From Minisyncoccia bacterium (GTDB taxonomy: Bacteria > Patescibacteriota > Minisyncoccia > Phycocordibacterales > UBA9973), in NCBI GenBank assembly GCA_039809265.1, contig JBDHUR010000003.1, positions 15,274 to 79,273 on the forward strand: a stretch of 64,000 nucleotides of DNA, read 5' to 3'. Below the pieces are notes generated by a model, which was not told the origin of the DNA, searched no databases, and saw nothing but the letters and a program-made list of their open reading frames with translations. This document shows, one piece after another, positions 1 to 64,000 of this stretch (its first letter is position 1; each line of letters begins with the position of its first letter). Position numbers and translations under genes: made by a program.

Positions 1-1279
1 TTTACCCGCAAAGAATAATTGGTGGAGTCCAGGAGACAATGGTCCATGCGGGCCAGATACAGAAATGTTTTATGATATCACCGATGAAGGTCTGGGTGAT
101 ATGACACATGAGCAATATGTGCAAGCTGACGAAGAAGGAAAAGTAGTAGAAATCTGGAATGACGTTTTTATGCAATACGAGAAAAGAGACGGCAAAGTCG
201 TTGGTAAGTTATCTCAGAGAAATGTTGATACAGGTTCTGGCCTTGAGCGTATAACTATGCTTATGCAAGGTAAAAATAATGTTTATAGCACAGACTTTTT
301 CTCGCCAGTAATCGAATACATAAAAACCAATGCTAAAGACTACAGTGAGCGTGGAGCTAGGATTATTGGGGATCATTTGCGTAGCAGTTTGTTTATTGTG
401 GGTGATGGTGTTTTCCCTTCAAATAAAGACCAAGGGTATATAGTACGCAGGCTTGTACGCCGCGCGGCAGTGCAGATGCGGCTTTGTGGCTTGGCTGACA
501 ATGCTTCAGCCGAAGTACTGAAGCTTTTCCAGAAGGCTTATGTTGGCGCATACACAGAAATACAAAACGAAAAAGTTGTGGAAGCCATAACAGAAGAAAT
601 ACAAAAATTCCAGAAAACACTGGAATCTGGTCTGAAAGAATTTGAAAAAGGTACAGACCCGTTTATTTTAGCTACAACTTATGGATTTCCTATAGAGCTG
701 ACAGAAGAACTTGCGAAAGAAAAAAGTATAGAAATAGATCGCAGGAAGTTTGATGCACAAATGTCAGAACATCAAGATAAATCTCGTGCTGGTGCAGAGC
801 AGAAGTTCAAAGGCGGACTAGCAAATACAAATGAAAAAACTGTAAAGCTGCACACAGCACATCATTTACTACTGGCAGCACTTCAAGAGGTGCTGGGGAA
901 TGATGTACACCAGAGAGGTTCAAACATCACGGAAGAGCGTTTGCGTATGGACTTTAATTTTGACCGAAAACTTACCGCAGATGAATTACAAAAAGTAGAA
1001 GACTTGGTGAACAGTTGGATTGTGAGTAGGTTTCCAGTCGTCCGTAGAGAAATGCCACGCGAAGAAGCAGAAAAGCTTGGTGCAGAGATGGAGTTCGGCG
1101 CGAAATATCCAGAAATTGTTTCTGTATACACTATCCAAGACTCAGATGACAAATACGTCTCAAAAGAATTTTGCGGCGGGCCGCATGTAGCAAACACCGG
1201 CGATATCGGTGGGTTCAAAATACAAAAAGAAGAAGCATCTAGTGCCGGAGTGCGCAGAATAAAAGGCGTATTGGCTTAA
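1..1279 (+). CDS. alaS: alanyl-tRNA synthetase, 5'-truncated by window edge (catalytic C-part plus editing domain; ends without a C-Ala domain)
   Basis: Frame 2 is open from nt 2. Translation shows WWSPGDNGPCGPDTE, GSGLERI, the editing-domain HxxxH (HTAHHLL) and CGGPH zinc motifs. Confidence 0.85.
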   Translation, partial: LPAKNNWWSPGDNGPCGPDTEMFYDITDEGLGDMTHEQYVQADEEGKVVEIWNDVFMQYEKRDGKVVGKLSQRNVDTGSGLERITMLMQGKNNVYSTDFFSPVIEYIKTNAKDYSERGARIIGDHLRSSLFIVGDGVFPSNKDQGYIVRRLVRRAAVQMRLCGLADNASAEVLKLFQKAYVGAYTEIQNEKVVEAITEEIQKFQKTLESGLKEFEKGTDPFILATTYGFPIELTEELAKEKSIEIDRRKFDAQMSEHQDKSRAGAEQKFKGGLANTNEKTVKLHTAHHLLLAALQEVLGNDVHQRGSNITEERLRMDFNFDRKLTADELQKVEDLVNSWIVSRFPVVRREMPREEAEKLGAEMEFGAKYPEIVSVYTIQDSDDKYVSKEFCGGPHVANTGDIGGFKIQKEEASSAGVRRIKGVLA

Positions 1280-1323
1280 CTTTTTCACATATTGTATCTA
1301 TTGCTTCATGCTATACTCTACGC

Positions 1324-2502
1324 ATGGGTCTTTTTTCTTCTAAAAAGGAAAATGTAATACAAGCACATGTCATGGCTGTGGATATAGCCACGGACTTCGT
1401 TCGTGTTTCTCTCGTACGTACAAAGTTTGATACCTCACTGCGTAAGCCAGAAATTGTGGCTTACGCAGAGGCACCTATAAGCGCAGAATCTTTCGGTAAT
1501 GCGAATGCTTTTACGTCCGCCATGCTAGGTGCTTTGAGAAATGCTCTTTCTGTCGTGGTGCATAAAAATCAGATATCCCCGGAAGCTATACATTGCTTTT
1601 TGCATTCGCCTTGGGTTGGCAGCCAGACTCGCATGGCCAAGATGTCCAAGGAAACACCTTTTGTTTTTACAGAGAAGATTGCTTCTGAAATACTAGAAAA
1701 GGAAAAAGAGAATTTCTTGGCGGATGTAGATGAAGACAAATCCATGACTGTTATACAAGAGCAGATCATGAGTATAAAGCACAATGGCTACGACATTACA
1801 CAGCCTTTTGGCAGAAAAATAAATAGCATAGAAACTTCTATATTTATTGCTTTTTCAGACAAGTTTTTAATAAAGCAAATCAAAAGTGCCGTTTGGGATG
1901 TTATCCTAGGCAAGCCGATACTGTTCCATTCCGCGCATTTCTCTTCTTTTGTTGCAGTGCGAGATATAAAAAGTGATAAAGATAATTTCCTCCTTCTTTC
2001 TGTTGGAAATCTAACTTCTCACCTTTCTTTTGTTTCAAATGGCTATCTGCATTCGCACGGCTCTTTCCCGTATGGGACTTATAAACTGTATGAAGATATT
2101 TCAGAGACTTTAGGCAGAGATAGGGAAGAAGTAACTTCACTTATAGCTCTGCATTCAGCCGGCAATGCAGACGTTTCTATAGAATCTCTCTTGAATCACT
2201 CCAACAGAAAGGCGGGTGTCGCTTGGAATCAAAATTTTACCGAAGTTCTGGGACAAATATCCAGCACAGTGAATATTCCAACAACAGTCTACCTTCTCTC
2301 TGGCAAAGAAATCCATAATCCACTCGTTTCTGCACTTTTCAAAAATACAAATCAGACTTATGCACTTTCCGGTAAAAATTTTGATGCTATAATAGTAGAC
2401 GTAAAGCATGTTGTTCCATATGTGAACTGGAGCGTAAACAGCCCAAAAGATGTAAACACAATGCTCCACAGTCTTTTTATTAGTCGTCGTTTATCTTTGT
2501 AG
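1324..2502 (+). CDS. hypothetical protein, divergent actin-fold ATPase-like (FtsA/PilM family resemblance)
   Basis: 392 aa ORF. Phosphate-1-like VMAVDIATDFVRVSLV, phosphate-2-like LLLSVGNLTSHLS, adenosine-like VYLLSGKEIHNPL. Only weak family resemblance. Confidence 0.35.
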   Translation: MGLFSSKKENVIQAHVMAVDIATDFVRVSLVRTKFDTSLRKPEIVAYAEAPISAESFGNANAFTSAMLGALRNALSVVVHKNQISPEAIHCFLHSPWVGSQTRMAKMSKETPFVFTEKIASEILEKEKENFLADVDEDKSMTVIQEQIMSIKHNGYDITQPFGRKINSIETSIFIAFSDKFLIKQIKSAVWDVILGKPILFHSAHFSSFVAVRDIKSDKDNFLLLSVGNLTSHLSFVSNGYLHSHGSFPYGTYKLYEDISETLGRDREEVTSLIALHSAGNADVSIESLLNHSNRKAGVAWNQNFTEVLGQISSTVNIPTTVYLLSGKEIHNPLVSALFKNTNQTYALSGKNFDAIIVDVKHVVPYVNWSVNSPKDVNTMLHSLFISRRLSL

Positions 2503-2507
2503 TAAAT

Positions 2508-3866
2508 ATGGCAAAAAATATTCTTCAAGATATAAAACCCCTCACAAGCAATGGCCGTCGCCGGCCAGTAGTCACGGAAGCCCCGCAGGAAATTTCTCCT
2601 TTACCAAGGAAAAAAGTGGAGCAGTATATAAATGTAGACGAGCCTACCCAGAATGTCAGCGTGTCTCGTCCTGTTTACAAAGATCCGGAAATGTCAGATA
2701 CAGTAAATCCACCTCGTCGTTCTCGCGGCAGGATTTGGACTATCGTTATACTTGTTTTGCTTGGCATGTTTGTTGCGCTTTCGTATGCGTTTGAGGAAGC
2801 AACCGTAGCTGTAACACCAAAAGTTGAGACGGTTACTTTGGACAACAATTTTACTGCCAAAAAGGACGCCCCAGATGGCGAACTGCCTTTTGAAGTTGTG
2901 GCGATATCTGGAGAAGAAAGTAAAACTTTCACCGGTACAGAGAAACGTGATGCAAATGATAAAGCTACAGGAAAGGTTGTTATTTATAACGAATATAGTA
3001 CCACCGCTCAAAATTTACTGATAGAAACTCGCCTTGAGACAAAAGATGGCAAAATATACAAGACAGACAAAGCTGTCAAAGTCCCAGGGTATACAAAAAA
3101 AGGTACTGACATCGTTCCTGGTTCTATAGAAGTTGGTGTTCATGCCGATGTCTCTGGCGAGGACTACAACATACCACCTTCAGACTTCACACTCATCGGT
3201 CTAAAGGGTAGCCCAAAATATACCAAGATTTACGCGCGTTCTTCCACTGCTATTTCTGGTGGTGCAAAAGGCGAGAGGTATATCCTGAGCAATGATGAAA
3301 AAGATAAGTCTACAGAGGAACTTATATCAGCCCTGAAAGATAAACTCCTCAAGCAGGCAGAAAGTCAGATACCGGATGGATTTGTGTACTATGACGGCGG
3401 GGTTTTCTTTGATATCGACGATTCTAACATGTCGTTTGAAAGCACTTCATCAACTATTACCGGCACCGCTAAAGGCAAGCTCTCTATGCTTTTATTTGAT
3501 CAAACAAAGCTTACTGAAGCTATTGCAAAAGCGGCGATTAGCCAGTATGATGGCACTCCTGTTACGATACCAGAACTGCATGATTTGAAGTTTGAATCCA
3601 AGACTGCTCAAGATGTAGATATAACTACTGCAACATCTGTACCGTTCAAGCTAAGCGGAGATACACATATCATTTCTGTCATAGATAGCGAAAAATTGGC
3701 TAGTGAGCTGGCTGGCAAGAACAAGAATACTGATGCCCAAACTGTCTTTGCATCTTGGAGCGGCATAGACTCTGCAGAGATATCTATGAGGCCTCTTTGG
3801 AAGAGAACTTTGCCTGAAAATCCGACAGATATAAAGATAAAAGTAGATGAAAGCCTGTCTCAATAA
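2508..3866 (+). CDS. bitopic membrane protein, hypothetical (Pro/Arg-rich cytoplasmic N-tail, single TM, large extracytoplasmic domain)
   Basis: 452 aa ORF starting 5 nt after the preceding gene. Hydrophobic segment IWTIVILVLLGMFVALSYAF. No recognisable catalytic motifs. Confidence 0.5.
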   Translation: MAKNILQDIKPLTSNGRRRPVVTEAPQEISPLPRKKVEQYINVDEPTQNVSVSRPVYKDPEMSDTVNPPRRSRGRIWTIVILVLLGMFVALSYAFEEATVAVTPKVETVTLDNNFTAKKDAPDGELPFEVVAISGEESKTFTGTEKRDANDKATGKVVIYNEYSTTAQNLLIETRLETKDGKIYKTDKAVKVPGYTKKGTDIVPGSIEVGVHADVSGEDYNIPPSDFTLIGLKGSPKYTKIYARSSTAISGGAKGERYILSNDEKDKSTEELISALKDKLLKQAESQIPDGFVYYDGGVFFDIDDSNMSFESTSSTITGTAKGKLSMLLFDQTKLTEAIAKAAISQYDGTPVTIPELHDLKFESKTAQDVDITTATSVPFKLSGDTHIISVIDSEKLASELAGKNKNTDAQTVFASWSGIDSAEISMRPLWKRTLPENPTDIKIKVDESLSQ

Positions 3867-3885
3867 TAGAAACTCACTTATAAAC

Positions 3886-3914
3886 TTGCAGAGTTTTAGC
3901 TTTTCTGTTAGAAT
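3886..3914 (+). promoter_or_regulatory. sigma70-like promoter upstream of infA (TTGCAG-17-TAGAAT)
   Basis: -35 TTGCAG at 3886-3891, 17 nt spacer, -10 TAGAAT at 3909-3914, 24 nt before the infA ATG. Confidence 0.45.
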
Positions 3915-3938
3915 AACCAAATCCATATAGATACACAC

Positions 3939-4160
3939 ATGAGCGGTTTTAATCAAGAGAAAATAGAGACAGTTACAGGAGTAGTCTCCGAGGCGCTTCC
4001 TAGCACTCTTTTTCGCGTTAAAACCAAAGATGATGCGGAAATCTTGGCTTACCTTTCAGGTAAGATGAGGATGAATCGCATCAAAGTTTTGGTGGGTGAT
4101 CGGGTGGAGATTGTCCTTGATCCGTATGGCGGAAAGGGGAGGATTGTCAAAAGGATGTAA
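3939..4160 (+). CDS. infA: translation initiation factor IF-1
   Basis: 73 aa S1-like OB protein, characteristic IF-1 sequence, conserved position upstream of rpmJ-rpsM. Confidence 0.9.
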   Translation: MSGFNQEKIETVTGVVSEALPSTLFRVKTKDDAEILAYLSGKMRMNRIKVLVGDRVEIVLDPYGGKGRIVKRM

Positions 4161-4197
4161 ATCGTGTATTATGAGCAGGCTGTGTACGCATAGCCTA

Positions 4198-4226
4198 TGA
4201 AAGGGTCAAAAACCCTTCATTTTTAA
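4198..4226 (+). terminator. hairpin plus T-run after infA (possible attenuator or terminator)
   Basis: gaaagggt-caaaaa-acccttc followed by attttt. Confidence 0.4.
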
Positions 4227-4244
4227 CTTAATTTTAGATACTGC

Positions 4245-4355
4245 ATGAAAGTAAGGTCACGAGTTTCAAAAATATGCGAGAAGTGCAAAATCGTAAAGCG
4301 CAAGGGTCATTTGCGTGTTATTTGCGATAATCCAAAGCACAAACAGAAACAGTAA
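4245..4355 (+). CDS. rpmJ: 50S ribosomal protein L36
   Basis: Not in ORF track (<60 aa). ATG at 4245 gives [36 protein letters not shown] with the CxxC...C...H zinc ribbon typical of L36. Located between infA and rpsM. Confidence 0.85.
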
Positions 4356-4368
4356 TTTTAGAAATATT

Positions 4369-4749
4369 ATGAGAATCCTAGGTATAACACTTCCAAATGA
4401 TAAACGCGTAGACATTGCCCTTACTACACTTTACGGTATAGGTATTTCAAAGGCGCATAAAATACTGGACGAAGTAAAGGTTGAATATGGCACCAAAACA
4501 AAAGACATTCCAAACGACCAAGAAGACAGTATCCGTAAGATAGTAGAGGGTTTAAAGATAGAAGGTAACTTGAAGCGAGAAGTTTCCGCAAATATAAAAA
4601 GACTGAAAGACATAAAGGCCTATCGCGGAGTGCGCCACCAGAGACAGCTTCCAACTAAAGGTCAGCGTACAAAGACAAACTCTCGTACAGTCCGAGGCAA
4701 TGTCAGAAAGACTATGTCCTCTGGTCGCCGAAAGGAAAGCAAGACTTAG
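4369..4749 (+). CDS. rpsM: 30S ribosomal protein S13
   Basis: Start trimmed from ORF-track 4315 to internal ATG (MRILGITLPNDKRVDIALTTLYGIG...). Conserved S13 sequence. Confidence 0.9.
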   Translation: MRILGITLPNDKRVDIALTTLYGIGISKAHKILDEVKVEYGTKTKDIPNDQEDSIRKIVEGLKIEGNLKREVSANIKRLKDIKAYRGVRHQRQLPTKGQRTKTNSRTVRGNVRKTMSSGRRKESKT

Positions 4750-4779
4750 TCCTTACATTTTATTCATCAATATCAAACT

Positions 4780-5214
4780 ATGGGAAAAAAGAGAATTATA
4801 ACTAAAGATGGCCAGTCAGGTGAAGGGCAAAATGCTTCGCGCGGTGCTGCAAAAACTCCTAAGAAGAAGATCACTTCTGCGACTTTACATGTGGAAGCAA
4901 CTTTCAACAATACCAAAGCTGTTGTTTCTGATAAACAAGGCAACACTCTTTTCTGGTCTTCAGCCGGTATGCTTGGTTTCCGTGGTGCAAAGAAGGGTAC
5001 TCCTTTTGCTGCAGGAAAAGTGGGTGAAGTCCTTGGAGACAAAGCCTATGCTTTGGGGATAAAAGATGTTGATGCCGTCGTTAAGGGTGTCGGCTCTGGT
5101 CGCGAGCCCACTATCCGAGCATTTATTGGAAAGGGTTTTGAGCTTACAGGCGTGCGTGATGTGACTCCAGTCCCTCACAATGGCCCAAAGCCGAAAAAGC
5201 CTCGTCGAGTATAG
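4780..5214 (+). CDS. rpsK: 30S ribosomal protein S11
   Basis: 144 aa; conserved S11 sequence (e.g. GFRGAKKGTPFAA). Confidence 0.9.
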   Translation: MGKKRIITKDGQSGEGQNASRGAAKTPKKKITSATLHVEATFNNTKAVVSDKQGNTLFWSSAGMLGFRGAKKGTPFAAGKVGEVLGDKAYALGIKDVDAVVKGVGSGREPTIRAFIGKGFELTGVRDVTPVPHNGPKPKKPRRV

Positions 5215-5242
5215 TTTATAATTTTTTACTACACATTTAGTC

Positions 5243-5851
5243 ATGATAAACGGACCAAAATTTAAAATCTGCCGACGACTCGGATCTGCAATATACGAAA
5301 AATGTCAAACACAAAAGTTTGTCATTTCCGAAGCTCGCCACAGCAAGAAGAAGGGTGGCAAGAAACCCAAGGCTCTTTCTGGCTACGGTAGCCAGCTCCT
5401 AGAAAAGCAGAAAATCCGCTTTTCTTATGGTGTTTCCGAAAAGCAATTTTCAAACTATGTAAAAGCTTCTACAGAGAAAAAGGGTGTCTCCGCTACAGAC
5501 ATGCTTTATGAAAAGTTGGAAAGCCGCCTAGACAACGTAGTATACAGACTTGGTTTAGCACATACTCGCGCACTTGCTCGCCAAATGGTTTCGCACGGGC
5601 ACATAACTGTAAACGATGTAAAGACTACAGTGCCTTCATACAGTGTGAAGAAAGGTGATGTAATCCGCATCCGAGAAGGCAGCAAGAGCAGTGTGATGTT
5701 CGCAGACTTGGACAAGAAGTTGAAGAATTATTCCATCCCATCATGGCTTTCCTTTGATCTCGGTAAGTCTGAGGCTACAGTTGCCGGTAAGCCAAGCAAT
5801 ACAGAAGGCTTTCTAAACTTCAATGCCGTTTTGGAATTCTACAGCCGTTAA
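5243..5851 (+). CDS. rpsD: 30S ribosomal protein S4
   Basis: 202 aa; RLDNVVYRLGLAHTRALARQMVSHGHITVN S4 domain. Confidence 0.9.
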   Translation: MINGPKFKICRRLGSAIYEKCQTQKFVISEARHSKKKGGKKPKALSGYGSQLLEKQKIRFSYGVSEKQFSNYVKASTEKKGVSATDMLYEKLESRLDNVVYRLGLAHTRALARQMVSHGHITVNDVKTTVPSYSVKKGDVIRIREGSKSSVMFADLDKKLKNYSIPSWLSFDLGKSEATVAGKPSNTEGFLNFNAVLEFYSR

Positions 5852-5896
5852 ATTTTATTAAGCGCATCATTTTTATTAGTAATTTGTAACAAAAAT

Positions 5897-6877
5897 ATGT
5901 CCCATAACATTATTTTGCCATCAAAACCTCGCATAGTGCACGAAGAAGAAACAAAAGGCGTCTATGAAATAGACGGTTTGTACCCAGGCTACGGCCATAC
6001 ACTCGGCAACTCACTTCGTCGAATTATACTTTCATCACTTCCAGGCTCTGCTATAACAAGTGTAAAGATAGACGGCGCATCGCACGAGTTTTCAGTGCTA
6101 GAAGGCATGAAAGAAGACGTTATCACGCTTCTTCTAAATCTTAAAAAAGTTCGCTTTAAGGTCAGCTCTGAAGAATCTCAGACCGCAACTATCTCTGTCA
6201 AAGGGGTAAAAAGCGTAACAGCAAAAGATATAAAGGCTGGTGGGCAAGTAGAAATCTTGAACCCAGACCTTCACCTTGCAGAACTTACGGACAAGAATGC
6301 AAATTTGAATGTAGAGATAACTATAGAGCATGGGCTTGGCTTTGTACCAAAGGAGATACACCAGAAAAATAAAGTAGACATCGGCACTATCGCTCTAGAT
6401 GCTATCTTTTCCCCTGTACGCCGTGTTGCTTATGAAGTAGAGAATATGCGTGTGGGTGACAAGACAAACCACAACCGACTTCGCATAAACATAGAAACAG
6501 ACGGCACAGTCTCTGCGCACGAGGCGCTGGAGCGCTCTATCGGTATTATGATAGAACAGCTAAATGCTATCCTTGATTTCAAGCATGTTTTACCGAAGTC
6601 AGATATGATAGATGAAGTTGAAACGATTTCTGAAAAGAAAGAAGCTGCTTCTTCTGCAGAAGATAAGGAAGAAATGGCTGATATTCTAAAAACTCGTATA
6701 GACACCCTAGACCTTTCTACTCGCACATTGAATGCTTTGACTGGTGCAAATATCCGTACAGTCGGCGGTATTGCTCGCAAGAAGAAGGAGGACTTGCTAG
6801 AACTTGCTGGTATGGGAGAGAAGGGAATCCAAGAGATAAAGAAAGTCTTGGGTGGTTTTGGTATTACACTTAAGTAA
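5897..6877 (+). CDS. rpoA: DNA-directed RNA polymerase alpha subunit
   Basis: 326 aa; N-terminal dimerisation domain and C-terminal HhH-containing CTD. Canonical position after rpsD. Confidence 0.9.
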   Translation: MSHNIILPSKPRIVHEEETKGVYEIDGLYPGYGHTLGNSLRRIILSSLPGSAITSVKIDGASHEFSVLEGMKEDVITLLLNLKKVRFKVSSEESQTATISVKGVKSVTAKDIKAGGQVEILNPDLHLAELTDKNANLNVEITIEHGLGFVPKEIHQKNKVDIGTIALDAIFSPVRRVAYEVENMRVGDKTNHNRLRINIETDGTVSAHEALERSIGIMIEQLNAILDFKHVLPKSDMIDEVETISEKKEAASSAEDKEEMADILKTRIDTLDLSTRTLNALTGANIRTVGGIARKKKEDLLELAGMGEKGIQEIKKVLGGFGITLK

Positions 6878-6885
6878 AAAATAAC

Positions 6886-7239
6886 ATGAGACACCACAAT
6901 TCAGTCAGAAAATTTGGAAGAAAATCAAATGCACGAAATGCACTTATCAAGGGGCTAGCTCTTTCCCTTATAAAACATGGCCGTATAGAGACAACAGAAG
7001 CAAAAGCAAAAGAACTTCGCCCGTTTGTGGAGAAGCTCATAACCACTGCTCGACCAAACACCATGACAGCAAAGCGGCTTATAACGTCGCGCCTTATGAA
7101 CAGAAAGCCAGAAGTGAAGAAGCTTTTTACAGACATCATGCCTACCTACGCTGACAGAAAAGGCGGTTACACTCGTATCATAAAGTTGCCAGCACGTCAG
7201 GGAGACGGCAGCAAGATGGCGATCATAGAATTTGTATAA
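6886..7239 (+). CDS. rplQ: 50S ribosomal protein L17
   Basis: 117 aa; MRHHNSVRKFGRKSNARNAL... L17 N-terminus. Confidence 0.9.
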   Translation: MRHHNSVRKFGRKSNARNALIKGLALSLIKHGRIETTEAKAKELRPFVEKLITTARPNTMTAKRLITSRLMNRKPEVKKLFTDIMPTYADRKGGYTRIIKLPARQGDGSKMAIIEFV

Positions 7240-7258
7240 TTTAAAGAAATAAGGTAGT

Positions 7259-7615
7259 ATGACAAGCGTTATGAAACACACAATAGATGCAAGCGGACAA
7301 TCTTTGGGACGAGTAGCACAAGCTGCCGCTGTGATTCTTATGGGCAAGAATGACCCGTCTTATGTTGCAAACAAAGTTGCTAATGTGAAGGTGGCTATTG
7401 TTAATGCATCCAAGTTGAAAATATCTGAAAAGAAGAAAACTACTGTGTTCTATGAACGCTACAGTGGCTACCCAGGTGGTTTGACCAAGGAGCGCATGGA
7501 TATGCGTGCCGGTAGACGCGGATACAGAGTGTTACTAGAGGATGCTGTCTATGGCATGATACCATCAAATAAGCTCCGTGCTCGAATTATGAAAAATCTT
7601 ACAGTTACAGAATAA
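7259..7615 (+). CDS. rplM: 50S ribosomal protein L13
   Basis: 118 aa; conserved L13 sequence, followed by rpsI as usual. Confidence 0.9.
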   Translation: MTSVMKHTIDASGQSLGRVAQAAAVILMGKNDPSYVANKVANVKVAIVNASKLKISEKKKTTVFYERYSGYPGGLTKERMDMRAGRRGYRVLLEDAVYGMIPSNKLRARIMKNLTVTE

Positions 7616-7616
7616 T

Positions 7617-8024
7617 ATGGAAAAAACAAAAACAAAAAAATATACAGAGACTGTTGGCCGAAGGAAAACTTCAAGTGCCCGAGTGCGTGTCCTAGAAGCT
7701 TCAAAAAGCTCTTTCATTGTGAATGAAAAAGATGCTCATGATTACTTTCCAACAAGTGAATTGAAGAATATTATTCATGGTCCTGTTGCCGAGCTTGGAC
7801 GAGAAGGCAAGTTTGAAATAACTGTAAAAGTAAAAGGTGGTGGTGTGCACTCTCAAGCAGAAGCTGTGCGTCATGGAGTTTCTAGGGCGCTTGTAGAGAT
7901 GAATGAAGAAGACAGAACTACTCTAAAGAAAGCTGGTTTCCTAAAACGTGATCCGCGTATCAAAGAACGCCGTAAGTTTGGTTTGAAAAAAGCTCGTAAA
8001 TCCCCACAATGGAGTAAACGTTAA
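7617..8024 (+). CDS. rpsI: 30S ribosomal protein S9
   Basis: 135 aa; GRRKTSSARVRV..., C-terminal KKARKSPQWSKR. Confidence 0.9.
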   Translation: MEKTKTKKYTETVGRRKTSSARVRVLEASKSSFIVNEKDAHDYFPTSELKNIIHGPVAELGREGKFEITVKVKGGGVHSQAEAVRHGVSRALVEMNEEDRTTLKKAGFLKRDPRIKERRKFGLKKARKSPQWSKR

Positions 8025-8031
8025 GTTACTA

Positions 8032-8063
8032 CCTCCACACATAATGTGTGGAGGTTTAGTTTT
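8032..8063 (+). terminator. rho-independent terminator after rpsI
   Basis: Perfect 10 bp stem cctccacaca / tgtgtggagg with taa loop, followed by tttagtttt. Confidence 0.6.
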
Positions 8064-8240
8064 AAACAAACCTCTTCTTGTATCTTAAATAAAACATTGT
8101 GATATAATAACCATATAGAACTTTCTAACGATTTCTTCAATAAACGCCTTGAGTTAAAGAAGAAACTAAAGGATAAAGAAGGCAGATCATATGCAGAGAT
8201 AAAAAAAGAAAAACAACCACATCTTCATAGCGAAGATGTT

Positions 8241-9404
8241 TTGTCTGAGGTTGACGCTCTTATAGGTGAAGAAAATGACTTGCTGCTCTCTAACATAGAT
8301 GGTATGTACGAATATGCAAAAGAAGAAACCGGTAGTCATACACTGCCAGAGTTGTTAAAACTTGCCAGAGAAGAAAAAGAAAAATCAAAAAGAACTCAAA
8401 ATATAATACACCATGTTAAAACACTAGATACTCTAGAAGAAAAGATTGAAAAATTACGATACAATTTTCGCAGTAAAAACACAGGCACACACATAGATGA
8501 CAAAAGACTACTAAGCTGGGATAAAGCTGAAGAAAAAATAAACAATGAGCGTCTTAAATTGTCCGAGAATAAAGAGACATCGCACATTTCTCGTATGGTA
8601 GAACTTCTAAAGTACAAAGAGCAGGCGAAAGAAGGGTTTATAGAAACACCATCTAGGACAGATAAAAAGAAAGAGATTGTAAAACTCATGCGAGAATCTA
8701 AGAAAGGTATTTTCTTAGAAGGTAGCTCTGGTACAGGTAAAACACAGCTTTTACGACATATTGTAAAAAGTTTAGAAGGATATGAGCCAGAAATATTTGC
8801 TTCTACTGACCAATCTCGCGAATCAGATATCGTTGGCAAGACTGGATTAGATGTTAAAGATGGAGCAACTATTTCAAAGTTTAATGAAGGAATGCTTGTC
8901 CGTTCCATAACAGAAGGCCGTAAAGTTATTTTCGATGAATTTAATAATATGGAAAAAGGTTTGCGCTTATTATTAAAGCGTTACTTTGCCCTTAAACCAG
9001 GAGACACTTTTACTGTACCGCAAGATGGTAATACGATTTATACGGTAAAAGATGGTTTTAGAATATTAGCCACAGGCAACCTCCCAGGACCACATCACAC
9101 AGATCGTAACCCTCTCGGAGATGAAGAAACTAGAGAGTTTGAAATGCCTCATCTTGATCAAATGCCAGCAAATGAGATATACGACACACTTCTTGTTGCT
9201 TCTATGCGTGAAGATAAATCTGTTCCATATAGCAAAGACGAGGCTGAAACAACTCTTGCGAACTTAGCTAGGGCAATAAATGAAGCACACATTGCATATA
9301 CAGAAGGCAAGTCAGATTTCTTTGCAAGCGGAAATGTCCTGAAGGGTAAAAATCAAAGCCTAAAAAAGCAGTCCTTGACCCAGCACAATATCTTTCTTGG
9401 GTAG
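8241..9404 (+). CDS. AAA+ ATPase, AAA_5 (MoxR/McrB/dynein-related) type, with charged coiled-coil N-terminal region; start codon uncertain; possibly frameshift-joined to the next ORF
   Basis: Walker A GSSGTGKT, Walker B VIFDEF, sensor-1-like ILATGN. Frame is open from 8103 with no ATG until 8302. ORF-track start is TTG at 8241. Confidence 0.6.
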   Translation: MSEVDALIGEENDLLLSNIDGMYEYAKEETGSHTLPELLKLAREEKEKSKRTQNIIHHVKTLDTLEEKIEKLRYNFRSKNTGTHIDDKRLLSWDKAEEKINNERLKLSENKETSHISRMVELLKYKEQAKEGFIETPSRTDKKKEIVKLMRESKKGIFLEGSSGTGKTQLLRHIVKSLEGYEPEIFASTDQSRESDIVGKTGLDVKDGATISKFNEGMLVRSITEGRKVIFDEFNNMEKGLRLLLKRYFALKPGDTFTVPQDGNTIYTVKDGFRILATGNLPGPHHTDRNPLGDEETREFEMPHLDQMPANEIYDTLLVASMREDKSVPYSKDEAETTLANLARAINEAHIAYTEGKSDFFASGNVLKGKNQSLKKQSLTQHNIFLG

Positions 9405-9433
9405 AAGGGTATAAAAATCAAACAAAACAATCA

Positions 9434-10399
9434 TTGCCGGAATATTTATGTGAGAAAATAGCCTTTTTTGCCGGCAATGGAGATTTTCCAGAAAACGACA
9501 GAAATCTATTATTTAAGATCTTTCAAAGGTTTGGCTTTATGAATGGAGCTACTAACATATCTCGCTTCGGTGTTACCGAAGAAGAAGCAGAAGCACTTGT
9601 TTGGCAGTCAAAACTCGTATATGAAAAACCATCACTCCGCAACTTACCAATTGAAGAAATATCAAAACTTGACCCATTTAAAATGCGACAGATCAAAGAA
9701 GATAAGTTGATTGAAGACTTTATTGCTCAAAACCAGACAAAAGAACAGAAAGAAATATTGAATAACTTTTCTGAACAAGGGCAAATTTTAACTAAAAAGA
9801 AAAAAGAGAAGTTCACACAAGAAATCGACACCTTCTGGCGAGATACATACACAAATGACTGGTCATTGAACAATCAAGACTTATCAAAAGTAAAATTCAC
9901 TCCAGAATTCTTAAAGCCAGAAGAAATAAAATGGCAAGATATAGCTAAAGCAAAAGATGATCCAAAAGAATTTGGTAAATATATTACAAACCCAGAAACA
10001 GCTTTACTTGATTATGAGAAACTAGGTAAACCAGAGATATATAATCCAAATGAAGATATAGATTTGGATAAATGGTTAGAGAAGAATAAACTAAAGAAAA
10101 ACCCCGCATCTGTTATGCAATACGTTGCAGAGAAATTCAGTAAAACATACTATCTTCCTGGAATAGAGTATCAAAAATACCTATTTGAAAACCAGAAAAA
10201 GAAAGGAGTAATACCTGAAGAATTAAAAGATGGTAATTGGTACTACTTTCCAGGTGCGTCTTTCCGCGGCTCAGATGGCAGTTGGTGCGTGCCATTTGGC
10301 AGCTGGAACTCTAGTGGTTCGTTTTGGGAGCGCAGTGGTAATTGGACTAGTCTTGGCTGGAATGACCACGAGCGTGTTCTGCTCCTCGGGAAGAAATAG
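9434..10399 (+). CDS. hypothetical protein with Trp/Gly-rich C-terminus (possibly the C-terminal part of the preceding AAA+ protein)
   Basis: 321 aa ORF with only a TTG start and no RBS. The same frame is coding-like upstream to 9350. C-terminal GNWYYFPGASFRGSDGSWCVPFGSWNSSGSFWERSGNWTSLGWNDHE. Confidence 0.4.
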   Translation: MPEYLCEKIAFFAGNGDFPENDRNLLFKIFQRFGFMNGATNISRFGVTEEEAEALVWQSKLVYEKPSLRNLPIEEISKLDPFKMRQIKEDKLIEDFIAQNQTKEQKEILNNFSEQGQILTKKKKEKFTQEIDTFWRDTYTNDWSLNNQDLSKVKFTPEFLKPEEIKWQDIAKAKDDPKEFGKYITNPETALLDYEKLGKPEIYNPNEDIDLDKWLEKNKLKKNPASVMQYVAEKFSKTYYLPGIEYQKYLFENQKKKGVIPEELKDGNWYYFPGASFRGSDGSWCVPFGSWNSSGSFWERSGNWTSLGWNDHERVLLLGKK

Positions 10400-10431
10400 T
10401 ACATTGAGAATTGGTATATTGTGTATGAATT

Positions 10432-10497
10432 GACTCCGTATGTCTTTGCTAGAGCAAAGACATACGGAGTCTTCCATCAGCCGCAGGCTGATGGAAG
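10432..10497. repeat. two adjacent perfect palindromes (40 bp and 27 bp) without a U-tract
   Basis: gactccgtatgtctttgct-ag-agcaaagacatacggagtc, then cttccatcagcc-gca-ggctgatggaag. Confidence 0.6.
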
Positions 10498-10501
10498 AGG
10501 G

Positions 10502-10530
10502 TTGACAAAAGACGAAGGTGGTGATAAAAT
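10502..10530 (+). promoter_or_regulatory. consensus sigma70 promoter (TTGACA-17-TAAAAT)
   Basis: Perfect -35 TTGACA at 10502-10507, 17 nt spacer, -10 TAAAAT at 10525-10530, 25 nt upstream of the ATG at 10556. Confidence 0.5.
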
Positions 10531-10555
10531 AAGGCGAAATTAAAAATTAATAATT

Positions 10556-11158
10556 ATGTTTGAACAAAAAAACCACTCAATTTCTGAGTATGATTTAATC
10601 AAAGAGCTTTATGAAAAGATTAAACCTATTTTATTAAAAAATGACGGTTATACTTTTACAGAAGCTGAAACTCAAATGTTAAACCAACTTTTCTATTTTT
10701 TTGAAAATAGTCCGTTTTTCCCATCGAAAATTATTGTAGATGTGCTAACTCATGAAAATCTTAAAAAAGAACTTGCCACCAGGGTCCTTCTTGCAAAAGG
10801 GGTAGATAGGAAAAGCTTCACTAAAATATTAAAAGATGTTGATTTTGGTAAAATTTCTAAACCAGTTGGATTTTTCCAGAGGCTTGTTTTTACTAAAAAT
10901 AGTCAATTCCCGCAATCTAATATGAGATATATTTTTGATAAAGCACGCGAATTTGCTAATGAAGTAGAATTTATAAATATGTTACATACTATTATAGATA
11001 GGCATGATCATGTAAATCTTGAAACATTTAAACATATATTTAGAAATGAAGATAAAACATTTGCAATGGGCGTAAGGATTTTATTCAATAAAAAAAAGGG
11101 CTATCAAGGGCTTATTAGTAAAATAAAAAGTCATGAAATTTATTCGCAATATGTTTAA
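10556..11158 (+). CDS. hypothetical protein (AT-rich orphan gene)
   Basis: 200 aa ORF, markedly AT-rich codon usage, own promoter and terminator. No recognisable motif. Confidence 0.45.
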   Translation: MFEQKNHSISEYDLIKELYEKIKPILLKNDGYTFTEAETQMLNQLFYFFENSPFFPSKIIVDVLTHENLKKELATRVLLAKGVDRKSFTKILKDVDFGKISKPVGFFQRLVFTKNSQFPQSNMRYIFDKAREFANEVEFINMLHTIIDRHDHVNLETFKHIFRNEDKTFAMGVRILFNKKKGYQGLISKIKSHEIYSQYV

Positions 11159-11178
11159 TCATTTGATTTTTAAATATA

Positions 11179-11210
11179 AAACCCTGCCTTTATTTTAGGC
11201 AGGGTTTTTG
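11179..11210 (+). terminator. rho-independent terminator
   Basis: aaaccctgcct-ttatttt-aggcagggttt followed by ttgttt. Confidence 0.55.
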
Positions 11211-11211
11211 T

Positions 11212-11239
11212 TTGAAAAAATTTTCAAAATCATTATAAT
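11212..11239 (+). promoter_or_regulatory. sigma70-like promoter for grpE (TTGAAA-16-TATAAT)
   Basis: -35 TTGAAA at 11212-11217, -10 TATAAT at 11234-11239, only 6 nt before the grpE ATG (leaderless-type arrangement). Confidence 0.45.
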
Positions 11240-11245
11240 ACAGGT

Positions 11246-11815
11246 ATGAATGAAGAAGAAAAAATAGAACAAAATATTTTAGAGCCAATAGTAGAAGATG
11301 TAGTAGATTTTGAATATAATGCAGATGGCGAAGAAGATTTAAAAGCAACCTTAAAGAAGCTTAGAGCTGATCTAAAACAAGCCAATACAGAAAAACAAGA
11401 GTATTTAACAAATTGGCAAAAAGAACGCGCAGATTTTATCAACTATAAAAAGGACGAACTTTCTCGTGTTAAAAAAATAGAAAATTTAGCAAGAGAAAAT
11501 TTTGCCGAAAGTCTGTTTTCGGTTTTGGACGCGTATGATATGGCATTTTCAAATAAAGAAGCTTGGGAAAAAGTAGACAAGAATTGGCGTATGGGTGTGG
11601 AATATATACATCAACAGTTTCTAAAAGTGCTTTTTGAGAATGGTATTGAAGAGATATCTTCAAAAGAAGGTGATGTTTTTGATCCTAAAATACATCAGAG
11701 CGTAGAAGTCGTAAAAGGTGACGGAGTAGAGAATACTTTAGCAAAAATACTCCAAAAAGGCTACAAAAACAATGACCATATACTTCGACCAGTGAGAGTA
11801 AATGTGTGGGGATAA
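11246..11815 (+). CDS. grpE: nucleotide exchange factor GrpE
   Basis: 189 aa; coiled-coil N-terminal region, C-terminal GYKNNDHILRPVRVNV. Confidence 0.85.
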   Translation: MNEEEKIEQNILEPIVEDVVDFEYNADGEEDLKATLKKLRADLKQANTEKQEYLTNWQKERADFINYKKDELSRVKKIENLARENFAESLFSVLDAYDMAFSNKEAWEKVDKNWRMGVEYIHQQFLKVLFENGIEEISSKEGDVFDPKIHQSVEVVKGDGVENTLAKILQKGYKNNDHILRPVRVNVWG

Positions 11816-11817
11816 TT

Positions 11818-12339
11818 TTATTTTCCAAAAGTTTCAAACAAGACTTTTTCGGTTTCAATGTCAAGCGAGTCTGTTGTTAAAATCATGATTTCAGTCGTTA
11901 ATCCTAGATCATTTTTAATATTTGTAAACAGGTGCTCAAAAGGGTATGGGGAAATCCATGCAGAATTTTTAAGACAGATAAATCCGGCCTTTTTTAATAG
12001 ATAACGGAGACTTTCACGTTCGTTTTTGCGGGCCTCTGGCAGGTCTAGCAGTACCACTCGCCATTTGCCATCCCATGCGGCTGGTACAGGCATAGTGCCA
12101 TCTGTTAGCTCCAGTGAAGCCAGCTTTTTCTTGCCAACCGGCGTAATACGCAAATAATGCCCTTGTGGAGAGGCAAATTCCTCGGCAAGGCCATTTTCCA
12201 CCATGCCACGTACAGCGCGGTTTATAGCGTATTTTGACGCTTTTTCTTGCCCTTTATCCACAAGCTCGGCTGTTTTTACCACCTTTTTGCGTCCAAGGGC
12301 TCGGAGTATGCTATGTTGTGGATTTTTCCTGCTTGACAT
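11818..12339 (-). CDS. PaaX-family-like winged-helix transcriptional regulator (putative)
   Basis: 173 aa; N-terminal wHTH-like segment, C-terminal WDGKWRVVLLDLPEARKNERESLRYLLKKAGFICLKNSAWISP resembling the PaaX C-domain. Convergent with grpE. Confidence 0.35.
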   Translation of the reverse strand: MSSRKNPQHSILRALGRKKVVKTAELVDKGQEKASKYAINRAVRGMVENGLAEEFASPQGHYLRITPVGKKKLASLELTDGTMPVPAAWDGKWRVVLLDLPEARKNERESLRYLLKKAGFICLKNSAWISPYPFEHLFTNIKNDLGLTTEIMILTTDSLDIETEKVLFETFGK

Positions 12340-12446
12340 GTTTATATCATATACCTTATACTCAGATTATACAAGTTTTTTGCGGTCGCAGAAAACAAGT
12401 AAAATTATTTATTCGCTATTTATAAAAATATTAAAAATAAAAATAT

Positions 12447-14351
12447 ATGTCAAAAATCATAGGTATAGACTTGGGTACTACAAACTCTGCTGTCGCTATA
12501 ATAGAAGGCGGACAGCCGAAAATTATTGAGAATATTGAAGGTGCTCGCACCACTCCGTCTATCGTTGCGGTTGCTAAAAATAGCGACAGATTGGTGGGCT
12601 TGCTTGCAAAACGACAAGCTGTAACAAATCCAGAGAATACTATATACGGCATCAAGCGATTCATGGGACACATGTTTGATGATCCAGAAGTCCAGAAAGA
12701 TTTGAAGAATGTTCCATTCAAACTACAGAAAGGCAAGAATGGCGGAGTTCAAGTAAACATGAATGGCGAGTGGAAAACTCCGGAAGAAGTTTCTGCCATG
12801 ATACTAGCAAAGATAAAGTCCGATGTGGAAGCAAAGCTTGGGGAAAAAGTAACAGAGGCCATAATCACTGTGCCTGCGTACTTCAACGATGCTCAGCGTA
12901 AGGCCACAAAAGATGCTGGGGCTATTGCAGGTCTAGATGTGCAGCGCATCATCAACGAGCCAACAGCTGCTGCACTTGCTTACGGATTTAACTCAAAGAA
13001 AAGCGAAAAGATCGTCGTATACGACTTTGGTGGTGGAACTTTAGACGTATCTGTCCTTGAAGTTGGGGACGATGTGATAGAAGTGAAGTCTACGGATGGG
13101 GACAGTCATTTGGGTGGACGTGATATTGATCACAAGATCATAAACTGGATTGCAGAAGAATTTAAGAAGACATCTGGTGTGGATGTTCGTGGAGATGTGC
13201 TTGCACTTCAGAGGCTAGACGAAGCTGCAGAAAAAGCAAAGATTGAACTTTCAACTGCAGTAGAAACTGAAATAAATATTCCATTTATCACTTCCACAGC
13301 AGCAGGTCCGCAACACTTGCTTATAAAGATGTCTCGCGCCCAGCTTGAATCTTTGGCAGAAGAATACATAAACCGCTCAATTGAAATTACAAAGCGCGCG
13401 ATAGAGGCTTCTGGTTTCAAATATTCTGACATAAACGAGATCATAATGGTGGGAGGCCAGACTCGTATGCCGAAAATTGTAGAAGAAGTAAAAAAGGTGT
13501 TTGGTAAAGACCCAAATAGATCTATCAACCCAGACGAAGTTGTGGCTCTTGGTGCTGCTGTGCAAGGCGGAGTTTTGAAAGGCGAAGTGCGTGATGTTCT
13601 TTTGCTTGATGTTATACCTCTTTCACTTGGTATAGAAACTTTGGGTGGTGTTGCGACAAAACTCATAGACCGCAATACAACTATTCCATCTTCAAAATCT
13701 CAAGTGTTCTCTACCGCTGCAGACAACCAAACTTCTGTGGAAATTCACATTACACAAGGCGAACGACCTATGGCTTCTGATAACAAATCTCTTGGCAGAT
13801 TTATCTTGGATGGAATTCCGCCAGCACCGCGTGGTATGCCGCAAGTGGAAGTGTCTTTCGATGTTGACGCGAACGGTATCTTGAATGTAACTGCAAAGGA
13901 TAAAGCTTCCGGAAAAGCACAGTCTATCCGCATCGAGGCTTCTGGAGGTTTGAAGGATGAAGATATAAAGCGAATGCAAGCTGATGCGGAAGCTCACGCA
14001 GAAGAAGATGCAAAGAAGAAAGAGCTTGCCGATGTAAAAAATACTGCCGAAATGACTCTATTTACAGCAGAGAAATCTCTAAAAGATTTTGGCGACAAAA
14101 TAGATGCAAGTTTGAAGACAAGCGTTGAAGAAAAAATCACAGCACTCAAGTTATTAAAAGATGCAAGCAGTGCCGACAAAGACTCGATCCACAATGCTAC
14201 AGAAGCACTCTCAGCTGAACTTTCAAAGATTGGTGAGGCAATGCAAAAAGCAGGAGAAACCTCTGCTGGAGAAACGACAGCTGAAGTTCAAAATGAAGAA
14301 ATTCCAAACACAGAAACAACTTCTGACGAGAAAACTGACGAAGTAAAATAA
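12447..14351 (+). CDS. dnaK: molecular chaperone DnaK (Hsp70)
   Basis: 634 aa; [18 protein letters not shown]-type motifs, full NBD plus SBD. Confidence 0.95.
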
Positions 14352-14370
14352 TATGTTACAATAATCGTTC

Positions 14371-15216
14371 ATGACAAAAGATTACTACAAAATTCTTGGC
14401 GTAGAGAAGAATGCTTCGCAGGATGATATCAAAAAAGCGTTCCGAAAAATGGCGCATCAATATCATCCTGATAAAAACAAAGGCGATGATTCAAAATTCA
14501 AAGAAATAAATGAAGCTTACCAAACTCTTTCCGACAAAAAGAAGCGTGCACAGTACGACCAGTTTGGCAATGCGTACGCCTCTGGCGGTATGGGTAGCGG
14601 ACAAGGTTTTAGTGGTTTTGATTTTTCTGGCTTTCAGAACGGTAGCAGTTTTGATATGGGAGATATAGGAGATATATTTTCAGACTTTTTTGGTGGCGGT
14701 ATGACAAGCCAACAGCGTACTAGACGAGGTAGAGATTTATCTACAGAAATCATACTTACTTTTACGGAAGCTATTTTAGGCACAGAGAAAACTATATCTA
14801 TATCAAAACAGTCTACTTGTGATACATGTAAAGGTATTGGTGCAAAGCCTGGCACAAAACTGAAGACTTGCACAAAATGTAAAGGTCAAGGAAAATTAAG
14901 AGAAGCTCGCAGAACTATTTTAGGGACTTTTGAAAATATTGTGGTTTGTAGCGATTGTTATGGAGAAGGCAAGATTCCAGAAGAAAAATGTACTACATGT
15001 AGAGGAGATGGTATACACAAGAAAGAGCAAAAAATAAAGCTTATTATACCTCCCGGTACAAATAATAACGAAACATTAAAAGTTCCTGGTTATGGCGAAG
15101 CTGTCTCACATGGTAAAACAGGCGACTTATATGTGAAAATCAACATTAAGAAACCCAACAAGATTTCTAACCGCGCAAAGGAAGCTTTAGAGGTTTTAAG
15201 AGAGGAGGGGATATAA
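14371..15216 (+). CDS. dnaJ: chaperone DnaJ (short form: J domain, G/F region, CxxCxGxG zinc finger, shortened C-terminal domain)
   Basis: 281 aa; DYYKILGV...HPD J-domain, four CxxCxG repeats. Confidence 0.8.
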
Positions 15217-15223
15217 TAATAAA

Positions 15224-15258
15224 GACCAGTTGGCGCAAGGCTTACTGGTTTTTGTTTT
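15224..15258 (+). terminator. terminator after dnaJ
   Basis: accagt-N13-actggt followed by ttttgtttt. Confidence 0.5.
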
Positions 15259-15282
15259 AAATATATGGTATAATGAAAATCT

Positions 15283-16344
15283 ATGAAAAAAGAAATTTTT
15301 TATAAACCTGTATTCTTAAAGAATGAAATAGAGCTCAAGAAAATGCTCAAACAAAAACCTTATATAAGTTTTGTTGATGCTTTTAGTGATCAGTTAAAGG
15401 AACTATTTTTTATAGAAAATCATAAATATATAGGAGAAGATAAAAATAAAATTTATTCCAGCGAAGTTTTTAAAAAATATTGTTTTAAAAAAGCAAAAAG
15501 TTTTAAATATGTTTATTATCCATGGAATCACACTATAGTAAAAACTGTTCCAAAAGAAGCATACTGGAAATTAAAGACGAATAGAAATCAAGATCTCATA
15601 ACTATAAACGAACAAAAGAAATTGAAAGATTTCTCTGTAGGGGTTTTTGGTATGAGTGTAGGTAGTAATATAGCTTTTGTGTTAACACAGGCAGGGATTT
15701 CAAATTCAATAACAATAGCAGATTTTGATGAGTTAAGCACTACAAATTTAAATCGTATACTGGCTGGTGTGCATCAAGTTGGTTTAAATAAAACAGTGAT
15801 AGCTGCTCGTAGAATATATGAAGATAATCCATTTGCAAATGTGAAAACTATGCTATCTGGTGTCTCTATAAAAAACTTAGAATCTCTATTAAAAAAAGGA
15901 AAATTGAAATGTATCATAGAGGAAATAGACAATATTCCAATGAAGGTTGAGGTCAGGGTGCTCGCGATGAAGTACAAAATCCCAGTTATAATGATTACCG
16001 ACAATGGAGATGGCGTTGTGTTGCATGTGGAAAGGTATGATAAAAACCTTAAAACTATATTTAATAAACCACTCACATATTGGAAGACATTTTTAGGTGA
16101 TAATATAACTAAGGAAAAAATAGGGAAAATAATTATTGAAGATATTTTTGGGGGAGCTCAAAATGCATCATTAAGAGTTATAGATTCTGTACAGAAAGTT
16201 TTTAATAAAGAAATTATCTCATGGCCACAACTTGGTAGCGCGGCAATTCTTGGTGGCGTTATCAGTACTATAATCATAAAAAAAATTGTTAATAAAGAAG
16301 AAATGCCAAACTCATTTGTTAAACATATACAACATGAATTATGA
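15283..16344 (+). CDS. E1-like / ThiF-MoeB-family adenylyltransferase with ~100 aa N-terminal extension
   Basis: 353 aa; Rossmann VGVFGMSVGSNIAFVLTQAGI, IADFDELSTTNLNRI (ThiF-type DxD...NLNRQ-like). Low-GC sequence. TGA stop overlaps next ATG (ATGA). Confidence 0.7.
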   Translation: MKKEIFYKPVFLKNEIELKKMLKQKPYISFVDAFSDQLKELFFIENHKYIGEDKNKIYSSEVFKKYCFKKAKSFKYVYYPWNHTIVKTVPKEAYWKLKTNRNQDLITINEQKKLKDFSVGVFGMSVGSNIAFVLTQAGISNSITIADFDELSTTNLNRILAGVHQVGLNKTVIAARRIYEDNPFANVKTMLSGVSIKNLESLLKKGKLKCIIEEIDNIPMKVEVRVLAMKYKIPVIMITDNGDGVVLHVERYDKNLKTIFNKPLTYWKTFLGDNITKEKIGKIIIEDIFGGAQNASLRVIDSVQKVFNKEIISWPQLGSAAILGGVISTIIIKKIVNKEEMPNSFVKHIQHEL

Positions 16345-17390
16345 AAATAGATATATCTAAAAATCCAGAGTTTGATAATCACGAATTAGTCTCATGGTTT
16401 GAAGATTCAAGTCTCGGGTTACGTGGATTTATTGTTGTGCATAACACAAACATGGGTCCTGCTGTTGGTGGTACTAGATATTGGATTTATAAAAATGAAA
16501 ATGAAGCTATAACTGATGCTCTAAGATTATCTCGTTCGATGACCTATAAATGTGCTCTTGCAGGTGTGCCATTTGGTGGTGGAAAAGGTGTCATTATTGC
16601 AGATAGTAAGACTGTAAAAACCAAGCAGTTTTTACAGTCTTATGCAAAAAAAGTTTCTCTTCTTGGAGGCAATTTTTATACAGGAGAAGATGTTGGTTTA
16701 ACACTAGAAGATATAAATTGTATGGCTTCTAGTTCTAGATTTATTATTGGCAGTAATAATAAAGCAGGAGATCCTTCTCCGTGGGCTGCGCTAAGTGTTT
16801 TTTATGCAATGAAAGCAGCTCTTTATCAAATATATAAAAATTGTGATTTTTCTAGTAAAAAAATTGCAATTAAAGGTCTAGGTAAAGTTGGTATGGAGTT
16901 GGCGAGATTACTCTATAAAGAAGGTGCTGAATTATTTGTAAGCGACATAGATAAACTAAAGATTAATGAAATTAAATCATGGGGCGATCGAATAAATGTA
17001 GCATCAGTTAAGAATATTCATAAATTAAATGTTGATATTTATGCACCATGCGCAATGGGTGGAGATCTTACTGAAAGAAAAATAAATGAACTTAATTGTA
17101 AAATTATTTGCGGCTCAGCAAACAATCAACTTGAACGTACAGAAAATGCTAATATTTTATATAAACGAAATATTTTATATATTCCAGATTATCTTGCTAA
17201 TTCTGGTGGTTTAATAAATGTTGTTGCAGAACTCGAGACCAAAGGATATAGTAAGGATAAAGTATTTACTAGGGTACAAAAGATTGAAGAAACAACGAGA
17301 AAAGTGCTTGTCATGTCTCTTGAAATGCAGTGCTCTCCAAATGAAGTTGTTAATAAGCTTGCCCAGGATTTATTTATGAAAAATAATTAG
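16341..17390 (+). CDS. Glu/Leu/Phe/Val-dehydrogenase-family amino-acid dehydrogenase (Leu/Phe-dehydrogenase-like)
   Basis: 349 aa; GPAVGGTRYW and GGGKGVI catalytic-domain motifs, GLGKVGMELA NAD(P)-binding glycine motif. Confidence 0.75.
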   Translation: MKIDISKNPEFDNHELVSWFEDSSLGLRGFIVVHNTNMGPAVGGTRYWIYKNENEAITDALRLSRSMTYKCALAGVPFGGGKGVIIADSKTVKTKQFLQSYAKKVSLLGGNFYTGEDVGLTLEDINCMASSSRFIIGSNNKAGDPSPWAALSVFYAMKAALYQIYKNCDFSSKKIAIKGLGKVGMELARLLYKEGAELFVSDIDKLKINEIKSWGDRINVASVKNIHKLNVDIYAPCAMGGDLTERKINELNCKIICGSANNQLERTENANILYKRNILYIPDYLANSGGLINVVAELETKGYSKDKVFTRVQKIEETTRKVLVMSLEMQCSPNEVVNKLAQDLFMKNN

Positions 17391-17391
17391 T

Positions 17392-18867
17392 ATGGATAAA
17401 AAAGTTCAAAAAATTATCAAAGAATATGCTACAAAAAACTCAAATTATTGGAGACGAGTAGCAAAAAAACAAAGAGATAAGACAGTTTTTCTTGCGCAAA
17501 AAGAAAGCTCTGCTTATCGTATAAAATATAAAAAATATCATATAGATAAAAATTTCTGTTTTGAAGATCTGCCTACTGTTGATAAAGCAAATTTTCTTAA
17601 AAAAAATACGATGAATCAACTGCTTTGTGGTGGCCTGAATCAACCTCTTGTTTTTACTTCAACTTCTGGTTCTACTGGTGAGCCATATTATTTTCCTCGC
17701 AAAGAAAACCTGGATTTGCAATATTCTATATTAGTTGAACAATTCTTAAAACAAGGAGAAAACAAAGGAAAGAAACCAGCTCTGGTTTTGATATGTTTTG
17801 GTATGGGAGTATGGATTGGTGGAATAATTACATATCAAGCATTTATGATGGCTTCTCGTCGTGGGAAGTATCCTGTCTCAATACTAACTCCAGGAATAAA
17901 TATGGAAGAAATTCTTAAAGCGTTAAGAAAACTTTCTCCTCAATTTTCTGAAACAATTATTATTGGATATCCTCCTTTTGTAAAAGATATAATTGATCAG
18001 GCTCTATTTAATAATATACCCATAAAACAATTAAATATCCGTTTAATGTTTGCAGCTGAAGTTTTTACAGAAGACTTCAGAGATTATTTAGTAAAAAAAG
18101 TTACAATAAACAATATTTATCGTGATACTCTCAGTGTGTACGGGAGCGCTGATGTCGCAGCTATGGCATGGGAAACAGGAATTTCTGTTTTAATTAAAAG
18201 ACTGTTAAAATCTAAACTAGAAATTTTTAAGTATTTCTTTGGGGAAACTCAAAAAATGCCTACAATTGCTCAATATAATCCTAATTTTATCTATTTTGAA
18301 TCACTTAATAATGAAATTCTTTTAACAGCTGAAAGCGCCATACCACTCGTCCGTTATGCAATAGGTGATAGAGGACGAACTTTCACATATAAAGAAATTG
18401 ATGATGGTTTACGTTTGTTTGGAGTCAATTTAACCAAAGAAGCAAAGAAGGTTGGAATATCGGACATCAATTATCAACTACCATTTGTTTGCATATTTGA
18501 GAGAAATGATTTTTCAACTACTATTTATGGATTACAAATATATCCAGAATTAATACGCGAAGCACTTTCTCAAGAAAAAGTAAGTAATATTCTTACTGGT
18601 AAATTTGTGTTCCAAACAAAATTTGATAAAAACCAAGATCAATATTTAGAAATTAATATTGAATGCGCTGTTAATGTGGATCCATCAACTATTGATGTTG
18701 GATTATTAACTCAGACTATTAGTTCTTTTCTTACAATAAAAAGTTCCGAATTTGCTGAATTAATTAAATACGTTAAAAATAGACCCCTGATACAAATAAT
18801 TCTTTGGACATATGGTCATGATAAGTATTTTAAATTAGGAATTAAACAGAAATGGGTGGTAAAATAA
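17392..18867 (+). CDS. adenylate-forming enzyme, phenylacetate-CoA ligase / coenzyme F390 synthetase (PaaK-like) family
   Basis: 491 aa; P-loop-like FTSTSGSTGEPYYF matching the (S/T)SG(S/T)TGxP motif of PaaK/F390-synthetase-type ANL enzymes. Starts 2 nt after the previous stop. Confidence 0.65.
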   Translation: MDKKVQKIIKEYATKNSNYWRRVAKKQRDKTVFLAQKESSAYRIKYKKYHIDKNFCFEDLPTVDKANFLKKNTMNQLLCGGLNQPLVFTSTSGSTGEPYYFPRKENLDLQYSILVEQFLKQGENKGKKPALVLICFGMGVWIGGIITYQAFMMASRRGKYPVSILTPGINMEEILKALRKLSPQFSETIIIGYPPFVKDIIDQALFNNIPIKQLNIRLMFAAEVFTEDFRDYLVKKVTINNIYRDTLSVYGSADVAAMAWETGISVLIKRLLKSKLEIFKYFFGETQKMPTIAQYNPNFIYFESLNNEILLTAESAIPLVRYAIGDRGRTFTYKEIDDGLRLFGVNLTKEAKKVGISDINYQLPFVCIFERNDFSTTIYGLQIYPELIREALSQEKVSNILTGKFVFQTKFDKNQDQYLEINIECAVNVDPSTIDVGLLTQTISSFLTIKSSEFAELIKYVKNRPLIQIILWTYGHDKYFKLGIKQKWVVK

Positions 18868-18871
18868 GATT

Positions 18872-19933
18872 ATGGAAAATGATTTTATTTTAAAAATTGT
18901 TTCTGCTGGAGGCATGGCTCCGTCTGGAGATAATATGCAGCCATGGAAGACAACATGGGATGGAGAGACGCTCCGTTTGTATTTAGAAAAAAAAGCAGAT
19001 ACTTCTGTTTATAACACAGATGAATGTGGATCTTATATTGCATGTGGCGCTTTTATTGAAAACGTTAGATTGATGGCAGCGTCATTGGGGTATGCAGCAA
19101 ATATTTCTTTTTTTCCTAATACAACAACAGATCCATTTTATATTGCAAATATTATTTTTATTAAAAATACACCTACTGAATTAGAAACTGCTTCTTTTAT
19201 CAACAAAAGACATTCAAACAGAAAAAAATATTTCAAAAAAGAAATACCATCGGAATTAATCTCTATCTTTAATTTAATTGATCCATCTGTTAAAATTATT
19301 ACAGATAAATTTTTAAGAAATACTATCTTTGATATAGCTAGTTTAAATGAATATTTTATCCTACATAATAATCATGTTAGAAATGGTCTTATGAAGACTA
19401 TTCGTTGGAGCTCAAATGAAGAAGAAATTAGTCGTACTGGTTTATTTTTTAAAACACTTGAACTTAATTTAGGTCAATTATTTTTCTTTCGGAGATTTAC
19501 CAAACCTTTTTTTGTTAAAATCTTAAATTTTTTAGGTTTTCCAAAAATTTTACAAAAATCTGCAAAAAATCTATATTCAACATCATCAGCTGTAGGAGCT
19601 ATCACAATTAAAAGTATGAGCCCCCAAGATTTAGTATCTGCAGGTATTGTTATAGAAAAGATTTGGCTTATAGCAACAGAAAAAGGATTAGCTTTCCAGC
19701 CGATAACTGGTATTCCTTATTTGATTTCTGCGATGAATAAAAATTCAAAAATATTTTCTATAAATGAACAAAAATTATTAAAAGATGCTGATTTTTCTTT
19801 AAGGAAAATATTTAAGCTGCCTCCATTAGATCAATTTGGTATGATATTTAGATTAGGTTATGCTAATAAAGCAAGCGCTATTTCTAAAAGGAAATCCATT
19901 CATTCATTTCATGAATTTATAAATAATCTATGA
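18872..19933 (+). CDS. tandem nitroreductase-fold flavoprotein (SagB/McbC-like dehydrogenase or double nitroreductase)
   Basis: 353 aa; N-terminal APSGDNMQPW nitroreductase FMN-site motif. A second RHSNRKY start-of-domain motif at about residue 113. Confidence 0.65.
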   Translation: MENDFILKIVSAGGMAPSGDNMQPWKTTWDGETLRLYLEKKADTSVYNTDECGSYIACGAFIENVRLMAASLGYAANISFFPNTTTDPFYIANIIFIKNTPTELETASFINKRHSNRKKYFKKEIPSELISIFNLIDPSVKIITDKFLRNTIFDIASLNEYFILHNNHVRNGLMKTIRWSSNEEEISRTGLFFKTLELNLGQLFFFRRFTKPFFVKILNFLGFPKILQKSAKNLYSTSSAVGAITIKSMSPQDLVSAGIVIEKIWLIATEKGLAFQPITGIPYLISAMNKNSKIFSINEQKLLKDADFSLRKIFKLPPLDQFGMIFRLGYANKASAISKRKSIHSFHEFINNL

Positions 19934-21567
19934 TTTTTAATCTCGAAATTAACATATCTTTAGTCATCGTTGGTTTAGCAATCGCAATCAGTTTGATACT
20001 TGGTGCTATTGTTTTTTTAAGCAATATTCGGAGCTATACAAACATTGCATTCGCTATCTTTTCTATTCTATCTATTTCCTGGAATGTATTAAATTTTCTT
20101 TTTTATCAACCACATGATAGTACTGCTGTAGCCTTATTACTACTCCGTCTTCAGGTTTTTTTTGCTATCTGGTATTGTTTCGCATTACTGATTCTTTTTT
20201 ATATATTTCCAAAAGAAAAGACTGATATAAAAAAATGGTATAAATTTGGAATATTGCCATTGACTATTATTGTTTCATTTATGACTCTTACACCACTTGT
20301 ATTTAAACAAGTAACAAAACTAGATAGTTTGGGTAGAGTTGCTAGTGTTGAAAATAATTGGGGCGTTATAATTTTTGGAATAACTGTAACTACCATATTA
20401 GGCATAGCTTTTGTTAATCTGGTTAATAAATTCCAAAAATCTTATAAAGAAGAAAAGAAAAAATTAAGTCTGATACTAATAGGAGCAACAACAACTTTTA
20501 TTTTTCATATTATATTTAATATGATATTGCCTAGTTTTTTTGAAATAAGTAAATTTACTGAATTCGGAGCACTTTTTACTTTACCATTTAGTGCGTTAAC
20601 AGCATACGCAATCATAAAATTTAAATTATTTAATGTAAAAGTTGTTTCTGCTGAGTTGTTGGCTTTTATCTTATGGATTTTTATTTTCATTAGAATTTTG
20701 ATAGCAGAAAATCTAAGAGAACAATTCATAAATAGTATTATGTTTGTAGTTGTTGTTATTGTTGGAATTTTCCTTATCCGTTCTGTTTTAAGAGAGGTTG
20801 ATCAACGTGAAAAACTTGCAAAACTAGCAAACGAGCTTGAAACATCTAATGAAAAACTAAAATCTTTAGATACATTAAAAACAGAATTTTTATCATTAGC
20901 ATCTCATCAGTTACGAAGTCCGTTGACCGCAATAAAAGGTTACTCTTCCATGCTTCTAGAGGGCTCTTATGGGGTTTTGGCAGATACTACCCAGCGTGAG
21001 GCGATAGAAAGGATATTCCAATCCAGTACAGCTTTAGCAAAAACTGTAGAAGATTTCTTAAACGTTTCCAAGATAGAACAGGGTGGGATGAAATATGAAT
21101 TTGATGAAATAGATATATCTAAACTTGCAGAAGAGATAGTAAACGAATTGTTAGTATCAGCAGAGTCAAGAGGATTGAAGCTTACTTTCAGTACTATAGA
21201 CAAGGGCCCTTATATTGCTAGAGTTGATGCAAACAAGATACGCCAAGTGTTACTGAACTTTATAGACAACGGCATAAAATATACAAAAGAAGGTTTTGTA
21301 AGCGTGCGTGTAGGTAGAGATAGTGATAGTAAAAAAATAATTTTCTCAGTGGAAGACTCTGGTATGGGCATGACTCCAGAAATAAAATCACAACTTTTCC
21401 AAAAATTTTCTAGAGGTAATGGTGCGAGAATGAATACCGGTGGATCAGGATTAGGGCTTTATCTTGCAAAAGAAATAGTGAGGGCACACAATGGTACTGT
21501 AAATGTAAGCTCTCCTGGGCTTGGCAAAGGATCTACTTTTTATGTGACTCTACCAGCTTTAGGGTAG
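19930..21567 (+). CDS. polytopic membrane sensor histidine kinase (no periplasmic domain; HisKA plus HATPase_c)
   Basis: 545 aa; about 8 TM helices. H-box LASHQLRSPLTAIKGY; N, G1 and G2 boxes (DNGIKY, EDSGMGM, GGSGLGLYLAKEIV). ATGA overlap with the upstream gene. Confidence 0.8.
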   Translation: MIFNLEINISLVIVGLAIAISLILGAIVFLSNIRSYTNIAFAIFSILSISWNVLNFLFYQPHDSTAVALLLLRLQVFFAIWYCFALLILFYIFPKEKTDIKKWYKFGILPLTIIVSFMTLTPLVFKQVTKLDSLGRVASVENNWGVIIFGITVTTILGIAFVNLVNKFQKSYKEEKKKLSLILIGATTTFIFHIIFNMILPSFFEISKFTEFGALFTLPFSALTAYAIIKFKLFNVKVVSAELLAFILWIFIFIRILIAENLREQFINSIMFVVVVIVGIFLIRSVLREVDQREKLAKLANELETSNEKLKSLDTLKTEFLSLASHQLRSPLTAIKGYSSMLLEGSYGVLADTTQREAIERIFQSSTALAKTVEDFLNVSKIEQGGMKYEFDEIDISKLAEEIVNELLVSAESRGLKLTFSTIDKGPYIARVDANKIRQVLLNFIDNGIKYTKEGFVSVRVGRDSDSKKIIFSVEDSGMGMTPEIKSQLFQKFSRGNGARMNTGGSGLGLYLAKEIVRAHNGTVNVSSPGLGKGSTFYVTLPALG

Positions 21568-21578
21568 AGATGCGTATA

Positions 21579-22976
21579 TTATTTTTTAAAAATCGTTGTT
21601 CCTGTATCTCCATCAGATACTTCATAACCAAGGCTAGAAAGCGAGTCGCGAAGGCGATCACTTTCTAGCCAGTTTTTATCTTTGCGGGCTTGATCGCGAG
21701 CAGAAACCAAGTTTGCTATTTCTTGCGGCAAGGGTTCATTTTTTTGTTTTCCCAATTCAAGCCCGAGTACTTTGTCTATTCCAAGAAGTGTGGCTTTCTT
21801 CACCTCGTCTGGAATATCCATATCCTTTAAAAGCTCCCAGACCACAGCCAGGGCTTGCGGCATATTTAGGTCGTTGTTTATTGCCTTTCCAAACCTGTCA
21901 ATGTATCCTTTGTCAGCTTCACCGATATCTTCTCCAAGTTCTATGTAGTGTCTGTATAGCTTGTGCAATGCGCTTGCTGCAGCATCCAAAGATTCCCAGG
22001 TAAAGTTTAGCGGAGATCTATAATGTCCTGTGAGGTAGAAATACCGAAGTGCTAGCGGGCTATATCCTTTGCTCTCTATGTCGTGCAGGTTATAGGCATT
22101 GCCGAGGCTTTTACCCATCTTTCCTCCGTCTACTTGAAGAAATGCTCCGTGCAGCCAATATTTTACAAACGGAGCTTTGCCTGTAGCGCCTTGAGCTTGG
22201 GCTATCTCGTTTGGATGGTGAGTACTTTTCAAATCCTCCCCACCTATGTGCAGGTCAAACTGCTGGCCCAAGTACTTCATGCTCATAGCTGAGCATTCGA
22301 TATGCCATCCAGGAAAGCCAACACCCCAAGGCGAATCCCACTCCATATCGCGTTTTTCTTCTTTTGGAGAAAACTTCCATAAAGCGAAGTCACGCGCATT
22401 CCTTTTTTCTTTGTTAAACTCTACTCGTGCTCCAGCCTTTATATCTTTCAAGTTGGAAAGTTCCCCATATGTAAAGCCAGATTTTTCGTATGCAGCGGTG
22501 TCAAAATAAATACCGTCATTTATTTTGTAAGTCAATCCATTTTGTTCAAGCTTTTCCACCAAGTCTATCTGCTCAGCAATGTATTCAGTTGCTTTTGTGA
22601 ATTTCTCCGGTTTTGTCAGGTTGAGTTTTACGTAGCCGGCCTGAAAGTCGTCTCCGTAAAATCTTGCCACATCCCAAGCTGTCTTGCCTTCGCGTTTTTT
22701 AGCTTTTTCCATCCTATCTACACCAGTATCAGCATCGCCTTCGTTATCTCCAGTCAGATGTCCCACGTCCGTTATGTTCATAATGTAGGTCGGCTCAAAT
22801 CCATTCCATATAAGTACTCTATTTACAATATCACCCAGAGTATATGTTCGCCAGTTACCAACTGTCACATAGTCGTAAACTGTCGGGCCACATGTGTATA
22901 TGCCGACTTTTTTATTGCTTTGTATTGGCCGAAATTCTTCTTCTTTTTTAGACAAACTGTTGTATATGGTAAGCAT
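21579..22976 (-). CDS. cysS: cysteinyl-tRNA synthetase
   Basis: Start trimmed to an internal Met (MLTIYNS...) to remove overlap with the upstream gene. CGPTVYD, KMGKSLGN (KMSKS) motifs. Confidence 0.9.
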   Translation of the reverse strand: MLTIYNSLSKKEEEFRPIQSNKKVGIYTCGPTVYDYVTVGNWRTYTLGDIVNRVLIWNGFEPTYIMNITDVGHLTGDNEGDADTGVDRMEKAKKREGKTAWDVARFYGDDFQAGYVKLNLTKPEKFTKATEYIAEQIDLVEKLEQNGLTYKINDGIYFDTAAYEKSGFTYGELSNLKDIKAGARVEFNKEKRNARDFALWKFSPKEEKRDMEWDSPWGVGFPGWHIECSAMSMKYLGQQFDLHIGGEDLKSTHHPNEIAQAQGATGKAPFVKYWLHGAFLQVDGGKMGKSLGNAYNLHDIESKGYSPLALRYFYLTGHYRSPLNFTWESLDAAASALHKLYRHYIELGEDIGEADKGYIDRFGKAINNDLNMPQALAVVWELLKDMDIPDEVKKATLLGIDKVLGLELGKQKNEPLPQEIANLVSARDQARKDKNWLESDRLRDSLSSLGYEVSDGDTGTTIFKK

Positions 22977-22978
22977 GA

Positions 22979-23539
22979 TTAAAATATAATTATAATTGCA
23001 AAAATAATAATGAGACCTACGCAGGCTGCAAGCCAAGGATTTACAGGGTCTTTTTTGCCATGTATTTTCTGTTCAGTTGCTCTCAAAGCTTTATATTCCT
23101 CGTATTCCTTCAGCTCTTTGTGGGAATGTTTTGCTATTTCTTCCAAAATAAGTTTGTACACATAGTCTGCATTTTCGGAAGCCGGATTTGAAAGGCTTTT
23201 GTTTTCGGACTCCAGCAAATATCGAGCGTTGTCTAGAAATGCAAGTGCTGCATCGTGCATAGTGGCTATCTGGTTGTCAAAACGTACGAAGCGGAATGGC
23301 GCGTGCATCACTTTGCCTGTCTCTCTGTCCCATAGGGGCAAGGGAAGTGTGTGAGCAGAAATGCCATACTGCTTGGAAATAGTAGGTTTTGAATGAAGCA
23401 AGAAAAACTCTTTTATGTCAACAGGAGGTAGTTCTTCTGCTACGAAGGTAAGCTCTTCCTCTGTCGGAGCTTCCAAGTCTGTCCAGACTAGAGTTTTGTA
23501 GCGATATGTGGATATCATCAAAGCAATTATAGCCCGCAA
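22979..23539 (-). CDS. hypothetical C-terminally membrane-anchored protein
   Basis: 186 aa ORF ending in the hydrophobic LAACVGLIIIFAIIIIF. Immediately upstream of cysS on the same strand. Confidence 0.4.
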   Translation of the reverse strand: MRAIIALMISTYRYKTLVWTDLEAPTEEELTFVAEELPPVDIKEFFLLHSKPTISKQYGISAHTLPLPLWDRETGKVMHAPFRFVRFDNQIATMHDAALAFLDNARYLLESENKSLSNPASENADYVYKLILEEIAKHSHKELKEYEEYKALRATEQKIHGKKDPVNPWLAACVGLIIIFAIIIIF

Positions 23540-23569
23540 AAAGCCCTATTTCAAGGCATAAAATGTTTA

Positions 23570-23598
23570 TTGACTTTTATAAGTCTCTCTGCTAATAT
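23570..23598 (+). promoter_or_regulatory. sigma70-like promoter for rplU (TTGACT-17-TAATAT), apparently leaderless
   Basis: -35 TTGACT at 23570-23575, -10 TAATAT at 23593-23598, rplU ATG at 23608. Confidence 0.5.
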
Positions 23599-23607
23599 GT
23601 ATGGACT

Positions 23608-23925
23608 ATGGAATTTGCAGTTATACAAACAGGTGGGAAGCAGTACCAAGTTTCCGCTGGAGACAAGATAAAAGTAGAGAAGCTTGGAGACGACTTGAAG
23701 GCCGGCGACAAGATTGTGTTTGACAAGGTTTTGTTGGTAGACAACGGCAAGGACACTACTATCGGCACTCCGTACATAGACGGAGCAAAGGTTGAAGCAA
23801 CTTTTGAAAAAGCTGGCCGTCATAGCAAGGTTATGGTGGTAAAGTACAAGCAGAAAAGCAGGTACCTAAAGCGCAACGGCCACCGCCAGCCGTACTCTGA
23901 AGTCAAGATAATTTCTATAAAATAA
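23608..23925 (+). CDS. rplU: 50S ribosomal protein L21
   Basis: 105 aa; MEFAVIQTGGKQYQVSAGDKI. Confidence 0.9.
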   Translation: MEFAVIQTGGKQYQVSAGDKIKVEKLGDDLKAGDKIVFDKVLLVDNGKDTTIGTPYIDGAKVEATFEKAGRHSKVMVVKYKQKSRYLKRNGHRQPYSEVKIISIK

Positions 23926-23946
23926 AACCCCCTCCTGGGGGTTTTA
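23922..23946. terminator. bidirectional terminator between rplU and recR
   Basis: aaaaccccc-tcct-gggggtttt. Confidence 0.6.
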
Positions 23947-24561
23947 TTATTGCCGGTTCTTCAGGGCATTTTTGAGTGTGTCTTGGTCGGAGTATTCAAG
24001 CTCTGTACCCGTAGAAAGTCCGCGCCCAAGACTGGAAATTTTTATATTTTTTTCTTCCGCAATTTTTGTCAATCTTTCCCGCACATGCATGTCAGTATGA
24101 TCACCGTTTGGGTTCAACGAAAATGCTAATATGATCTCTTTTAAATTTCCAGCTTTTGCATCCTCCTCGGCCCTGCGCACAAGTTCGTTGGTGCGAACAC
24201 GAAGTGGTGTGTCTTTCTCTACCACACTCACAAGGCCGCCAAGCACAAAGTATAGGCCCTTATAAACAGAACTTTTTTCCACAGAATCTATGTCAGTGTC
24301 TTTCTCTACCACCATGAGCAGAGATTTGTCCCTGGAAGTGTTACTGCATATACTGCACGTATCAGCATCATTTTTTTTGAAAAAACGGAAGCATTTTTTG
24401 CAGCGCACCACACTTTTCTTTATACTATTTATAGCGCCAGCCAGGTCACCAACGTAGTTTGGATCAGCTGAAAGCAAAAAATAAACAAAACGCTTGGCTT
24501 GCCGTTCGCCTATTCCTGGGAACTGCGCAAAGTAGCGCGCTAGTTTTGCTAAGTCGTCCAT
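23947..24561 (-). CDS. recR: recombination protein RecR
   Basis: 204 aa; HhH (FPGIGERQA), C4 zinc finger CxxC...CxxC, Toprim domain. Confidence 0.9.
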   Translation of the reverse strand: MDDLAKLARYFAQFPGIGERQAKRFVYFLLSADPNYVGDLAGAINSIKKSVVRCKKCFRFFKKNDADTCSICSNTSRDKSLLMVVEKDTDIDSVEKSSVYKGLYFVLGGLVSVVEKDTPLRVRTNELVRRAEEDAKAGNLKEIILAFSLNPNGDHTDMHVRERLTKIAEEKNIKISSLGRGLSTGTELEYSDQDTLKNALKNRQ

Positions 24562-24564
24562 AAA

Positions 24565-25959
24565 TTAAAAATCGTTGAATGTTACTTGTCCTCCGCTTTG
24601 ACTCGCACTGAAGCCTTGGTCGTTCTTTTCTATGGAAAGAAAAGAGGTGGTTTTCTCGTCAAAGTAAAGTTCCACTTTGCCCACAGGGCCATTTCTGTGT
24701 TTTTCTATTAAAATCTCTGCCACATTTGGTTTCTCAGAATTGTCATTGTATTTATCTTCTCTGTGGATAAACATTACTACGTCTGCATCTTGTTCTATGG
24801 ATCCAGAGTCACGCAGGTCGGACAAGCGAGGCTTGCCGCCGCGGGATTCTACAGCACGAGATAGCTGGGAGAGCGCTAGCACCGGTACATCCAGCTCACG
24901 CGCCAAACCTTTGAGTGATCTGGATATTTCAGTAACTTGGTTCACCATAGAATCATAATTTTTACTTGTGGTCATAAGCTGCAGATAGTCCACGACTATT
25001 AGACCGAGGCCGTACTCGCTTTTCAGGCGTCTTGCGGCAGCGCGCATTTTTGATATAGAGTTTCCAGCTTGGTCGTCTATGTATATTGGTGCTTTGGCAA
25101 GCTTATCCAGCGAATCGCGTATGCGGGAAAATTCTTGATCTGTAGAGAGTCTGCCAGTGCGCAAGTTCCAAGCATTTACTTTGGATTCTGCTGAAAGTAG
25201 TCTTGTGGCAAGTTGTTGCGCACTCATCTCCAAAGAGAAGATGCCTACAGGTACGTTGTGTGTTGTGGCCACATTTCTGGCAATATCCAAAGCCAAAGTA
25301 GTCTTACCCATAGATGGCCGCGCCGCAAGTATTATAAGGTCTGATTTCTGAAATCCGGCAAGCATATTGTCCAAGTCTCTGTATCCTGTCGGTATGCCGC
25401 GAAGATCAGACTTGGATTCGTGCAGTTTTTCCAACTCTTCCCAAGTTTCAGAAAGAGTTTTTTTCAGCGTGGTAAACTTCTGGGTCTTTGGGTTTGAAGT
25501 TATCCCAAAAAGTTTTTTCTCGGCAGTGTCCAGTACTATGTCCAGCTCTTCATCGTTGCCGCCAAATGCTAGCTCGGCTATGTAGTCTGACGCGTCTATC
25601 AAGCTGCGCAGTGTGTGCTTTCTGTGCACTATTTCCGCATAATGTTTAGCATTTGTAGAGGACGGAACCATATTTACAAGCTCCGTTAGATATGTACGTC
25701 CGCCGACTTGTTCTAGCTGGCCTTTTTCATCTAGCTTGTTAGAAAGGGAAAGCAGGTCTATCGGCTCGTTTTTAGTAGAAAGCTCCAGCATAGACTGGTA
25801 GATGATCCTGTGTTTATCTGCATAAAAAACATCTGGCGAGATAGTATCTGAAATGTCAAAAAGTGCGCTTGGCCGCAGCATAACAGAGCCAAGTACCGCC
25901 TTCTCTGACTCCAAGCTCTGCGGCGGTATGCGTATATCACTTTTCCTTGTAGTAGCCAT
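24565..25959 (-). CDS. dnaB: replicative DNA helicase DnaB
   Basis: Start trimmed to MATTRKSD. Walker A ARPSMGKT, RecA-like C-domain. N-terminal PPQSLESEKAVLG. Confidence 0.9.
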   Translation of the reverse strand: MATTRKSDIRIPPQSLESEKAVLGSVMLRPSALFDISDTISPDVFYADKHRIIYQSMLELSTKNEPIDLLSLSNKLDEKGQLEQVGGRTYLTELVNMVPSSTNAKHYAEIVHRKHTLRSLIDASDYIAELAFGGNDEELDIVLDTAEKKLFGITSNPKTQKFTTLKKTLSETWEELEKLHESKSDLRGIPTGYRDLDNMLAGFQKSDLIILAARPSMGKTTLALDIARNVATTHNVPVGIFSLEMSAQQLATRLLSAESKVNAWNLRTGRLSTDQEFSRIRDSLDKLAKAPIYIDDQAGNSISKMRAAARRLKSEYGLGLIVVDYLQLMTTSKNYDSMVNQVTEISRSLKGLARELDVPVLALSQLSRAVESRGGKPRLSDLRDSGSIEQDADVVMFIHREDKYNDNSEKPNVAEILIEKHRNGPVGKVELYFDEKTTSFLSIEKNDQGFSASQSGGQVTFNDF

Positions 25960-26069
25960 AACTTGCTGGATTGTATCACATTGGCAGCCGCGCTTAAAAT
26001 TGCTTTCTGTATAAATGTGTGACAAACGTGTGGATTTTATAAAAACCTAAAAAGTGGTAGAATACGCAA

Positions 26070-27125
26070 ATGGAGAAGAAAATAAAAACAGTACTGACAG
26101 GAGACAGGCCTACAGGCAGGCTTCACCTAGGACACTTTGTCGGGTCTATACAAAATCGCTTGAAGCTGCAAGACGAGGCAGAGAAATCTTTTTATATGAT
26201 AGCCGATGTCCAAGCATTGACAGACAATGCCGACAATCCAGAGAAAGTTAGAAGTAATGTTCTGGAAATCGCAATGGACAACTTGGCTTGCGGACTTGAT
26301 CCAGAAAAAACAACTTTCTTCATACAATCGGGAATCCCAGAGATTGCGGAGCTGACGGTTTTCTTCATGAACTTAGTGACTTTGCAGCAACTCTCACATA
26401 ACCCGACTATAAAGTCTGAATCAGCAGAAAAAGGCTTCAGCCTTGCAACTAAGCTTTTGGACAACGAGGGCGATGAAAACAGCAAGGGCGTCCCTCTCGG
26501 CTTCTTGGCTTACCCAGTTTCTCAGTCAGCAGATATACTTGCCTTCAAGGCTACTACTGTACCTGTCGGCATAGATCAGATGCCTGTTATAGAGCAGGCG
26601 AATGATATCGCAAAAAAGTTTAACGCTATATACGACACAGGAATTTTTGAAAAGATAGAAGGTGTGGTTGGGTCTATCCCGCGCCTAGTTGGCACAGACG
26701 GCAATGCCAAGATGTCCAAATCCTTGGGCAACTGTATTTATCTTTCTTCATCAGACAAAGAGATAGAGGAGCAAGTTATGAGTATGTATACCGACCCAAA
26801 CCATTTGCGAGTGGAAGACAAAGGGAAAGTAGAAGGTAATGTTGTATTTACATATCTAGATATTTTTGACCCAAATGTAGATGAAGTGGCTGAACTTAAA
26901 AAACAATATGAAAATGGCGGTCTTGGAGATGTAGTAATAAAGAAGCGTTTGATAAAGATACTGCAGGAACTTATCGTGCCAATCCGAACACGAAGAGAAG
27001 AACTGGCAAAAAATCCAGAGGAAGTACTGCAAATACTAAAAGATGGCACAGAAAGAGCCAGAAAAACAGCTATGGAAACACTAGCGGAAGTTAAAAAAGC
27101 TTTAAAAATAAACTATTTTGGATAG
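26070..27125 (+). CDS. trpS: tryptophanyl-tRNA synthetase
   Basis: 351 aa; TGDRPTGRLHLGHFVG (HIGH), KMSKS. Confidence 0.9.
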   Translation: MEKKIKTVLTGDRPTGRLHLGHFVGSIQNRLKLQDEAEKSFYMIADVQALTDNADNPEKVRSNVLEIAMDNLACGLDPEKTTFFIQSGIPEIAELTVFFMNLVTLQQLSHNPTIKSESAEKGFSLATKLLDNEGDENSKGVPLGFLAYPVSQSADILAFKATTVPVGIDQMPVIEQANDIAKKFNAIYDTGIFEKIEGVVGSIPRLVGTDGNAKMSKSLGNCIYLSSSDKEIEEQVMSMYTDPNHLRVEDKGKVEGNVVFTYLDIFDPNVDEVAELKKQYENGGLGDVVIKKRLIKILQELIVPIRTRREELAKNPEEVLQILKDGTERARKTAMETLAEVKKALKINYFG

Positions 27126-27133
27126 TTTATTGC

Positions 27134-27162
27134 TTGATTTTATAAATAAACTGTGTTATAAT
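27134..27162 (+). promoter_or_regulatory. promoter with extended -10 (TTGATT-17-TGtTATAAT) upstream of the ABC exporter gene
   Basis: -35 TTGATT at 27134-27139, TGtTATAAT at 27154-27162. Confidence 0.4.
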
Positions 27163-27191
27163 GCACCTAAACAACTTAATAAATAAATAAA

Positions 27192-28982
27192 ATGAAAAGA
27201 AAAACTTACTTGAAACAAACTTTACAGTTCTTCAGGCCATTTTGGCCGTCTATAGCGATGATCGTTGGATTTATGGTTGTAGACATGATGTTGTCGCTTT
27301 TGAGTCCGTACTTATTTGGGAAAAGCGCAGATGCTGTTTTAGCCAAAGACGTAAATCATGCTTTAGTGCTTGTAGGGTTAGGCGCTCTGGTTTATATTAT
27401 GCAAACACAGGCGTTGCTTTATTTTAGAGAAAATATAGAAATCAAAAAACTTGATACGAATATAAATAGACATCTTTCAAATATTTCTCTATCAAAAATG
27501 CTTACTTTTTCTATAGGCCAGCACAACAATGAAAACTCCGGAGTAAAACAACACATAGTAAACCAAGGTCAAAATTCTTTGCCAGAAATGGTATTTCAGA
27601 TGCTTTACGAGATTGCACCTTTGGCTATAAGAGTTTTAATTACGGCAACAATTTTGTGTATTGTAGATTTTCGCTTAGGTATCTTTGTCTTACTTGCAAT
27701 AACTAGTTATTTACGAGTTACATTTATAGTAAATAAAAAATTTGTACCAACACTAATGAAGCTTCGCGAGCGGAGGCAGAGTGTAGCCAAATTTTCTTCA
27801 GAAATATATCGCAACTTCCCGCTTGTGGTTATAGAGGGTCAAGAGGAAAAAGCTAAGAAAGATTTTAGTAACACTGTTGAAGCAGTGGATCAGTTTGAAC
27901 AAAAACTTTGGCTAAATTGGAACAAAACTCTGCTCACTAACAGGTTTTTTATTTCTATCGGTCAGTGGGGAGGTCTAGCGATAGGTGTTTATCTGATAGC
28001 GCAAGGAAATATGAAAACAGGAATGTTCGTTACGTTGTCTTCTTGGCTTTCCAGTCTGTTCGGGTCACTTTATCAAGTGGGTCGCTTACAAAGAAGATAC
28101 ATAGTACTACTCTCTCAAATCAAAAAATATTTTGACATGATGGAAATAGAACCAGAAATTGTAAACACTGAAAATGCCATAAAGATTGAAGATGTGAACG
28201 GCAAAATAGAGTTTAAAGACGTCAGCTTTGCTTATCCTAAAAGAGAAACAGTTTTATCCGAGCAAGATGCTGAGGAAGCCGATGAAAAAGGTGAAATCAC
28301 TGTGCAAGACATAAGTTTTACCATAGAAGCTGGTCAAACTGTTGGTATTGTAGGTGAATCTGGTTCAGGTAAAAGTACTATTGTAAATCTCTTTCGCAGA
28401 TATCATGATCCAACAGAAGGCCAAATACTTGTAGATGATATAGACTTGAAACAAATAGATCTGCATTCATTGCGCAAACAAGTAGGTAATGTAGAACAAG
28501 AAGTTTCTCTTTTTGATACAACAATAAAAGAAAATATTTTGTTCGGCTTAAATGGTGAAGCAAAGAATTTTACGCGCGAAGATTTAGATAAAATTGCAAA
28601 GATGGCGTCTATAGACAAATTCATTGCGGAGTTAAAGGATGATTATAATACTGTGATAGGAGAAAAAGGCATTAAACTCTCTGGTGGTGAACGCCAAAGA
28701 ATTGCCATTGCCAGAGCTTTAGCAAAAAATCCAAAAATCTTGATATTTGATGAAGCAACTTCTGCGCTGGATTCTAACAACGAAAAGATTGTTCATGAAG
28801 CGATAAAGGCAAGCTCTAAAGGCAGGACCACTATCATTATCGCCCACAGACTTTCTACAGTGAAAGATGCAGACAAAATCTTGGTTATGAGCAAAGGCCG
28901 CCTTGTAGCAGAGGGCACACATGAAGAGCTTGTGCGCACAAACGCTGAGTACCAAAAGCTGGTGAAGAACCAGATATTTTAA
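27192..28982 (+). CDS. ABC exporter, fused permease-ATPase (type I exporter)
   Basis: 596 aa; 6-TM N-domain, Walker A GESGSGKST, signature LSGGERQRIAIARAL, Walker B ILIFDEATSALD. Confidence 0.85.
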   Translation: MKRKTYLKQTLQFFRPFWPSIAMIVGFMVVDMMLSLLSPYLFGKSADAVLAKDVNHALVLVGLGALVYIMQTQALLYFRENIEIKKLDTNINRHLSNISLSKMLTFSIGQHNNENSGVKQHIVNQGQNSLPEMVFQMLYEIAPLAIRVLITATILCIVDFRLGIFVLLAITSYLRVTFIVNKKFVPTLMKLRERRQSVAKFSSEIYRNFPLVVIEGQEEKAKKDFSNTVEAVDQFEQKLWLNWNKTLLTNRFFISIGQWGGLAIGVYLIAQGNMKTGMFVTLSSWLSSLFGSLYQVGRLQRRYIVLLSQIKKYFDMMEIEPEIVNTENAIKIEDVNGKIEFKDVSFAYPKRETVLSEQDAEEADEKGEITVQDISFTIEAGQTVGIVGESGSGKSTIVNLFRRYHDPTEGQILVDDIDLKQIDLHSLRKQVGNVEQEVSLFDTTIKENILFGLNGEAKNFTREDLDKIAKMASIDKFIAELKDDYNTVIGEKGIKLSGGERQRIAIARALAKNPKILIFDEATSALDSNNEKIVHEAIKASSKGRTTIIIAHRLSTVKDADKILVMSKGRLVAEGTHEELVRTNAEYQKLVKNQIF

Positions 28983-28989
28983 AAACTTC

Positions 28990-29025
28990 CCATAAAGGCA
29001 AATAGTCTTTGTGGGATTTTTTATA
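28990..29025 (+). terminator. terminator after ABC exporter
   Basis: tcccataaag-gcaaatagt-ctttgtggga followed by tttttt. Confidence 0.4.
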
Positions 29026-29053
29026 TCTAGCGTTTTATGGTAAAATACTTCCT

Positions 29054-30391
29054 ATGTCAAAACGTATTTATATAAAGGATTTACAAGCAGAAATTGGCAA
29101 GGAAGCAACTATATGCGGCTGGGTAAATGTCCGTCGCGACCAAGGAAAGATGGTGTTTTTTGACATTCGTGATTTTTCTGGGGTCATTCAAACTGTAGTT
29201 TTGCCCGGCAGTAAGGCAATAGAAACAGCAAAAGAAATAAAGCAGGAATCTGCTATCTCAATTAAAGGTAAGGTTAATGAACGCCCTGCTAAAAATAAAA
29301 ATCTAAAAGTGCAGAATGGAGATATAGAACTTGAAGTTTTAGAGATAGAAATTCTTGGCGTGGCAGAGAGTTTACCGTTTGATATGTCTGCTGATGGATT
29401 TAATTTGGATGTAACCACAGAACTCGACCATAGAGCATTGACACTACGCCACCCGCGCCTACAATCTATTTTTAAAGTACAATCTGCAATCATAGATTTA
29501 TTCCGTGAATTTATGAAGGCTCAAGATTTTTTTGAATTTCAGGCACCCTCAATTGTACCAGCCACAGCGGAAGGTGGAGCAGAGGTATTTCAGTTGGATT
29601 ATTTTGATAAAAAAGCGTACTTGTCTCAATCTCCGCAACTATATAAGCAAATTGTAATGTCAGCATTTGAAAGAGTATTCTCTGTTAATAAGGTTTTCAG
29701 GGCAGAACCATCAGCAACTACTAGACATCTTACAGAGATAGTCTCTTTAGATGTGGAATTTGGGTTTATAAATTCATGGCGTGATGTTAGGGACTTATCT
29801 GAAAAGACAGTTAGGTATATCTTGAATAATTTGAAATCAAGATGTGAAAAAGAACTAGAATTCCTGGGAGCTGTTTTACCAGAAATGATAAATGAAACAC
29901 CCACACTATCCCTAAAAGAAGCTCAGAATAAAATTTTTATAAAAACAGATAGAGATGTTCGGGGAGAAAAGGATTTAAACCCCGAAGATGAAAGGATTAT
30001 ATGTGAAATCATAAAAGAAGAAACGGGCTCTGATTTTGTGTATATTTATGGATATCCAACAAGACAAAAGCCGTTTTATGTCTTCCCAAATCCAGAAAAT
30101 CCAGAATTTAATGAAGGAATGGACCTATTATGTAAAGGGGTTGAATGGCTTTCAGGCGGAAGAAGAATAAATGACTACACACAACTAATGAAGCACGTAG
30201 AGGAGTGGGGTATGGACCCAGCAAAAATAGAAATGTTTCTAGAGGCTTTTAAGTATGGTGTTCCACCCGAAGGAGGTTTTGCTTTTGGGGCCGAACGCAT
30301 GACAATGCAAATACTTGGATTGAAAAACATCCGCGAGGCTTCTATGTTTCCTAGGGATATGCACCGCATAGATCAGCGGCTGTCGCAGTAG
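29054..30391 (+). CDS. class IIb aminoacyl-tRNA synthetase, AspRS (type 2) / AsnRS family
   Basis: Start trimmed to MSKRIY. N-terminal OB anticodon-binding domain, motif 2 FRAEPSATTRHLTE, motif 3 GGFAFGAERMTMQILG. Asp vs Asn specificity not resolvable by eye. Confidence 0.75.
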   Translation: MSKRIYIKDLQAEIGKEATICGWVNVRRDQGKMVFFDIRDFSGVIQTVVLPGSKAIETAKEIKQESAISIKGKVNERPAKNKNLKVQNGDIELEVLEIEILGVAESLPFDMSADGFNLDVTTELDHRALTLRHPRLQSIFKVQSAIIDLFREFMKAQDFFEFQAPSIVPATAEGGAEVFQLDYFDKKAYLSQSPQLYKQIVMSAFERVFSVNKVFRAEPSATTRHLTEIVSLDVEFGFINSWRDVRDLSEKTVRYILNNLKSRCEKELEFLGAVLPEMINETPTLSLKEAQNKIFIKTDRDVRGEKDLNPEDERIICEIIKEETGSDFVYIYGYPTRQKPFYVFPNPENPEFNEGMDLLCKGVEWLSGGRRINDYTQLMKHVEEWGMDPAKIEMFLEAFKYGVPPEGGFAFGAERMTMQILGLKNIREASMFPRDMHRIDQRLSQ

Positions 30392-30426
30392 CGAGTGGTT
30401 TTGTATTTTGTGAGATAGAATAAATT

Positions 30427-31092
30427 ATGGAAGAAACAAATGGAATTATAAATCAACTCGGGGCTCTGTCGTACTTTGGGATTTTCGGAGTTTCTTTACT
30501 TGCAAATATGGTAATACCCATACCAGAGGAAATTATACTTTTGGCGTTTGGTTACCTAGTTGGCACAGGGCATTTGTCAGCGTGGCTACTTATACCAATC
30601 CTTATTGCCGGACTTTTGATTAGCGACATAGTCATATACTGGCTGGCAAAGAAAGGTAATAAGCTCATCGTCGGCATATATAACAAATTCTTTTCTAAAA
30701 GATTGCCGCTGGATACAAGCTGGCTTTACTTGCACATAAACAAAGTTATTTTCTTTTCAAGATTTCTTATGCAGCTACGTTTCCTCGGGCCATTTCTTGC
30801 CGGACAACAAAATGTACCAATGAAGAGGTTTGTGAAAATAAATTTTCTTGCGCTTTTAATATATGTTCCGCTTTACATATTCATAGGTATGTACTTCCAT
30901 TCTAGAATAGGCAGAATAATAGACGGTATTGGCCTTGTGAAAAACATACTGCTTGTGGCTATCGGTGTAGTTGTGGTTATCTCTATCTCAAAATTCTTCA
31001 ACAGCATTATTTTTGGACCATACACCCTAGCCTTGCATGGTAAACCAGAGGAGCGCACGATTATACCTTTCATTTACAAAGTAAAAAAGTAA
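30427..31092 (+). CDS. DedA/TVP38-family (VTT domain) membrane protein
   Basis: 221 aa; LSYFGIFGVSLLANMVIPIPEEIILLAFGY typical DedA N-terminal region. Confidence 0.75.
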   Translation: MEETNGIINQLGALSYFGIFGVSLLANMVIPIPEEIILLAFGYLVGTGHLSAWLLIPILIAGLLISDIVIYWLAKKGNKLIVGIYNKFFSKRLPLDTSWLYLHINKVIFFSRFLMQLRFLGPFLAGQQNVPMKRFVKINFLALLIYVPLYIFIGMYFHSRIGRIIDGIGLVKNILLVAIGVVVVISISKFFNSIIFGPYTLALHGKPEERTIIPFIYKVKK

Positions 31093-31093
31093 T

Positions 31094-31915
31094 ATGGAAG
31101 ATACAAAATCCGCCTATAATGTAAAGACCCCTATTTTTGAAGGACCTTTTGATGTCCTACTTGATCTCATAGAACGCAGAAAACTTTTTATCAATGAAAT
31201 ATCTTTGGCGCAAGTCACAGACGACTATGTGTCCTATGTAAAGGGTTTGAATATGGCAGATGACGAAACTGCAGAAAATAAAAATTCTACAAATCTTCTA
31301 TCTGGTATCACTTCTTTCATCATCATTGCAGCTACGCTGATACTTATAAAATCCAAATCTATATTGCCCAACATGCTTTTGACCGAAGATGAAGAAAAAG
31401 AAATAGGCACATTGGAAAACAGATTACATTTGTATAAAGTTGCTCGCGATGCCGGAGAATATATAAAAAAGATATTCGGCAAATCTGTTATATTTTCACC
31501 GCTTGAACGTAAGAACGATGATGTGCGTTTTTCTCCAGACCCGCAAATCACGGCATTGTACATGCGCGAGCTTGCGGACGATGTATTTCGCAATATCCCA
31601 AGGAAAAATGAACCTCTGCCACAGGTAGAAGTGCGTAAAGTTATAAGCTTGGAAGAAATGATAGACAATCTTGGCAAGCGTATAGAGGAAAGTTTGACCA
31701 TGAACTTCCGAGAATTTTCTGGGCATAAAGGAGTAAAAACAAAAGAAGAAAAAGTCTTTGTTATTGTGTCGTTTCTTGCTATGCTGGAGCTAGTACGACA
31801 GGGGATAGTAGACGTGATCCAGAGCGCAAACTTTGACGAGATAGAGATGAAAAGACTTGAAAAATCTATGGAAGAATTTATGGATGACAGGGAAGCTAAT
31901 GAGGCTGTAGAATAA
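31094..31915 (+). CDS. scpA: segregation and condensation protein A
   Basis: 273 aa; FEGPFDVLLDLIERRKLFINEISLAQVTDDY. Confidence 0.8.
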   Translation: MEDTKSAYNVKTPIFEGPFDVLLDLIERRKLFINEISLAQVTDDYVSYVKGLNMADDETAENKNSTNLLSGITSFIIIAATLILIKSKSILPNMLLTEDEEKEIGTLENRLHLYKVARDAGEYIKKIFGKSVIFSPLERKNDDVRFSPDPQITALYMRELADDVFRNIPRKNEPLPQVEVRKVISLEEMIDNLGKRIEESLTMNFREFSGHKGVKTKEEKVFVIVSFLAMLELVRQGIVDVIQSANFDEIEMKRLEKSMEEFMDDREANEAVE

Positions 31916-31919
31916 AATT

Positions 31920-32450
31920 ATGGAACTTGATGCAAAAATAGAAGCATTACTTTTTTATACAGGCGAGCCGATGACGCTGAGTAAGCTCGCTTCGCTTTGT
32001 GATGTTTCAGAAGAAGATATACAAAACGCTTTGCCTGTGCTGAAAGAAAAACTAGAGAACAGAGGCATTATCCTTGTAGAAAAAGATAAAGAGATGATGC
32101 TTGGTGTACATAAAGAGCTTGGTGAGCTTGTAGAGAAATTGCGAAAAGACGATCTGAACAAAGAACTCTCAAAAGCAAGCTTGGAAACTTTGTCCATCAT
32201 TCTCTATACCGACAAGCCAACCCGTGCAGACATAGACTACATACGCGGGGTGAATTCCAGCTTTATCTTGCGCAACCTTATGATACGCGGTCTTGTAGAG
32301 AAATCTCAACACGAAGAAGATTCGCGCAAGTTTTACTACAAGCCTACATTTGAGCTACTTGGCTTCCTTGGCATTGGCGCTATTTCCGAGCTGCCAGAAT
32401 ACGAATCTGTTACAAAAGCGTTCAAGGGTGTAGAAGTAGAGTCTGAATAA
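31920..32450 (+). CDS. scpB: segregation and condensation protein B
   Basis: 176 aa; LEALLFYTGEPMTLSKLASL, tandem wHTH. Confidence 0.8.
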   Translation: MELDAKIEALLFYTGEPMTLSKLASLCDVSEEDIQNALPVLKEKLENRGIILVEKDKEMMLGVHKELGELVEKLRKDDLNKELSKASLETLSIILYTDKPTRADIDYIRGVNSSFILRNLMIRGLVEKSQHEEDSRKFYYKPTFELLGFLGIGAISELPEYESVTKAFKGVEVESE

Positions 32451-32453
32451 TCT

Positions 32454-33401
32454 ATGAAAAATCGGAGACTTATACAACTCTTGTGCGTGCTTTGCTTTAC
32501 CGAAATACTCGGTCTTGTATTTTGGAATGCTCAGTTTGAAAAAGAAGCGGCGGTGCGGGCTGTGTCCGCTGAAATTGCCAAATTTCAAAATCCCTTCAAC
32601 GAGATAAACATCCAAGCGCAAAATGCTGTAGTGATAGATTTGGATACTAACACCACTATATATGCGAAGCATTCTGACAAGCCGAAACCTATAGCTTCCA
32701 TAACAAAACTTATGACCACAGACGTGGCACTTTCAAATATAAAAATGGATGATGTGATTACTATAACGCAGAAAGCACTGGACACAGAGGGTAATGATGG
32801 GCTGAAACTTGACCAAAAATGGCAGGCAAAAGATCTTATACCATTTATGCTTGTACGATCTTCCAACGATGCAGCTGAAGCAATCCGTGAGCATATAGAA
32901 CAATCAGAAGACAACAATGTGCAAGACTTTATAAGTACTATGAATATGCGCGGACAAGCTCTTGGTTTACCGGGAATTTCGTTTCAAAATCCTTCTGGGC
33001 TAGACACAACAGAAAAAACTCCGACAGCTCTTGCTTCTGCCAAGGACGCAGTTCTTTTACTTCAGGACGTCTACGCCGAAAATCCTGAAATTATAGGCCA
33101 AACAAACAGCCCCGTGGCGAAATATAGTTCTCTAGATGGCAAAGAATATGAGATAAAAAATACCAATGAAGCTATACCATTTCTGCCTGGACTAATAGCC
33201 TCTAAAACCGGTTTTACAGATAGTGCGGGAGGGAATTTGGTTATCTTGGCTAGAACGACAGAAGGGAGAACACTGGGAATAAGTGTTCTCGGCTCCACCA
33301 TCAAAGGCCGCTTTGAAGATACAGTATTGCTTTTGCAAACCGCAAATGAATATTTCAACAGGCTTTACTCAAATCAACTAGAAAAATATTACCCTTGGTA
33401 G
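32454..33401 (+). CDS. D-alanyl-D-alanine carboxypeptidase (PBP5/6-type serine peptidase)
   Basis: Signal/TM N-terminus; SxxK (SITKLMT), SxN (RSSNDAA), KTG (SKTGFT). Confidence 0.8.
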   Translation: MKNRRLIQLLCVLCFTEILGLVFWNAQFEKEAAVRAVSAEIAKFQNPFNEINIQAQNAVVIDLDTNTTIYAKHSDKPKPIASITKLMTTDVALSNIKMDDVITITQKALDTEGNDGLKLDQKWQAKDLIPFMLVRSSNDAAEAIREHIEQSEDNNVQDFISTMNMRGQALGLPGISFQNPSGLDTTEKTPTALASAKDAVLLLQDVYAENPEIIGQTNSPVAKYSSLDGKEYEIKNTNEAIPFLPGLIASKTGFTDSAGGNLVILARTTEGRTLGISVLGSTIKGRFEDTVLLLQTANEYFNRLYSNQLEKYYPW

Positions 33402-33429
33402 GTTTACATTCGTATTTAATGAAAATAAT

Positions 33430-33462
33430 AAAAGCCAGACATGACGTCTGGCTTTTTGTTTA
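33430..33462 (+). terminator. rho-independent terminator
   Basis: aaaagccagac-atgac-gtctggctttt followed by tgttt. Confidence 0.6.
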
Positions 33463-33728
33463 GTCGTCTACATTTATATTATCTGATTTTATATAAGTGA
33501 AAAAGCATAAAACTATATATACCATTATTATCTGATAGCAAAACACTAAATAGCCCCACATTCCAATTTTTGTTACGTCACGTGATATAACAGTGGATAG
33601 AATAACTAACATAACAGTAGTTACAAAAATAATATTGTCTGCAATTTTTTATATATTATATTATACTTTTTATCACCAGTAAAGTTATACAGATACTGGG
33701 ATTATTAAGATTGGCTTGTTGAACAAGT

Positions 33729-34808
33729 GTGGTATACTTTGAAATTATGACGCTTCTGGACATAACAAAAGTCTTTTTGCCTGCAACACTCGCATTTATC
33801 ACGGGCATAGCCATCACTCCCGCTTTATCTCATTATTTTTACAGGTATAAGATGTGGAAAAAGCGCGACAGAAGCTTAGATACAAATTCGGATGCCTTCA
33901 AACAGATACACAAAGATAAAGTTGCGGCAGAACTTTCTACTCCAAGCGTAGGCGGAATAGTCATATGGGCTTCGGTTTTGATTTCCATTGGTGTTATATA
34001 TTTAGCTTCGGTTATATTTCCATCTGATCTTTCTTTCAAATTGAATTTTTTAAGCAGAAGCCAAACACTTGTGCCGCTAGGTATTTTTATTTTCGGCGCA
34101 ATGCTTGGGCTGGTGGATGATGCTTTGGAAATACGTGGATTTTCAAGCCTTACCAGAGATAGTAAGTGGTATACATGGATGAAGATTGCATGCGTGCTGC
34201 TTATAGGCCTTGTAGCAGGACTTTGGTTCCACAGTAAGCTTGGCATTTCTAGTATTGCTATACCATTTGATGGCAGGATAGAGCTGGGTGTATTCTTTGT
34301 GCCTTTCGTTATGTTTCTAATGCTAGCGGTTTTCTCTGGAGGGGTTATAGACGGGCTAGACGGTCTATCTGGCGGAGTAATGGCATCTATCTTTATGGCA
34401 TTTTCTGCTATATCTTTTGGCCATCATCAGCTAGACATGGCGGCGCTTTGTGCTGTTATCGCTTGTTCTACACTTGCATTTCTTTGGTTCAATATACCAC
34501 CAGCTAGGTTTTATATGGGAGAAACAGGAATGATGGCGCTCACAGTTACACTTGGGGCCATAGCAGTTATGACGGATTCAGTCCTCATACTACCTATAGC
34601 TGCATTTCCTCTTTTACTTACATCTTTGTCTGTCATCCTCCAAAAAGCTTCTCGTACGCTGCGTGGAGGGAAGAGAGTTTTTAAAGTTGCACCGCTTCAC
34701 CACCACTTTGAAGCTATCGGCTGGCCAAAATACAAAGTCACAATGCGATACTGGGTCATCTCTGTCATTTGTGCTATTATCGGCACTTTAATATCTTTCA
34801 TAAGTTGA
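33729..34808 (+). CDS. mraY: phospho-N-acetylmuramoyl-pentapeptide transferase
   Basis: 359 aa polytopic; LGLVDDALEI, MGETGMMAL, PLHHHFE motifs. Confidence 0.8.
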   Translation: MVYFEIMTLLDITKVFLPATLAFITGIAITPALSHYFYRYKMWKKRDRSLDTNSDAFKQIHKDKVAAELSTPSVGGIVIWASVLISIGVIYLASVIFPSDLSFKLNFLSRSQTLVPLGIFIFGAMLGLVDDALEIRGFSSLTRDSKWYTWMKIACVLLIGLVAGLWFHSKLGISSIAIPFDGRIELGVFFVPFVMFLMLAVFSGGVIDGLDGLSGGVMASIFMAFSAISFGHHQLDMAALCAVIACSTLAFLWFNIPPARFYMGETGMMALTVTLGAIAVMTDSVLILPIAAFPLLLTSLSVILQKASRTLRGGKRVFKVAPLHHHFEAIGWPKYKVTMRYWVISVICAIIGTLISFIS

Positions 34809-35929
34809 TGAAATCGCTCAAGGTAGATAAGATGTTTCTTTGGATTGTCAGCATACTTGTCGGTGTTGGATTTTTCCTATTCGTTTCAGCAGCATTGGGA
34901 ACTTTGGATAAAAATGAAAGCAAGTTTTACTCTGTGCTTATGAGCCAAGGCTTCGGACTGATAGGCGGAATCCTTGTATCATATATATGCTACAAAATAC
35001 CTTATACTTTTTGGAAAAAATACTCTCTGGTTTTATTTATTTGTTCTATCTTGTTGGTGCTTATGGTTTTTATTCCGAGCTTAACACTGGAGCATAATGG
35101 AGCAAGACGTTGGGTTAGTTTAGGATTTATCTCTTTTCAGCCTGTGGAATTTCTAAAAATTGCTTTTATAATATATGCAGCTGCATGGTTGTCCTACATA
35201 CGAGGCAAAATACATGATGCAAAATTTTCGGTCATTCCATTTTTATGTGTTACAGGGATTATAGCGCTAGTCTTAGCAAAGCAGCCTGACACAAAAAGTC
35301 TTATCCTTATCTTCATCTCAGGTATAGCAATGCTCTTTGTTTCTGGTATAAAGTGGAAATATTTAGGATACATAGCACTGGTCGGCGTAGTGGGGTTTTC
35401 TTTATTGCTTATTATAAACCCATACACTCAAAGTAGGGTCAAGACCTTCTTGAAACCAGATAGGGATCCGGCAGATCAGTCTTTCCAAATACAGCAATCT
35501 CTCATTGCAATTGGTTCTGGCAAAATCTTTGGCAGAGGTTTTGGTCAAAGTATAGAGAAATTTAGTAAACTGCCAGAACCTCAGGGGGACGCTATTTTTG
35601 CAGTAATAGGAGAAGAGTTTGGATTTATCGGAACTATGTCAGTGGTAATACTTTTTGTAATGTTTGCGTTACGCGGACTTCGCATAGCCAACATGGCCCC
35701 AGATATGTTTAGTAGACTTTTAGTAACCGGAATTGTTATACTCTTTACAACGCAAGCATTCTTAAATATTGCTTCGTTTATAGGTATATTTCCCTTAACG
35801 GGTGTACCACTTGTATTTATATCTCACGGCGGAACATCTCTTATGGTAGCACTTGCCAGCATCGGTATCATATTAAATATATCTAAATACCAGAAAAACA
35901 AAGCATTATCAGATAAAGAAATTCAGTAA
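34808..35929 (+). CDS. ftsW: SEDS-family peptidoglycan glycosyltransferase FtsW/RodA
   Basis: Start set at ATG overlapping the mraY stop (alternative Met 24 nt downstream). 10-TM SEDS protein. Confidence 0.8.
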   Translation: MKSLKVDKMFLWIVSILVGVGFFLFVSAALGTLDKNESKFYSVLMSQGFGLIGGILVSYICYKIPYTFWKKYSLVLFICSILLVLMVFIPSLTLEHNGARRWVSLGFISFQPVEFLKIAFIIYAAAWLSYIRGKIHDAKFSVIPFLCVTGIIALVLAKQPDTKSLILIFISGIAMLFVSGIKWKYLGYIALVGVVGFSLLLIINPYTQSRVKTFLKPDRDPADQSFQIQQSLIAIGSGKIFGRGFGQSIEKFSKLPEPQGDAIFAVIGEEFGFIGTMSVVILFVMFALRGLRIANMAPDMFSRLLVTGIVILFTTQAFLNIASFIGIFPLTGVPLVFISHGGTSLMVALASIGIILNISKYQKNKALSDKEIQ

Positions 35930-35930
35930 C

Positions 35931-37058
35931 ATGAAAATAGTTTTCACTGGCGGTGGTACAGGCGGACATTTCTACCCGATCATCGCTATAGCCGAAAAAG
36001 TAAATCAGATCATAGATCGCGACAAGATAGTTCAGGCGAAGCTTTACTATTTTTCTGATGACCCATATGACAAGGCGGCACTTTTTGATAACGGCATAAC
36101 ATTTAAGCAGATACCGGCAGGCAAGATGCGGGTGTATTTTTCCGTGCAAAACTTTTTTGATATGTTTAAAACTTTTACGGGTGTAGTAAAAGCTGTTTTT
36201 GCATTGTTTGCAATTTTCCCTGATGTTGTTGTAGGCAAGGGAGGGTATTCAAGCTTCCCAACATTGCTTGCTGCCAGGATACTGGGTATACCAGTAGTTA
36301 TCCACGAGTCAGATTCGTATCCGGGACGTGTAAATGTTTGGGCTGGAAAGTTTGCAAGGCGTGTAGCTGTATCATTTCAAGAGGCCGCGCAATATTTCCC
36401 AAAGAAAACTGTAGCATGGAGCGGACAGCCGATACGAGACGAGATAGCTCAGTCAGCAAAGGAAGGAGTGTTTGAATTTTTCAATTTAGATAAAAATATA
36501 CCTGTAGTATTAGTCTTGGGCGGTTCACTTGGCGCGCAAGTTATAAATGACGCTATCATAGATAGTCTGCCAAAACTTGTCTCCAACTATCAAGTCTTGC
36601 ACCAAACAGGTATCAAAAATTTTGAAGAAGTAAAAAATACTGCGGAGATAGTACTAGGAGACAACCCAAACAAAGCACATTACAAGCCTTTTCCTTTCAT
36701 GAATAACTTACAGCTGCGTATGGCAGCTGGTGCGGCAACTGTCGCCATCTCTCGCGGTGGATCTATGATATTTGAGATCGCTTCTTGGGGGGTGCCGGCA
36801 ATAATAATACCTATAACAAAGACAAACGGCGACCATCAAAGGAAAAATGCTTATACTTTCGCTGCAGCCGGCGCAGGTGAGGTAATGGAAGAAGCTAACC
36901 TGACAGGCTCTGTACTTGCCAGCGAGCTGGAACATCTTGTAAGCAATAAATCTCGCCTTGAACTTATGAAGAAAAATGCTGAAGCGTTTACCCAAAAGGA
37001 TGCTGCACTACACATAGCAGAGGAAATAGTCGGCATAGCTCTATCGCACGAGAAATAA
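35931..37058 (+). CDS. murG: UDP-GlcNAc:lipid I N-acetylglucosaminyltransferase MurG
   Basis: 375 aa; FTGGGTGGHFYP glycine loop, GT-B fold. Confidence 0.85.
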   Translation: MKIVFTGGGTGGHFYPIIAIAEKVNQIIDRDKIVQAKLYYFSDDPYDKAALFDNGITFKQIPAGKMRVYFSVQNFFDMFKTFTGVVKAVFALFAIFPDVVVGKGGYSSFPTLLAARILGIPVVIHESDSYPGRVNVWAGKFARRVAVSFQEAAQYFPKKTVAWSGQPIRDEIAQSAKEGVFEFFNLDKNIPVVLVLGGSLGAQVINDAIIDSLPKLVSNYQVLHQTGIKNFEEVKNTAEIVLGDNPNKAHYKPFPFMNNLQLRMAAGAATVAISRGGSMIFEIASWGVPAIIIPITKTNGDHQRKNAYTFAAAGAGEVMEEANLTGSVLASELEHLVSNKSRLELMKKNAEAFTQKDAALHIAEEIVGIALSHEK

Positions 37059-37112
37059 TTTTTTCCACACTGTCAACTCCATAACTACCTATATTTTTGA
37101 TAACATTGAGGT

Positions 37113-38552
37113 ATGGAAAAAGGAAATAGAAACCGAAAAGTTGTTACTCGCTTTGCGCCTAGCCCGACAGGTTTTTTGCATGTTGGTGGGGTACGCACGG
37201 CTTTGTATGCGTGGCTTTTTGCGCGGCAGCATGGAGGAACTTTTATCTTGCGAATTGAGGATACCGACAAGGCAAGAGAAGTTGCTGGGTCCATGGAGCA
37301 TATCATCCAATCTTTGAAATGGCTAGGTATTGAGTGGGACGAGGGTCCAGACATAGGCGGTCCATGCGCACCATACATACAGTCCGAGAGGCTGGATATC
37401 TACAAGAAATATGCACAAGAACTTGTAGATAAAGGCCTAGCTTATGCTGACCCTTACTCTGAAGAGCAACTTGAGGCACTTCGAGAGCAAGCGAAAGCGG
37501 AGAAAAAACCGTTTTTATATAGAGATCACAGGCCGGAAAACCCTCCTGTTTGGGATGGCACTCAGCCGCTTAGATTCAAGATAACCGATCTAAATACATA
37601 CGAATGGGATGACCTTGTGCGTGGAAAGCTATCTGCTGGTCCAGAAGCATTGGATGACTTTATAATTATAAAAAGTGACGGGTATCCTACATACAATTTG
37701 TCTCACATGATAGACGATTTGGAGATGGGTGTAACACACATAATGCGATCCGATGAATTTTTAGCTTCAACACCAAAATTCTTGGCTCTATATGAAGGTC
37801 TTGACATAAAGAGGCCAGAGATAGGCCTATTACCTCCTATAATGAGTCCAGACGGCAAGAAAAAGCTTGGTAAGAGAGACGGCGCAAAGGACATTTTAGA
37901 CTATAAAAACGAGGGGTACTTACCAGAAGCAATGATGAACTTCTTGGCTTTTATTGGCTGGAATCCAGGCGGAGAAAAAGAACTTTATTCAAAAGAAGAA
38001 CTTATAGAGGCTTTTGACATTTCAAAAGTTCATAAAAGCGGCGGCGGGTTTAACGTAGAAAAGCTAAACTGGTTTAACAGAGAATATATAAAAAAGTTAT
38101 CTAGCGCAGATTTTTGGCAATATGCAAACAGATTTATACCAGATTGGATAAGTACAGAGAAGATAGACAAAGCAGATATTGAGACTCTTTTGCGAGACAG
38201 GATAAACAAGTTTGACGAAGTGGCGGTGTTTTTTGAAGAAAGCAGATATATGTTTGAAAAGCCAGAATATGGTCCAGAAAAACTGCTATGGAAAGGCTCT
38301 TCCATTGAAAATACAAAGAAACATTTAATAAAAGTCATAGAACTTTGCAATAACATAGATTCTTGGAATAAGGATTCCGTGCATAGTATTGTCTTCCCAT
38401 ATGCAGACGAAGCTGGCCGCGGAGATGTACTTTGGCCAATGCGTGTAGCACTTTCTGGCAAAGACAAATCTCCAGATCCGTTTATTTTGGCTGGCATACT
38501 TGGTAAAGAGGAAACTATAGATAGATTGGAGGAAGCACAAAACAAGCTATAA
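37113..38552 (+). CDS. gltX: glutamyl-tRNA synthetase
   Basis: 479 aa; RFAPSPTGFLHVGG (HIGH), KLGKR (KMSKS). Confidence 0.9.
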   Translation: MEKGNRNRKVVTRFAPSPTGFLHVGGVRTALYAWLFARQHGGTFILRIEDTDKAREVAGSMEHIIQSLKWLGIEWDEGPDIGGPCAPYIQSERLDIYKKYAQELVDKGLAYADPYSEEQLEALREQAKAEKKPFLYRDHRPENPPVWDGTQPLRFKITDLNTYEWDDLVRGKLSAGPEALDDFIIIKSDGYPTYNLSHMIDDLEMGVTHIMRSDEFLASTPKFLALYEGLDIKRPEIGLLPPIMSPDGKKKLGKRDGAKDILDYKNEGYLPEAMMNFLAFIGWNPGGEKELYSKEELIEAFDISKVHKSGGGFNVEKLNWFNREYIKKLSSADFWQYANRFIPDWISTEKIDKADIETLLRDRINKFDEVAVFFEESRYMFEKPEYGPEKLLWKGSSIENTKKHLIKVIELCNNIDSWNKDSVHSIVFPYADEAGRGDVLWPMRVALSGKDKSPDPFILAGILGKEETIDRLEEAQNKL

Positions 38553-38556
38553 AATT

Positions 38557-39861
38557 ATGAGAAGTCGGGATATACACAATTTAAGAAATTTTATTGTACT
38601 CCCGCTCTTAGCACTAGTGCTTTTTCTGCCTTTTGTTATGCGTGGTCAGACTGTTGATGAACTGCAGCAAAAAATAAATGCCCGAAATGCAGACATAGAA
38701 CGCTTGGAACAAGAGATAGCATCTTACCAAAAACAGCTTGACACAACAGGTAAAGAAAAAGATACACTTGCCAAATCCATAAAACAGTTAGACCTAAACA
38801 AAAAATCCATTCTTGCAGAAATAGAAATCTTAAATGACAAGATAGACAGCAAGAACGAAGAGTTGGAAAATCTTGGCGGACAAATAGATGAAACATCCAA
38901 ACAGATAGACGTAAATACCGAAGTTGTAAAAAGCATGATCCGCAGGCTACGAGAGCAAGGCGATCAATCTCTCTTGTCATATATCATAGGAGGTTCTTCT
39001 ATCAGCGATGTTTGGAAAGAGATAGACAATATAACTGCGTTCAATGCTGAGTTATCTAACACAACTTCAATGTTGGATAATTCTAAAACAAGATTAGAAC
39101 TTCATCATAGCGAAATTGAGAAAGTAAAAACAGAATTAGAAGGCTTAAAAGCTGACCAAAACGACCAGAAGAAAATAGTAGATCAAAACACTTCAGAAAA
39201 AAATGCTTTACTCAAAGAAACAAAAAATAAAGAATCTGAATATCAGAAAATCCTAGCCGAGAAACAGAAACAGAAAGACCAGTTTGCCAGTGAAATACGG
39301 GAGTATGAAAACAAGATTTCCTTCATTTTAGATCCGTCAAAACTCCCTCAAAGCGGGCAGGGGACTTTAAGCTGGCCTCTGGACAATGTAGTAATAACTC
39401 AGCTTTTTGGTAAAACTGTTGCGGCACAAAGACTTTATACTTCAGGCACGCACAATGGTATAGATTTAGGGACAAAAATAGGTACACCGGTAAAGGCCAT
39501 GGCTGATGGTGTGATTATAGGCACAGGAGATACAGATGTACAATGTAAAGGTGTTTCTTTCGGCCGTTTTATAACTATTAAGTATGACAATGGCTTATCT
39601 AGTACTTTTGGACACCTTAGCGTTGTACGGGTAAGCAATGGCGATAGAGTAACCCGCGGACAAGTAGTTGGACTTTCTGGAAATACTGGCTACTCTACTG
39701 GCCCACATCTGCATGTCTCTGTTTACGCCAACGGATCTGTAGAAGTTAAGACTTTACCATCGTTGTCCTGTAAAGGGAAAGTTTTAACACAGCCGATAGC
39801 TGCGACCAACGGCTATTTAGACCCCATGCTCTACTTGCCGCCAGTACCGGCAAAAAATTAA
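38557..39861 (+). CDS. M23-family metallopeptidase with N-terminal coiled coil (EnvC-like)
   Basis: 434 aa; signal/TM, long coiled coil, HNGIDLG and GNTGYSTGPHLHVSV LytM motifs. Confidence 0.8.
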   Translation: MRSRDIHNLRNFIVLPLLALVLFLPFVMRGQTVDELQQKINARNADIERLEQEIASYQKQLDTTGKEKDTLAKSIKQLDLNKKSILAEIEILNDKIDSKNEELENLGGQIDETSKQIDVNTEVVKSMIRRLREQGDQSLLSYIIGGSSISDVWKEIDNITAFNAELSNTTSMLDNSKTRLELHHSEIEKVKTELEGLKADQNDQKKIVDQNTSEKNALLKETKNKESEYQKILAEKQKQKDQFASEIREYENKISFILDPSKLPQSGQGTLSWPLDNVVITQLFGKTVAAQRLYTSGTHNGIDLGTKIGTPVKAMADGVIIGTGDTDVQCKGVSFGRFITIKYDNGLSSTFGHLSVVRVSNGDRVTRGQVVGLSGNTGYSTGPHLHVSVYANGSVEVKTLPSLSCKGKVLTQPIAATNGYLDPMLYLPPVPAKN

Positions 39862-39864
39862 TCT

Positions 39865-40881
39865 ATGCTTAAAAAAGTAAGACATTTCTATGAAAAATAC
39901 GAGATACCGCTTTCTTACGGCTCTCTTTTTTTGGGCTTCATCATAGATTCATTCACACTAACAAGAGTGGACAGAATGTTTGATCTTTTTTGGGTTTTAG
40001 GACACGTAATGGTGGCTTCTATCGCTTTAATAATATTCAATAAATTTTATACTAAACCGAAAATAAAATTCTTAGCTGAGCTAGCTATCCAGTTTGCTTT
40101 TGGAGGACTCCTAAGTGCATGTTTGGTATTTTATGCAAGAGGTGCAACACTTTCATATAACTGGCCTTTTATACTCATCTTGCTAGCTGCTTTTGTCTGC
40201 AGCGAATATTTCAAAAAACATTTTGAGAAAATGGCGTTGCAAGTCTCATTTCTATTTTTTGCATTATTCTCTTTTAGCATATTCTTTGTGCCAGTCATTA
40301 TAGGTAGAATAGGGGATATTATATTTATCTTATCCGGCATTATGAGTCTGATTTTTATAAGCATTTTTCTCGCCATCCTATACGGCACAACTAAAGAAAA
40401 ATTTAAGGAAAGCAGGAAATATGTTTTTATATCAATTATCGGAATTTTTGTTTCAATAAATATTCTTTACTTTACAAATCTCATTCCGCCATTACCGCTT
40501 TCACTCAAAGACGCTGGCGCATATACAAATATTATAAAAACAAATGACGGATATGTGCTAGAGGGCGAGCAGAACACTTTTGCTACGCTTCATGGCCTGC
40601 GCCTAAAGCATTTCTCCTACAATGACAATATATACGTCTACACAGCTATATTTGCTCCAGCAAATATAAGTATCCCTATAGTTCACGAATGGCAATACTA
40701 TGATACTACAGCAAAAAAATGGAAAACTCACAGTACTATAAAACTTAAAATCATAGGCGGAAGAGATGAAGGTTTTCGTACTTACTCCAAATCTTATTCA
40801 CAAAGCAAAGGAAAATGGCGTGTAAACGTACGCACCGAACCTGGCGCACTTATTGGGCGTGTGCAGTTTGTAGTAGAATAG
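39865..40881 (+). CDS. hypothetical polytopic membrane protein with C-terminal soluble domain
   Basis: 338 aa; about 7 TM helices then a ~130 aa beta-rich domain. No motif recognised. Confidence 0.45.
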   Translation: MLKKVRHFYEKYEIPLSYGSLFLGFIIDSFTLTRVDRMFDLFWVLGHVMVASIALIIFNKFYTKPKIKFLAELAIQFAFGGLLSACLVFYARGATLSYNWPFILILLAAFVCSEYFKKHFEKMALQVSFLFFALFSFSIFFVPVIIGRIGDIIFILSGIMSLIFISIFLAILYGTTKEKFKESRKYVFISIIGIFVSINILYFTNLIPPLPLSLKDAGAYTNIIKTNDGYVLEGEQNTFATLHGLRLKHFSYNDNIYVYTAIFAPANISIPIVHEWQYYDTTAKKWKTHSTIKLKIIGGRDEGFRTYSKSYSQSKGKWRVNVRTEPGALIGRVQFVVE

Positions 40882-40884
40882 TAG

Positions 40885-40914
40885 TTTACATTGCCAAAAG
40901 TTTTGTGGTATAAT
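40885..40914 (+). promoter_or_regulatory. promoter with extended -10 (TTTACA-18-TGgTATAAT)
   Basis: -35 TTTACA at 40885-40890, TGgTATAAT at 40906-40914. Upstream of the SWIB gene. Confidence 0.5.
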
Positions 40915-40969
40915 GGAGCTGGTTTAGTGAACATTATTAATTTATCCATAAATAATAAAATAAATTTAT

Positions 40970-41230
40970 ATGGCAGAAAAGAAAATAAATAGTGCTTTTA
41001 TGAAGCCTTTGGCTGTTAGTGATGAACTTTCCCTCGTAGTAGGTAAAGGTCCGATGCCAAGAAGCGAAGTTGTAAAGAAGCTTTGGGATTATATCAAGAA
41101 AAATAAGCTTCAAGATGAGAAGAACAAGCGTAACATAAACGCTGACGATAAGCTTAAAAAGGTCTTTGGTGGAAAGGGAACAGTTTCTATGTTTGAGATG
41201 ACAAAGCTCGTTTCCAAGCACCTATCATAA
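40970..41230 (+). CDS. SWIB/MDM2-domain protein
   Basis: 86 aa; MKPLAVSDELSLVVGKGPMPRSEVVKKLWDYIKKNKLQD is a typical SWIB domain. Confidence 0.8.
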   Translation: MAEKKINSAFMKPLAVSDELSLVVGKGPMPRSEVVKKLWDYIKKNKLQDEKNKRNINADDKLKKVFGGKGTVSMFEMTKLVSKHLS

Positions 41231-41253
41231 AGATTTAATTCTTTATCTAAAAT

Positions 41254-41290
41254 AAAACCCGCGTTTTTAAAAACGCGGGTTTTATTTTTT
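41254..41290 (+). terminator. rho-independent terminator
   Basis: aaaacccgcgttttt/aaaaacgcgggtttt followed by a T-run. Confidence 0.65.
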
Positions 41291-41521
41291 CTTAAGTAGA
41301 TAAGAAAGAACATATGCAAGTTTTAAGCTATATTCACACAAAGCCTTTTTGAGAGTATGATAACCTACAGGGAAAGGGAGTATAAAACAGAGTTAAAAGT
41401 ATTTAAATGCTTGGCGGACACTGTTAGATTTAATTTTATTTGAGCGAGCTTAGTGTCGCACAATATATCTTTGCGGTAATACCACTACTACAGGAAGAAT
41501 TAGCCATAAATATAAATACCG

Positions 41522-41977
41522 CTAAGACTGAATGCATTCGTTATAAACATTCACTTGTGCATTATATTGAGCCACAGAATCTTTCTCATTCTTTACCATT
41601 TCGTTAAACCCTGCTACTTTTTCATTGAAAGCGTTCACGTCGTCTTCTTTTGAGCCATCTGCCAAGACTTTGTCTTTAAGATCATTTAGCTCTTTTTCCA
41701 TGCTACCGAGATTGTCCTCTAAGACTGCTATGTGCTGTTTTAGATCTTCTGATGCCGGCATACATCCATTTGTATCTGTGGTGGTGCTACTATTATTACC
41801 GTTATTTTGGCTTGACGTACCATTTTGAGCTGATGGATCTATAAGCTCACTAGCAGCCTCCAGCGCATTCTTGTTGATAAATCTGTGATACAAGTCTACG
41901 ATCTGACCTTTAAGCACATATAATGTGCACAAAACAAAAACTATTATTAGAATATTTATAAAAAGTCTTGATTTCAT
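41522..41977 (-). CDS. hypothetical membrane-anchored coiled-coil protein
   Basis: Start moved to internal Met (MKSRLFINILIIVFVL...). The ORF-track N-terminal extension overlaps the upstream gene. Confidence 0.4.
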   Translation of the reverse strand: MKSRLFINILIIVFVLCTLYVLKGQIVDLYHRFINKNALEAASELIDPSAQNGTSSQNNGNNSSTTTDTNGCMPASEDLKQHIAVLEDNLGSMEKELNDLKDKVLADGSKEDDVNAFNEKVAGFNEMVKNEKDSVAQYNAQVNVYNECIQS

Positions 41978-41981
41978 ATTT

Positions 41982-42431
41982 TTATTTACATGAAGTTGAT
42001 TTGGTATAACCCTTGGCCTCGGCTTCTTCTTCTGTTGCAAAATAGATCTTATTTGTCTCAGATAAGCTTTTGGCGCCAGAGCACCACGTATAATAATATT
42101 TCGTACCTTTCTTGGAAGCAACAATTTGTTTCTGAAGTTCCGTTGGCTGGCTATTTGCACCCTCCACTAATTTTTCTGTCTGACTTGACACAATAGACGA
42201 AGTATTGTCGGATGATGTTTTGACAATATTTGCTGTATTTTGAACCAAACCCTGCATGTCTCTAGGATAGACCAAAGACACTGGAGAAGCCCCGGAACGA
42301 GCCATAGAGAGCCTGCCAAGTCCAAAAGCAGCTACAGCTACCAAAACAAGAGTTATAACGATATAAACATCCTTCCCTGTTTCTGAGCCGGCTAAACCCT
42401 TGATTTTTTGGCTAAAATCTTTTATACTCAT
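41982..42431 (-). CDS. hypothetical membrane-anchored protein with Cys-containing C-terminal module
   Basis: Start moved to internal Met (MSIKDF). TM helix VYIVITLVLVAVAAFGL. C-terminal KYYYTWCSGAKSLSETNKIYFATEEEAEAKGYTKSTSCK. Confidence 0.4.
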   Translation of the reverse strand: MSIKDFSQKIKGLAGSETGKDVYIVITLVLVAVAAFGLGRLSMARSGASPVSLVYPRDMQGLVQNTANIVKTSSDNTSSIVSSQTEKLVEGANSQPTELQKQIVASKKGTKYYYTWCSGAKSLSETNKIYFATEEEAEAKGYTKSTSCK

Positions 42432-42504
42432 CCTATCTTGATTATAAGTAATAAAAAGATGCTTGGCTAGTTGATTCCTCGTGGAATAGGCCAAAAACAC
42501 ATTT

Positions 42505-42777
42505 ATGGCACATAGAAAAGCGGGCGGTTCCGCTAAAAACCTAAAAGATTCAAATCCCAAGTATTTGGGCACGAAGCTATATGATGGCCAAAAGACAAAA
42601 GCAGGCCAAGTAATAGTACGACAGCGAGGCACAAAAATCATGGCCGGAGTAGGAGTTGGTGTCGGGAGAGATCATACATTGTTTGCATTAAAAGAAGGTA
42701 CTGTGAAGTTCAAAGATACACGCAAAGTACACTTCAACGGCAAAACAATAGCCAAGAAAACAGCAAATGTTATTTAA
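42505..42777 (+). CDS. rpmA: 50S ribosomal protein L27
   Basis: 90 aa; [16 protein letters not shown]... Unusually separated from rplU. Confidence 0.9.
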
Positions 42778-42780
42778 TAA

Positions 42781-42810
42781 AAATTCCCCGGATCGGGGAA
42801 TTTTTATTTT
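42781..42810. terminator. bidirectional terminator between rpmA and rplI
   Basis: aaattccccg-gatc-ggggaattt flanked by A/T runs. Confidence 0.6.
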
Positions 42811-43249
42811 ATATGTTCTTAATTTCTACAGAAAACTCTGTCTTCTTGCCAAGTATCTCTACGCAAACTTTGTAGTCACCAAGCTCCTTTATGGGTTTTT
42901 CTAAAATTATAAACTTCGGATCTATTTCTATCTTTTTCTTAGCGAGTTCTTCAGCCAAATCTTCCTTGTGAATACTGGAGAATAAATGCCCAGCTTCATT
43001 TGCTTTTCGCTCCAGAAATATTTGGACGTCTTTTACCTGTGATAAATTCTTCATAAGCAGGTCTTTTTGAACTTCCTTTTTTACAACCACAGCTTGCTTC
43101 ATGGTGCGGATTTTCTCCACAGCTTTATCTGTTGCAATTTCTACAAGCTTTTTAGGAAGCAAGAAATTGTGCGCGTATCCATCCTGCACATCCTTAACGT
43201 CGTGCTTCTTGGCAACACCTTTGACATCCTGCAGGAATATAACCTTCAT
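42809..43249 (-). CDS. rplI: 50S ribosomal protein L9
   Basis: 146 aa; [32 protein letters not shown]. Confidence 0.85.
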
Positions 43250-43265
43250 ATGAAGATATACTACA

Positions 43266-44483
43266 CTATTTGTTCAAGAATTCAACAGCCTTATCCATTT
43301 GCGGATCTTTCTTGTTTTTTGCGTCATCTTCTGTAAATGGAACTTTGATATCTGGCTCTATGCCTTTCTCTGAGATTGAAACACCTTTTGGTGTAAGCCA
43401 TTTTGCAATAGTGACTTTCAAAGATGTGTCGTCTGTAACATTTACTACTTCTTGAACTGAACCTTTACCATAAGTGGTATCACCGACAAGTGTAGCCTTG
43501 TCATTATCTTTCAGCGCGCCAGCCAAAATCTCTGAAGCAGAAGCAGAGCCACCGTCTACAAGGATCACTAGCTTCAGCTGGTTTGTAAATACATCATAGC
43601 CTTTAGATCGGTGGACTATTGTGTCTCCATTTTTACCAAAATCTTCCGACACTACAACATCACCCGATGGCAAGAACCAGCTAGCCATGTCTATGGCAGC
43701 ATCAAGATACCCGCCCGGGTTGCCTCGCAAGTCTATGATAAGCTTTGAAGAACCGCTGTCAGCAAACTCTTTCAAAGCATTGCGGAAAAGTTTTGGTGAA
43801 TTTGCAGAAAAACTGTACAAACTTATAACAAAGACTCCATCATCGCGCTTTTTTGTATCTATCACAGGTGCTTCTATCGTGTCACGGACAATACTGATTT
43901 CTTTTGGAGAAGTCAGTCCTTTACGAACTACTGTCAGCTTTACTGTTGTCCCCTTCTCTCCGCGTATCAGCTTTACAGCTTCGTCCACGCTCAATCCAGA
44001 TGTTACTTTATCGTCAATCTTTAGTATCTGGTCACCAGATTGCATTCCTGCTTTTTCGGAAGGAGAACCTTTCAGAGGAGATATAACTGTCAATATGCTG
44101 TCTTTTATATCCACTTCCATGCCAACACCACTAAACTCGCCACTAATGGTTTCGTTGAACGATTTATTTTCTTCTGGATCAAAAAATACAGTGTATGGAT
44201 CACCATACGATGCAGCCAAACCTTTTATCGCACCATATATGCGTTCTTTGTTTGTTACTTTATCTGCGTCTGGATACTTTTTATTCAAAATATCCCAAAC
44301 TTGCCAAAAAGGCTCAAAATCTTCTTGGGATGCGCCGGTATCTGTCGGCGGAGTTTTGTTTATAACAGAAGCTACTCGTTCTACATAAGGACGCCTATTG
44401 TAACCAAAGTAACTACCAGCAAAAAATGCCAGAACTATAGCGATAACTGCACACGAGATAAAAAATGTTTTGTCTTTTTTCAT
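43266..44483 (-). CDS. ctpA: carboxyl-terminal processing protease (S41) with PDZ domain
   Basis: 405 aa; N-terminal [22 protein letters not shown] catalytic Ser region, KGS...K dyad. Confidence 0.85.
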
Positions 44484-44495
44484 AAAATAATTTGC

Positions 44496-45704
44496 TTAAG
44501 ATGAAAGTAATGCAGATGCAGTGTAAGTGTTTGCTGCATCCCATAACAGCCAGGAATTTAAGCCTACATCATAGGTTGCTTGCATTTGAGTACGCACCAT
44601 ATCGGCAGTGTATGTCGCACCCAAGTTAAAATCTTGAATCCATGGACGAAGTTTGGCTGGATCCTCGCCTATAGCTTTCGCTCGCGCCACAGCTCCTTCC
44701 ATGGAAGTCTTTACTATCTCGTACGGATGTTTTGCTGGCTCGGCTATGTTATAAGAACCTTTGGCATAATGAGACGGATACACCATTGGACATATGTAGT
44801 CAAAATATGGCAAAGCTTTCTCTAATACTTGGCCAATACCAAGGTCGTCTTTTGAAGTTGTAACCAAACCAAACATATCTGCAGATGTTTTTATTCCACT
44901 ATCTTTCAAAGCTTCATGTAGGTGTTCATAAAAATTTTTCATTATATCTGCGCGAGTAATTGTACCACCCTCATTTGGATATGCAATATCTTTCATGTTT
45001 CCATCAGAAGGAAAACGAATGTAGTCAAAATTTATTTCATCAAAACCCATTGCATAAGATTCGTTCGCAATATCTACTATGTATTTCCATACATCTTCAT
45101 TTGAAGGGTCTAAAAAACTCAAACCTTTATTGTCTTTCCAAACAGCTCCGGTTGATTTTGTTTTTATAGCCCAGTCTGGATTTAGTTTTGCCATATATGG
45201 GTCTTGAAAAACAGTTAGCCTGCCAACCACATATATACCCTTGCTGTGTAAATCAGCTATGAGTTTTTTTGGGGCTGCTATTCTTTTCTCTGTTGACTTA
45301 TATTGAGTAATGTCTGGATTTTTCATCTCAAAAGAGATTTTTCCAGTTGAGTCTTTTATGTCTATCACTACAGTATTTAACTCTGTAGTATCCACCATTT
45401 TTACAATTTTGGAAAACAGATTTGCCGAGCCAGCAACCCAGCTAGACACATATACACCCTTGACCTCACTCGGTGTTTCGATGTGCGTAACAACAACAGC
45501 ATCTTCCCCAGACAGAAAAGACATTTCTGTCTTTTCTGGTACACTCACCATTTCTTCTAAGGTATTTCCACCAGAATTTCCTACACCAGCAGTATTCGCT
45601 GTGTATCTTATTGAAGCAATGTCTGGCTCAAAAAATGCATACGAAACAAAAGCTGCCGCTACAGCAATAAGAACAGCAGCAAATATCAATAATTTTTTAT
45701 TCAT
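44496..45704 (-). CDS. secreted glycoside-hydrolase-like TIM-barrel protein (GHL/DUF4015-like), putative
   Basis: 402 aa; signal peptide; FDEINFDYIRFPSDG segment resembling GHL-family putative glycosidases. Weak assignment. Confidence 0.4.
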   Translation of the reverse strand: MNKKLLIFAAVLIAVAAAFVSYAFFEPDIASIRYTANTAGVGNSGGNTLEEMVSVPEKTEMSFLSGEDAVVVTHIETPSEVKGVYVSSWVAGSANLFSKIVKMVDTTELNTVVIDIKDSTGKISFEMKNPDITQYKSTEKRIAAPKKLIADLHSKGIYVVGRLTVFQDPYMAKLNPDWAIKTKSTGAVWKDNKGLSFLDPSNEDVWKYIVDIANESYAMGFDEINFDYIRFPSDGNMKDIAYPNEGGTITRADIMKNFYEHLHEALKDSGIKTSADMFGLVTTSKDDLGIGQVLEKALPYFDYICPMVYPSHYAKGSYNIAEPAKHPYEIVKTSMEGAVARAKAIGEDPAKLRPWIQDFNLGATYTADMVRTQMQATYDVGLNSWLLWDAANTYTASALLSS

Positions 45705-46206
45705 GTATATTTTCTACTCCTTGCTGGTAAGGATATGTGGATGAAACCCTGTACTGCTTGTGGGGCGCAACTTCTTGCTCTTGATTATTTTCTGATTCAG
45801 CATTTTCAGAAATATCTGGAACCTCCCTTTCTATAACACGCACAACTCTCCTCCTGCGAATGCGCGGAGGTGCCGCCTGCTCAGGTGCTTCAGACCCTGC
45901 AGTACCATACATATCAGCAATGTCTGTATTGGGGCGTTGCTCTACAAAAGACTGTGATGTATTGCGCAGCTTGGCCAAGAAGTCTCGTCTTTCCCTATAT
46001 AACAAATATCCTACAGTAAAGATTAAAAGCCCTATAATAGCTAAAACTATTCTCTTCCAGAAAAATGGAACCCCAAAGAATGGAAAGATTGCAGTAAAAA
46101 GTCCTAGTATACAGATGATCCGTTGTTTGAGCATGTTTGTGATGAAAAATAATTTATATAAATGTATTATACACGAAAAATAAGAAAAGCTATGTGAATT
46201 AGGCAT
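45697..46206 (-). CDS. hypothetical membrane protein with Arg-rich linker
   Basis: 169 aa; two N-terminal TM helices, RRRRVVRV tract. No motif recognised. Confidence 0.35.
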   Translation of the reverse strand: MPNSHSFSYFSCIIHLYKLFFITNMLKQRIICILGLFTAIFPFFGVPFFWKRIVLAIIGLLIFTVGYLLYRERRDFLAKLRNTSQSFVEQRPNTDIADMYGTAGSEAPEQAAPPRIRRRRVVRVIEREVPDISENAESENNQEQEVAPHKQYRVSSTYPYQQGVENIHE

Positions 46207-46843
46207 GGACGAAGGCAGAGATGCGCTTTACTTTATGCGAGCGCGGTATTATAATGCCGACAGGGGCAGGTTTTTATCAGAAGACCCTGTGTGGGATGAA
46301 AACCTGTTCCCTTATGGTAACAACAATCCCGCAACTAATATTGATCCGAATGGAGATTGTCCTATTTGTTTGGTTTTAGGTGAAGCTGGGTTTGGTATTG
46401 CAACAGGTTACGGCATTGCGAAACTAACAGGACAAGATTATACTTGGAAAAACGCTGTTGTTGATGGTGCATTAGGTGCTATTACTGCGGGGGCAAGTAT
46501 TTATGCAGGGATAGCTAAGATTGGGGCAAAGGGAGGTATTGCAAGTTCTAGAGCATTAGGTAGAGCAATGGAAGAATCGTTGGGGATGCTTAAATCAAAA
46601 ACTTCTATTAATATCGGAGGTAAAATTAGATTCCCCGATAGATTAACAAATGGATTTTTGGAAGAAGCTAAAAATGTTGCGCATTTAAATTTTACAAGAC
46701 AACTAAAGGATTATTTAAAATATTCTCAGGATAATGGTTTGCAGATGATTTTACATACAAGGGGAAGTACAACTTTCTCCAAAACTCTTCAAAAGCTAAT
46801 TGATGACGGTATTATTATTCATAAAAAAGTGCCTGGGTTTTAA
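46205..46843 (+). CDS. orphan RHS C-terminal tip: RHS core end motif plus Gly-rich hydrophobic linker plus putative PD-(D/E)xK-type toxin domain
   Basis: ALYFMRARYYNADRGRFLSEDPV...YGNNNPATNIDPNG is the canonical RHS core C-terminal motif. Downstream RFPDRL...EEAKN fits PD-x(n)-ExK. No RHS repeat body upstream. Confidence 0.6.
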   Translation: MDEGRDALYFMRARYYNADRGRFLSEDPVWDENLFPYGNNNPATNIDPNGDCPICLVLGEAGFGIATGYGIAKLTGQDYTWKNAVVDGALGAITAGASIYAGIAKIGAKGGIASSRALGRAMEESLGMLKSKTSINIGGKIRFPDRLTNGFLEEAKNVAHLNFTRQLKDYLKYSQDNGLQMILHTRGSTTFSKTLQKLIDDGIIIHKKVPGF

Positions 46844-46856
46844 TATATAAATTTTT

Positions 46857-47453
46857 ATGACTGATTTAAATATTTTAGAAAAACGTTGGGCAGAATTAGC
46901 CAGTAAGCCAAAGTCAAAAGAAGAAATCGAGGAAGTATTGCTACTTGGTAAGAAAATTGAGTTAGAGCGAGCAAAAGAATATAAAGGATTAATTAATGAG
47001 CTTGCAGGTATAGGCATAAATATAACATCAATTTGGGATTTAGTAAATACAAAAGCTAAATATCCCGATGCCATTACATACTTATTAAAATATTTACCAA
47101 TGGTTACTTACGAAAGGAATAAAGAGGGTATAATAAGAGCCTTAACTGTCTCTGAAGCAAAAGGAGTAGCAATTCCAGTTCTTTTAAATGAATATTTAAA
47201 ATTACCTAAAGAAAAGGAAAATTTAAGATGGATAATTGGCAATGCTGTGAATGTAATTGCTACAAAAAATGATGTGGAGACAATAATCCCCATTGTTTTG
47301 GATAAAGAAAATGGGCCATCAAGACAAATGTTCGTATCGGCATTAGGTAAAATAAAAAATGAAAAAATAAAAAATGTGTTACTTCAACTAATTAATGATG
47401 ATGATAAGGTTATTAGGGATGAGGCTCAAAAAGTCTTGAAGAAGTTTAAATAA
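46857..47453 (+). CDS. HEAT/PBS-lyase-like repeat protein, candidate immunity protein
   Basis: 198 aa; repeated helical LxxLxxD..VR..A motifs; immediately downstream of the toxin tip. Confidence 0.5.
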   Translation: MTDLNILEKRWAELASKPKSKEEIEEVLLLGKKIELERAKEYKGLINELAGIGINITSIWDLVNTKAKYPDAITYLLKYLPMVTYERNKEGIIRALTVSEAKGVAIPVLLNEYLKLPKEKENLRWIIGNAVNVIATKNDVETIIPIVLDKENGPSRQMFVSALGKIKNEKIKNVLLQLINDDDKVIRDEAQKVLKKFK

Positions 47454-47482
47454 AAGAGTTTTAAATTCAAAACAGAATAAAA

Positions 47483-47923
47483 ATGAAAAGAATACCGATA
47501 GTAATGCTTTACTTGCTGACTTCGTTGGGGGCATACAGTCAAGGTAAAAAATCATACTCATATGAGTTTGATAACATACACCGCGTTATCAAAGAATCCT
47601 ACTCACCTGAGTGCAAGTTTATAACCTACACTTACGATAATGACGGAAACCGTTTATTAGAATCTAAAAAATACTTTACGTTTAACGTAAATCAACAAAA
47701 TATAACCTGCCAAAACCCAACAGGCAGCATAATACTAACACCCACCTCAACGGGTGTTTATTCATACCAGTGGAGTAGTGGAGCAACAGGAAACACAGGA
47801 ACTAATTTAACACAAGGGGTAAACACTGTTACTATAACAGAAAGCAACTACAATGGTGCAACCATTACCACAAACTCGCCGCGGATTTTAGATTTGTTTT
47901 CTGCAAAATACCTTTTGACATAG
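47483..47923 (+). pseudogene. RHS/YD-repeat protein N-terminal remnant (signal peptide plus YD repeats), truncated
   Basis: Signal peptide MKRIPIVMLYLLTSLGAYSQG; YSYEFDNIHRV and YTYDNDGNRLL YD-repeat motifs. The ORF runs into the convergent rsmI 3' end. Confidence 0.45.
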
Positions 47924-48531
47924 TCAATATCTCCTTTGACAAATTCTTCATAAAGTTTTGTCATCTCTCTAGCGATCACAACTTCCCTGCCCTTATTCAA
48001 AACTTTTGCAAGCGACTCAAGTGTTTTTTCTATTCTATGCGTAGATTCATAAAAGACAGACACATCCTTTGCTTCGCGAAGCTTTGCAAATATAGTCTCA
48101 CGACCCTTTTTGTGTGGCAAAAATCCAAAGAAATGAAACTCTGCTGTGGATAAACCGGAAGCAGAAAGTGCAGAGACTAGAGCACTAGGTCCTGGAACAG
48201 GAATTACTTTGCACTCTGGTAAATCTCTGTGGACATGTTCCACGAGCAGAACTCCTGGGTCAGAAATGGCAGGTGTGCCAGCATCTGAAACCAAGGATAA
48301 AGTCTTACCTTCCTCAAGCATTTGCAAAATGTCTTTTTCCTTATTCAAAGAGCTATTCGCATGGTAGCTCATGGTTTTGGTTTTTATATCGTAATGATAT
48401 AGAAGTTTCTTTGTAACACGAGTATCTTCACACAGAACAAGATCAGACTCGGCAAGCACGCGAATAGCCCGAAGAGTTATATCCTCCAAGTTGCCTATGG
48501 GTGTTGCTACTATGTATAGTATTCCTGCCAT
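47848..48531 (-). CDS. rsmI: 16S rRNA (cytidine1402-2'-O)-methyltransferase
   Basis: Start trimmed to MAGILYIVATPIGNLEDITLRA. Tetrapyrrole-methylase fold. Confidence 0.85.
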   Translation of the reverse strand: MAGILYIVATPIGNLEDITLRAIRVLAESDLVLCEDTRVTKKLLYHYDIKTKTMSYHANSSLNKEKDILQMLEEGKTLSLVSDAGTPAISDPGVLLVEHVHRDLPECKVIPVPGPSALVSALSASGLSTAEFHFFGFLPHKKGRETIFAKLREAKDVSVFYESTHRIEKTLESLAKVLNKGREVVIAREMTKLYEEFVKGDIDYVKRYFAENKSKIRGEFVVMVAPL

Positions 48532-48583
48532 ATATAAATACGCGTCACGCAAGTGTATTATAACATGTTATAATACATAGAGT

Positions 48584-50515
48584 ATGGACAGATTTTACAG
48601 TATATTTGGCTTTTTAATTTGTTTATTGGCTCTTGGTCTACCAACCAAGAGCTCTGCAGCTGTACCACAGTACGCAAGCTTCCAAAGCTTGCGTCAGTCA
48701 AACGTCATAATTCAATATGGCAACATAGAGAAAAAATATTACTATAACTGTTCTCTTTCTAGCTTCTCTTGCACAAAAAGCACGAATACACCAACAATAA
48801 ACTTTCCATTAAAAGCAAAGACTGGACAGAAGCTTCTTGTGTCTTCAGATGCTTCAAAAGCTATACTTGTGGAAACAAAGAAAAATGGTGCAGGCAATTA
48901 CAACGCTACAGTTTACAAAAATATCTCTGGCAAAGTAGTAAAAGTTGGCACTATCGCCACACCATACTTGCCATATAGCAGTCTGTGGAGTTCTGATTAC
49001 AACAAAGTCGCGCTTTATTCCAAAGATGCAACCTTACCTGCAAACAACATTCGCATTTTCATATTTGATACAGACAAACTTACATCTTTTGGCGAAACTA
49101 CTATAGAAACAAAATATGCCTACTCTTACACTCTTTCCCCGCGCGGAGACACAATTGCTTTTTATGATCCGCCTCGTGACTCAAACAACAAAACTAGGAG
49201 CTTCAACTTTATAGACATTAATAGTGGAAAAACATACAAAATAAACGAACCGCTAGACTATTGGGACTTGGTTTCAGAGCAACCAAGGACTTTCCAATTC
49301 TCTACAGATGGCAAAACTTTGTTTTTCGTAGATGACAAAGACGATCCTATGACTTTATACACTGTTGATATAGACAACACACGGCAAACAGGAGAAATGA
49401 CAGCCGTAAGATTTTTCCCGAATTCTAAAGAACATATTACTGACTTTGCTTTTATAGATGCCAACACTTTGGTGTACATTTCCAACACACCAGATGCTCC
49501 ATACGAATGGGATTTGCGTCTGTATGATATGACAAAAAATACAACAAGTGTCATAACAACAAATGTTGTTTACACTTCACGTATTTTGAAAGAAGGAAAA
49601 TATTTGCTCGTAAATAAAATAGTAAACAACACTGCTGTGCCATATGTCTACAACACCCAAACAAAAGCTGGCAAATATTTCACACAGCTTAAGCCCAGCA
49701 CTACAGCTCTTCCTGGTACCAGAAGTATAGTAGACATAAACGGCATGAAGGGTGTCCTGGTGCAACCTAAGGGCGGCATAACAGCTGATACACCACTTTT
49801 CATCTGGCTGCACGGCGGTCCGTACAGACAAACTTCCTACGGTTACCATCCGTACGGATCCTATGGTGTGTATGACTGGATATTGGATGAAATGGTCAAA
49901 AAGGGTGTGGCGGTACTGAAGCTAGACTACAGAGGCAGCCTGGGCTATGGCAGGATTTATGCTTCGTCTATCAAGAATGAAGTTGGTAAAGGCGATGTGG
50001 CAGATGTAGTACAAGCTGCAACCAAAATCCGCACAGACTACCCTGCCCTCCAAAAAGTTTTCCTTGTAGGCAACAGCTACGGCGGCTATCTAACTTTGAA
50101 ATCGCTAGTGGAAAGACCAGAGACTTTTTCCGGCGGATTCTCTATAAACGGCGTAACAGACTGGGCAGAACTTCTGATACCACTTCGCACTTCTATCTTT
50201 AACACTCATTTCAATGGCTTACCAGACGACAGCAACAAATGGCTATATGACCAAGCATCCATACTCCAGAAGATAAACAACTTACCAAACAACTTGCCCG
50301 TCGTCATAGCTCAAGGTTCAAGCGATAACACCATAAATCCTTCTCAAGCAACCCTGCTTTATAATGCACTCAAAAATACTGGCAAAGATACTGCCATCGT
50401 GCGATACGCGGGTCAAGGACACACATTTAGTGCTGTAAAACCACTGACAGACATCTGCAAGAGGCTTCTCTATATGGCAGGAAAAAGCTCAACAAACGCT
50501 TGCGTATTTAAATAA
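48584..50515 (+). CDS. secreted S9-family peptidase (beta-propeller plus prolyl-oligopeptidase alpha/beta hydrolase domain)
   Basis: 643 aa; signal peptide; C-terminal GNSYGGYLTL nucleophile elbow, downstream Asp/His (SSDNT, GQGHTF). Confidence 0.75.
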   Translation: MDRFYSIFGFLICLLALGLPTKSSAAVPQYASFQSLRQSNVIIQYGNIEKKYYYNCSLSSFSCTKSTNTPTINFPLKAKTGQKLLVSSDASKAILVETKKNGAGNYNATVYKNISGKVVKVGTIATPYLPYSSLWSSDYNKVALYSKDATLPANNIRIFIFDTDKLTSFGETTIETKYAYSYTLSPRGDTIAFYDPPRDSNNKTRSFNFIDINSGKTYKINEPLDYWDLVSEQPRTFQFSTDGKTLFFVDDKDDPMTLYTVDIDNTRQTGEMTAVRFFPNSKEHITDFAFIDANTLVYISNTPDAPYEWDLRLYDMTKNTTSVITTNVVYTSRILKEGKYLLVNKIVNNTAVPYVYNTQTKAGKYFTQLKPSTTALPGTRSIVDINGMKGVLVQPKGGITADTPLFIWLHGGPYRQTSYGYHPYGSYGVYDWILDEMVKKGVAVLKLDYRGSLGYGRIYASSIKNEVGKGDVADVVQAATKIRTDYPALQKVFLVGNSYGGYLTLKSLVERPETFSGGFSINGVTDWAELLIPLRTSIFNTHFNGLPDDSNKWLYDQASILQKINNLPNNLPVVIAQGSSDNTINPSQATLLYNALKNTGKDTAIVRYAGQGHTFSAVKPLTDICKRLLYMAGKSSTNACVFK

Positions 50516-50517
50516 AT

Positions 50518-50550
50518 AAAATCCCCTTGGTTATTCCAGGGGGATTTTTG
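50518..50550. terminator. bidirectional terminator between convergent genes
   Basis: aaatccccttgg-ttatt-ccagggggattt followed by ttgtttt. Confidence 0.5.
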
Positions 50551-50552
50551 TT

Positions 50553-51287
50553 TTACTTCTTCACCTGCATGCCTCTATGATAAACTATCGTGTTTAACAC
50601 CGCGTCCAAATACACATGGTGTGTTTTTGGCAGCCAATGATAAATATGATTTTTTGTAATGTTAAAAGTGCTCCAAGGCCCTTTCGCACAATGCAAGATG
50701 GTTTTACTTATAGAAATACCAAGTCTTTTGTTTAACTCTAAAAAACTGTACTCCATGAGGGAGATATAGAAATCTTGGTCTACATCTACGCATATCACTT
50801 TATTTTGCAGATAGGATGGGAATCTGAACTTATACGTCTCCAGACCGCCATCTTCCGGCATCCTGTAAATCGAACGATCAAAAGATTCATCACCATCTTT
50901 GTTGTAGAAAAAACGAGTTCTTTCTTTAGATAGGTATTCATCAATGCAGGCATATATGGCGTATCCGCAATCAGAAAACACAGGCGGAAATGTCTTTTCG
51001 TATTTATATATCCGAAAGTCTGGGTTTACGAGGCGGGGATCTGTAGCCATAGATTCTACGGCTATCCGGAAGACTATACTTTTACCATCTTTTGTCGGAT
51101 TGCTTATGTTTTCATAAACCTTATAATCTTCTTTCCCCCACAGTGAAGTATTTAGATTTGACATGACGTCATAATATTTCAACTCCATATTGTCGCGATA
51201 GTCACGCGGCTCATTTGAGCTGATCAGTTCTTTGGCAATAAGCACTACCTTGATATCCTCGGTGTGACTTTCAAGTTTCTGTACCAT
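50553..51287 (-). CDS. hypothetical protein
   Basis: 244 aa ORF with a DVDQD (DxD-like) segment. No confident family assignment. Confidence 0.4.
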   Translation of the reverse strand: MVQKLESHTEDIKVVLIAKELISSNEPRDYRDNMELKYYDVMSNLNTSLWGKEDYKVYENISNPTKDGKSIVFRIAVESMATDPRLVNPDFRIYKYEKTFPPVFSDCGYAIYACIDEYLSKERTRFFYNKDGDESFDRSIYRMPEDGGLETYKFRFPSYLQNKVICVDVDQDFYISLMEYSFLELNKRLGISISKTILHCAKGPWSTFNITKNHIYHWLPKTHHVYLDAVLNTIVYHRGMQVKK

Positions 51288-51343
51288 ATTTTTAGATTTT
51301 AATGTTTAGTATATGGTACTACTTTATATGTTTTTGTCAATGT

Positions 51344-51784
51344 TTACTTATATTTCTTGGTTCGCCACTTGTCAGCTATTTTAACCTTGTTTAGAGAGCG
51401 CTCAAGCTCTGCTTCAAAGTGCTCAAAATCCACGTCCTGAGCGTTTTTACGCTCTTTAGAGAGCTTTTCTGCCTTAACTCTAGCTTCCTCTATGCTTTTC
51501 TCTATATCCCCAACGTGCTCGGCATAGTCTGCTAGCACTGCTACCTCAGTAACACCATCCACTTTTTTTACTTCCACAAACCCTCCATCCAAAGCAAACG
51601 GCACAGGCTCGTCTGTAGCACCAGCCACAATATCGCCAGAAGTCAGAGATGCAACTAGCGGAATATGATCCGGCAAGACAGTTATAATACCTTCTTTTGT
51701 AGGTAAAGTTACTTGGCTGACATTTTCTTCAAATACCAGCTTTTCCGGAGTAACTATTTTGAGTTTTAGAAATTTATTTGACAT
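51344..51784 (-). CDS. atpC: F-type ATP synthase epsilon subunit
   Basis: 146 aa; LKIVTPEKLVFEENVSQVTLPTKEGIITVLPDHIPL. Confidence 0.85.
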   Translation of the reverse strand: MSNKFLKLKIVTPEKLVFEENVSQVTLPTKEGIITVLPDHIPLVASLTSGDIVAGATDEPVPFALDGGFVEVKKVDGVTEVAVLADYAEHVGDIEKSIEEARVKAEKLSKERKNAQDVDFEHFEAELERSLNKVKIADKWRTKKYK

Positions 51785-51785
51785 A

Positions 51786-53439
<1,654 letters not shown>

Positions 53440-53443
53440 AAAT

Positions 53444-54349
53444 TTAACTCACTGAAGCCATACCAGCCGAGATTTCCGAAATTTCTTGCGTGATGCCGGC
53501 TTGGCGGGCTTTGTTAAATACTAATGTCAGATCTCCAATCATATCTGCCGCGGCGTCGCTTGCGTTCTTCATTGCGATCATTCGTGCCGACTGTTCACTC
53601 GCGCTTGATTCAAGGATCATCTGATACATTTGCATTCTGACAATCTTTACGACCATGTCTTTCATCACTTCTTCGTAGTTCGGTTCAAAGACATACTGTG
53701 TTCCTGTTTTGCTTTCTGAAATATTTTTATTTTCTACTGTAGAGAGCGCTTCTTCAATCCCTTTCTTAACTTCCTCTTTCGATACCGGCAAAAGTTTTCG
53801 TATCTTTGGTATCTGCGTAAGTCCGGAAACGTAGTCGGTGAATGCAACATGGATTTCGTCATACTTTCCTGATGCGTACAAATCTGTAACAAGTCTTGCT
53901 GCCGAGAGCGTGTCGAACAGTTTTGGATTCTCCGGCATTTCAGTAAACGAAGCGATGACTTCTTTCCCAAGCCGTCGCAGCATAGCGTCGCCTTTCTTCC
54001 CTACTGTTACGAAAGAAAGTTCGTCGTTCGGGTGAGTTCGCATTTGCGCGATTACTTTTCGCATAATCTGCGCGTTGTAGGAGCCGCATAGTCCGCGGTT
54101 GGAAGTAATAAGCACGGTCAATTTTTTATTTCCATTTCGTTCCTTCAAAAGTTCATGAGTTGTTTCATCCACATACTGAGACAAAGAAGTCAGAACTTCC
54201 CAAGAATATCCGGCGTACACGCGAGAAGCAACCGTCATACCGACGGCTTTCTTCATCTTGGCAGCAGCAACAAGCTCCATCGCCTTGGTGATTTTCTTTG
54301 TGTTCTTTATGGACGTAATACGTCGTTTGATTTCTTTTGTGGATGCCAT
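53444..54349 (-). CDS. atpG: F-type ATP synthase gamma subunit
   Basis: 301 aa; MASTKEIKRRITSIKNTKKITKAMELVAAAKM. Confidence 0.9.
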   Translation of the reverse strand: MASTKEIKRRITSIKNTKKITKAMELVAAAKMKKAVGMTVASRVYAGYSWEVLTSLSQYVDETTHELLKERNGNKKLTVLITSNRGLCGSYNAQIMRKVIAQMRTHPNDELSFVTVGKKGDAMLRRLGKEVIASFTEMPENPKLFDTLSAARLVTDLYASGKYDEIHVAFTDYVSGLTQIPKIRKLLPVSKEEVKKGIEEALSTVENKNISESKTGTQYVFEPNYEEVMKDMVVKIVRMQMYQMILESSASEQSARMIAMKNASDAAADMIGDLTLVFNKARQAGITQEISEISAGMASVS

Positions 54350-54353
54350 TTAA

Positions 54354-54695
54354 TTAATCTAAACTTTCGTAAGAAATGATATCTTTTAGTCTTTCAGGAA
54401 ATTCTGAAGGTTCTGGCAATACAATATCTTGATCTTCAATTTTTATTGGTTTTGTAAAATCCAAAAAGTGCATGAAAAATACTACGCGATGAGGGAACGC
54501 ATTTGGTTTATTTACAACCTCACTTCCAGTTTCATTTAGAAACTGATCATCATATGGTGCCTGCCAATCAAGCCTTGGTACACCTTCAACTTCTTGAGTT
54601 ATTTCATCAAAATTTAAAGCTTTGTCTGAAGTAAGCTCTATAAGATGAACATCTGGATTATTTTCTACTTTATACACACCAATTATATTGATCAT
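54354..54695 (-). CDS. small AT-rich hypothetical protein inserted between atpA and atpG
   Basis: 113 aa ORF, 6 nt after the atpA stop and 4 nt before the atpG start. Low GC relative to neighbours. Confidence 0.4.
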   Translation of the reverse strand: MINIIGVYKVENNPDVHLIELTSDKALNFDEITQEVEGVPRLDWQAPYDDQFLNETGSEVVNKPNAFPHRVVFFMHFLDFTKPIKIEDQDIVLPEPSEFPERLKDIISYESLD

Positions 54696-54701
54696 AAAAT
54701 T

Positions 54702-56210
54702 TTATTTATTGAACACCGTCTTATATTCCTCAATAATTTTCTTAAGTTCTGCTTCTCCTTCATCTGTCCACATTTTTGCTTCGCGGACTTCTGACATGAA
54801 CTGCTTTGCGTTCTGTTCTCCGTATTTGATCAAGCCCGTTTCAAATTCTCGAATCTTGTCGATCGCAATGTCGTCCACAAGTCCGCGAGTAAGCGCATAC
54901 ATGGAGACAACTTGGTGTTCCACACTCATCGGAGAATATTGTCCTTGCTTCAAAAGTTCCACTGCTCGGCGTCCTCGGTCAAGCTGCTTTCGAGTTCCTT
55001 CGTCCAAATCTGAACCGAACTGTGTAAAGGCTTCAAGTTCTCGAAACTGCGCAAGATCGAGCTTCAATGTTCCAGCAACTTTTTTCATCGCTTTGATCTG
55101 AGCAGAAGATCCCACGCGAGACACAGAGTTACCAACGTTTACTGCAGGACGAATACCTTTGTAGAACAAATCTGTTTCCAAGAAAATCTGTCCGTCAGTG
55201 ATAGAAATAACGTTTGTCGGAATGTAAGCAGAAATATCTCCGGCCTGAGTTTCAATGATTGGAAGCGCTGTAATAGAACCTCCACCGAATTCTTTGTTCT
55301 TTCGGCAAGCGCGTTCAAGCAAGCGTGAGTGCAAGTAGAACACATCTCCAGGGTAAGCTTCGCGGCCTGGTGGACGTCGAAGAAGAAGAGAAATTTCTCG
55401 GTAAGCAACAGCATGCTTTGAAAGATCATCGTAGATGATGAGCACGTCTTCACCTTTGTCCATGAAATATTCTGCGATAGACACACCAGTATAAGGCGCA
55501 ATATAAGAAAGCGCAGCCGGTTCTGAAGCGCCGGCAGAGACAATGACTGTGTAGTCCATAGCGCCAGCTTCGCGCAAGCGTGTCTCTATCTTTCTGAGTT
55601 TTGAATCTTTCTGACCGATGGAAACGTAGACGCATTTCATATTTTGACCCTTCTGGTTCAATATCGTGTCTATAGCAATAGCAGTCTTACCAGTTTGTCT
55701 GTCACCAATGATAAGTTCACGCTGACCTCGACCTATCGGGATAAGCGCATCTATAGCTTTTATACCTGTCTGTACCGGCTGGTCCACAGACTGTCTAGTG
55801 ATCACACCAGAAGCCACGCGTTCTATAGGGTAATTTGTTTTTGATTCTATAGTGCCAGCGCCATCTATTGGAGCGCCAAGAGCGTCTACCACACGGCCTA
55901 TCATCGCCTCACCAACAGGCACAGAAAGTATTTTACCTGTACGCTTTACACCTTGACCTTCTTTCAGGTGGGTATAATCTCCAAGCACAATAGCACCGAT
56001 AGCATCTTCCTCAAGGTTAAGTGCCACCCCCATACCGCCAGCATCAAACGCCACCATTTCTGAAGATTGGCATTGTGAAAGACCGGAAATTTTTACAATT
56101 CCGTCTGAAACAGACACAATAGTTCCGACTTCATATATTTCTGGAGTCGCATCAAACTCTTGGATCTTTTGTTTTAAATTGTTGATGAGTGCTTCTGCTT
56201 GTGTTTTCAT
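54702..56210 (-). CDS. atpA: F-type ATP synthase alpha subunit
   Basis: 502 aa; GDRQTGKT Walker A, conserved alpha sequence. Confidence 0.95.
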
Positions 56211-56212
56211 AT

Positions 56213-56593
56213 TTAGTGTGTAAGTGATTCTTGTAATAAGACTAGTTGTTTTTTTAAACTTGCATCATACTCTAGCCCTTTATATGTAGCGATGAATCCT
56301 CCGATCAGTGTTTCATCTATCTCTACTTCTACATCTTTACCGCTTGCATTCATTTTCTCTGTTATCCCTGATACAGTATTCTTACTTATTTCAAAAGGTG
56401 TACGGATGCGGACTTGTTCATTTCTTGACTTCATCTCAACCAATCGTTCTAAATGACGCAATATGTCTGGAAGTCTGTTCTCCATCTTGTGCGAGGTAAC
56501 AAATTTCATAAAGTCTTTTGTTACTTGCTCTCCAGTTCTACCGTCTTCAAGCATGGACAAAAGTGTATGTGCGATGTTCTTTGATGCATCCAT
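56213..56593 (-). CDS. atpH: F-type ATP synthase delta (OSCP) subunit, short form
   Basis: 126 aa; C-terminal IDETLIGGF delta motif. Position between atpF and atpA. Confidence 0.7.
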
Positions 56594-57084
56594 TATTTGG
56601 CAAGAATTTCTTTGATAATCTTTTCGCTTTTTTCACCAGTCATTGTATTTTTCAATATCTTCTCTACAGACATAACCACAGCCTTTGCGGTCTCTGTATT
56701 CAGCTCTTTTATCATGCTTTCACGCTCCTTATCCACCATAGCTCGGCCATTCTCAAGTATTCCCTGTTTTTCTTTCTCTGCATCTACCTGTGCTTGTGCG
56801 ACTATACCCTTTCCGTCCTCTTCTGCTTTAGTTAAAGTATCTACCGCTTTCATACGAGCTTCCTTTTCTATTTCTTTTTTAGTTTCTTCGGCTTCTGACA
56901 AAGCAACTTTTGACTTCTCTGCATTCTCTAATCCAGTCGTGATATCTGTGTGTCTGTCACGGATCACCTTACGAAGTGGTTTTATAGCTATGAAGTAAAG
57001 TATCACAAACACCAACGCAAAGTTGAATATCTGCGCTAGCATGAGTTTCCAATCTATATGAAATGTTGCTATTAAATCGTTCAT
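56593..57084 (-). CDS. atpF: F-type ATP synthase subunit b
   Basis: 163 aa; N-terminal TM then a long charged helix. Confidence 0.8.
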   Translation of the reverse strand: MNDLIATFHIDWKLMLAQIFNFALVFVILYFIAIKPLRKVIRDRHTDITTGLENAEKSKVALSEAEETKKEIEKEARMKAVDTLTKAEEDGKGIVAQAQVDAEKEKQGILENGRAMVDKERESMIKELNTETAKAVVMSVEKILKNTMTGEKSEKIIKEILAK

Positions 57085-57158
57085 TGAAAAATTTTATACT
57101 TATAATACTGCCCTGAACACAATGCAGATGATAGGCTTCCGCATTGAGGTTCAAAACA

Positions 57159-57452
<294 letters not shown>

Positions 57453-57483
57453 TCAACCACATGTGCCACAAGTCAAAAAGTTT

Positions 57484-58386
57484 TTAGCTGTGTGCTACAG
57501 ACCGAGCATGTGCGTCATGCGATTCGTCATGAGCATCATGATCCTGTGAAGCTATAGTAAAGTAGACCACTGTCAAAAGAGAAAAGATGAGGGCTTGGAT
57601 GAGTCCGACAAAAACTTCGAGCAACAGAAATGGTGCCGGAACAACGTACGCAACAAGCGCGCTCATGGACGCAAGCAAGACTTCGCCGGCAAACACGTTC
57701 CCAAAAAGACGAAAAGAAAGCGAAGCAACTTTTGCTATTTCTCCTATAGCTTCAAGCACACCTACAAAGAACGAGATTGGTGCCACCACAAGGATGGTCG
57801 GCTCGCGCCGTACTTTGGTAAAGATGTACCCAAGCGCTTTAAGATTAACATATTTGTTAAAGGTTTTCCATAGACCAATTGACACTATACCAAATATATT
57901 GGCTCCTATAACAGAAAAAAGTCCGAGCGCAAGAGTAGTATTTACATCGGCAGTGCCCCCGCGGAAAAGCGCCACAAATGTCTCATGTCCGTCTTTTATC
58001 TCATTGAATCCGATAGAACCTACGCCGGGTAGAATTCCCAGCCAGTTGTTGAATAGCATAAAGAAGAAAATAGATATTGCTAGCGGGAAAATTTTCTCTG
58101 AAAGCTTGCGGTCATTGGTAACTTGGTCACAAACAGATAACGCACCTTCTACTACTATTTCAAAAATATGCTGCATTTTGCTCGGTATTTTAGAAAGCTT
58201 GAGGCGCAAAACAACAGAGACAAGCACAACGAGAGCAAGCGCTAGCCAACTGGTAAGCATAGAATTTGTCACAGGTATTCCACCATCAGACGGCCCAATA
58301 TGAAAAACCTCTTCGGCAAAGAGTGTATGAGCGTGGTGGGAGTTTTCTGTTGTTTGTGTTTCTGTATGAATGTTTTCAGTATGCAT
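57484..58386 (-). CDS. atpB: F-type ATP synthase subunit a
   Basis: 300 aa; LSFRLFGNVFAGE conserved Arg-containing helix. Confidence 0.85.
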   Translation of the reverse strand: MHTENIHTETQTTENSHHAHTLFAEEVFHIGPSDGGIPVTNSMLTSWLALALVVLVSVVLRLKLSKIPSKMQHIFEIVVEGALSVCDQVTNDRKLSEKIFPLAISIFFFMLFNNWLGILPGVGSIGFNEIKDGHETFVALFRGGTADVNTTLALGLFSVIGANIFGIVSIGLWKTFNKYVNLKALGYIFTKVRREPTILVVAPISFFVGVLEAIGEIAKVASLSFRLFGNVFAGEVLLASMSALVAYVVPAPFLLLEVFVGLIQALIFSLLTVVYFTIASQDHDAHDESHDAHARSVAHS

Positions 58387-58388
58387 AG

Positions 58389-58634
58389 CTATTTATCGTT
58401 GGTTGTTTCAAAGTTGTTGCGGTAAATCTTTATCTCTTTATATATGCCATAAATAGTGGCGGCAAAGCAGACAGCAAGGATAATGAAAAACACTGCATTG
58501 CTGGCATGTGTAAAATGCTTTACCAGAAACGCTACAGCCACAGGCCCTAGTATCCAGCTGGTTGTCTTGGCATAGAACATAAGCGCTGGCTTGTACCAGC
58601 TTTCCCCTGCCTGCTTTTTCCCATCTGTATCCAT
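58389..58634 (-). CDS. small membrane protein at head of atp operon (AtpZ/AtpI-like, putative)
   Basis: 81 aa, two TM helices, immediately upstream of atpB. Confidence 0.4.
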   Translation of the reverse strand: MDTDGKKQAGESWYKPALMFYAKTTSWILGPVAVAFLVKHFTHASNAVFFIILAVCFAATIYGIYKEIKIYRNNFETTNDK

Positions 58635-58689
58635 AAAAAGAAAAGGCTAAAAATCTCTTTTGGCCAAGGACAGTATAACACAACAGAAC

Positions 58690-58733
58690 CAAATCGTAAA
58701 ACAAAAATAGAGACCCATACAGGATCTCTATTT
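58690..58733 (-). terminator. minus-strand hairpin plus U-tract between tRNA-Ile and the atp operon
   Basis: aaatagagaccc / gggatctctattt-type stem with one mismatch (58705-58733); minus-strand downstream sequence reads tttgttttacg. Confidence 0.45.
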
Positions 58734-58853
58734 ACAAATTCAATAAACCAAATCAGTTGCCCAAAATACTTTTTACCAAAGGATATTCTGAAAAATGATT
58801 TTTAATATGTTCCATACTAAAGGCATCCTCGCACAAATATACTATGTCAACTG

Positions 58854-58925
58854 TGAGTGTGGAAGGAATCGGACCTTCGACCTCTGTCTTATCAGGACAG
58901 CGTTCTACCACTGAACTACACACTC
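58854..58925 (-). tRNA. tRNA-Ile (anticodon GAT)
   Basis: Hand-folded cloverleaf: acceptor GAGTGTG/CACACTC, D-arm GTTC-AGTGGTA-GAAC, anticodon stem CTGTC/GACAG with loop CTGATAA, T-arm GAAGG-TCCGATT-CCTTC, discriminator A. No encoded CCA. Confidence 0.7.
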
Positions 58926-58981
58926 ATAATAGTCTTTTGAATATAACAGAAATTTGCACTTGTAGCAATAAAACAACAAAA

Positions 58982-59011
58982 GAAAAGCGCCCCGCGTAGC
59001 GGGGCGCTTTT
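58982..59011. terminator. terminator downstream of the RRM-protein gene
   Basis: aaaagcgccccgc-gtag-cggggcgctttt. Confidence 0.55.
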
Positions 59012-59021
59012 TAGCCTAGAC

Positions 59022-59306
59022 TTATCTTCCTCCTCGGAATCCGCCTGAAGGACGAGCTTCCATAGGACGAGCTTCATTCACTGTAAGGTTTCGTCCACCG
59101 AAATCCTTTCCATTGAACATGTCGATAGCTTTCTGAGCTTCGTCATCGTTTGACATTTCTACGAAACCGAATCCTTTGGATCGGCCTGTCATCTTGTCTA
59201 TGATAATAGTAGCAGAATCTACTGCTCCAGCTTGAGCGAAGTGATTTTTGAATTCATCTTCGGTAGTGGAGTATGGTAGTCCGCCAACATACAATTTCTT
59301 TGCCAT
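59022..59306 (-). CDS. RRM-domain RNA-binding protein with RGG-like tail
   Basis: 94 aa; RNP2 LYVGGL, RNP1 KGFGFVEM, C-terminal GGFRGGR. Confidence 0.85.
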   Translation of the reverse strand: MAKKLYVGGLPYSTTEDEFKNHFAQAGAVDSATIIIDKMTGRSKGFGFVEMSNDDEAQKAIDMFNGKDFGGRNLTVNEARPMEARPSGGFRGGR

Positions 59307-59473
59307 ACTTTTACGCGAAACAAGTTCGCGAAGAAAATTATTTAATAACGTAGACTAGGCTCGTTGTACCCATGGATAGGCACGGATACTTTTATTGGAA
59401 ACCCAACAAACAAAAGCTAAAGACCTACAGGTAGTTTATAGCATAAAAGCAAACGTATGGCAATGTGAATATC

Positions 59474-60463
59474 TTATTCTTCCTCTGCATCCCCTGTTTC
59501 GCCTGACTGCAGCGAGTCTATTATCTTGTCTATACCGCCCGCCATTAGACCTGGAATATTTGAAAAAGACTTCTTTATACGGTGGTCTGTTACCCTGTCT
59601 TGAGGGAAGTTATATGTGCGTATCTTCTCGCTGCGGTCTCCAGTGCCGATCTGGTTTTTCCTGTCTGCGGAATACTTTTTTGCTTCTTCCTCATCCTTCC
59701 GCTGTTGGAGCTTGGAGAGCAAGATAGACATTGCTCGCTCGCGATTGCCCAGCTGGCTGCGCTCTGCGGTGGAGCGTACGTCTATACCTGTGGGCTTGTG
59801 TATCACTCGTACTGCTGTTTCTACTTTGTTCACATTCTGCCCGCCTGCTCCGCCCGAACGAGAATACTCAAGCTCTATATCTGCCGGATTTATTTCAATA
59901 GTAATTTTCTTTTTTATTGGAAGCACTGCCACAGATGCAGTAGAAGTATGCACACGTCCGTTTTTCTCTGTGGCGGGGATACGCTGCACTCTGTGTACAC
60001 CAGTCTCATAGCGCAGCAAGCGATACACGTCCTTGCCATGCACTTCAAAAGAGGCTTCTTTATACCCGCCTACATCATTCTTGGATTCATCCACTGTTTT
60101 CCAAGACCAACCTCGCTTATCTGCATAGCGTTCGTACATCTCAGCAAGCTCATAAGCAAAAAGCGACGCCTCGTCTCCACCGGCTCCGGCACGAACTTCA
60201 AGGACTATTTCGTTTGGAAATTCTTCTTCCTCTTTTTCAGCATCTTGAATAGATTTGATCTGCTCTTCCAATGCTTCCTTTTGCATATAGATATTCTTCA
60301 GCTCCTCCTGTGCCATATCATGCAAAGTACCATCCGAGTCCAGCATCTCGCGGACTTCGGCTTCTTCGCGGGCAAGCCTTTCCAAACCTTCGGCCAGGAA
60401 ACTTGTTTTATGGCTTTTCTTTAGTTCTTCTAGATTGTAAGACATGGCTTTATTATACATCAA
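59474..60463 (-). CDS. prfA: peptide chain release factor 1
   Basis: 329 aa; GGQ motif ([12 protein letters not shown]), PAT tripeptide ([14 protein letters not shown]) indicating RF1 rather than RF2. Confidence 0.85.
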
Positions 60464-60512
60464 AAGAGCGGAAAATTTTGCTGAATAATCGCAAAATTTT
60501 CCGCTCTTTTTA
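60462..60512. terminator. long hairpin between rpmE and prfA
   Basis: aaaagagcggaaaattttgc / gcaaaattttccgctctttt followed by ttagaaat. Confidence 0.5.
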
Positions 60513-60517
60513 GAAAT

Positions 60518-60775
60518 CTATTTCTTCTTTGCGGTAGCACGGCGAGCCTTGAATTTCTCGATACGGCCAGCGTTGTCCATAACCTTCTCTGTACCAGTGT
60601 AAAAAGGATGTGAGGCACTAGATATTTCTATGCGGTAAGACGGATATTCCTTGCCGTCTTCCCATTTTGCTTTTTCCTCAGTCTCCACTGTAGAGTTGAT
60701 CAGAAACTTTGCATCACTGGAAGCGTCCACAAATAGGACTGGGCGATAATTTTTAGGATGAATGTCTTTTTTCAT
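60518..60775 (-). CDS. rpmE: 50S ribosomal protein L31 (non-zinc type B)
   Basis: 85 aa; [13 protein letters not shown]..., no CxxC pair. Confidence 0.85.
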
Positions 60776-60815
60776 ACCAAGGTACTTTAGCAGATTTTAT
60801 AGAAATTGGCAATAT

Positions 60816-62213
60816 CTAGCGTTTTGAGACTCCATATTCTTTCAAATAGTCTATGTCGTCCTGAATTTTTGCTTTTAAGTTCATCACACTTTTGCCATAT
60901 GAACAGCTTGAACCGCCAGTACCATAATATTTACAGGCAGCCTTGATTTGGCTAGAATAACTGTTACCAACGGCTCCTAGGTCTGCCAAATATAGGGCAG
61001 ATGCCATAAAGGCATCCTCTGCCATCCAAGGGTTTGGGTAGTGTCCAAGATCAGCCTGAAGACGATCTTCAAAAATTTTCCACGTGGACGGTATGAATTG
61101 CGCTGGGCCCATTGCTCCGCCCCAACCGGCAACCCCAGCTATCGGACAAGACACCACAGTCTTCGTCCAGTCATATCCAAGTTTTTTTGTAATTTCCAAA
61201 AATGGCCCCACATCCCTGCTTGGCTTCATTAGATTGGTAAAAGCTTTTCCTGTATTTACGCCAACACCGGCACCTGTTTCAGTATTTGACAGGTAACACT
61301 TGCCGACATTTGCACCCAGGTTTGACTCTTGGGTTAAAATAGCCAAAACGAGAGATGGTTCTACGCCAGTTTTTGTATAAGCCTGCTCGGCAAATGCCAG
61401 TGCTGCGTCAAAACGAATAGCTTGAGATTGACCAGCAAGCGTAAACAGTCTTGCGTTTATTGCTGCCACCTTTGCCTGCTGCTGAGCTATGACCTTCTGA
61501 TATTCTTTCTCTTTGTTCTGACTTATCGAAAGAAGCTGTTGTTGTTGTTTTTTGTTTTCTTCTACTTTTTTGCGAGCCTGCTCAAGTTCTGCTTTTGCAT
61601 CTGCTTCGGCATCTTGCTTCTCTTCCAGCGACTGTTTTTCTTCTTCAGTATCATGTCTAATACCATGAAGCTCATCAACCGAAGTCTTCAGTTCTACCTT
61701 TATACTAGATACTGAATCTAAATCATTATAAAAATCAGAAATACTTCCCTTTGTCAAAAGTAATTGAACCACTGAATCATTATCCAGCTCGCGGGTTTTA
61801 CGGATAAGCTGTGCTAGAGATTCTTTCTGCAGACCAAGCTTATCAGAAAGCACCGCAATCTTTTGATTCTTTTGGTCTATTTCTCCTCCAAGTTTTTTTA
61901 TAAGAGCCAACCGAGCATTAATCTTTGTTTGTTTTGCTGATATATCTGCTTGAAGTATAGAAATATCACCCTTCAAAGTACCCGACTGCTTTTTTTGGCC
62001 ATCTAACGCTTTTTCCTGCTCTGCAAGCTCTGCTTGGCACACTGCCAGCTTTTGACGAAGTTCATCCTGAGAAAGACCAGTAAAATTGTCATCACAAACA
62101 GCAGTGGGAGATTGTGCACTAGCGAAATGTGCATTTATGTTAAAACCGACAACCAAACTAAAAACTGCAAGCAATGCCACGGATTTTTGAACAAAGTTTT
62201 TCATATACTTCAC
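60816..62213 (-). CDS. secreted coiled-coil protein with C-terminal lytic-transglycosylase-like (SLT) domain, putative
   Basis: 465 aa; signal peptide, long coiled coil, LAILTQESNLG resembling the SLT catalytic ES motif. Confidence 0.5.
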   Translation of the reverse strand: MKYMKNFVQKSVALLAVFSLVVGFNINAHFASAQSPTAVCDDNFTGLSQDELRQKLAVCQAELAEQEKALDGQKKQSGTLKGDISILQADISAKQTKINARLALIKKLGGEIDQKNQKIAVLSDKLGLQKESLAQLIRKTRELDNDSVVQLLLTKGSISDFYNDLDSVSSIKVELKTSVDELHGIRHDTEEEKQSLEEKQDAEADAKAELEQARKKVEENKKQQQQLLSISQNKEKEYQKVIAQQQAKVAAINARLFTLAGQSQAIRFDAALAFAEQAYTKTGVEPSLVLAILTQESNLGANVGKCYLSNTETGAGVGVNTGKAFTNLMKPSRDVGPFLEITKKLGYDWTKTVVSCPIAGVAGWGGAMGPAQFIPSTWKIFEDRLQADLGHYPNPWMAEDAFMASALYLADLGAVGNSYSSQIKAACKYYGTGGSSCSYGKSVMNLKAKIQDDIDYLKEYGVSKR

Positions 62214-62228
62214 TATTATAGCATAACG

Positions 62229-62262
62229 AAAAAGCCGCGTCTGTCGTGACGCGGCTTTTGTG
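62229..62262 (-). terminator. rho-independent terminator after rplY
   Basis: aaaagccgcgtc-tgtcgtg-acgcggctttt; the minus strand reads a U-tract after the stem. Confidence 0.55.
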
Positions 62263-62280
62263 TGGATAGTATTTTTATGC

Positions 62281-62922
62281 TTATTCTGCAGTTTCTTCTT
62301 CTTTCTTGCCTTTTTCTACAGAAACTTCTATAGAAGAAAGGTCTACAGGCGCTGATTCTTCTTTTTCTTCTTTCATTTCTGATACTGAAGCTATAATATC
62401 GTCCTCATGGAGAGAAACCAGAACACCCTTCGGAAGCGCTAGGTCTTTCACATGGAACGAGCTGTGCAAGTCTACGAGCTTTGATATGTCTACAGCGATA
62501 GAGTGCGGCAAATCTTTAGGCAAAGCTTTGACCTCTATTTCATGCATAACTTTAATAAGCATGCCAAGGCCAGACTTCACCGCAGGAGACTCGCCTGTGA
62601 ATTCTATAGGAACTTTCACTTCAATCTCCTTGTTCGCATCAACAGCCAAGAAGTCTATGTGGACAGGTATGTGTCTCACCGGGTCCATCTGTATATCGTG
62701 AATAAGGGCATCTATTTTGCCGCCCTCTGTTTCCAGAACGATAGTTGAAGTCTCTCCTGCTTCTTTCCAAACTTTCAAAAAGTCTTTTGCAGACACAGTG
62801 ATAGAAGTTGCTGGCTTTTTGTTGCCATAGTAGACAGCCGGTACGCCGCCGCTTGACCTTAGGTCATCTATATTTTTACCCGCTTCTCTATTTTTTGCTA
62901 TAAGTGTAACCATGCGCTCCAT
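62281..62922 (-). CDS. rplY: 50S ribosomal protein L25 / general stress protein Ctc form
   Basis: 213 aa; N-terminal L25 beta-barrel plus acidic C-terminal extension. Confidence 0.8.
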   Translation of the reverse strand: MERMVTLIAKNREAGKNIDDLRSSGGVPAVYYGNKKPATSITVSAKDFLKVWKEAGETSTIVLETEGGKIDALIHDIQMDPVRHIPVHIDFLAVDANKEIEVKVPIEFTGESPAVKSGLGMLIKVMHEIEVKALPKDLPHSIAVDISKLVDLHSSFHVKDLALPKGVLVSLHEDDIIASVSEMKEEKEESAPVDLSSIEVSVEKGKKEEETAE

Positions 62923-62956
62923 TATATACAGATTTGCATTTTTGTCAAAATATATG

Positions 62957-64000
62957 CTATTTTTCCGGCTTTGCTAGGTGACTTGCAGCGTATTCTTTGG
63001 TACCGCCCCACTTTTTGCCTGGATTGAACATAAACAGCGGATCAAAGATTTTCTTTATTTGCCCAAAAAGGTCGTACACTTCGCTGCCAAACATTTTTGG
63101 TAAGTAAGGCGTGCGGATAATACCGTCATTATGCTCGGCATCTATTGAACCATGATAAGAAAGCACTAGATCGTACACCTCATCTGACAAATTTGAAATA
63201 ATCTCTGCTGTCTTTGGATTGTTGAAGTCCATGAGCGGTATTATATGGAAATTCCCATTTCCCGCATGACCAGCAATGGTGTAGATAAGCTCGGGATACT
63301 TTGCAAAAATAGAATCCAGCTTCGGCAGAAATTCCGGCAAGAATTCCGGCCGGACGATAATGTCATCTATGAAAGGAGCAGTTCTTCTGCCCTGCACATG
63401 CTTTCGCAAAAGCGCGAAGCTATCTCGTCGCATGTCCCAATACTTTTTTGCTTCTTGTTCACTGCTTGTAATACGTGCTTTCAAGTTAAAATGTGCTATC
63501 TTTTTCAATAGATTTTCAGATTTTATTTGTATTTCCTTTTCGTCCACACCGGAATATTCTACAAGTATTATCAGCTTCGGAACGCCACCAGTTAGTACCA
63601 TCCAAAATTCTGGAAAGAAAGATAAGCTGAAGCGTACAGTACCCCAAAGACCTTTTGCTTTTACAAAATCTTTAAAGAATTTCATTGCCAAGCCGAAGGT
63701 TTTGTCATCATACGATTCAACACTTGTCGGGTTTGTTTCTACTATCTCCGCAACGACAGAACCAAGCGGAGCCAAGTCATTCATAAACAGGACTGTCAGC
63801 TTTGAAACTTTTGGATTCTCCACCAAACGCCAAGTGATCTCTGTGACTATACCCAAAGTCCCCTGACTGCCTATTATGATCTGCGACAGGTCAAAAATGT
63901 CTTCTGCTTCACTTGCACCTTTTTGTAAAACATTCCAGATACGATAGCCAGCAGCATTTTTGGAAACTTTTGGCTTTGCAGTATCTATCATCATTTTATG
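62957..64000 (-). CDS. FAD-linked oxidase (GlcD / D-lactate dehydrogenase family), N-terminus beyond window edge
   Basis: Frame stays open to the window end. End of the FAD-binding PCMH domain (IIGSQGTLGIVTEIT) plus FAD-oxidase C-terminal domain. Confidence 0.7.
   Translation of the reverse strand, partial: HKMMIDTAKPKVSKNAAGYRIWNVLQKGASEAEDIFDLSQIIIGSQGTLGIVTEITWRLVENPKVSKLTVLFMNDLAPLGSVVAEIVETNPTSVESYDDKTFGLAMKFFKDFVKAKGLWGTVRFSLSFFPEFWMVLTGGVPKLIILVEYSGVDEKEIQIKSENLLKKIAHFNLKARITSSEQEAKKYWDMRRDSFALLRKHVQGRRTAPFIDDIIVRPEFLPEFLPKLDSIFAKYPELIYTIAGHAGNGNFHIIPLMDFNNPKTAEIISNLSDEVYDLVLSYHGSIDAEHNDGIIRTPYLPKMFGSEVYDLFGQIKKIFDPLFMFNPGKKWGGTKEYAASHLAKPEK

Follow-up and report, generated by a model that had tools for sequence, protein, structure and literature searches.

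The F-type ATP synthase operon of one uncultured Patescibacteria (CPR) species is interrupted between atpA and atpG by a small gene of foreign composition, here called ORF113. It is a real gene and a lineage-specific insertion; it shows zero diversity among strains, and its homologues elsewhere have no linkage to atp genes. All positions given below are those of the window, by which we mean the whole stretch of 64,000 nt of DNA that was analyzed. Judging from the sequence, we consider it very probable that ORF113 is a foreign cassette expressed from the operon. An immunity-type function of its product is proposed more tentatively, as an idea that falls somewhat short of probable. To the complete reading, a promoterless foreign cassette that is served by read-through and coupled translation and is probably immunity-like, we would give an even chance.

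The operon is a complete F-type operon on the minus strand and reads atpI-like, atpB, atpE, atpF, atpH, atpA, ORF113, atpG, ORF95, atpD and atpC (Table 1). An earlier note on this DNA had placed a reading frame of 113 residues between atpA and atpG, with gaps of 6 and 4 nt, and both the coordinates and the junctions confirm this: the window reads TAA-AATTTT-ATG from atpA to ORF113 and TAA-TTAA-ATG from ORF113 to atpG. A second inserted reading frame, ORF95, had been missed. As a side observation, the atpH product matches the OSCP model at positions 56-172 of 172 only, so that the N-terminal third of the model is missing; the versions in the relatives L010 and L011 have 136 residues.

Table 1. 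Positions of the atp operon, its two inserts and related features in the window
Feature	Position	Strand	Remarks
atp operon with both inserts	51344..58634	minus	no internal minus-strand terminator-like site
atpI-like	58389-58634	minus	
atpH (F1 delta)	56213-56593	minus	short, 126 aa; OSCP match 4.9e-14
atpA (F1 alpha)	54702-56210	minus	upstream neighbour of ORF113
Upstream junction AATTTT	54696..54701	minus	atpA stop to ORF113 start
ORF113	54354-54695	minus	113 aa, ATG start, TAA stop
Downstream junction TTAA	54350..54353	minus	ORF113 stop to atpG start
SNP-free tract, window vs L001-type strains	54141..54713	minus	573 nt; ORF113 and first ~210 nt of atpG
atpG (F1 gamma)	53444-54349	minus	downstream neighbour of ORF113
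ORF95	53152-53439	minus	95 aa, between atpG and atpD
atpD	51786-53150	minus	
atpC	51344-51784	minus	

The composition of ORF113 is foreign relative to the flanking atp genes. Its GC content is 0.32 and its GC3 0.18, compared with 0.45 and 0.38 for atpA and 0.44 and 0.47 for atpG; the elevated AT content noticed earlier is thus borne out, and the low GC3 argues for a recent arrival. The protein is indeed acidic, as had been stated (pI 4.34; 23 D+E vs 9 K+R), and contains three His and no Cys residues.

ORF113 is a genuine gene of a widespread and so far undescribed family. Its first homologues were four proteins with 41-50% identity (E values from 1e-16 to 1e-23). When the resulting five-member profile was used to search 1.84 billion representatives, it collected 675 clusters (at 50% identity) with E≤1e-3 and 363 proteins with E≤1e-10. 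Family members are mostly 110-130 aa long, and an alignment of 86 of them gives the signature IGVY.V..VHLIE...FTQE...WQ.PYDE..L..G...R..FFFH.LD..PL.TPFG..LP...P.RL..I.YE.P. All the invariant positions of the five-member alignment (A1) are present in ORF113. Structure prediction had been proposed in the earlier note; from that alignment AlphaFold2 produced a very confident all-beta model (pLDDT 96.3, pTM 0.88). The homologues, the 675 clusters and the confident model together mean that ORF113 is not a chance reading frame in a spacer, a case which the earlier note had considered. A lipoprotein signal or membrane anchors occur in some members, and in one there is a fusion to a DKNYY domain.

None of the described families accounts for ORF113. 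It has no match at E≤1 in Pfam or NCBIfam (the atpH product was matched to OSCP in the same scans), and PHROGs, PADLOC, PDB and BFVD yielded no match either. The 86 aligned family members likewise match nothing in the family libraries (Pfam, NCBIfam, PHROGs and PADLOC), and described immunity families were assigned to 0 of the 86 in Pfam (E≤0.1) or NCBIfam (E≤0.01). The sole PDB profile match, carboxyspermidine dehydrogenase, was rejected, its E value of 0.78 being at chance level; accordingly, the spermine synthase gene that adjoins one homologue (L096) was given no meaning. The window and 80 related atp loci contain no extra copies of the ORF113 or ORF95 families. Metagenome pattern scans for ORF113 and ORF95 were saturated by chance matches and recovered no relatives.

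Comparison with other atp loci identifies ORF113 as a lineage-specific insertion. The best GTDB matches of the window atpG come from two Patescibacteria MAGs, L010 (56% identity) and L011 ('Minisyncoccia bacterium', 54%). Both lack ORF113; their atpA and atpG are separated by 6-15 nt, and atpG and atpD by ~35 nt. Across 80 atp loci of other species (these two and 78 further ones) the estimated gaps range from -14 to 88 nt for atpA-atpG and from 8 to 125 nt for atpG-atpD. The corresponding intervals in the window, 352 and 293 nt, are exceptional because nothing in the 80 loci approaches them. The insertion suspected in the earlier note is therefore upheld by the operon architecture, the insert being absent from all 80 loci. 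The same comparison disposes of the opposite case considered there, a conserved lineage-specific atp subunit of normal composition, since the gene is absent from relatives and its composition is foreign. No earlier account of a gene inserted at the atpA-atpG junction turned up in the literature searches.

In the reading that we prefer, ORF113 was horizontally acquired as a promoterless gene, which would have landed exactly in the stop-to-start junction of atpA and atpG. A terminator lies upstream of atpI at 58733-58705, and the minus strand shows no terminator-like site from there (58705) to 50550, a span that takes in the end of ORF244, the 244-aa reading frame downstream of atpC. Native junctions in the operon measure -1 to 2 nt, and those of ORF113 are just as tight. 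These observations support the earlier suggestion that the gene is contained in the operon transcript. Because no internal terminator-like site is present and the junctions are tight, ORF113 would be expressed through read-through of the atp transcript, with its translation coupled to that of atpA either across the 6-nt gap or through an ATGA overlap, depending on the strain. The overlap is seen in L001-type strains, where a 2-nt indel results in an atpA of 506 aa whose TGA stop overlaps the ATG of ORF113. Translation may then be passed on to atpG over the 4-nt gap, and the location in the atp operon would provide ORF113 with strong constitutive expression. No terminal inverted or direct repeats and no attC-like site border either insert (scattered short repeats occur at chance level only), and junctions of 4-6 nt leave no room for an attC site. 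Rfam elements are likewise absent apart from one tRNA upstream of the operon. This tRNA gene (RF00005, 72.8 bits; 58854-58925, minus strand) is located just upstream of the atp genes and is flanked by two terminator-like hairpins.

As an AT-rich small reading frame set between two conserved genes without disturbing them, ORF113 resembles phage morons and promoterless cassettes. Morons, however, usually have their own promoter and terminator and reside in prophages, whereas ORF113 has no signals of its own, no phage context and no phage homologues.

At least 23 contigs from several samples carry the exact ORF113 protein, in each case with an intact frame and in the order atpA-ORF113-atpG. Across six strain contigs compared with the window, all of them metagenome-assembled and thus possibly consensus chimeras, ORF113 shows 0 differences in 342 positions. 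Its flanks behave differently: relative to the L001 type, atpA differs at 84 of 1509 and atpG at 55 of 906 positions (5.6-6.1%), and atpD at up to 66 of 1365. The differences in the flanks are mostly silent (71 synonymous vs 12 non-synonymous codons in atpA, 36 vs 8 in atpG). At the synonymous density of the flanks ~14 differences would be expected in ORF113, and none is observed. The SNP-free tract of 573 nt that covers the gene is the longest such run in a 2.9-kb stretch holding 148 SNPs. The common ancestor of the ORF113 copies thus appears to be much younger than that of the flanks, a pattern that fits a recent spread by homologous recombination. The cassette may have passed through the strains lately in this way, with the conserved atp genes serving as homology arms.

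The wider pattern of variation is patchy. Among the six strain contigs (L001-L006), atpA, atpG and atpD (51786-56350) show patches of 5-15% divergence, mostly synonymous, and the first 300 nt of atpD alone hold ~44 differences. In the F0 genes and the upstream region, 0-1 differences were counted. The divergent patches look as if they arose by recombination with diverged lineages, the F1 genes being the centre of exchange. SNP patches occur elsewhere too, one example being the peptidase gene at 48.5-49.6 kb, and the population is therefore generally mosaic.

Identity of ORF113 across strains with divergent flanks, a site between conserved essential genes and a neighbour, ORF95, that is polymorphic for presence and absence are also what a self-propagating free-standing gene of the homing type, targeting the atpA-atpG junction, might leave behind. 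Free-standing homing endonuclease genes of the T4 seg/mob type share with the two inserts an intergenic position between conserved genes, presence or absence by strain (for ORF95) and mosaic flanks. Yet ORF113 has no motif of, or family match to, GIY-YIG, HNH, LAGLIDADG, His-Cys box or PD-(D/E)xK nucleases and, with its 113 residues, 0 Cys and 3 His, is too small for the known types of homing endonucleases. Its homologues occupy unrelated sites, terminal repeats were not found, and the all-beta model has no PDB neighbours. We regard this explanation as disfavoured and give it hardly any weight.

To the question raised earlier, whether homologues are always linked to atp genes, the answer is negative: in nine other genomic contexts of the family, none adjoins atp genes. 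Several homologues (L007, L008, L009 and the P0004 contig) lie on short contigs among unrelated neighbours, one of them beside a Fic gene. Another (L090) belongs to a row of small genes that all point in one direction, among them Imm8, two NUDIX genes and one GNAT, and a further one (L091/L092) lies within an array of small genes of no known function, DUF4279 included. In a Clostridia genome (L093-95) the family gene stands alone between genes for an MgsA-type AAA ATPase and an M20 peptidase; in an Anaerolineales genome (L096/L097) it directly follows the spermine synthase gene; and on a human-gut contig (L102/L103) it is again stand-alone. Finally, one member (P0162; L099-101) resides on a conjugative element, between a VirB4/CHAP-lysozyme (CHAP-hydrolase) block and an SNF2 helicase. 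In several cases the GC content of the family gene is below that of its locus (0.34 vs 0.53 in L099, 0.49 vs 0.61 in L093). An all-against-all BLAST of the neighbours from seven loci and the window revealed no shared partner gene. Because of these varied contexts, the anchored and fused variants and the GC content below that of the surroundings, we conclude that the family behaves as a mobile accessory protein.

The locus on the conjugative element is of particular relevance to function. There the family gene P0162 begins 10 nt downstream of a 207-aa ORF opening with MFAYCGNNPVVNYDPDG. This segment aligns to the end of the Rhs-associated core model TIGR03696 (positions 60-75 of 76), with an E value of 0.15 that is below threshold because the aligned stretch is so short. 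A glycine-zipper membrane segment and a His-rich C-terminal domain follow, the latter without a match to any toxin model. The 207-aa ORF is toxin-like in build, and its position just ahead of the family gene is that expected of an orphan toxin C-terminal module and its immunity gene. On visual inspection its C-terminal part (NHH...HRG..H) recalls the xHH group of HNH nuclease toxins, a lead without model support. The 207-aa ORF and the 657-aa SNF2 helicase also share the N-terminal start MFAYC(G/L)NNPV, with the family gene lying between them (L099, 4367-7660); the repeated start looks like a recombination handle for cassette swapping.

These features bring the family close to the orphan immunity genes of polymorphic toxin systems (Rhs, CdiA or LXG type), which are found in acquired interbacterial defence islands. 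Like them, ORF113 is small, acidic, mobile and without an enzyme motif; one homologue directly follows an orphan Rhs-C-terminal-like module, and others are members of one-directional small-gene arrays with Imm8 and DUF4279. The differences are that ORF113 falls outside the described Imm families and that it stands single inside an essential operon rather than in an island with a recombinase, with no cognate toxin adjacent. Immunity-type binding is thus the best supported guess for the role of the family, and in our preferred reading the ORF113 product would be an orphan immunity-type protein that binds and neutralizes an incoming toxin and is no part of the ATP synthase.

The organism itself carries a comparable module. 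On the plus strand at 46205-47453 the window encodes an orphan module with a 212-aa ORF that combines an Rhs-associated core end (TIGR03696, E 1e-10) with a Tox-REase-7 nuclease domain (E 1e-12), followed by an AT-rich 198-aa HEAT-repeat ORF, which is likely the immunity gene of this module. Polymorphic-toxin conflict is therefore part of the biology of the organism. Hosts have been reported to defend themselves against Patescibacteria by means of secreted Esx effectors (PMC13622651). This makes for a plausible ecological setting for the immunity reading. Several facts count against that reading. The family (86 members) matches no described immunity family, and the toxin-adjacent position was found for the P0162 locus type alone and neither in the window, where no toxin gene lies beside ORF113, nor in the other contexts. 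Moreover, several homologues stand alone amid housekeeping genes.

The conjugative element could also be taken to indicate that the family is anti-defence or conjugation-associated cargo of mobile elements, for instance an inhibitor of a recipient defence system. The placement of P0162 between the VirB4/CHAP-hydrolase block and the helicase, the small acidic product and the frequent compositional foreignness of family genes at their loci would all suit such cargo. Set against this, the family has no match in 50,697 phage records, 72,556 plasmid records or IMG/VR, PADLOC and PHROG matches are absent, and the contexts are mostly chromosomal. We therefore consider an anti-defence role quite improbable.

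ORF113 may instead have no host function at all. In that case it would be a neutral passenger that was carried along by a recombination tract or a sweep and became locked in, since only an exact deletion would preserve the coupling of atpA and atpG. Consistent with this, its foreign composition has not yet drifted toward that of the host, no partner gene is found nearby, and its companion ORF95 can be dispensed with, since some strains have it and others do not. The zero diversity of ORF113 in the species also means that selection on the protein is not assessable there. However, the frame is intact on every contig read (n=23), the protein keeps all the conserved residues of the family, and the strong conservation of the family across 675 clusters implies that the protein has a function somewhere. 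Taken together, we find a neutral passenger unlikely, though less so than the other alternatives to the reading of an expressed, probably immunity-like cassette.

ORF95 has the same general appearance of an AT-rich cassette (GC 0.28, GC3 0.14; gaps of 4 and 1 nt), with a basic product (pI 8.8). The window, L003 and L006 carry it, whereas L001, L002, L004 and L005 lack it and have a 21-nt spacer between atpG and atpD. Its structure model is of moderate quality (pLDDT 70.6), and the fold matches are not significant. The only relative found, P0007, is 55% identical to it when aligned and 52% identical by BLASTP, and is located 4 nt after atpF in another organism (L098, 382-651). Its junctions are of the same type as those of ORF95 in the window, with TAA-ATTT-ATG upstream and AAAAATAA-T-ATG downstream. 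Two members at two different atp junctions suggest more than chance, though the sample is tiny, and ORF95 may represent a small, atp-operon-specific family. An unidentified reading frame has reportedly been seen between the gamma and beta genes of Rhodopseudomonas blastica, the same junction as that occupied by ORF95; our literature searches found no paper on it.

The earlier note had offered two functions for ORF113, an ATP-synthase accessory or inhibitor-like protein and a passenger gene, and of these the passenger fits better. Were ORF113 a co-opted accessory or regulator, it would bind F1, at alpha, gamma or the short delta for instance, and modulate assembly or hydrolysis. The gene is fixed at its site on all contigs of the species and apparently coupled in translation to both neighbours, the N-terminal third of the OSCP model is missing from the delta subunit, and the atp linkage of the ORF95 family in two organisms suggests that small proteins can be taken up into atp operons. 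In its species, ORF113 was found in the atp operon only, on all the contigs read, which leaves room for a local link to the ATP synthase. On the other hand, homologues are atp-linked in 0 of 9 other contexts, the gene is missing from the closest relatives, which share the short delta, and ORF113 resembles no ATP-synthase family or known inhibitor. Known ATP synthase inhibitors (the epsilon C-terminal domain, zeta, IF1 and AtpTheta) work through helical segments, whereas the ORF113 model is all-beta. We accordingly rate this role as rather improbable. Extra genes and small regulators of atp operons (atpI, atpR and atpQ of N-ATPases, alphaproteobacterial zeta, cyanobacterial AtpTheta and mitochondrial IF1) are comparable in being small and non-core and in lying in or beside the operon, but ORF113 has no sequence or fold similarity to them, is all-beta rather than helical and belongs to a family that is not atp-linked elsewhere. 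A broader idea would unite both inserts: F1 stop-to-start junctions might act as landing pads, and the captured ORF113, an F1-binding beta protein of former immunity function, together with the atp-dedicated rare family of ORF95 might form a new class of lineage-specific ATP-synthase modulators in ultra-small episymbionts. We consider this speculative and quite unlikely to be correct.

The architecture of the operon is unusual and the family is undescribed, while the kind of event, horizontal gain of a small accessory gene, is already known. If the reading of a probably immunity-like cassette is true, a genome-reduced episymbiont can express a protective foreign gene strongly and constitutively without having to acquire a promoter, through a coupled junction of an essential operon, and an undescribed all-beta family (~675 clusters at 50% identity, no PDB neighbour) joins the candidates for interbacterial conflict. 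In that case the strain mosaic would further suggest that conserved housekeeping genes can act as homology arms that spread such cassettes. If the accessory reading were true instead, this would point to small ATP synthase regulators in Patescibacteria that have so far escaped notice.

Two other regions of the window may be mentioned. Downstream of atpC and in the same direction lies ORF244 (244 aa, 50553-51287), without a family match; together with a peptidase S9 gene in the opposite orientation (48584-50515) it separates atpC from a TP_methylase gene (47848-48552). That ORF244 is the counterpart of the genes that follow atpC in relatives was ruled out, as these are unrelated; one of them aligned with an RsmI-like sequence. 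Because this RsmI-like-aligning gene lies much closer behind atpC in L010, the block at 48584-51287 may be an insertion too. The second region is an AT-rich island of five genes on the plus strand (15283-21567; GC 0.28-0.32, GC3 0.16-0.23), which codes for a ThiF-family protein, a Glu/Leu/Phe/Val-dehydrogenase-like protein, a 491-aa protein of no assigned function, a nitroreductase-family protein and a 7TM histidine kinase. The pairing of ThiF and nitroreductase is reminiscent of peptide-modification clusters.
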